A stretch of 48,432 bases of DNA, from contig JABANN010000238.1 in assembly GCA_013115125.1 (NCBI GenBank), forward strand, positions 1-48,432. Reading direction: 5' to 3'. This document shows positions 1 to 48,432 of the stretch, piece by piece. The notes under the pieces were generated by a model. The model saw nothing but the letters and a program-made list of their open reading frames with translations, was not told the DNA's origin and searched no databases. Position 1 is the stretch's first letter; every line of letters begins with the position of its first letter. Both the position numbers and the translations under genes were made by a program. The stretch comes from Perkinsus olseni. Its lineage: Eukaryota.

Positions 1-291
1 GGTGGGATTGGATAATCAAATATCGTCATTTAGCAGCGGTCGCTGCACTCGCTGGAGGAGGAGTGCTAGTGGCGAGTAGGTGAGGTCCGTGATCGGACGG
101 ATCGCATTGCTTGCTCCTTTATACTACTGAATGGACGTGGGCCTAGGGGAGATCCTTGTATGAAACCCACAGGCTGCTCGATCGAGTATCTCTATCGTGG
201 GGTAGCTATGATTGGCCATTGTGGATCTATTAGGAGTCACTCGAAAGCCCAATAGGAGCGAGTATGGTGATCATGCCGAGGGATCATCCTC

Positions 292-312
292 CAGCAGCAG
301 CAGCAGCAGCAG
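292..312 (+). repeat. (CAG)7 microsatellite
   Basis: Seven tandem CAG units read directly from the sequence. Confidence 0.9.
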
Positions 313-439
313 CACCGCCTCCGCGTCGTCGGGTATTTCCCGCCCAAACGAAGAGATCGTACCATCTCACGAAAGGGTTTCCTCTCCTCCAAGGGTTATG
401 CTCGTGCACATCCTTAGGAAGTAACCGGGAGAATCTAGT

Positions 440-901
440 TCAAAGAGGCTGTGTACAATAACTGGAGGCTGTTGATGAGTGGGAGGGGCGAGGAGTCAAG
501 TTTAAGGTGCTCAAGCAGATGCTAAAAACTGTACGTCGTCTATCATGCCTCCTCTGCGGTAATTCTTGCATGCTGCTGGAGACACCTGTTCGTCGTTATA
601 ACTTCGTACCCATCGACGGGGGGTGATGATGACGAAGCGTGCTGTAGAAGACGCAGCAGGGGAGATTGAGTTGCGATGATGCTGTCGATCGTTAGATAAA
701 AAGAACAAAGCCTCACATCACCCGCGTCGTTACAGTCTTTTATGGAGGGAATTCACGAGTAGCCTTCTACATCAAGGCAGGCGTCCGTTGCGATGGTAGG
801 AGTTGGGGGGATATCAACTTGAGTGCCTGGTAGGTTCGATCCTTTTAGATATAAATTTGGAGGTCTACGAATGCACCTACGAGATGCCAGAGCACGCCTA
901 A
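440..901 (+). CDS. Possible 3' exons of a hypothetical spliced gene
   Basis: Exon-like segments between GT/AG signals: EAVDEWEGRGVKFKVLKQMLKT, IKRTKPHITRVVTVFYGGNSRVAFYIK and INLEVYECTYEMPEHA*. No recognised domain, and splice phases are not fully resolved. Confidence 0.3.
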
Positions 902-1467
902 GAGCATGATGCAGTGGAAGAATCACCGTTGCTCGTTGCGATGGTCTCGTCTGTCTTTGCCATGTTCATCATCCTGCTCAATCCATCGAATCACTTTGTT
1001 TTAATGTGAGGCAGTATTTTGATGTTGTTAGTCGTCGCCATAGTCTGTAGTCCTGGCCCGTGGAAGTCTCGTCACTTCATCTTGTAGTTTGTGACTTGTT
1101 TCCACTCTGAGGTGATGCTGAGATGTCGAAGGATCGACGACGAGGCTGAAGATAAAGAAAACCACGGGCATAACGCAAATACCGAGGTAGGCTGGCTTCT
1201 CCGATGGTGAGGCTCTTAGTGGCTCTTATCGTTTCTGCAACACAGTGAGAAACGGGACGCTTCTGAGGTTGGAAGCAGCAAATCAATTGCCTCTTCTGGA
1301 GGAACGGCCGAACTTCACTTGGAGCGTTGGAATACTCCTCACTTCCCCGCAGCCACGAGAGAGAGTCTCATCGAGGGTTAAGGCTGCTCTGAATGTAGCA
1401 GCGGTCAACATAGGATAGCGTGTAGCGACCTAGTTCCGTAATCTGCGTTGGCGGAGAGTTGGGGAAG

Positions 1468-4400
1468 ATGCCCCTACGGAGACGCCTGACATATGCTACT
1501 CGTTATCAGATGCATGATGTACAGGATAATAAAGTCAAAAACAACAATAGCGACTCGGCGGGGTCTACCGAGGATACCACTCCGGATGAGGCTCAGGTAA
1601 CTGGCTGGGCGAGGTCGCTGTCGTCTGTATTAATATCGTGACGAGCGGCGACTAGAAACACTGGAAACCAACATTCTTGACTCCTCTTCAACAGTGACTG
1701 CATCATCATGACGGATGCTTTACCATTAGGCGTTGAATTGGGATGCAACCTTCACTAAGGGTGCTTCGTCTTCAGCCTCGTCGAACAAGAGCAGCTAAGG
1801 ATGGCCATCAGCAGGCGAGGGAGGACGTCAGTCGAGTAGTGCAGGAGGTAGGATTGTCACAGGGGAGGAACTTGGCGGACGCAGTCTTCGCAGGTGGCTC
1901 CGGAGACTCCGCCGAAGCGACCAATGCCGAGTGACGCCGCCGGATCGATGGCGAAAAAGCGGAAGATAGGCAGCAAAGGCGACTTCAAACGATTAGTCAT
2001 CAGAGACATTGTGCGTTGAATGATGGACACTCCGGGAGTCGAACCTGGGTGTACGGCTTACAGCTCACGGCTCACAGCAGGTTCTGGAAGACTTCAAGTC
2101 TTACGGCGGGCGGAAGTACATTGGCACTTTCTCGAACAACTTTTCGGTCATTGTCGGTCCCAATGGGTCGGGAAAATCTAATATCATCGACGCCATGCTC
2201 TTCGTTTTCGGCAAAAAGGCGAAACAAATTCGACAGAACAAGTTGGCCGAGTTGATCCACAACGCCGGTGGAGAGAGGCCCGAGCGAGCCAAGGCAGGCT
2301 GAAGGAAACCTGAAATTTCCAGTATCATCTTCGTGTAGGTGAAAATTAGTTTTGCGGAGGTCAACAACGAGGATGGTCAGGAGGTACCGGGATCAGCCTT
2401 CACGATTTCGAGGGAGTGCTATGCTAACAGCTGCAGCAAGTAGGCCCGAGAGAATGCTTAGCAGTTACTGATAGTAGTGCAGCGCACCAGAGTTCTCAGC
2501 TTCATCTTTGCCCCGTTTTTGGTGCCGGTTCGCCGTTCACGTCATCGTAGAATGACTCTCTGTCTGATGTAAGTACGCGTTGGAGGAACGTAATGGCTTC
2601 CCTAAGATACACCATCGACGACCGGACTTCGTCTTGGACGGAAGTCGGTGACCGTCTTCGAGCATACGGTATCGATCTTGATCACAATCGGTGAGCAATG
2701 GCGGAGCTAGCTGTCGACTCTCACGCTGTGTTTTGTAAGATTCCTTATTCTGCAAGGAGAGGTAGAATCAATTGCTATGATGAAGCCGAAGGGGGAGGCG
2801 AGTCAGCCAGGCTTTCTAGAATTCCTCGAAGAGATTATTGGGTCGGAAGTGTAAGACAGGATGGCCTCCTGTCCTCAGCCAGATGGTGACTAGCGCTTGT
2901 CCTCTGAGAATGGTCTGGCTCGGTGTCAATCTCCCAAGCAGGTTCATCGGAGATATCGAGAAGTCAACCGAAAATATGAATAGGCTCGTGGAAGAGAGGA
3001 ATCTTCATCTAAATAGAGTCAACGCTGCACATAAGGATGTGGTGGCGCTGGAAGGGCCCAAGAGAGAGGCGATGAAATATGTCAAGTAGGTCCAGGTTGA
3101 TTTTCTTCGCTCCGCTAGAATTGTGTTATCACGTTTCTCTGTTCGCGAGTGAGTGCATGATCGTCTCGGAGCAGCCTATCGTCCGTCTTCATTGAGGTAT
3201 TCCGTTTCAGAGTTCAGTGTAAGTTGATCGGATCCAAGGCTAAGTTGGTACAGTATGATAGGGGGAAGGCGGACAAGAGGCGGAGAGAAGCTGAAGCTGA
3301 GAGAAAAGAAGCGGCCGAATCATTGAAGGAGATGATGGAGGAGATTGAACAGTAAGTAGCGCAGTTACATCCATTGGAGGGTATAGTCTTCCAGGGCGAA
3401 CCAAAAAGTCAAAGCGGCGGAGGCTGAGTGTAAAACCAAGGAGAAAGCCTGTCATAAGATCAGTGTTAAGTGTGATAAGCTGCTGAATAAGTTCAACGAG
3501 ATGGATCGGCAGTTGACTAAGTCGAAGGAGGATCTGAAGTGGGTCTCTGTGGATGCCGGAAAGGGTCTATGTCTGCACGACAGAACGTGCGAGATCAAAT
3601 TGAAGCGTACGAAGAAAGAGATAACGACCAACGAGAATAAAGCGGAGAAACTGAAAGATGATGCTAAGGAAATGGAAGAGGTCGACTTACCCAAGGTGAG
3701 GTGGCGTTGGATGGACTGTAATTGCCGATAGAACGTCTTGTGCGTGGTTTGGCTACAGAGGGTTATATAGGTTGAGAGCGACATAAAGAAATTGGAGGAA
3801 AAGAGTGAGAGTGAGCGGAAGAAACTCGAGGAGATTTACGGGAAGGAGGCTAAGTGCAGCACGGAGAAAAAGTAATAGTAGGGGTGGATGGTTCGGCTTG
3901 CGATGATGGTGATTTTAGGGAGGAGTTGGATAACCTTACCAAAGACTTGGAAGAGTTGCGCGCGGTGGAAGGTGAGTATAAAAGAGATATCAACGACATG
4001 CTGAAACAGAAGAAGCAATTAACTGACAAGGTAGGCAACTGGGCGACGGACATACCGGACATATTCTCCCCTCGGACCGCTGAATAGTCGTCCAGGACGA
4101 CTCGTCCTTTCATTTCACCTAGTATAATGGAACGAGGAAAGCGTCAGTAGAGAGCGTTGACGGATTAGGTGTCTGCAGCCCAGGGTCAGCGGGCTAGGGT
4201 AGAACAGGAAAAGCAGATCATGGTTGACAAGTTGAAGCAACGAGAGGAAGCGATGGAGGAGAGCAAACGCATTACTGAGCAGTAAGGCAGCACCTGCGCG
4301 ATGTCATCAGCTGGGTCGCTCGACTGCTCGCCTTGTGGGTACTCGGCGCGGATACAGCAGAACGAGGAGAGGATTGCGGAGATCTACGAAGCGTTGAAAC

Positions 4401-7400
4401 AGAATGGGATCGAGGGAACGGACATCCACAGTAGAGCGGCTGGACTTGCCGAGGGAAGGACACCCTTGGCGTTTATAGGTAAGATTGATAGCACGCAAGT
4501 GAAGATGCAGGAGAGTGGGGGTTCACAAGGAGCACCCAATCTACGGAAGTAGGAGTGACCCAGAGGATGTACAGTACCAGCGTATTTCAGAGCGATAATG
4601 CAAGCCGCACAATCCGGTCAGCTCCGAGGGGTCCATGGCCGTCTAGGGGATCTAGGAACAGTTGATGATATGTAAGTTCTTCTTTCACCCTCCAAACCCG
4701 TCATGTTTGGCAAGGGCTTGGTCGTCTCCAGTCTCCATGTCGAAGGAATGTGATATAAAACACCTTCGCCGGGGATCGAGCCTTCGCTGTCTACATGCTC
4801 GCTATATCGTTGATCCGATTCTCATGTGGTGTGAGGCTCACACCGAACCCACACTGTGAGCTGTCTTCTCTATCGGCCGGAGTGCGGCCTGCTGGCAGGT
4901 ATGATGTGGCGGCCTGCACAGCGGCTTCGGGAACACTGGATAACATCGTTGTTGACAGTAGGCGGCGGCCATGAAGGCCTGCTTCCCTCATCGCTCGTTC
5001 TCGTAGATGCGGAAGCCGCTCAAGCAGTTGTCGAGTTCTGCAAGCAAAGAAGACTTGGCCGAGTTACTTGCATCATACTCGATAAAGTGGGTATCCTTGG
5101 CCGCGACACGCTGGTCAGATCCTATCTCCGACTTCTCGGTCGAGTTTCGACGGCCGTTCGAGAAGACGATGGCAACGGTCGAGTGCTGCTATGATATTGG
5201 TATTCAGATAAGAGAGAAGAAGCCTACCGGAGATCCTCCCGAAGATACGCGCCGGCTCATCGATCTAATTAAACCAAATGAGCGGAAGTAGCAGGAGGTG
5301 ACGCGTTCTTGCAGAACCCTTCAAACGGCAGGTTCCGTCCTGCATTCTATTTTGCTGTCCGAGAGACGCTGGTTGCTAAAGATCTGAATCAAGCTCAGCG
5401 AGTGGGTCATGGCGAGACCACTGGGGGGCGTCGGTAAGCTCGACCCATTACCTATTCTGGTCCACTGAGCAATTGTGATTCTATTAGAAGTTCTAGACGA
5501 ATGGACTCGAGGGTTATGACACACGCGAGCTTCTAGTGCCCGTTCGGAACGGTTCAAGATGATTCCGCACCCGTCTCACGCTAGTTGATCCATTTTTGAT
5601 CATCATCGGTCACAGAAGATGCATGAGATGACCTCTGGCAGTTACCGTGTCGTATCGCTCGACGGTAAGCTGGTGGAAACCAGCGGGGTGATGTCGGCGG
5701 GAGGCAGAACAGCTAAGGGGCTTTTCGGGGCACAGCGAGGGAAGGGTGAGCAGTGTTGATAGAGGGACATCAGCAGTTTCGTCATCCGGTCCGCCGCTGC
5801 AACCGTTCACTCCATCGGCTTTCCCCTAAGCGGTATGAGCTTCTGCCCGTTTCTCTCTGTATGTAGATCCCGAGGCTGGCAGTTACCAAAGGCTAGAACA
5901 GCAAGTAGCACGCCTCAAACAGAAGTGAGCCTCCTCTTGTGGTCTTGTGAGTATATCCGTGTCGTTGTAGAATGGACGAACTCAAGGCGACACGTGAAAA
6001 GCTGACGAACGAGCGATCCGACCTCCAGGATATGAATCGTCAGATGAAAGCGGTCAGTGTGCTTCTGCCTATGGAAACTCTCCAGCATATGCGTCGGCTC
6101 CTATGTATAGTCTACGATTAGGACAGAGCTTTGAATCCAGCGCTTCATTTTCTAACTTCGAAACATCGCTTCTGTTTCAGACATTAGCGGACCACGAGCA
6201 GCGGGAGCAGCAACCGGTTGATCTGGATGCCGTGAAAATATCTATCCAGCAGTACGGCAATAATCTGTAGCAGCATGAGGCTTTCATGGGCTTCTTCATA
6301 GATTTGACCGCCAGCTGGAGGCGATAGTTTGCCCGGAGCTGAGTGATGATGAGAAGAAGAAAGTAGCGATGCTCGACGAGAAGATAGAGGACAAGCAAGG
6401 CGAGCTGAATGAAGTAGGTCCGCCTTCTGAAAGTGCTAGGAGTCCCACTGGATATAGCAGATTCAAGCGGGAGTCGCGGAGCTCTTGGAAGCAATCAAAC
6501 TGTTGAAGGACAAGATTTTGAGATCGGAGGGAGACAAGACACGTGCGCAGAAAAGGAAAATGGAGGAGTTGAAGAAGTCCTTGGAAGAGAGGCGGAACCA
6601 CAAGCGAAGGGTGAGGACTTGCGCGAGCCGCGTAATTGGCAGACCTGTTGCAGATGGCTCTGAACATCCGCAAAGCCCGAGAGAACGCTGAGAAGGCTTT
6701 GGAAAAAGCCGAACAGCTCCGCAAGGATATCGAGACTTTAGAAAAGGAAGAGGAGAAGCGCCGGCCCGAGTCTGAGAAGTCCGAAGTGAAGCGCTGCGAG
6801 GGAGGTGCATCCCACGTGTTGTTTAGACTGCAGGAGATTGCTTTGGGACTCTTCGAGGACCATAACCAGCTGCTCGAACAGCGGAGGGAACAAGAAAAAG
6901 TGGTAGAAGAGCTGAAGGAGAAGGTCAAGCAGGTGAGCGGCCTGGTCGGACGAACGAGCGCCTTCGATACTCATCCCCACCAGATTCGTGACGAGCATCA
7001 AGAAGTGAAGAAGAAGGAGGAAGATCTAAAGATGAACTATGAAGAGAAGTACGATCGTAGTTTATCGAGAATTGACTGGATTACTTCAGGAGTAACAAAG
7101 TGAAGCAACACGAGGAAGCTTCGAGGCATTATAGTAGGGACTTGGCGGGACTTAAGAAGGAGTGGGACGATCTCCCCACGGCGCTTTTATTCGAAGAGCT
7201 CGAGGTGAACTTCCGATCAGCGGCTGGTATAGTTGATGGAATTTGACCGTTTCAGCACGATTCGGCAGCTAATATTCCCCCTGCACCATCGCGTCGAGGC
7301 AGTCCAGTAACATCCCCTGCTCGTCCAGCCGGGCCTCAGCTGCCGAACGAGACTCCAGAGCAAACGCCCGAGCGAGTGAAGCAACCCGATGATGATGACG

Positions 7401-8743
7401 AGGAGGACGGGAGGGAAGAGCCGATGGACTGCCGAGCACTGGGGAAACCTGTTCTGATGGATCTCACGGAGGAGGAGCTAGCTGGAATTGAGAAAGCCTT
7501 GGTAAGCGTGTATCAATTTCTGGTTCGAGGAGCAAGCTTCCGGGGAAAGATTTGTCACGGAGTAACTTGAATCCCCGTGAGCATTAGCGAAGCTCGACAG
7601 GACGAGTATGATGAAAGTCTTGACATTTCCACTGCCGTTGCCGACGTTCAGTCGTCCATCAAGTCGACTGTCTTCGCGCTCGAAGATGAAATACAGAAGA
7701 TGCAGCCGAATACCCGGGCCATTGAAGATTACAAGAAGAAGGCTGCTGACTATAAGAAGAAAAAGGACGAGCTTGACGCCGTCATTAAAGAGTCGCTTAA
7801 AGGTTGGGCCGAGCATCTATGGTTCAGGTAACGAAAGACCGCGATGATGTTCGTAGTAGACTGAAGCAGTTGGAGAACGATCGGCTCACCATGTTTCTAA
7901 CGGTATTATTCTCGACTCGTACTCTGCCTCCCACAGCTGCCTCTCAGGGGTTTCATACGATCCGAGAGAAACTCAAAGAGCTTTACCAGATGATTACACT
8001 TGGAGGGGATGCCGACCTTGAACTAGTGGACGGGCAGGATCCCTTCTCTCTCGGGATATCTTTCTCTGTGCGACCGCCGCGGAAAAGTTGGAAGCAAATA
8101 GCGAATCTCAGCGGTAGGGCAGTTTTCCTGCCTAACTATGGCAGACGTGGTGGCGTTTTGTAGTAGCGCTGAGCTTTCTCGTAGGTGGAGAGAAGACCTT
8201 GGCCTCGCTTGCTCTGGTATTTGCATTACACTACTATAAGCCGACACCTCTGTACTTCATGGATGAGATCGATGCGGCTCTCGATCAGCGCAATGTCGCG
8301 ATAATTGCCAATTACATCAAAGAACGAACACAGAAGAATGCACAGTTCATCATCATTACGCTCAGGTGGGTCCAGATAACAGATCTGTGAACCGTTGGAA
8401 GAACCATTGCAATTTTGTTCTGATCGGCCCTGAGCGGATTCGACCCGCTCAATGAGCCACTGAGTGGAGGGGAGCCGGTTGCCATTGCCGACGGGACTTC
8501 GCCGCTGTCCGAGACTTGTCATCGACCATTTCATCAACTATTGCTCGAGCGATATCATGATGAGCCTAGGGTGTCTCCCTCGTCAGGAACTCTATGTTCG
8601 AGTTGGCGGATCTGCTGGTTGGTATATGCAAGACTCAAGATCGGAGTAAGAGTGTCATGGTCGACCCTGCGAAGTACATGCTACGAGATTCTTCCGATAA
8701 TAGCCGGGATAGCATCACCCCGCTCCTGCCGGTTAGAAGATAA
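1468..8743 (+). CDS. SMC4: Structural maintenance of chromosomes protein 4 (condensin subunit), multi-exon
   Basis: N-terminal head RLVIRDI|VLEDFKSYGG...VIVGPNGSGKSNIIDAMLFVFG (Walker A) and FLILQGEVESIAMMKPK. Coiled coils and a hinge (GVHGRLGDLG, LGRVTCIILDK, FYFAVRETLVAKDL). C-terminal head GGDADLELVD..DPFSLGISFSVRPPRKSWKQIANLSG|GEKTLASLALVFALHYYKPTPLYFMDEIDAALD. Stop TAA at 8741-8743. Start uncertain (ATG 1468 or 1708). Confidence 0.95.
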
Positions 8744-8874
8744 ATGAGCACTTGTGACTACTATCAATTACTTTCTGCATCCATCGTTCCGCTTCTCTGT
8801 TGTGAATGCTTCGAGTTGTCAGTCATTTAACAGCCGCTTGTATACGTCAGCCGTAGATAAGAGTGCGAGGTGAA

Positions 8875-8897
8875 CCTCGAACTTTCGAGGCTCGAAG
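8875..8897. mobile_element. Near-perfect 7+8+7 excision-type footprint (8-mer CCTCGAAG, one extra T)
   Basis: cctcgaa-ctttcgagg-ctcgaag. Confidence 0.6.
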
Positions 8898-9009
8898 TGT
8901 TGATGGTGAGATGGTACAATGTCGATTCGTTGATGGTAGGAACACCTGATCCTGATCACCACCTGATCCGATCAGGTGATCCCATCATCTCACTGGGTTG
9001 CGCATCTCA

Positions 9010-9031
9010 GTGATGAGTCATCACTGATGAC
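9010..9031. mobile_element. Perfect 7+8+7 excision-type footprint (8-mer GTGATGAC)
   Basis: gtgatga-gtcatcac-tgatgac. Confidence 0.75.
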
Positions 9032-9764
9032 AAGAAATTCACCTTGTGTCCGACGCCCACGCCAATTGCCCATCATTCCAGTTCCATACCGCTCCGATAT
9101 CTCACTCCGTTATATCCCGTCATGACTTACCACGAAACAGTACTTGCTATGGCGTAGGGCTTGTTGTTGTAAAGAATATCGTCTACGGTTCCCAAGTGTT
9201 TAGTCAGTTACTCGCATGGCTAAGAAGGTAGACGTAAAAAGCATACATGTGGCTGCAGTATGCGGAGCTCGTCTGGAAAAGGTGGCTAGTGGTTGTAATT
9301 GTGGCCAATTTCCAACTGCGACCTTTCATGCCAGTTTCTCACATCGAGCATAATATTTGCAGATGGTAGGACCCCAACGCATACAGTCTTGAGGAGTCCT
9401 GGCTATTATGTAAAACACGGTCGCAGTAGCTGCACAAGCGAGCAGAAGGTTTGCTTCTCGCTTGCCCAATTTTTCCTCAGGCCTTGCCCAAACTTTTCTA
9501 GCAACAGCGCACGTCAATGATGACATTTTTCTGTAGAGCTGCGTACTGCTGCGCCATCGTTGCTATTATTAGTGTGCGGGAGCTGCATTTTGGCCCGTTA
9601 TCTTACTGGTAATAAGCATGCAAGCGTCCGCTCTAACCTCGCGTTGAGTTAGATTGACGAGGGCATCTCTATGGCTTTTGTTGGAATTACCGGACGCTTC
9701 TGCGCGAAGCGTCTCAATGGCGCATCGAACTCGTCGTTCTGCAGCCAAATTCAAAAGTCATCGC

Positions 9765-9786
9765 GTCAGTGCCACTGACTCAGTGG
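9765..9786. mobile_element. Perfect 7+8+7 excision-type footprint (8-mer GTCAGTGG)
   Basis: gtcagtg-ccactgac-tcagtgg. Confidence 0.75.
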
Positions 9787-10158
9787 CCGTGCGTCATTGT
9801 CATCATTCTCATCTCTCCCCCTGTCCAATGTTGAGAATCTCCCCAAAACCCACGAGCTCTACGACAGAAAACTCAACATTGTATGGGGACGGTGGGGGGA
9901 ACGCGGTGAGTCAACAGTTTTGTAACTGACTGCAGCATCGACAAATGTGAGCGAGTGGCGAAACCGAGTCTAGGAAACGATTATACAGGGATTATATAGA
10001 ATTATTGATAGGGAGTCCTAGAGGGTAGTCAAAGCGATGTCCCATTTAAGTACTGGATAGACCTCAACCGGTAAAAGAATTCTGAAATCGCCGTCAACGT
10101 AATAAGCCAACCCTGCTCTTCCAGGAAAGAAAAACTTGGGTGAAGAGAGTGCCAACTA

Positions 10159-11073
10159 TTACCTGCTTGAGGAAGAGCATCCATATCGTGGACTAAGACT
10201 ATCAAACAGGAAATTGCCAGTAACATAAATCAATTCTCTGCTGGTGAATCCCACAGTCTTGTAGTTCTCTGCCAAAAATCTATCTTTCGGTAAAGTAGGG
10301 CACGCCGCATTGAGGGCTTCGACGAGTTCCTCCAACGTGTCTCCGCCATCCATAGGAGAGAGCTCGTACCGCTTACCAATGCCCATGCCCACGAGCAAAA
10401 AATACTTGAAACCGGGGTCAGCACCGTGTTGGCAGCCAAGTTTCACAGCAACAGTTCCGTTCACGTAGACGTTGTACTGCATCTTGACTGCCCAGTCGGT
10501 CGAAAAGTCACCATAGGTCGAAGGATCGGTGCAATAGGATCCTGGGATCAGTGGCAGCCAGACGCGTTTTAGAGTATGGAAATGACCTCCAAGACCAATT
10601 TGTAAATCGCCTAATCGGGTGAGTCGGAACTCGTTAAAATCGTAGTACGTAACCCCGGCGGAGGGGAACGCAGCTTGCGCTCCTTCAACCCAGCCTTGAC
10701 GCTCTTCCGATCCAGGGCCCGATATCGGCGCCGAATAAAGCAAGTCTGGCTGAGCAAACTTCTTGCGGAGAGAGAACCAACTACTTTGATAACCAGTTTC
10801 ATTTTCTAAGGAAAACATGCCCTCACGGTCATCGCGGACGACAAAGACGGCTCTAATGGCATTGGGGTCTATCGGTTCGAGAACGAATAGGTCGATGCTC
10901 GCATAAGGGTAATCATTCAAGAGGCTCTCGACAGTGGCAGGTGGAAGAGAAACTTGAGGCCGAGAAGAAGATCGTGGCTTGGATGGAAGAACTGCGGGGC
11001 GACACTTCTGATTGCCATAGATCAGAGGGGCGAAATGAATGATTATTGAGGTGATAAGGCGGAGGACGGACAT
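10159..11073 (-). CDS. Intronless hypothetical secreted protein (304 aa)
   Basis: Uninterrupted ORF with an ATG start and a signal-peptide-like N-terminus (MSVLRLITSIIIHFAPLIYG). No recognised domain. Confidence 0.75.
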   Translation of the reverse strand: MSVLRLITSIIIHFAPLIYGNQKCRPAVLPSKPRSSSRPQVSLPPATVESLLNDYPYASIDLFVLEPIDPNAIRAVFVVRDDREGMFSLENETGYQSSWFSLRKKFAQPDLLYSAPISGPGSEERQGWVEGAQAAFPSAGVTYYDFNEFRLTRLGDLQIGLGGHFHTLKRVWLPLIPGSYCTDPSTYGDFSTDWAVKMQYNVYVNGTVAVKLGCQHGADPGFKYFLLVGMGIGKRYELSPMDGGDTLEELVEALNAACPTLPKDRFLAENYKTVGFTSRELIYVTGNFLFDSLSPRYGCSSSSR

Positions 11074-12342
11074 TAGTAACCGAATGTCAACCTACCAAAG
11101 GCAGCAGCCACTAATGGTAGGTATATTGTAGCATCTCGCAGTCCGAAGCACTACTGTTGGAACGCAACCTACGTAGAGAGGCATGTGTCTGCAGCTGACG
11201 ATGATGTGCAGTAACGTATAAACGAGACTGAGCAAGTCTCCGATGAACAATGAGCTATCTATCAACAGTCTAACGTCACGGGCGAGCGAACTCGCCTGCG
11301 ACGCTGTTGCGTTGCGTTGCTGTTTCGCTGTTGCGACGCGGCTCTTTGCCCGCTGGACGCCCCGGAAGTCGCGGTCGACGACTGGCTTTCGTGCAACTCA
11401 ACATTGCCTTGTGCGATAGGAGTGGGAAGCGACGCAAGCAAGCTCCACAGACTGAGGGGCGGGACCATCCCAGGGGATGGAGGGCCACGATGGCTGACCC
11501 TCCTCTAAACGGGAGAGACGGCCATCAATCCGCGCATCGCGGATTTCCGCGTGGTACCATGATTAGGACTATCATGCACCAACGTATTACGATAGGACAT
11601 AAAACGATACCTCTTCGAGAAACCCTCTTTCGATTGATGTATCGTGCGAGGTTGGTGAGAACGTCATCGCTAAACCCCGACTCGGGGTCCCCGAGAGAAG
11701 CACCATCTGGTGCTAGCACCTTCGCAATGCTCGAATTGCGTCACTTTAAGCGCCTCGCACGATGCGATGTACATTTAAACATATCGGTATTGGTTCATGG
11801 ACGTTGGAGCCTCGCAAAACTGTAGTAGCCCAGCTGTCAGTGGCTTGGTAGTAGATGCGGCCCACATCATGTGGGAGGGCAGGTGCCAGATGACCATGTC
11901 GCCCCCGGGCGACCAAGGTTGTCAGGCTGAGGCTGGACGGGCTGGTATGCTGAATGGCGGGACGCAGTATAAACCTGGTTGGTTTAACCAGCAAGCGGGA
12001 GAACAACACGAAGTGAACGTGATTTTTGTTATCACCATTTTCGTCATTGTTATCGTTGTTGTCAGCATTACTATTGCTCCTCCCGCATATCACCAATATC
12101 TACGAAAAAGACATTCACTTGCTCACCAACTGACGCAACGAAACCCATTTGATATCTTTAGTAAAATAACATCCATGAATTGCATGTGCAGCCAGGGAAG
12201 GGATAAGAGATAGGGAGGGGATGGGGGAATTCCTCTAGGCGGGTAGACAATTATACAAAAATAATGCCTGTAGCTTAGGATTAATGATAGATAGTCATTA
12301 GCATCCTTTTTGAATGCTGTCCAAGATGACTCACGACGACGT

Positions 12343-13282
12343 TTAAACTGGTGCGGGAGGAGCCACCAGCTCCGCCCGGCATAGCGGACATCGGTAACTT
12401 GCGGTTCGGGAGGAATCGAACCACCTGAGACAAGCAGATCAGAACAGATCCATCCGGTTTCAAAAGAGGAAAATTCACCAACAATACCAAAATGGGGTGA
12501 GGGTACATACCCGGTGATGCATTCATCATGGAAGATATGTCCGCACGTCCTTAGCTTCCGCAAACTGGTTGAAGTTTCCTGGAGATGCTGAAGACGAGAA
12601 GCAAAATGTCGAGCCATGAGATAGCAGTCGAGAGCTGAACCAAAGACTAGCGGAAAGCTTCCTGACAAGCCCGCGTGATTTATAATCCGTCTGGCCAGGC
12701 GCTGGAGACGCTAACTCAGCGAGAATAAGCAGGTCGCTGCTGAGAATGTTCGATTCGCCCGTGCTCACCCCGAGACAGATTGAGCAGTCCTGATCATCAT
12801 CGGCTAGCGAATGCTCGACAACTTCCGTTTGTTCAGCAAGGACGGCCGAGAGATTCTCGGGCGAATTTCGAGACTTCTCTCCTTCACGAGAATACTCACG
12901 GCTCAACCCCTGACTCGACCGATGCACAAGGGAGCAGTGTGTGATCGGATTCACCTTATAGAAAGCGACGCAAGCGATGAACATGAAGATGAGTGTCAAA
13001 ACGCCGCAAAAGGCCATCGCCATTCTTTGATCAGCTCCTGTGAAGTGGTAAGAGTCATCTGAAGAGTAGCGTGCAGGTTGCACCGTGTCAGGTTACTCCT
13101 CTCACCCGCTTCGCCATTGCGATCAGTCTGGTGTACGTAGTAGAAAGACATTTAGCTTTCCTACAAAACTGTAGGGAAGCTTCCTTACCTGCCGGGGAAC
13201 TACTCTGATCCAGCCAAGGTTTCGGAAACATCAGTTCGGTCCCGAGGACGCCAGTACCCACTCTGACAATCGACGAAGGCAT
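12343..13282 (-). CDS. Transmembrane RING-H2 E3 ubiquitin ligase (ATL-like architecture), multi-exon
   Basis: TM helix MAFCGVLTLIFMFIACVAFY. RING-H2 split by introns: CSICLG...LRTCGHIFHDECITG|WF...YRCPLCR. Stop at 12343-12345. The 5' exons and start are uncertain. Confidence 0.85.
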
Positions 13283-13581
13283 CAAGGCTGCGCTCACGAG
13301 TTCTGCTGTCCGCCAGCTCCAGTTTTGCCGCCAAACTTTTGCGGGTATTATGAATGTTACTTCTTCGCCTTGTCGGAAGGGACAGGCGCAGCAGCGCTTC
13401 GATTTTCGGGCGAGCGAGATTCTTATTACGTGCCGTGACTGGACTGGAATAGATCACGGCATAGGAGTTGCCGAGGGAGCTGCCAGATTTGTATGCAGGA
13501 ACTGGGAGCGAAATTTGAGTGTCCCCGCAGTGGAAACGTAGGCAACTCGAACCTCGCAGTTTACTCGTACGCTCCCATCCG

Positions 13582-14898
13582 ATGTTCTGGGCCGAAAAGA
13601 TCGTTCCTGGCAAGCCGACCGAGATCAGCTCCGAGGCGCTCGAAGGCGCCACTCTGGAGCTTCTCAGCGTCGTCCTTTCGGGCTCCCACCATAAGGCTCA
13701 GCTCCTAGTGTCCACTGATGGCGAGGAGAAGTTCATGGTGGCCCGTCTGAGCGATGCTCATCCGAACGTCCAGTTGGGCCTCGAGTTCGAAGAGGACGTG
13801 ACTTTCTACGCTGAGGGTAATAAGGCTGGCCGAAGGTCTGCTGTCGGAGGGACGGCTGTTCAGGCGGAGAGATCACGATCTCTGGTAACATCGTGCTTCC
13901 CGAGGGAATGGAGGAAGATGAGGAAGAGGAGGATAGCGATCTTGACGAGAATATCGAGGGTCCCATCCCTGTGGCCATGGTACTGGCGGAGTGCACTGGA
14001 GTTGTAGTTCTTAAAGGGGTTGGGCCTTAGGAATCCGAGGGCGAGGAGTCCGAAGATGAGGAGGAGGAAGAGGCGGGCAAGATCGAGGAGATCACTGAGA
14101 AGCCTATTGCTGGTACGTACACGAGCGGGTGGTCGGCTGGTTGGCGTATGCGTCTGACGAACGCGAGGACGAAGGTTCGGTCTAGATTTGAGAAATTCCT
14201 TATGCCCGTGCAGGCCCCAAGAAGACCGCTGTTGAGGAGACGAAGCCTCAGCAGAAGAGCCCCGCCAAAAAGACTGCTGAGAAGAAGCCCGAGGTGAAGG
14301 AGGTCAAGAAGACCATCGAAAAGAAGGAGGAGCCCAAGAAGCAGCCCGAGCAGAAAAAGCAACAACAGAAGGAGGAGCCTGTTGTACGCACTAAGACTTT
14401 GGCCGGTGGTCTCAAGTATGAGGTCATCCGTCCCGGTCATGGTGGCACTCCCTGCCCCGCCGGGAAGGTTGCCAAGGTGAGGATGATACAGGTCTCAGCG
14501 CAATAGGGATGCCCCTGTGGTAGGTGAAGTACGCTGGTCGCTTGGCGAAGAACGGAAAGCAGTTCGATAAGGGCTCCATCAACTTCCGTGTGGGAATGGG
14601 TGAAGTCATTAAGGGATGGGACATGTCCGTGAAGGGCATGCAGGTCGGCGAGGTGAGTTCGGGATTGTGTGGTAGAGGCAGCACGCATCCGCATGTTTTT
14701 CACAGGTCCGTAAGCTGTTCGTTCCTGCCCATCTCGCCTATGGCCGTGGTGGTGCTCCTCCCGCCATTCCCCCGAATGCCGATCTTGTCTTCGATATGGA
14801 GCTCCTCAACATCCAAGGTAGTTCTCTAGTGGCACTGAATCAGTCCTCTTCAAGCGCCCTTACTCTCAGGTGGTAAGAAGAAGGGTGGTCGCCGTTAA
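13582..14898 (+). CDS. Nuclear FKBP-type PPIase with N-terminal nucleoplasmin-like domain and acidic/basic linkers (Fpr3/Fpr4/FKBP39/FKBP53 type)
   Basis: N-terminus [12 protein letters not shown]...[14 protein letters not shown], acidic tracts and a Lys-rich linker. FKBP domain [67 protein letters not shown]. Stop at 14896-14898. Confidence 0.92.
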
Positions 14899-15382
14899 GT
14901 AGGATGGCTACTTTTGCTACGGCCAAACGTTAAAACTTCTGTTTCTAAACTCATCTGAGTGTTGCGTTCCAAGTTCATGGACCAGTGAATTCATCTTTTG
15001 CATCGCGACCTTGTACGAGTTTGGACCCGTTATGGTAGCCTCTGCGACGGTGACTCTGTCGAATGATGATTTATCGATGGTATCACGATCAGTGGCAGGG
15101 AGCCATTCGAGAACTGGTCTTTACACAGTCCGGTAATCGTGAGTGTGAACCTCGGTGGTCCTCCACTACCCCTATGTCTCATGTATGTATAAAAGATGCA
15201 TATGAAGCCATAGTGGCGGCTGAGGACAACTGACTTGCCAACTGGAAGAGGTCTCTCGTCCACCGGAGTGATCGGGCGGCGGGATATGTCGTTCTCGATG
15301 ATACTCCCGCATGTACTCGACATGAGCTCACCATTCAGAAACGATTGAAACGTTATCCACCAACATGGAATCCATCATCCCG

Positions 15383-18300
15383 TCAATTCTTTCCTTCTTT
15401 CCTCCGCTGCGACTTCCGCAGCCCAGGATCAAGCGTACTGATTGCAGAGGCATATGGAACACGAACGCTGGAAAGCCGTACTTTTTCCTTATAGCAAGTC
15501 TGTTTGGGGTAATCTCGACGCATTCGTCCTCCTCGATGAATCCGAGAGCCTCGTCCAGTGTGAAAGGTTTATGCGGCGGTAAAACCTCTTTTATTTCTTT
15601 GTTTTTCCGCCGTATCTCCTGCTCCCTCTTACCTGATTGACTGCACTGAAGACTGCAACGCACTTCAGCCTACCTCTCGTGGGGTTCATGTCAAGCTCCT
15701 GATCACCATTGTGAACTCCGATGATTTGGCCGATGTAAACTTGATCGTTCGGCTTCACGAATAGTGTACCTGGCATTCGCCTTAGAGAAGATCCCGCGAG
15801 TGATCGAGCCATAATCTTCACCTTTATGGGACATGTGAATGAGGTCGTGCTCTGTACAGACGCCCTGGCCGGCAGAGATAAGAACCTGATACGGCAAAGA
15901 TGACGACGGATCGTACCAGCACGGGGTACCTTGTCGCGACTAGACGGAATAGACTTCTGCCATTTCTTGAAGCCGACTAATGTGGACATCATCACTGCTT
16001 TGCCTTGCGACTTTTCGCGGACATAGGTTCTGAACCCCTGAGGAGTTCACGTCTAGCTCCACATGGTGTGTCTACTCTAGCCCGACTTACCATCAAATTC
16101 CTTGAGCTGATGACAGCCTTCAAAAGCGATTCATTACCCTTCTGTGGCAGCAGCTCAGAGAGCTCACCTCCCCGCGATGATAACTTGTCCGCGAAGATAC
16201 TAGCCAGCTCGTTCTCCGCGAGGATCACAACCTGACATTCTCGAACTCCGCTGGGGGACACAACCAGCCAACGATCAAAGCAAAAAAAAATTCAGATCAG
16301 GACCAAAAATTCAGGTCGGAGGTCGTCTAGGAGCTCATGATCCATCGGCAGAACGGGGATGAACCAGAGCACCGGGCGAAGATCCCGAGGGGCATTGAGA
16401 ACCTGGAGTCATCACTGCCTGATGCCTACCTCCTCGTAAGGCTCCTGCTTCTCCCCATCCACTACTCTTGTCACAACTGTCGGCTGACTCACAGTCATTT
16501 CAAAACCCTCGAAAAGAAACGCATGGTGAAGCATCAGACGCAACAGTAGTACTTCCCGGCGCATTTGCTCGGCTAATATCGAGAGCTGGAGCTCTCCTCG
16601 ACCCTTAACAATGAGACCGTCCTTCTCTGGTGTCCTCTCAGCCTAACAATGATAATCAGTTTCAGAGATACTATGCAAGCGCATGACTCTCTATTGATAT
16701 ATGAAGTATAATCTATATTGTTATGCAGACCGTACCATGAATACATAGTATGATGATTATGAGTAGCTATTTGAGGACTATGACAGTATCAAGCTCATTT
16801 GATCCTGCCGGGGCCCTTTAGGCCCTTCCCTCATCAGCGAGCTCGAATACAGTATGACCTTAATGGCCACGTTATTAGTGGTCTCTCGGACGAGTCTCTT
16901 CCACATCGCTTCAATGGTGAGGAATTTACCATCCTTTCCAGCCAATGGGCTAGTGTTCACAGACAACTTCAGCGACATAACCGGAGGATCTGACGGAGAC
17001 AGATAACTCATCTCAGATGCTATAGCTGCATTCTCGGGTCCTGCCAACATCTATCGTCCAGAATTACACTCTGATTTGCTCTCGATGAAATTGAAGAGCT
17101 GTCAAACCCTTACAGCACAACATGCCAGTTCGTCCGCCTTACCGATTGGGATGCTTGGGATAGGCTCAACGTCTTGAGCCGAGCATATGGTGTCCGCAAC
17201 AGAAGGTACGATATTGCCGCCGAGAGTGGCCGCCACGATATCGCCGGTCGAAGCAGACTTCACAATCTGAATACAGTAAGTAAATAATTTCATAAACACA
17301 TAATCCAGACGCACCCATAAAAACAGAGACCATTTGAAAGATTGGGGACTATTAACGATATCCAGTATACTGAAGTAGACCAAAACCTACTTCTCGGTTG
17401 AGCCCCTTCATGACAGTAAGCTCCCGAACCTTCTCTTTCCCGACTATGTTGCCATCAGAAGACTTGATGTAGACCTACTCAAACCTACACGATGCCACCT
17501 CATGACTGCTGAATATTACCAGGTCCCCCTTCTTGATACTGCCCGAGTAAATCTTGCCTGTGCTGGTCCAAGAAAGGTTCATAGTGGACGGGGGCTGAGA
17601 CGCGGCAATACGATGCTCAACCCAATCGGTCAACACAAATGCAGGAAAAACTCTTTCTGCTTCGTCGCGAAACGTCATGCAGAAAGGTGAGACGAAGGTA
17701 AGCCGTTTACCTTCTCGACAGTCGTTACAAGCATAGAAAACTTGTCACCGTTCTGTTCGGCACGCGTCTCGATCGGTGGCTTGATAAGGTCCACTATGGC
17801 GTCCAGTACGCAGTAACTGAGGGAGCAGGCAGTCCAGCACATCCAACGCTCAACCCTCCTCTCCCACCAGTTCCGCCTTCGGCTCTCATCCTTGATGTGA
17901 TCGTAGTCCGTTACCGCCCATCCGTCTCTCGCACTGGCGTATATAGTCTGATAATCCAGCTGCTGCTCTGTAGCGTTGAGGGAACAGAACAGATCGAATA
18001 TCTGCCAACGACGTACCCTCTCCTTCTCCATCGAAAGCTCGCCCCGTGAGACGATTCACGAACCACTACTCCGCTAATTGAGCACGCGGTCACACAGCTC
18101 AAATTCAAGTGTACAGCCGATCGGATGCATCGCTGATGAGCGATCGAGTATCTCTTTAGGGTTGGACAGACTGCCGCTCGGCTCACTTCGGTCTCTATCT
18201 GATCTTGACTCCGATCTGTCGTCCTATCAGCCTTATTGATGACGACCATGGGCTGGACATGCGGTAATGCCAATGCCTTTTGAAGAACGAACCTATTGAA

Positions 18301-19065
18301 GGAAGCATCAAGGTAGCCTTCCTCTACGGCGCCTGAACAATTTCCCGAGGCATCGTCGTCCAGTAACGAGATAATGGCCAGCACAGTACAACGAAGGCGA
18401 TCAACATGGTGAGAAGATCTCCACCTAGATTACTTCGTTTGTGTCCGTGGACCTTGAACGATATCCACAAGTAGCACGACACCGTCAACCATACTCATCA
18501 CCCGCTCAACCTCACCACCGAAGTCAGCATGACCCGGTGTATCAACAATGTTGAGGACATGACCTGAGTAAAGGCCTTTAGTTTTAATCTATCCCCAACA
18601 ACTGTTTCCACCCACCCTTCCACTCCAGCCTTGTGACCTTGGACAGGATAGTGATGCCTCGCTCCATCTCCAGCTCATTACAGTCCATCGAACCACTCAT
18701 CTTGTCGCCATCTGGTAGAACGCATGGCAGGGGATACGCGGGTCAATCACTCGGAAGATCACAGCGGTGTGACTATCTCAGTAGTCCGTGAAAGTATCGA
18801 CCGTTTAAAGTACCTTGCAAAGTCTGCCTCAACAGCGTATCCACCAAGGTAGTTTTGCCGTGATCGACATGTGCAATTATCGCTACATTTCGAATTTTGT
18901 CGAGCGGGACCTGACCAGAGCACTCGCGAAGTTCCGACGCATCGAGCAGCTCACTGCTTCTCCCGAAGAGAACCCCCGGGTCGCAGCTGATACACCAAGG
19001 AGGGGCCGTGCAATTGATCGAGAGACTGGCCAGACCCATCGGCTACCGGTCGCGAGGGCCATCAT
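15383..19065 (-). CDS. typA: Translational GTPase TypA/BipA with probable mitochondrial presequence, multi-exon
   Basis: [19 protein letters not shown] (G1), [35 protein letters not shown] (G3), INKADR (G4), [39 protein letters not shown], and C-terminal [26 protein letters not shown]. The N-terminus is Arg/Ser-rich with no acidic residues and ends RGFSS. Confidence 0.93.
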
Positions 19066-19512
19066 CGAAGAAAAAACCGTAAAGGACAACTTTGTTTTGA
19101 CCCCACTTCTTCAACACTACCGATATCCTGGATCGGTCGACCCTGGTACACGACAAATTCCACTAAAAGTCTACTCGCCGCCGAGCGCCAAACCTGTACG
19201 AGATACCAGGTTGACTAAGGTACGCACTTTCCAGCCCAGTCCGTCCTGTAAAGCCCCTGAGTAGAGCGCTGACCACGACCCTTTTATTAACACTGCGGAC
19301 ACGACACTAAGAGGATTGAAACCTTCTCCTCAACTGCAGGCGAGACTTGAATCGGCGCCGGTGGCCACCGTATGTTGTCATCTAGTAGCAAGTAGCGGTG
19401 GTCGTAATGCAATTATAATAGAGCCATCTAACTTAGACACCGTCAGAAGAGCATGTTCTGATAAAATACAGTAGCTGCTAAAGCCAATGGTCATAGACCA
19501 TAGACATCAGAT

Positions 19513-20472
19513 CTACTGCATCTTAATACTACCCTTGCTGCTGGAGGCGAGGAAGTCGGACCACTGCTGCATGGGGCTCTGGGCGGGCAGCTGCTCCATC
19601 CAGAGATCAGGAGTCAGATAACCGTAAGTGGCCTGGAGAGCGTTGAAGGTAGCCTTAAGGAAGTTACCCTTAGTTCTGGTGTGACCAGTACTGCAGGTGA
19701 AGCAATCCTTAATACCGGCGAAGGAGATGAGCTTCTTGGAAGCGGGAGCACCGACGATATGGGTACCACGAGGGGCGGGGATAAGACGGACAGCAACGGA
19801 ACCGCACTTGCCAGTGACCTTCATGGGCACGGTATGGGGCTCACCGAGCTTGTTACCCCAGTAGCCACGACGGACAGGGATGAGAGAGAGCTTGGCGGCC
19901 ATGATAGCACCACGGATGGCGGTGGCGACCTCCTTAGCGGCCTTAACACCGAGACCGACGTGACCGTTCTCATCACCGATGGCGACGAAGGCCTTGAAAC
20001 GAGTACGCTGACCGGCAGTGGTCTGCTTCTGGACAGGCATGATCTTCATGACCTACAAAGAGAGAGACAGTAGGAATAAATACTGATAATGAGGCAGCTA
20101 GCATTACCTCCTCCTTAAGGACGCCAGGGGCGAAGAGCATGTCAACGATCTGGTACTCCTTGATGGGAAGAGAGTGAAGATAGACCTCCTCAATAGAGGT
20201 GATCTTGTTCTCTTTTACTAAACGGCCGAGCTTGGTGTAGGGGACCCACTCCTTCTCGCCTCCCTTTCCCTTGCGGCCCTTGCCCTTTCCTCCCTTTCCC
20301 TTGCCCTTGCCCTTTCCCTTGCCCTTGCCGCCGAAACCAGTGCCGAATCCACCGCGATCTAAAAACAACAATAAATGAGACACTCAGCCATAACGCCAAG
20401 ACCACGGCAGACGTAAAGAAGCCCTCCGACGATCGCTAGAGCGGCGTCTCTCCCTAGATTATTACCTGCCAT
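19513..20472 (-). CDS. RPS2: 40S ribosomal protein S2 (uS5)
   Basis: GK-rich N-terminus, [62 protein letters not shown]. The first coding exon is a 7-nt ATGGCAG. Confidence 0.97.
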
Positions 20473-20526
20473 GAGTTAAGGTTTATGATGGAATTATACC
20501 TCCTCCAGGGCCGGCGCGCGCCTATT

Positions 20527-20544
20527 ATCGATCACGTGATCGAT
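20527..20544. promoter_or_regulatory. Perfect 18-bp palindrome centred on CACGTG, upstream of RPS2
   Basis: ATCGATCACGTGATCGAT, 55 bp 5' of the RPS2 ATG. A regulatory role is inferred only from its position. Confidence 0.4.
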
Positions 20545-20778
20545 TTCACACAGCGGCTCTGGCCGATCAGCGCACTTAGCGCATTGCGATGACGCTGCTT
20601 GCACAGATCAGTAGTTCACCATTTCGTAGCCGCCGTAATGGATCAAACCATCCAGCCGAGTTATTAAGCTTTGATGTGCGAGCTGGTATGCCCCGAAAAG
20701 CTTCAAGTAACTAGAGCCTGGTTCAATCCCCACTCCCGGGGTTTCTCCCACGCACTAACAACTAAACAAACAGCTCAC

Positions 20779-23333
20779 TCATAACTCGTCTCGATGGTTA
20801 CTTTCCGAAACACCAATAGTGATAAAGTTGGCCTCCACCCACTGCAGGACTTTTGTCATGTTAGTCGTGTCATACATGGGGTAGCTGGTGAGGACCTTAC
20901 CCTCCGTCGCGAAGAAGCTCGGATATCCTTCGCTGTGCGCACTCAAGATACTCGGGACGTCGTTGTTGGCTGCATCCATCATGAACAGCCGTACAGCATT
21001 AGATGCAGCGAGGGCCTCAGCAAGAGGGCGCAGGACATGCCAGATAAAGGTAATGCAATGGACGCACCAAGGAGCGTAGAGCAGCAGGAGGTGTAGCTTG
21101 GTCGGGGCCGAAGGGGTCGCCATGAATTCTGATATCGACCCGCCCGTCAGGGCTTCTATCATTGGATGTATCTGATGCAGAGATGATAAACGTCAAGTTG
21201 AATTGATCATTGACCGGCAGGTCCTGTCAGGGGAGCTTCACACCTCTTTCGCCGCTTCTCCGGCTTCCTCGGCCGTTTGGCTGACTCGCAAGGGAGGGAC
21301 TTCTTCACGAACAACGGCAACGACGAAGTCTGCGACAGCGTCCGTTAAAGAGCCGTCCTCGGTGAGCATAGACTCGTGCTTGGTGTCGGTGAAGGGATCA
21401 TACGACAGGACCTGAGGAGCACTTCCAAGGGCAGCGGATGGAGTCGCGAACTGTGATGGCGGACCTGAGTTGGCCCAGATGTGGTACTAAGCCCATACCA
21501 CTGGTTGAACATAACTTGAACGCCGTGGAAGAGCTCCCATGCCTCCGAGACCTGACCAGGGGGCATCTTCGAAGACAACATGAACACTACCGGTCTTACT
21601 GGTGATAGCTGATCGGTTTCATTGTTGACTCGCCAGAGGCCAACCTCGGAGCTGGCGACTCTAGGCACTATCACTGTGAGTATGTCGGAGACCCCCTCGA
21701 TTTCGAAATCTGAAATGCCTTCGCTGTGGATGGAACCCAAGACCTGACCCACCCGTCGACAGTCGCTTCCATAACGACTCGCGCAATTCATCCCGAGCAT
21801 ACGCAATCTCCTGTATCTCAGGGACCCATTCGTCCCATATGCTTATCGAGGACAGCCCTTCAGAAGCAGGGTCGAATTTTCTCAGACTCTCTCGCGCAGA
21901 CTCAACATCAACCGCGACGAGTAAAAACACGACCAAGGGGAACCCTCCCGAGACATAACGATGGACGCGCTGTGGATCAAACACTGTGACCTGACGCTGA
22001 GCTGGTCGAGAGCAGCGCTAGGAGGAGCGCTCACTCTCTCCAAGGTATGACGGTCCAAGAACAACCTCCCAGCCATCTTGACGTCCTCGAGCTCATCATC
22101 AGGACGCACTGTCGGGAACTGTACCACGAGCCCGCTAGATGTGCAGAAGAGTGCTTCGTCTTCTGTGGTCCGGTTCGAATCCAGAGCATAGTAGACGCGA
22201 GTGTCGGCGTAATCTACAGGGAAGGGGAGAGGCTGAGCCGCGGTGTTGAGCGATACTGCACACTCACCTCCTAGGTCGTTTACCATGTTCCAAAGGGTAC
22301 CCGTCTGCTCCTTCAGAACAGCGATCACCCCAACTGGGGGGTCAAGGCGGTCCTCGGCGCAGAAGGACCCCTCAGTAGGAGGGGAGGGCTCCAATTGAAT
22401 GGGACTGTGGGAGATCGTGAAGATCAACCAGGGGTGGATGAACTCTGGCGTTCTGAAGTTGAGGTTGAACCTGCGCTGGAGGGATCGAAATGACGGCACT
22501 GGGTATCGAACTCTGGGCCTACACATGTTTGTAACCACGAACGTAGAAGTGAATGGCAGGATAGTCATCGACGTCCTCCTGCTGCAGAACTGCTTCATTC
22601 ACTTTTTGACTACCATCCGCTCTCAGAAGGACCAGAGGATTATCAGGCTCGTCTAAAGCGTCCTGAACGACGATCGTATCCCAGCTGAGCAGCGCTACCC
22701 CCCAAAAAGAGGTCCAGCGCTACGGTGCTCGCTCAGAGGACAGAGTTCACCCTCTTCGAATGGGGAATCCCGAAATCGCAGAGTACACGGTCTTTGAGAA
22801 TCCTATCCGTCCCTGTTGGGAGTTACTGTTGTTGGGTTTTACAGTGTACACCAAAGCCACGACCCGATGTCTTCAAAAGCCGTGGAAAGGGTAATAAGTC
22901 TCACCAGATCGTCAGAGTCTGTTCCTTCATACATAGGAGTAAGATCCGGCGGCAACATCCTCGCTGCATCTCGGACCTGCACTGAAGATTCCACCGTCCC
23001 AATTGAAACCCCGGAATCCAAAGCATCGATCGGGCTTCAGTGTGCAATTGAGTGCGTAAATCTATTCGATCCGGGCCTCAGAATATCTCAGTCTGCGATA
23101 GAGGATTCCCATGTGAACTGCGGCTTTGAAGACAATACGTCAAACGAGTCTCTGGCACTCACCGCTCGTGCAGCCATGGTGCAGATATTACCGCACCATT
23201 TCGAGCCGAAAAGTGCAAGGACGAAGTCATTGCTACGGAGCACGGCATCGAATTCACCCAAGCCCTTCGCTTTCAGGAATCCCGTCGCGTTGGCTTCCAG
23301 TGAGAAAAGGAGGAGGAGAGGGGACAAATACAT
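20779..23333 (-). CDS. ER-resident thioredoxin/PDI-like protein, multi-exon
   Basis: Signal peptide MYLSPLLLLFSLEANA. First Trx-like domain VLALFGSKWCGNIC...IYALNC. Last Trx domain LLYAPWCVHC...MDAANND...EGYPSF. C-terminal RDEL retention signal. Confidence 0.85.
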
Positions 23334-23431
23334 ACGGTACAAGACAAAAACTAAATTTAGCACTCCACCGGTGAATGCCAAGAAACAATCAGTCGTGGGT
23401 CTACATACAGTAACGTGACTGTGATAGGCGG

Positions 23432-23462
23432 GTCGCTGCCAGCAACGCCAGCGACTCGCTGG
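23432..23462. mobile_element. Compound 7+8+7-like footprint (8-mer GTCGCTGG) with duplicated middle segment
   Basis: gtcgctg-ccagcaac-g-ccagcgac-tcgctgg. Confidence 0.45.
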
Positions 23463-24592
23463 CATGCTGACCGGAGTTATCCATACCGTACTCATATCGT
23501 CACTGATCATACCGCCTGATTTCACTGTATTCAGCACGTTGACGGCGCTCAGTGTGATGAGCCCGAAGGGTGGACACTCGAGAATTTGCGATCTCAATTC
23601 ACCATGCAGAAGCACTACGTACTGTGCTCTGTACATAGGATGCTGCGCTAACGCTTCGGTTGGGTTCGAATGAGGGTGAGATGCAAGAGTATTGTAGATA
23701 AGGGAGAGTATACGACAGAGGAGTGGATATGCAAGGCAGTACAACACAAGCATTTCGGATAAAGTTTTGACGAGTCATAATAATACTCGGCAAACCTTCG
23801 CATACAGTGCATCTCACTAACTTTCCGGTATTCTAAGAATCCTACTTAGGATCCCCGCTCTGATGAAGCTGATGAGCAGGCCGACTGCGCGGCATCCATG
23901 TGGGATATCCTGCACTTGGCGAATAATTTCGTGCGCGCTCCCCGGATACTCCCTACTTGTGAACGCGCGAACGTGTAAAGCCGGATGCTACTATGCTGTA
24001 GATGCAAGACACGCGGTGCATCAATTTGACGACAACAGGCCGAGCCTGAAGGAGAACCCGTGCACCACTATGTCATACGAGGACGGTATCAACAGACCCA
24101 ACGAAATCCCTGATAAGCATCATGTGAGCTCCCCATATCCGGCTCTTGGTGTGAAGCGTTCTGGAAGCTTCTCAGGAAAAGGTCTTAATTCACTACGACT
24201 CATAGTAAATGTGTTGTAGTGTTCAAAACATTTACAACGCAGCCAACAATAATATCTTGTGTCGAACCTCCCCACGACCACGACTAATGAGCAACGATGG
24301 CCACAGAACAGTCTTGTCCCAAATTGGGAACTCCCAATCAAAATGCATGATTGTCGAACAAGACGCTGGAGACGAGCGCCGTTTCCACTGAGCTACGTCG
24401 AGTTCATGCACCATCACCCTCTCTTCCTGCCCAGGGAGAAGAAAGTTCATAGTGCCACATCGCGGAGGAGTCCCACCGTTCTGCCGCCATTTTTGGGCGC
24501 GCGCTTTTTTCAGCGCAACTTCGTTGGCCGCGTGCGCGTCAACGATCGCTCGACCGGTTTCCCGCTACTCGCGTCTGGCAGCCAATACTTTC

Positions 24593-27148
24593 ATGATACT
24601 ACTATTTCGAACTGTCTTTATTTCGACGGCGCTCGTCAAAGCACTTGAAGCCGCTGAACTTGGAGCGCCTGATTCTGATGCCGAACTTGTCAAGGACGAT
24701 TTACCAGAACGAAAGGTGGACGAGCCCGGGGATATTCTCGAGACCTCGAACGAAAAACCCAAATCAACGAAGACCGAGAAGATGGAGGTGGGCTTTCATA
24801 AGTTCAAGGCATATCTTTAGGTCAACTTGGTGATCGAACCACGTGCATGCGTGTTAGTGGATTTCTGTTGCAGGACCTCTCCGACGACCTTCCCGAGATG
24901 GAAGCCAAGGGAGCTGACTTCAGTGCCATGACCGGGCCCGCTCCAAAGCCAGTACAACCTAAGAAACGCGAGCCTAGGTTCAAGATACGGGCATACAAGA
25001 TCGACACGAAGAAGTAGCACGGGGTGATGCTCCCCTATGCTGGTCGTGAAGGAACCTCTCAGAGTCACCGCCTCCTTCCGAAAGCCGACCTGTTCGGGCG
25101 CTGTCCCTGTCAAGGCGGAAGCTTCAAAGGTCCTCAGCGATCCCGGCCCAGCGTAAGCTCCACTCGGCTGCGACCAATTGGGGCAAGCTTGCGGCTGTTA
25201 GATTCGAGGAGCTCAATGAAGAAGCCAATGGAAAAACTGATCAGTCTCCTGAGGCAGCGAAGGCAGAGAAGGAACTGGATGTGAGGGGGAACTGGAACTG
25301 TAGTTGCCAAACCTGGGGATCGATCTCGGGACCATTCGCATGAGAGTATCGAAACCTAGATTCGCGTGTATCAATGTGGGACTGTATATATCGTATACCG
25401 TAGTGTATACGATTGATGGAGAGAGTACTATCCAGTCCGCGGTTGATACCGCTTGGGAGTGTTGGCCTATTTACCTCTTCTTCTTCGTCTTGAGTCGAAG
25501 GCCGTCTCCAGCAATGTTCAAGGCCCTTCTGTAGGATGTGTGTGTGCGGCTTAGGAAAACCCAGCTATGAAGGAGGCTAAGAAGATAGCCGAGAATCCTG
25601 TGGAGGAGGACGCCGTAGTGAATCAAATTGAAGCTTCAGGAGTGGGTTGTTTTCCCTGGCTCACGGATCGTGGATCCTCGCTCGGTCGCAGGTTTCTACG
25701 CCCGAGCCTGCTGAGCCGGTGCCGACCGAAGCTCCTGAGGAAGAGGCCGCCGACAAGAAGCCCCCGGAGGTAGTCTGGTCCCCGGTGTTCACCCAAGTCG
25801 ATGGAATACGAGTATAGACCTTGCGGTCTTGGAGCGCTGAGTTCTGCGCACCGCTCAGCTTGTTTAACCGGGGTTTAGTGAACAATTTGATACTGGCCCT
25901 CCATCAACATCATTAGCAGATATTGTCGTTGAGAGCTAGCGGGCTTACTCGCCATGGTGAGAATGCTTCCTCTTCTCCACGACGCCTCGTTTATCCAAAC
26001 CTGTCACGGTGTTGCATCTCCTGTCGTTACTCAGCCCGTCAAGATAGACGTCAACCGTGAAAGTGGTGGAGAGATATATAGCGCGGTAAGTGCCTGGTCT
26101 TGGGATCGAACCTGAGACCTCTTAAAAGTTATCTGGCAGGCCCTTGATCATGCCGTGAAGGCCAAGATGGGTATCAAGCCTCGAGATAAGTTCGATATGG
26201 AGGCGCACAGGCAGAAGCTGGTGAAACGCGTAGAGGATATCAGAGAAGGTCACCAGAAAGAGTGAGTATCGATCTAGGGCTGCATCGCTCTACTTGATCT
26301 GCAGGCATGCTAAGCAAGTCGAAGAAGCTGCCAAATCTGAAGACAATTCGGCCGACTCTCAGTCTTTCATAGAGCAAGCGGACTGCCCTGGAGGAAACTG
26401 CCCGGAGGAAGCTGCGGCACCGACTGCAGGTGGCGACGAGCAGGCAATCGGTGAAGAAAACAAGGAGCCGGTAGGAGGGCTGGGCTCTGGGGCTCGAGGG
26501 CAAGTTTCACCGCATGAAGTTTAGTGCTGTCGTGATTATACATCTCCTCAGCCCTGTGAAGAAGGCTACGACTCGTCGTCTCGAAAGAAGTACAAACCCT
26601 GCCCATATAAGCCTGTCTGGGATGATCCTACAGCCGATAAAATGAAGATTGAACGCGCATTAAAAGGGTAAGCGTCGATCTGAGTGGTCGTGACGTATCG
26701 GCATGCAGACGCACGGCTTCGGCTGTGAGACATAGAGTGTACCACGATTCTGTGGGTAGCCCTCTAGTAGAGAGCACGACCGAGTCTCTTCCTCTCCGGA
26801 AGGCCATTGCTCACCTTATGCTCCGATATCTGAGCCTTCGGCATGGATTTCCCGTGAACTCGGTTGTCAAACAGATCTCTCCAGCCTTGGTTTCCTCTAC
26901 CGCTTGGGAGATCACTAGTGCCGGAATGGTCTTGTTCGTGAAGGTCCACCGCTGGGGCAGTCCCTAAGGCGGATGGGTCGACCGCACCCACAGAGGATAC
27001 AACAGCGGGAGAATCCAAGGCTTTGATGGAGGGCGGCTCGGCGCCACTCAAGACGTACATCAGTTGGGTTTGGCAACATCGAGGCACTTTTTGAAAGCTC
27101 AGGTCATTCCTCCATCGATCAGGCAGATCCCTACAAGTATGGTCATGA
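24593..27148 (+). CDS. Secreted acidic, low-complexity hypothetical protein A, multi-exon
   Basis: Signal peptide MILLFRTVFISTALVKA and E/P/A/K-rich exons bounded by GT-AG. Shares a motif with the downstream gene. The 3' end is approximate. Confidence 0.7.
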
Positions 27149-27292
27149 CTAACCATGGTGTAATCACCGGTGTTGGTCAAACCCCACAAAGTGTTCGCCT
27201 TCAATTGGAGCTGCTTCGCTCCGCTGAAACTCGCTCGTCTGTTTACCTTAATGGTCGTCCTCGTAGCTACTACTAATCTTTTTATTACCATA

Positions 27293-29004
27293 ATGATTCG
27301 CAGTGCCATCGCTTTCGTCGGGACCTTCGCCGTCCTCTCCCAGGGTATGAGGACCAAATCCACGGCTCCAGCTGCGGCGGTAAGAGTCGACACCACGGCT
27401 GCTTCTGCCAGAGCTGACTTCTCAGGAATCTACGGATACTGAAGAGCTTGAGAGGCCGGTGGAGCTGAGCTCTGAAGCCCCGCTCAGTACGGACTACGAA
27501 CCCAATTATCAAGCTATCGATATAAGTGCCACGGTGGGTGGAGATGCCTCGTCGTGACTGCCGGAAAGAAGTTCGTCCTCTCAGTGGAATAAGGACGAGC
27601 CGGTCTTAGAACCCCAGGGCGGCGATTTTGAATCCTTGACGAACTCGGTGAATCGCCCCCGTCAGCTCAAGCCGACTGAACCGAAGTTCCACGCCTACAA
27701 GCCGGAATGGAATGACAAACAGTATAACGCGGATTGGTTCTGCCAATAGGTTATTAAGTCTTTACAGGTTCCCTGTGAAAATGGACAAGTCTAAGTACGT
27801 TACGGGAAAGGTGCCCGTACAGCAGACAACAGAGGGCCTCTTCGATTCGCCTGAGTAAAAAGGAAACGCACGCCCTCGGGAACTAGAGATGACTAATGTG
27901 CTGTTGTAGGATTGAGGATCTTCGTGAACAGCTCCAAACCTCTGATGACACGCTCATCAAGAAGGCCAAGGATGAACTCGGCTGCGATGTAATGATGGCA
28001 GCACGGTCGACTCATAATTCGTATCTTGTGCAGCACGGCCAATCCATCCAAGCTATTAAGGATGTCAGCGAGAACTCCGTCAACCAGGACAACGTCATCC
28101 AGGCCATCGACGCTTCTGCTGTAAGTCTCTTCCCTGTCCTTTGGTAGCGTATAACTGGTGCCTCAGAGCTTCGAGCCTGAAGCTCCCCCTCCCGTTCAAG
28201 CTGAAAGTGGTGTCGTCATTCAACAGAAGGCGCCTCGGGCTACTGTAAGGCCGCATCCTCGCCAGACCTGCTGACAGGGGCGCAACTAGGGTGAAACATT
28301 TGAAACAGAGTTTCGGGGCCCCGCCCCGTCCAAGGCCGAGAGGGGGCCCTTTGAGATAGGGAGCGTTGTATGCTCCCTATAGTAATAGGGCCCCCTACGG
28401 TGTTCGATTTTCTGGGCCCTCCTGGGCAAAATCGATCTGGTTGCGGCCCTGCCTGCTGATATCTTCGACAGCAGCGTTCGGATCGTTGATCTTCCTTCCC
28501 CTCAGAAAGTTCAGTTGGACATCTCCCATCGTTCCTCGGGCTCTGAGCTGTGGGATGAGGTGAGGGGACCTTAAGCCTTGGGAGTCGGTAGTAACTTGGG
28601 TTCTTCATAGGTTGGACGCTTCGCCACCAAGCTCCCCGAGGAGCCCGCCCCGGTCGGCGACAAGGTGGGTGATGTCGCTAAGGCTGCTCACATCACCGGC
28701 GCTGCTGAAAAGAAGGAATCCTTCCTGGCTCTCGGGGTAAGTCCAGAATGAAGCCTAAATTGGATCCGATTGTCTTCATGTTAGACCGAGGCTCAGAAGC
28801 TGAAGTCGATCAAGGCTTTCAGCAGCGGCTCACCTCCGGCTAAGGTAGTAACCCAAGCCCTTCCGTTGTGATAGCATTGACGGTTGCCTGCCTTAGTCTC
28901 GTAGGAAGAACTGCGATCCTCGTGCATACACGAAGGAGAAGCCCTATCAGCCTTGCTACGTTCCCGATTGGGTCGACCCTAAGATGCCTGAGACCAGACA
29001 TTAG
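27293..29004 (+). CDS. Secreted hypothetical protein B, paralogue of A, multi-exon
   Basis: Signal peptide MIRSAIAFVGTFAVLSQG. Spliced exons ESTDTEELERP.., WNKDEPVLEPQGGDFESLT..EPKFHAYKPEWNDK, IEDLREQLQ.. and final ..KPYQPCYVPDWVDPKMPETRH*. Confidence 0.75.
28275..28451. mobile_element. 177-bp non-autonomous hAT-type MITE in an intron
   Basis: 15-bp TIRs: CAGGGGCGCAACTAG (28275-28289) and CTGGTTGCGGCCCTG (28437-28451), 13/15 complementary. Perfect 8-bp TSD CCTGCTGA at 28267-28274 and 28452-28459. Internal hairpins. Confidence 0.9.
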
Positions 29005-29397
29005 TCATGCAACTACAGCATACAGATTGTTGTCCCTAAAGCAACTCCACTTGCGTTACAGTACGTCAGGCAACGGCCCTATCAGCGTGCAAATTCCCCA
29101 CCGAGTTGGGGGGACGAAGCTGCTATATATCATGACTCCGCCATGTAAAGATTGGAGAGGGTCTCACAGTAGAGTTATGCAAGTTAATCACACGCAAGTG
29201 GTCGTCATTCGCAGTCCATGCTCAAGGTCGTGGTGTACCATAGAACTGCTCTTTTCTTACGAAGAACCCATAACACCGAACGCATTTACCATATCGTGAT
29301 CATGCTCTCGTCATAACTATCTCATAATTATTGTCTCCCAAGTACGTTCTCCGTCACTATCATAACACAAGCTCGAAGAAGGTTGACGTAGGAACAG

Positions 29398-31464
29398 TTA
29401 CAAGAAATAGTCAGGCATCGGCTTCCTAGCTGGAAGGGCCCTCTCCTCGGCAGGAGCCGCGTGAAAGGTACGGAAGTCAATTTTAAGCTGTTCATCCAAG
29501 CATAGCACACTGGCAATATTTCCACACCTGGCAAAGGAGCAATCCTGACACATCTTTGGTGGGCGGCGAACTGCTCGATAGCGAACCATCAACGCATGGA
29601 GGCTCGAACAGCAGCGTTTCATCGTGCTACTGTGGCGATGCAACACTACGAATGAAGTGGCATCATGATTCGCGCAGCATTCCTATGACAACCCTTACTA
29701 AGAATGCAATTACTGAGAGAACTCACACGACGGGTTACTGAGAGTACAATGCAGCTACTTTTGAATACTTCGTACTATCACTAGAACTCACCTGTAGCAG
29801 TAGTTAGGGGCGCTCCATACTGTGCAGAGCTGTTCGTCGAACATCATCTTGTAACCTTCCATAACCAACTGATGCGCCCTTGCTATCAAAGTCACGGAGT
29901 TGGAGTGGTTCCATTGCCTGATGATTCGGCAGTACCCACACCGACACCGAGCGCCCCTGCTCACTTGACGATGTCTCCACCGAACAGCCAGCCGGCGCCC
30001 CTAGGAGACTCTGCCCATCCGTTGATCTCATCCGGATCCGACCTGCAATGAAAAACTACTTCACGGGGCTACTGATGACAAAACCGGTTATCCCAGAATA
30101 TGGCGCTAACAAATAACCGTTTTCCGAACTAAAACAGGGTGTTTTACTTCTAGGCCAAAGCATTGAATTAATAGTATTATTCTGTGAGGGAATTCGTGCT
30201 TGAAAAGTCGAATCTTCACGTTGAGCTATTTTAGAGATGTGCTGAGCGTCAGGTCAGTACCATCGAGCCGACTGGACAGTGGCAGATATGTCTCGATGGG
30301 GAGCCGTGAAGATGATACTTACCACATAATGTCCGACATTGGGCCTTCATGAGGGACCTCTTGCTTCCTGTCGATCAGACGAATTTCATCCATGGTGTGC
30401 CTGCCATCCGATGACGTCATAACATAGATGGAAATACAGCCGGCGACCGGCGACGTGGATGGCTCATTAGGTCAGGGCGTTCTGGCTCGTCACCATATCA
30501 GCGGAAACAGAGTCACTTACAGCGCCGGACTGAGCCCGCCGTGGACCGCGAAAACCTTGTTATCGATGATAGCACTGAGCGCCATGTAGTCGAACAGGTC
30601 CGTGCAGCACCTCCATACGTTAACCTTGCAAGGCCGAGAATCCACTTGAAAGACCGACTTACCACCCTGACTCACATTGCCGAATTTCCGCACACACTCG
30701 TCGTAGAAGCCGTAGACTTGTGTGATTTGCCGAGACTCATGATTACCCCTGATGAGCGTTATCCGATCCGGGTATCTCACCTGAGACGACCAGCAGCCCT
30801 AACCAGACGCACAGACGCCCACGATGGATCCAACAACCAAGCAGGAGACGCGAACTGCGAAAAACTAAGTAGCTATTCAGTAATCACTCAAGGAACACGC
30901 AGAATCGTCACGGTCTACCGCACGCTTCCTGTTGCGATAGAACCTCACCTTGAGAGCAATCAACAAGAGGAGCGTCTCGACGGAGTAGAAGCCTCTATCA
31001 ACATAGTCACCCAAAAACAAGTAATTCGTCTCGGGGCACTCACCACCGACCTGAACAGAGGCAATGAATCCCTATGGACATGATCGCCATGCTCTGGAGA
31101 CTCGATAGTCCTGACTGTGAACAGAGTGTTCACTTCCGATGAGTTTTTCCTCGTCACCCACAGCTATCATGAAATTCGTTCAAGCCACTCACCTTGAAGA
31201 GCTCCATGAGGTCGTAAAACTGGCCATGGATATCTCCACAGATGACTACAGGAGACTCGACCCGTTGGATATTATCTTCTTCTATTAGTATATCACGGCA
31301 TAAGGAGCACAGTTCTGAGAATGAATTATAGACTCCGAAACCATACGGAGAGACTCGCATCGTTAGACGCTTTACACGCCGGTATCACCTTTGACTTGAT
31401 TCGCCGGTAAGGTCTCGCACTTCCGAAGCCGGGCGATCTGCTGATCCAGCTGGGAGGTGTTCAT
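29398..31464 (-). CDS. PPP4C: Serine/threonine protein phosphatase 4 catalytic subunit (PP2A-like family), multi-exon
   Basis: [46 protein letters not shown] (PP4-type), [40 protein letters not shown] and C-terminal DYFL*. Confidence 0.9.
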
Positions 31465-31759
31465 AATAACGTGGACCGACGAACCTCACCAAAAAACTGC
31501 CCTCGCAGGCATCGACAACCACAGCTTTCCAGTTCATTCTCACGTAACTCGACCATGACCGATCATTTCAACCCTTCTCAGAACGATTGTTCCGACCAAC
31601 CCGCCCCGCATTCAGATCCGAAATAGACTTGAATCCAGCTCTAAACTCAACAGGGGGGCGACTACCGTTAACATGATCAGTTCATAAATTTCAATGACAC
31701 CGTCTCAAGCATGTCACTTTTGACATCTTGCCTCCGCTGGGTTCGCACGCATGCACATT

Positions 31760-33155
31760 TTAACGATATCCTGTGGTCGCCTCTTCGGGTTCCAAGAAGA
31801 ATACGTTGCACCAACTGTAGGTTACGTCCTTGGTACGGTGAGTGTAGGGACTTGCGTAATGCTCTGGCAGGACCAGATTGAGTTTATACCTATCAACAAC
31901 ATATGCCGAGAGTTGATGACGGCATCCTGCGCGATAATGAGCCGAAAACCCGCCGATGATCAACCCATGATTTGCCGACCTTATCGCCGAATCCACTCAG
32001 CGGCGAAAAACAAGGAAGAGAGTGGCACCATCCAAATTCCGCCGGTTCCCACCTGAAGCACGGTATGTTGCCGCAGAAGCCCATGTTGCCGACGACGACA
32101 GTGGAAGTGGAGAGAAGAGCCTTGTGGAACGGATCACTCTTTGTGGCCAAGTTGTGGAGGTAGTGACAAACTAATCTTGAGAATTCCAGATAGCCCGCCA
32201 GACCTAACAAACCAGTGTGGGGTGATTACTCGAGAGGCAATCGAGAGGCAAAGGATAGTGTACTCGCATAACCGCTACGGTTCAAAAATCTCTGCCCCCA
32301 AGAGGCGGTGGCGAAACACGCACTACGATGCGGATCGAAATTAATCACCCTCATCGTCTTGACCTGCAGCCCCCGGTCTGACAGCTTTACCAGCCGTAGG
32401 AGGACGACGGAACTGCTCAGCGGCATAGCGAATGGCATCCACTACGATCTCGTGGAGAACAGGATCCTGAGGACGTCGGGCGGGAGGAAACCACGCGCAG
32501 ACTAGCCCGAACAGGAGAATCGGGCCCGCGTGGATAGCCAATGATTGCTCAGGAATCCCCCGGACGTCCAAACTATAAACACATCGACAGCGTGCTAACA
32601 ACGCCGTGAACCAGGATCAGGACAATTTCTCGAAACGCAATCTGTGAACCCCCAACGGATGGTACGAGCTCCCGTTCTCTCTTCGCCCCAGTAGTACCCT
32701 ATCAACAAGTATCTGCGCAGTCTTGCTATGACTGGCCCCCACGATGATGTGCTCGGGATCGTATACTTTGTGGATGTCGGCTGTCCCTACACAATACGTA
32801 AAACGATCGCGTCTCGTAGGAATCACACTACCTCCGCTGGGGGCTTGGGGAGCATACCGATTAGCTGAGAAAAGAAGCCGCTAACCCCGATAAACAGGGA
32901 CACCACTAGACAAGCCCAATCATGCAAATGAAGACGTTTCTCCTCGCGATGATCCCGGGACGTTCTGTATTTCTTCGGGAGAAACAGGCAAGGAAAAGCC
33001 TCACCATTGGGAGCATTGCCAGGCTTGTGTGGTGCAGCAGTGACAGTGACCTCGTGATAGTAGTGCTGCTGAACCACCTTGTTTCCTCCGCCACCGCCAC
33101 CACCACCACGGCGACTGGGCGACCCGCGGCTCCTTCCCAAGTTGTTACGAGGCAT
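31760..33155 (-). CDS. Hypothetical membrane protein, multi-exon
   Basis: ATG 33155 followed by MPRNNLGRSRGSPSRRG8.., hydrophobic segments (WACLVVSLFIGVSGFF) and further exon-like blocks down to about 31800. No family recognised, and the 3' end is approximate. Confidence 0.5.
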
Positions 33156-33630
33156 TAGTTCCCGAATGAAGTGTTGAAAGACAGCTGAAGCAGTCTTGGA
33201 AATCTTCAGCTTTAAGTTTTCATTCAGGCCCAACGAGGGTTCGAGCGACACGAATTTGATACACCACGGCGACCACACAGGCACAGACGGCAGAAGCTGT
33301 AAGTACAGCTCACAGGCCCGATTATCTGCCAAACACGAGGATCTGCCGCGTCGACCGAACGTCCCCTATCCTCTTGAAGCTCCCCCCGCTGGGTTGCTGC
33401 CCCACTAGATGCCACCCAGATCAACGCCGAACATTTCCATCACATAACAGTTCTACACAATTTCCTCACTTACTATGATTATCTCACCCTCAACGGAGTT
33501 CGAAGCTCCCTCCGAGTAAAAGCAACCAAACAATGGGATACATTCAATAAATTATAGAAAATGCTAGACCGTATAAACGGTCTTATCCATCAGCACTGCT
33601 GACGGTGCTGAAGAAAACTAGTAACGCACC

Positions 33631-35201
33631 TCACACAATCTGACCTTCCTCAGCAAACTTGATATGGCCGGGAACCTTGCCAGCAAGGAGATCGGGAATG
33701 CTGATCCAGCAGCTGCCGTTGTCCAGACTCCGTCTACCCGCCTCCAGAATTGCAGTGGACGTCAGAGTGCTGGCAGCAGTAGGAAGGCACTTATCGAAGT
33801 CCTCTGGCTTAGCCTTGCCCGCATTTATCATTCTACAGGCATCAACGAAAGTCTCAATAGATCGATAACCGTATCCGTTCTGGCCAGAGAACTCGCCGTC
33901 AACCCCAGGAGTGTACTTCATGTACAGCGGGTTCACGGCAGCGTACCTAAGCAACAAAAGCTAAACCTTCATATTCACGCATTCGCCGAATCGCAAGCAC
34001 CCCCTTCCCCAAACAACAATTAGACAAAAGCGCCACCCGTCAACAAATTCAGCCGTCACTAAGTGTCAACCGACGAGAATGAACCGATACCTGTCCTACT
34101 TGTCGTTCTGTGTAACGGAGTATCCTCTATGTGCCTGGTCAGCCCTTATCTCTCCCTTGTGGCCTAGACACATGAACCTCTGCTGGGTATGGCACTCGGA
34201 GTTGTTCGGATGGGCCCAGGAGGCCATGTACACCGCCGTTCCTGAAAAGAAGGCCTATCACGAAGCGCGTGTACGTATATTGCTATTACCAATGGATCCA
34301 TCAGCACGGTTCTTCCACTCAGTGATGATTGTGATGGTATCCTCGGTTCCCTTGGGGCATCCAAACTCCTCGGAACTCGCAACACCCGTCGAGCCCACCG
34401 CCATCGCTCGAATGGGGTCAGCTAGACCTGAAAGATACCATCCAATTCAACCTATTTCGTATCTTGTCTTCTCAACCTACCATCCATGACCCAACAATGG
34501 TAGTCGACGTGGTGACTGTTGAGGTAGTAGCTAATATCCGAGCTCTTCCCCGCCCACGCCTTGAACGTGTGCAACTGATCTCTCGGCTGAGTCATAACCG
34601 AATCCCAGTGCTGGAATGCACCGAAATTCTCGGTGTCACGAATTTTCTCGCGAGCATCGGCGTAAACAGGGTCGTATCGCTTGTGAACCTCAACTTGAAC
34701 ATACACTCCGTTCTTCCTGGCAGCCTCGATAATCTTCTTATGAGCCTCGACCGTCATAACCATAGGCTTAGTAATCATTACATGAATGCCCCTCTCGATC
34801 GCGTACATGGCTATTTTATAGTGAGTAGGGTCGGGGGTGAAAATGGTGATCGCTCCACCCCTAGGAAGGGAGTCGATAGCCTGCTTGTACGCTTCAACAT
34901 CTCTATGGACATCATCTGCCGGCCATGTGGACATCGAGACGTCCACAGTGTTGTAAACCTTCGATATGTTCTCCTCGAACAGATCTCGAATGGCGGGGAA
35001 TTTCGTGCCGTTGGTACCAACACAGCCAATAGTGCCAACTTTACCACGTCTGCGGAGATCGAACATAACCAGACCAACCACGCCTTTGGTCTTGTCGCTT
35101 CGGGAGGCATGACCAGCGACATAACCAGTAGTGTACTCACCGGTACCAACCATGACCACGTTGAGAGGTTCAACCGAGTTTGCTGCAGTAGTTGATGACA
35201 T
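33631..35201 (-). CDS. Gfo/Idh/MocA-family NAD(P)-dependent oxidoreductase (D-galacturonate reductase-like)
   Basis: Rossmann start VVMVGTGEYTTGY, GVVGLVMFDLRRRGKV, TIFTPDPTH, HVMITKP, VEVHKRYDPVY, DISYYLNSHHVD, and GQNGYGYRSIETFVDA..TAILEAGRRSLD. Three short introns in the 3' half. Confidence 0.88.
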
Positions 35202-35427
35202 TAGAATTGCCTAGGATTAATGATGAACTACAGACAAAGTGTACTCGAATTTTGCATTCGAGACTCGACTCAGTCGGGTCGAGTCGAGCGGTAGCGGTTG
35301 TGGCTTCTTTTAACGAGGGATTAGACGTGAGACAAGATGTCGTGACAATCGATCAGTGTGGCGTGCGCAGAATAGACGCGCGCCCTATTCGATTTCCCTA
35401 CCGTCTCCATTCCACCCATACGTCGTA

Positions 35428-36585
35428 ATGTTGCGCCCATCCTCACCCCTCAAGTGGCTATTGGTCTATCTCGTTACCTGCACGCATGGGGAACATCTGA
35501 TGCTCTCCGAAGGAATTTACAAAAATAGATATCCAATTGTTGGTCTTGGTGACTTAAAAAGTATCGAACTTGACGCGAAGGACAGCGAGCGAGGCAAGCA
35601 CGGAAAAGTGAAGTTGAAGATGTCTGCAGCGTCTGCTGACTATGACTTGGTTTTGTCGATGAGCGATCATTTTGAAATGTTTCACACTCCTGCTTGTACA
35701 TATCTAGAGCCCGAAAGGAGGAGGTTGCGCGATTGCCTCCGTTTCGCCCAATCAACGGTTGCTGGAAGAAGCGGGTTGGCAGAATTCCTGAACACCCTGT
35801 ATACTGAGCTGAAAATCCCCTTCGAGTCGGGCATGAATTGGCTGAACAACATTCATGTGTGTTTACGTGAGGGCAGGTGGACCGCGTATCTTGGAAGAAG
35901 GCCATCCAGTGGTAGGAATATGCTCCAGTTGCTGTACCCAGTCGAGCTGTCGCTCACGGAATCGTCGTCAATGAGTAGAACCAGGGAACCAATGCCTTCT
36001 TCCCCTTTTTCCCGGGAACCTATCACCCTGGAACGCCTTTATGTACCGAGGCCCGGCATCCTCGAGGCCTCGGACGGCCAGGTGTTCGTGAGCATCACGG
36101 GGACGTCCATCGACCAACGGCTAGCCGAGTTGATCCTCGCTTTCAACACGGTGTCCCCGCCGACTGTGCCCATCATCAACGACCACTACATGAAATATGC
36201 CTATCGTGATGCGAGATACCCCTCGGACTCGATGACTGGTTTATCACTTCCACCAGTCCCGCTGCTTCACTACAAAGCGACGAGCGAGGTCGGCCGGTTT
36301 CCAACCACAAACAGGATCTGTTGGCGACTACATGTTCTTGATGATGACGATGATTTGCGGGACTTCGTCGAAACTGCCGCCGAGGGACTCAAGCTGCCCG
36401 AACTGAATGTCAGTAATATCCTTCTCTGCTACGTGAGCTCAGAATGGCAGCTCCGGCTTGGCCCGATTCATAAGGCTATCAGGCTGAGGTACGACGAGAA
36501 GCGCTGTGATAGTGAAGTGTTAATGGAGGCAACACCCTACGAGGCAGGGCCACCGTCAAACATGCCGAGGCTGGACCTTTTGTGA
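35428..36585 (+). CDS. Intronless hypothetical secreted protein (about 385 aa)
   Basis: Long uninterrupted ORF. First ATG at 35428 is followed by a signal-peptide-like MLRPSSPLKWLLVYLVTCTHG. No recognised domain. Confidence 0.75.
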   Translation: MLRPSSPLKWLLVYLVTCTHGEHLMLSEGIYKNRYPIVGLGDLKSIELDAKDSERGKHGKVKLKMSAASADYDLVLSMSDHFEMFHTPACTYLEPERRRLRDCLRFAQSTVAGRSGLAEFLNTLYTELKIPFESGMNWLNNIHVCLREGRWTAYLGRRPSSGRNMLQLLYPVELSLTESSSMSRTREPMPSSPFSREPITLERLYVPRPGILEASDGQVFVSITGTSIDQRLAELILAFNTVSPPTVPIINDHYMKYAYRDARYPSDSMTGLSLPPVPLLHYKATSEVGRFPTTNRICWRLHVLDDDDDLRDFVETAAEGLKLPELNVSNILLCYVSSEWQLRLGPIHKAIRLRYDEKRCDSEVLMEATPYEAGPPSNMPRLDLL

Positions 36586-37408
36586 TTGCGCCCCACCAAC
36601 GCAGGACATATGGAGAGGAATCACAGATTTATATCAGTTTTTTCGCTTACCGCTGTGTGTCATTTGTGCCATGGATATTGTGATACGACTCTATCGTTGA
36701 GTTAAGATAACTATAAACAGCTGAGCTGTGTTGTCTGCATCATCGGAAAGCTCGTAGCTTCCCTCGCAATGTGCTTCACACTGTGTGAGCCATGCCAATA
36801 AAACGCGTTTGAACGCCGTGAATCGAGTCCAACTTTCAAGTGGTCTCCATGACTGATAGTAAGCGAATGACACCTCTGTTACTGCGTTGGACTTCGCTCA
36901 TAACCAGATAGTTGCCCGACTGTGCCCCACCCATCAGGTGAGGGGTTCGAAAAACAGGTCAAGCTATGCTCAATTGTCATGCTCATAATCACCATTGGCG
37001 TCTCTTGGACCTTCGAGTGGTATCGAGCCTACAGCACTCGAAGAACGCCGCCGACGAGCAGCTTTGAATGTAGAACTGCTTTCGTTAATCGTCGAGAGGC
37101 GTGAGGAACATGCCGAGGATCAAGCCGTTTGAGACGGCACAGATTATGGCTGGGCAACCAAGTACCTTGTAAGATACTCCGGGATCTAGTGGGCGAACAG
37201 TGAGGGAGGCAACATCACTTATGCTAGAATCAGCCCGGCTATTCAACTCGACAAGCAAACAATCACCAGAACTTCAACTTCAAATTCTTCCGACCACAGT
37301 AGTCACCCACCAAAACCAATAGTGCACTATACAAGTGTATGTAGATTGTAGCGATGAGCGTCGGTACCTATGGAAACTCCAAATTACGATGCCTGTTGAA
37401 GAAGCACT

Positions 37409-48432: not shown

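Follow-up and report, generated by a model that had tools for sequence, protein, structure and literature searches.

The window analysed here, i.e. the whole 48,432-nt stretch, lies on contig JABANN010000238.1 of Perkinsus olseni, a protist parasite of molluscs. Among its 258 stop-to-stop reading frames of at least 70 aa, 19 contain Pfam families, and all of these belong to ordinary genes (SMC, FKBP, BipA/TypA GTPase, ribosomal protein uS5, thioredoxin, metallophosphatase, GFO/IDH/MocA oxidoreductase, GWT1, and an AAA_11/AAA_12 helicase). Six plus-strand exons, separated by five GT..AG introns (45, 46, 261, 51, and 48 nt long), together make up a 160-codon open frame, an intron/exon model defined by frame continuity alone. 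The long third intron (28245-28505, plus strand, GTAAGG..CCTCAG), flanked by exons 28167-28244 and 28506-28559, contains a 177-bp element with inverted ends (TIRs) and a target duplication (TSD), whose features are as follows (strand given where one is assigned):

28267-28274: left TSD copy, CCTGCTGA, 100% identical to the right copy
28275-28451: 177-bp non-coding element, candidate non-autonomous hAT-like transposon
28275-28289, plus strand: left TIR, 15 nt, starting CAGGG
28437-28451, minus strand: right TIR, 13/15 match to the left TIR
28452-28459: right TSD copy
28341-28396: nested internal hairpin, with 10-nt arms 28341-28350/28387-28396 (100%) enclosing 9-nt arms 28356-28364/28372-28380
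28404-28435: second internal hairpin, 8-nt arms TCGATTTT/AAAATCGA, 28404-28411 with 28428-28435 (100%)
28316-28419: four GGGCCC hexamers, at 28316, 28344, 28388, and 28414

The left end of the element opens CAGGGGCGCAACTAG and the right end, read on the other strand, opens CAGGGCCGCAACCAG; both start with CAGGG and match at 13 of 15 positions, and the complementarity of the ends stops after ~15-20 nt. The duplication is perfect over 8 bp and extends to 9 bp on neither side. An exact 8-bp repeat abutting ends of at least 13/15 is seen a single time in the window and never in 300 shuffles, and a looser test (10/12 ends plus an exact 8-bp repeat) again yields one case in the window, with one case in total over 20 shuffles. 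Folded as single-stranded DNA, the element reaches -54.8 kcal/mol as compared to -27.5 ± 3.2 kcal/mol for 200 shuffles (z = -8.54), none of which was as stable. The element, its 15-bp CAGGG ends and perfect duplication, and all of the nested internal hairpins described in a first-pass annotation of this DNA were recovered exactly where they had been placed. Four of the 12 GGGCCC hexamers of the window fall inside the element, and these are possible candidates for protein-binding motifs.

Only one of the six reading frames of the element is stop-free (59 aa), and its translation had no match among longer proteins or among 1.84 billion representatives, which is a weak result that covers one frame at the protein level. 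No Rfam family was found in the element at gathering score, the best sub-threshold match being mir-491 at 25.5 bits versus a gathering score of 62, and a tRNA search of the 177 bp found none.

The host intron had earlier been put at about 28244-28505, and mapping it to 28245-28505, with the frame kept over six exons, bears out the intronic position of the element. The other four introns of the host gene measure 45-51 nt. The element sits 30 nt from the GT and 54 nt from the AG of its intron, and subtracting the element and one copy of the repeat from the 261 nt leaves 76 nt. The intron exceeds its neighbours by ~185 nt. Since 76 nt of intron are left once the element is taken away, the element landed in an intron that was already there and does not itself constitute the intron.

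Such a build, with inverted ends directly next to a perfect 8-bp duplication, is that of a non-autonomous cut-and-paste transposon, and the 8-bp duplication together with the CAGGG start fits hAT. The hAT end consensus is YARNG, and the ends of Ac begin with CAGGG, while the hAT target preference is nTnnnnAn. The ends of the element (15 nt, 13/15, CAGGG) agree with the end consensus, whereas its own duplication departs from the target preference, with C for T at position 2 and G for A at position 7. With maize Ds and hAT-type MITEs the element shares the 8-bp TSD, short ends starting with CAG, the lack of coding capacity, and strong self-folding, and its size of 177 bp, non-coding sequence, inverted ends, and TSD are all those of a MITE. 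The designation as a hAT-type MITE in the first-pass annotation stands as far as the 8-bp TSD, the short CAGGG ends, and the small, non-coding body are concerned. In the multi-copy sense that the term MITE carries it is plausible but unproven, as neither a second copy nor a partner transposase was found within the 48.4-kb window; these two points and the deviating target also set the Perkinsus copy apart from hAT elements. Overall, the hAT-type reading is well supported by the anatomy. From this I infer membership of hAT itself, and the mobility and copy number of the element family are likewise presumptive.

The copy number of the element and an open reading frame for a hAT transposase flanked by the same TIRs had been proposed as checks, and both came out negative at the scale of the window. 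BLASTN-short and relaxed BLASTN searches of the 48.4 kb returned the one known copy and otherwise only chance matches of 8-14 nt. Searching for the 15-nt end with up to 3 mismatches gave 5 sites in the window versus 3.3 expected, and two of these five are the element's own ends. Pfam searches assigned a transposase family to none of the 258 frames of at least 70 aa, and none was seen among the 20 longest. To move, the non-coding element would need an externally supplied transposase able to recognise the 15-bp ends and perhaps the four GGGCCC motifs as well. Two further weak pairs, at 20391-26029 and 40799-48409, came from a relaxed scan for a 7/8 duplication with 9/12 ends and a YARNG start (0.5 expected); as neither contains a transposase domain, they were put down to chance. 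The ends of the element with a gap between them, as well as a 24-base stretch, had no hits in bacterial and archaeal contigs, a result that is uninformative on Perkinsus, and a search of a phage collection with the element gave no match.

Several other kinds of element, or no mobile element at all, might account for these features. Introner elements, known from Amoebophrya, Micromonas, and Aureococcus, are similar in being small and intronic with inverted ends and direct repeats, in a relative of dinoflagellates; they carry direct repeats of 3-5 nt that overlap the exon boundaries, and the Introner is the intron itself (PMC7789003). Here, the splice sites lie 30 nt and 54 nt away from the element and a 76-nt intron is left, which takes Introner identity out of consideration. 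Another superfamily with ~8-bp duplications (Mutator-like, Merlin, P, or an undescribed one) appears improbable, even if the absence of a hAT transposase from the window speaks in its favour. Merlin elements duplicate 8-9 bp and Merlin-related open frames are present in Perkinsus marinus, and their ends are given as 24-462 bp with a conserved terminal 5'-GG (PMC8101967), as opposed to 15-bp ends starting with CA in the present element. Mutator-like elements duplicate 8-10 bp, typically 9, and form flank hairpins at excision, but their ends typically exceed 100 bp, with 145-bp inverted ends in the case of Muta1, more than 90% of whose excisions in yeast are precise (PMC5499845). Against this, the ends of the element measure 15 bp with complementarity over the ~15-20 nt noted above, and scar grammars based on 9 or 10 nt, as set out below, had 0 hits. 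The agreement of the ends with YARNG also argues against another superfamily.

It is hardly credible that the element is no transposon at all but a structured intronic sequence, e.g. a hairpin RNA gene, whose ends and repeat arose by chance or local duplication. The very stable fold, the sub-threshold mir-491 match, and the single copy in the window would suit such a sequence, but the repeat abuts the ends exactly, a combination seen in 0 of 300 shuffles at the level of an exact 8-bp repeat and 13/15 ends, the intron exceeds its neighbours by about the ~185 nt that an insertion would give, and no Rfam family reached threshold.

Scattered over the window are short palindromic sequences, hereafter scars, that follow a common grammar: for an 8-mer ABCDEFGH, each consists of ABCDEFG, the reverse complement of all eight bases, and BCDEFGH, adding up to 22 nt. 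Each scar thus comprises two palindromes with 7-nt arms, centred on the complement of H and of A, which share the middle 8-mer. Including degenerate and variant forms, there are 17 of them in 48.4 kb, all from a single assembly:

4087-4108: 22-nt scar, perfect (14/14 pairs), in a GT..AG intron of the SMC gene
8875-8897: variant scar, 23 nt, one extra base at the first junction
9010-9031: 22-nt scar, perfect
9765-9786: 22-nt scar, perfect
11528-11552: variant scar, 25 nt, extra bases at both junctions
11674-11695: 22-nt scar, perfect
11854-11875: 22-nt scar, 13/14 pairs
13322-13343: 22-nt scar, 12/14 pairs
24316-24338: variant scar, 23 nt, one extra base at the second junction
37595-37616: 22-nt scar, perfect
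41263-41284: 22-nt scar, 13/14 pairs
43089-43110: 22-nt scar, 13/14 pairs
44960-44981: 22-nt scar, perfect, in the coding sequence of the minus-strand NFX1-type helicase
46098-46119: 22-nt scar, perfect, splitting the helicase coding sequence
46301-46322: 22-nt scar, perfect, splitting the helicase coding sequence
47271-47292: 22-nt scar, perfect, splitting the helicase coding sequence; an exon of FOZ61_010892 starts inside
48113-48134: 22-nt scar, perfect, splitting the helicase coding sequence

The window holds 10 perfect scars, 13 with at least 13/14 pairings, and 14 with at least 12/14, compared to means of 0, 0.01, and 0.15 over 100 shuffles. Fifteen grammars were tried (units of 6-10 nt, offsets of 0-2), and the one with an 8-nt unit and a 1-nt offset gave 10 hits as opposed to 0-1 for each of the other fourteen, i.e. 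one hit each for two short grammars, which is near chance, and none for the rest. The 8-mer-based scars reported in the first-pass annotation are therefore real, with ten perfect 22-mers and none in the shuffles. The three variant scars follow the same design with 1-3 extra bases at the junctions, as end-joining would give.

The base composition of the 8-mers is uneven. Position 2 is T in 9 of the 17 scars versus a background of 23%, and position 7 is A in 6 of 17, so that the T excess leans towards the hAT target preference. Read on the plus strand, 12 of the 17 8-mers carry G at position 8 and 10 carry G at position 1, but only 2 carry C at position 1, which gives a strand asymmetry of the outer bases of about 10 to 0 among informative sites. 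This asymmetry is not predicted by a symmetric transposase, and it may stem from one element that hopped locally while keeping its orientation, or from a replication-linked bias.

The helicase gene carries five scars. As judged from alignments with related genes, the scars are shown to be derived insertions. The scars at 46301-46322 and 46098-46119 interrupt the minus-strand reading frame of the helicase; at the former site, 5 of 6 related Perkinsus proteins continue without a break, and at the latter, 3 of 6 do so, while the remaining three comprise one protein that stops at this point, one whose sequence differs, and one deviating model. In tblastn searches with the P. chesapeaki protein P0009, the matches break with a change of frame at the scars 48113, 47271, 46301, and 46098, and fuse once the extra 14 nt are omitted, for example into one gapless match of 348 residues. 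Similarly, the open frames on either side of scar 44960 fuse across it when the extra 14 nt are ignored. There are four further frame changes in this gene, all of them 1-nt deletions relative to its relatives and some located in short homopolymers, and the helicase copy could be either a decaying pseudogene or affected by assembly errors.

The NCBI protein FOZ61_010892 of P. olseni, retrieved with an open frame of the helicase gene, is encoded in the window exon by exon according to tblastn, with 181 of 182 identities over the last 182 residues and long identical stretches elsewhere. Since one of its exons begins inside the scar at 47271-47292, the scars are part of the public record. The idea that exonic scars are spliced out as tiny introns was rejected as unnecessary, and by eye no GT..AG boundaries were found that would give a 14-nt removal; further points considered here were the four 1-nt deletions in the helicase gene and the scar of the essential SMC gene, which is intronic.

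The form of the scars has parallels in what is known of hAT excision. A hAT transposase releases its element through the formation of flank hairpins, one on either side (PMC5499845). The footprints of Ac/Ds consist of deletions and palindromic insertions that are centred on the complement of the base adjoining the element, as in the scars, with palindrome arms reaching 20 nt in yeast and joins that use microhomology (PMC5873905). In Candida, these footprints are heterogeneous, with 28 types reported among 128 events (PMC5873905). The Perkinsus scars, in contrast, are strikingly uniform, both arms being full-length at 7 nt and overlapping in one 8-mer.

A sequence of steps that would generate such a product can be proposed. 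The transposase would close the flanking DNA on either side into a hairpin with a one-base offset at its tip, and the cell would then open both hairpins far from the tip. The unfolded single-stranded tails would end in complementary copies of the 8-mer and presumably anneal there, and after trimming of flaps and filling of gaps the result would always be the same 22-mer, made of 7 nt, the full reverse complement, and 7 nt. Opening near the tip, by contrast, would let the two direct copies pair and re-create the original site with no mark left. As a matter of speculation, the uniformity of the scars suggests a repair system that leans on microhomology.

Taken together, the 177-bp element is probably a non-autonomous hAT-type cut-and-paste transposon that inserted into a short pre-existing intron and duplicated CCTGCTGA, and the departures of such elements probably leave the 22-nt scars. 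That this particular family is the source of the scars is plausible, if unproven, and none of the 17 scars can be traced to the element or to its family. The TSD length had been claimed to match the scar unit, and the 8-nt unit is indeed the only one populated; the excision product predicted for the element also follows exactly the grammar of the 10 perfect scars. It is somewhat unlikely, yet to be taken seriously, that the scars derive from one or more other families with the same duplication length of 8 bp and with offset flank hairpins, the element being a real transposon but a bystander. No remnants of the element's ends were found in any of the scars of the window, scars outnumber intact elements there by 17 to 1, and the duplication of the element, with C at position 1 and A at position 8, does not share the habit of the scar 8-mers of having G at both ends on the same strand. 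Against a bystander role, the duplication does end in G on the opposite strand, it is as long as the one scar unit that is populated, and the element is the sole structure in the window that combines an exact 8-bp duplication with matching ends, to which the relaxed scan adds just the two weak pairs mentioned above.

That the 22-nt scars are sequencing or assembly artefacts and not biology is very improbable. All of them come from one assembly, in which the four 1-nt deletions of the helicase gene, some of them in short homopolymers, could be assembly errors, and their strand asymmetry is odd for a symmetric biological process. Nevertheless, the grammar with its 8-nt unit and 1-nt offset, and nothing else populated, is exactly that of the published hAT footprint (PMC5873905). 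Variants with extra junction bases exist, and the scar in the SMC gene sits in an intron. No platform error is known to write 14-nt templated palindromes.

The element itself is of an ordinary kind, in a lineage without an earlier description of it, and the dense and uniform field of footprints, which have a textbook shape but an unusual regularity and several of which lie in coding sequence, is more interesting. No account of hAT elements, MITEs, or scars of this sort in Perkinsus turned up in a literature search that had Repbase and the P. olseni genome paper outside its scope, and if the family is confirmed, no hAT-type MITE would have been described from Perkinsus before it. The scars would offer a natural read-out of the repair of hairpin-capped breaks in an early-branching relative of dinoflagellates and apicomplexans, in which the product is all but deterministic and driven by microhomology, in contrast to the mixed footprints of plants and yeasts. 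As a wider and rather doubtful extrapolation, P. olseni may hold a dense, legible record of hAT excisions, in which elements hop locally and each departure leaves the same 22-nt mark via annealing of inverted 8-mers. At about one mark per 3 kb, as in the window, this would mean tens of thousands of marks genome-wide, frequent enough to frameshift and kill gene copies, and the shared strand orientation would then reflect insertion or repair coupled to the direction of replication, or else the trail of one element.

On the practical side, scars break open reading frames and mislead public gene prediction, as the exon start of FOZ61_010892 inside a scar illustrates, and whether a given site carries the element or a scar would be a convenient marker for isolates.

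One disrupted locus was a helicase gene, which showed the domain order AAA_11, AAA_12, and then cysteine-rich repeats:

43900-48432, minus strand: NFX1/ZNFX1-type helicase gene

This gene was interrupted by five of the 22-nt scars (7 nt, the reverse complement of an 8-mer, 7 nt) and additionally disrupted by four single-base deletions, as judged against a P. chesapeaki relative, while outside these scars and deletions the frame was open for stretches of at least 500 nt. The copy is thus either a young pseudogene or the product of an assembly with indel errors. The scars have also distorted automatic annotation: in the public model of the helicase gene, FOZ61_010892, an AG within one scar (47271-47292) serves as a splice acceptor, and a second scar was placed in a predicted intron (48044-48144). 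A weak second match to the C-terminal part of FOZ61_010892 (42050-42427, minus strand; 28% identity over 150 residues) suggests that a portion of the helicase locus was duplicated and that this copy has since decayed.

Along the window, the gene-dense middle (13400-37500) held a single scar (24316-24338) and the 177-bp candidate hAT-like element, with the remaining 16 scars confined to 4-13.4 kb and 37.6-48.2 kb. Read on the plus strand, the 8-mers at all 17 sites were strand-asymmetric whichever strand the gene is on: G occupied position 1 in 10/17 and position 8 in 12/17, T was found at position 2 in 9/17, and C was scarce at both ends (2/17 at position 1, 1/17 at position 8).

I found two weak element-like pairs, each combining a 7/8 direct repeat with 9/12 inverted ends and a start matching YARNG, the hAT end consensus:

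20391-26029: weak element-like pair
40799-48409: weak element-like pair

Such pairs are expected by chance at 0.5 per window, and neither contained a transposase domain; both are probably chance matches.

Within the 177-bp element lay 4 of the window's 12 palindromic GGGCCC hexamers:

28316: GGGCCC hexamer
28344: GGGCCC hexamer
28388: GGGCCC hexamer
28414: GGGCCC hexamer
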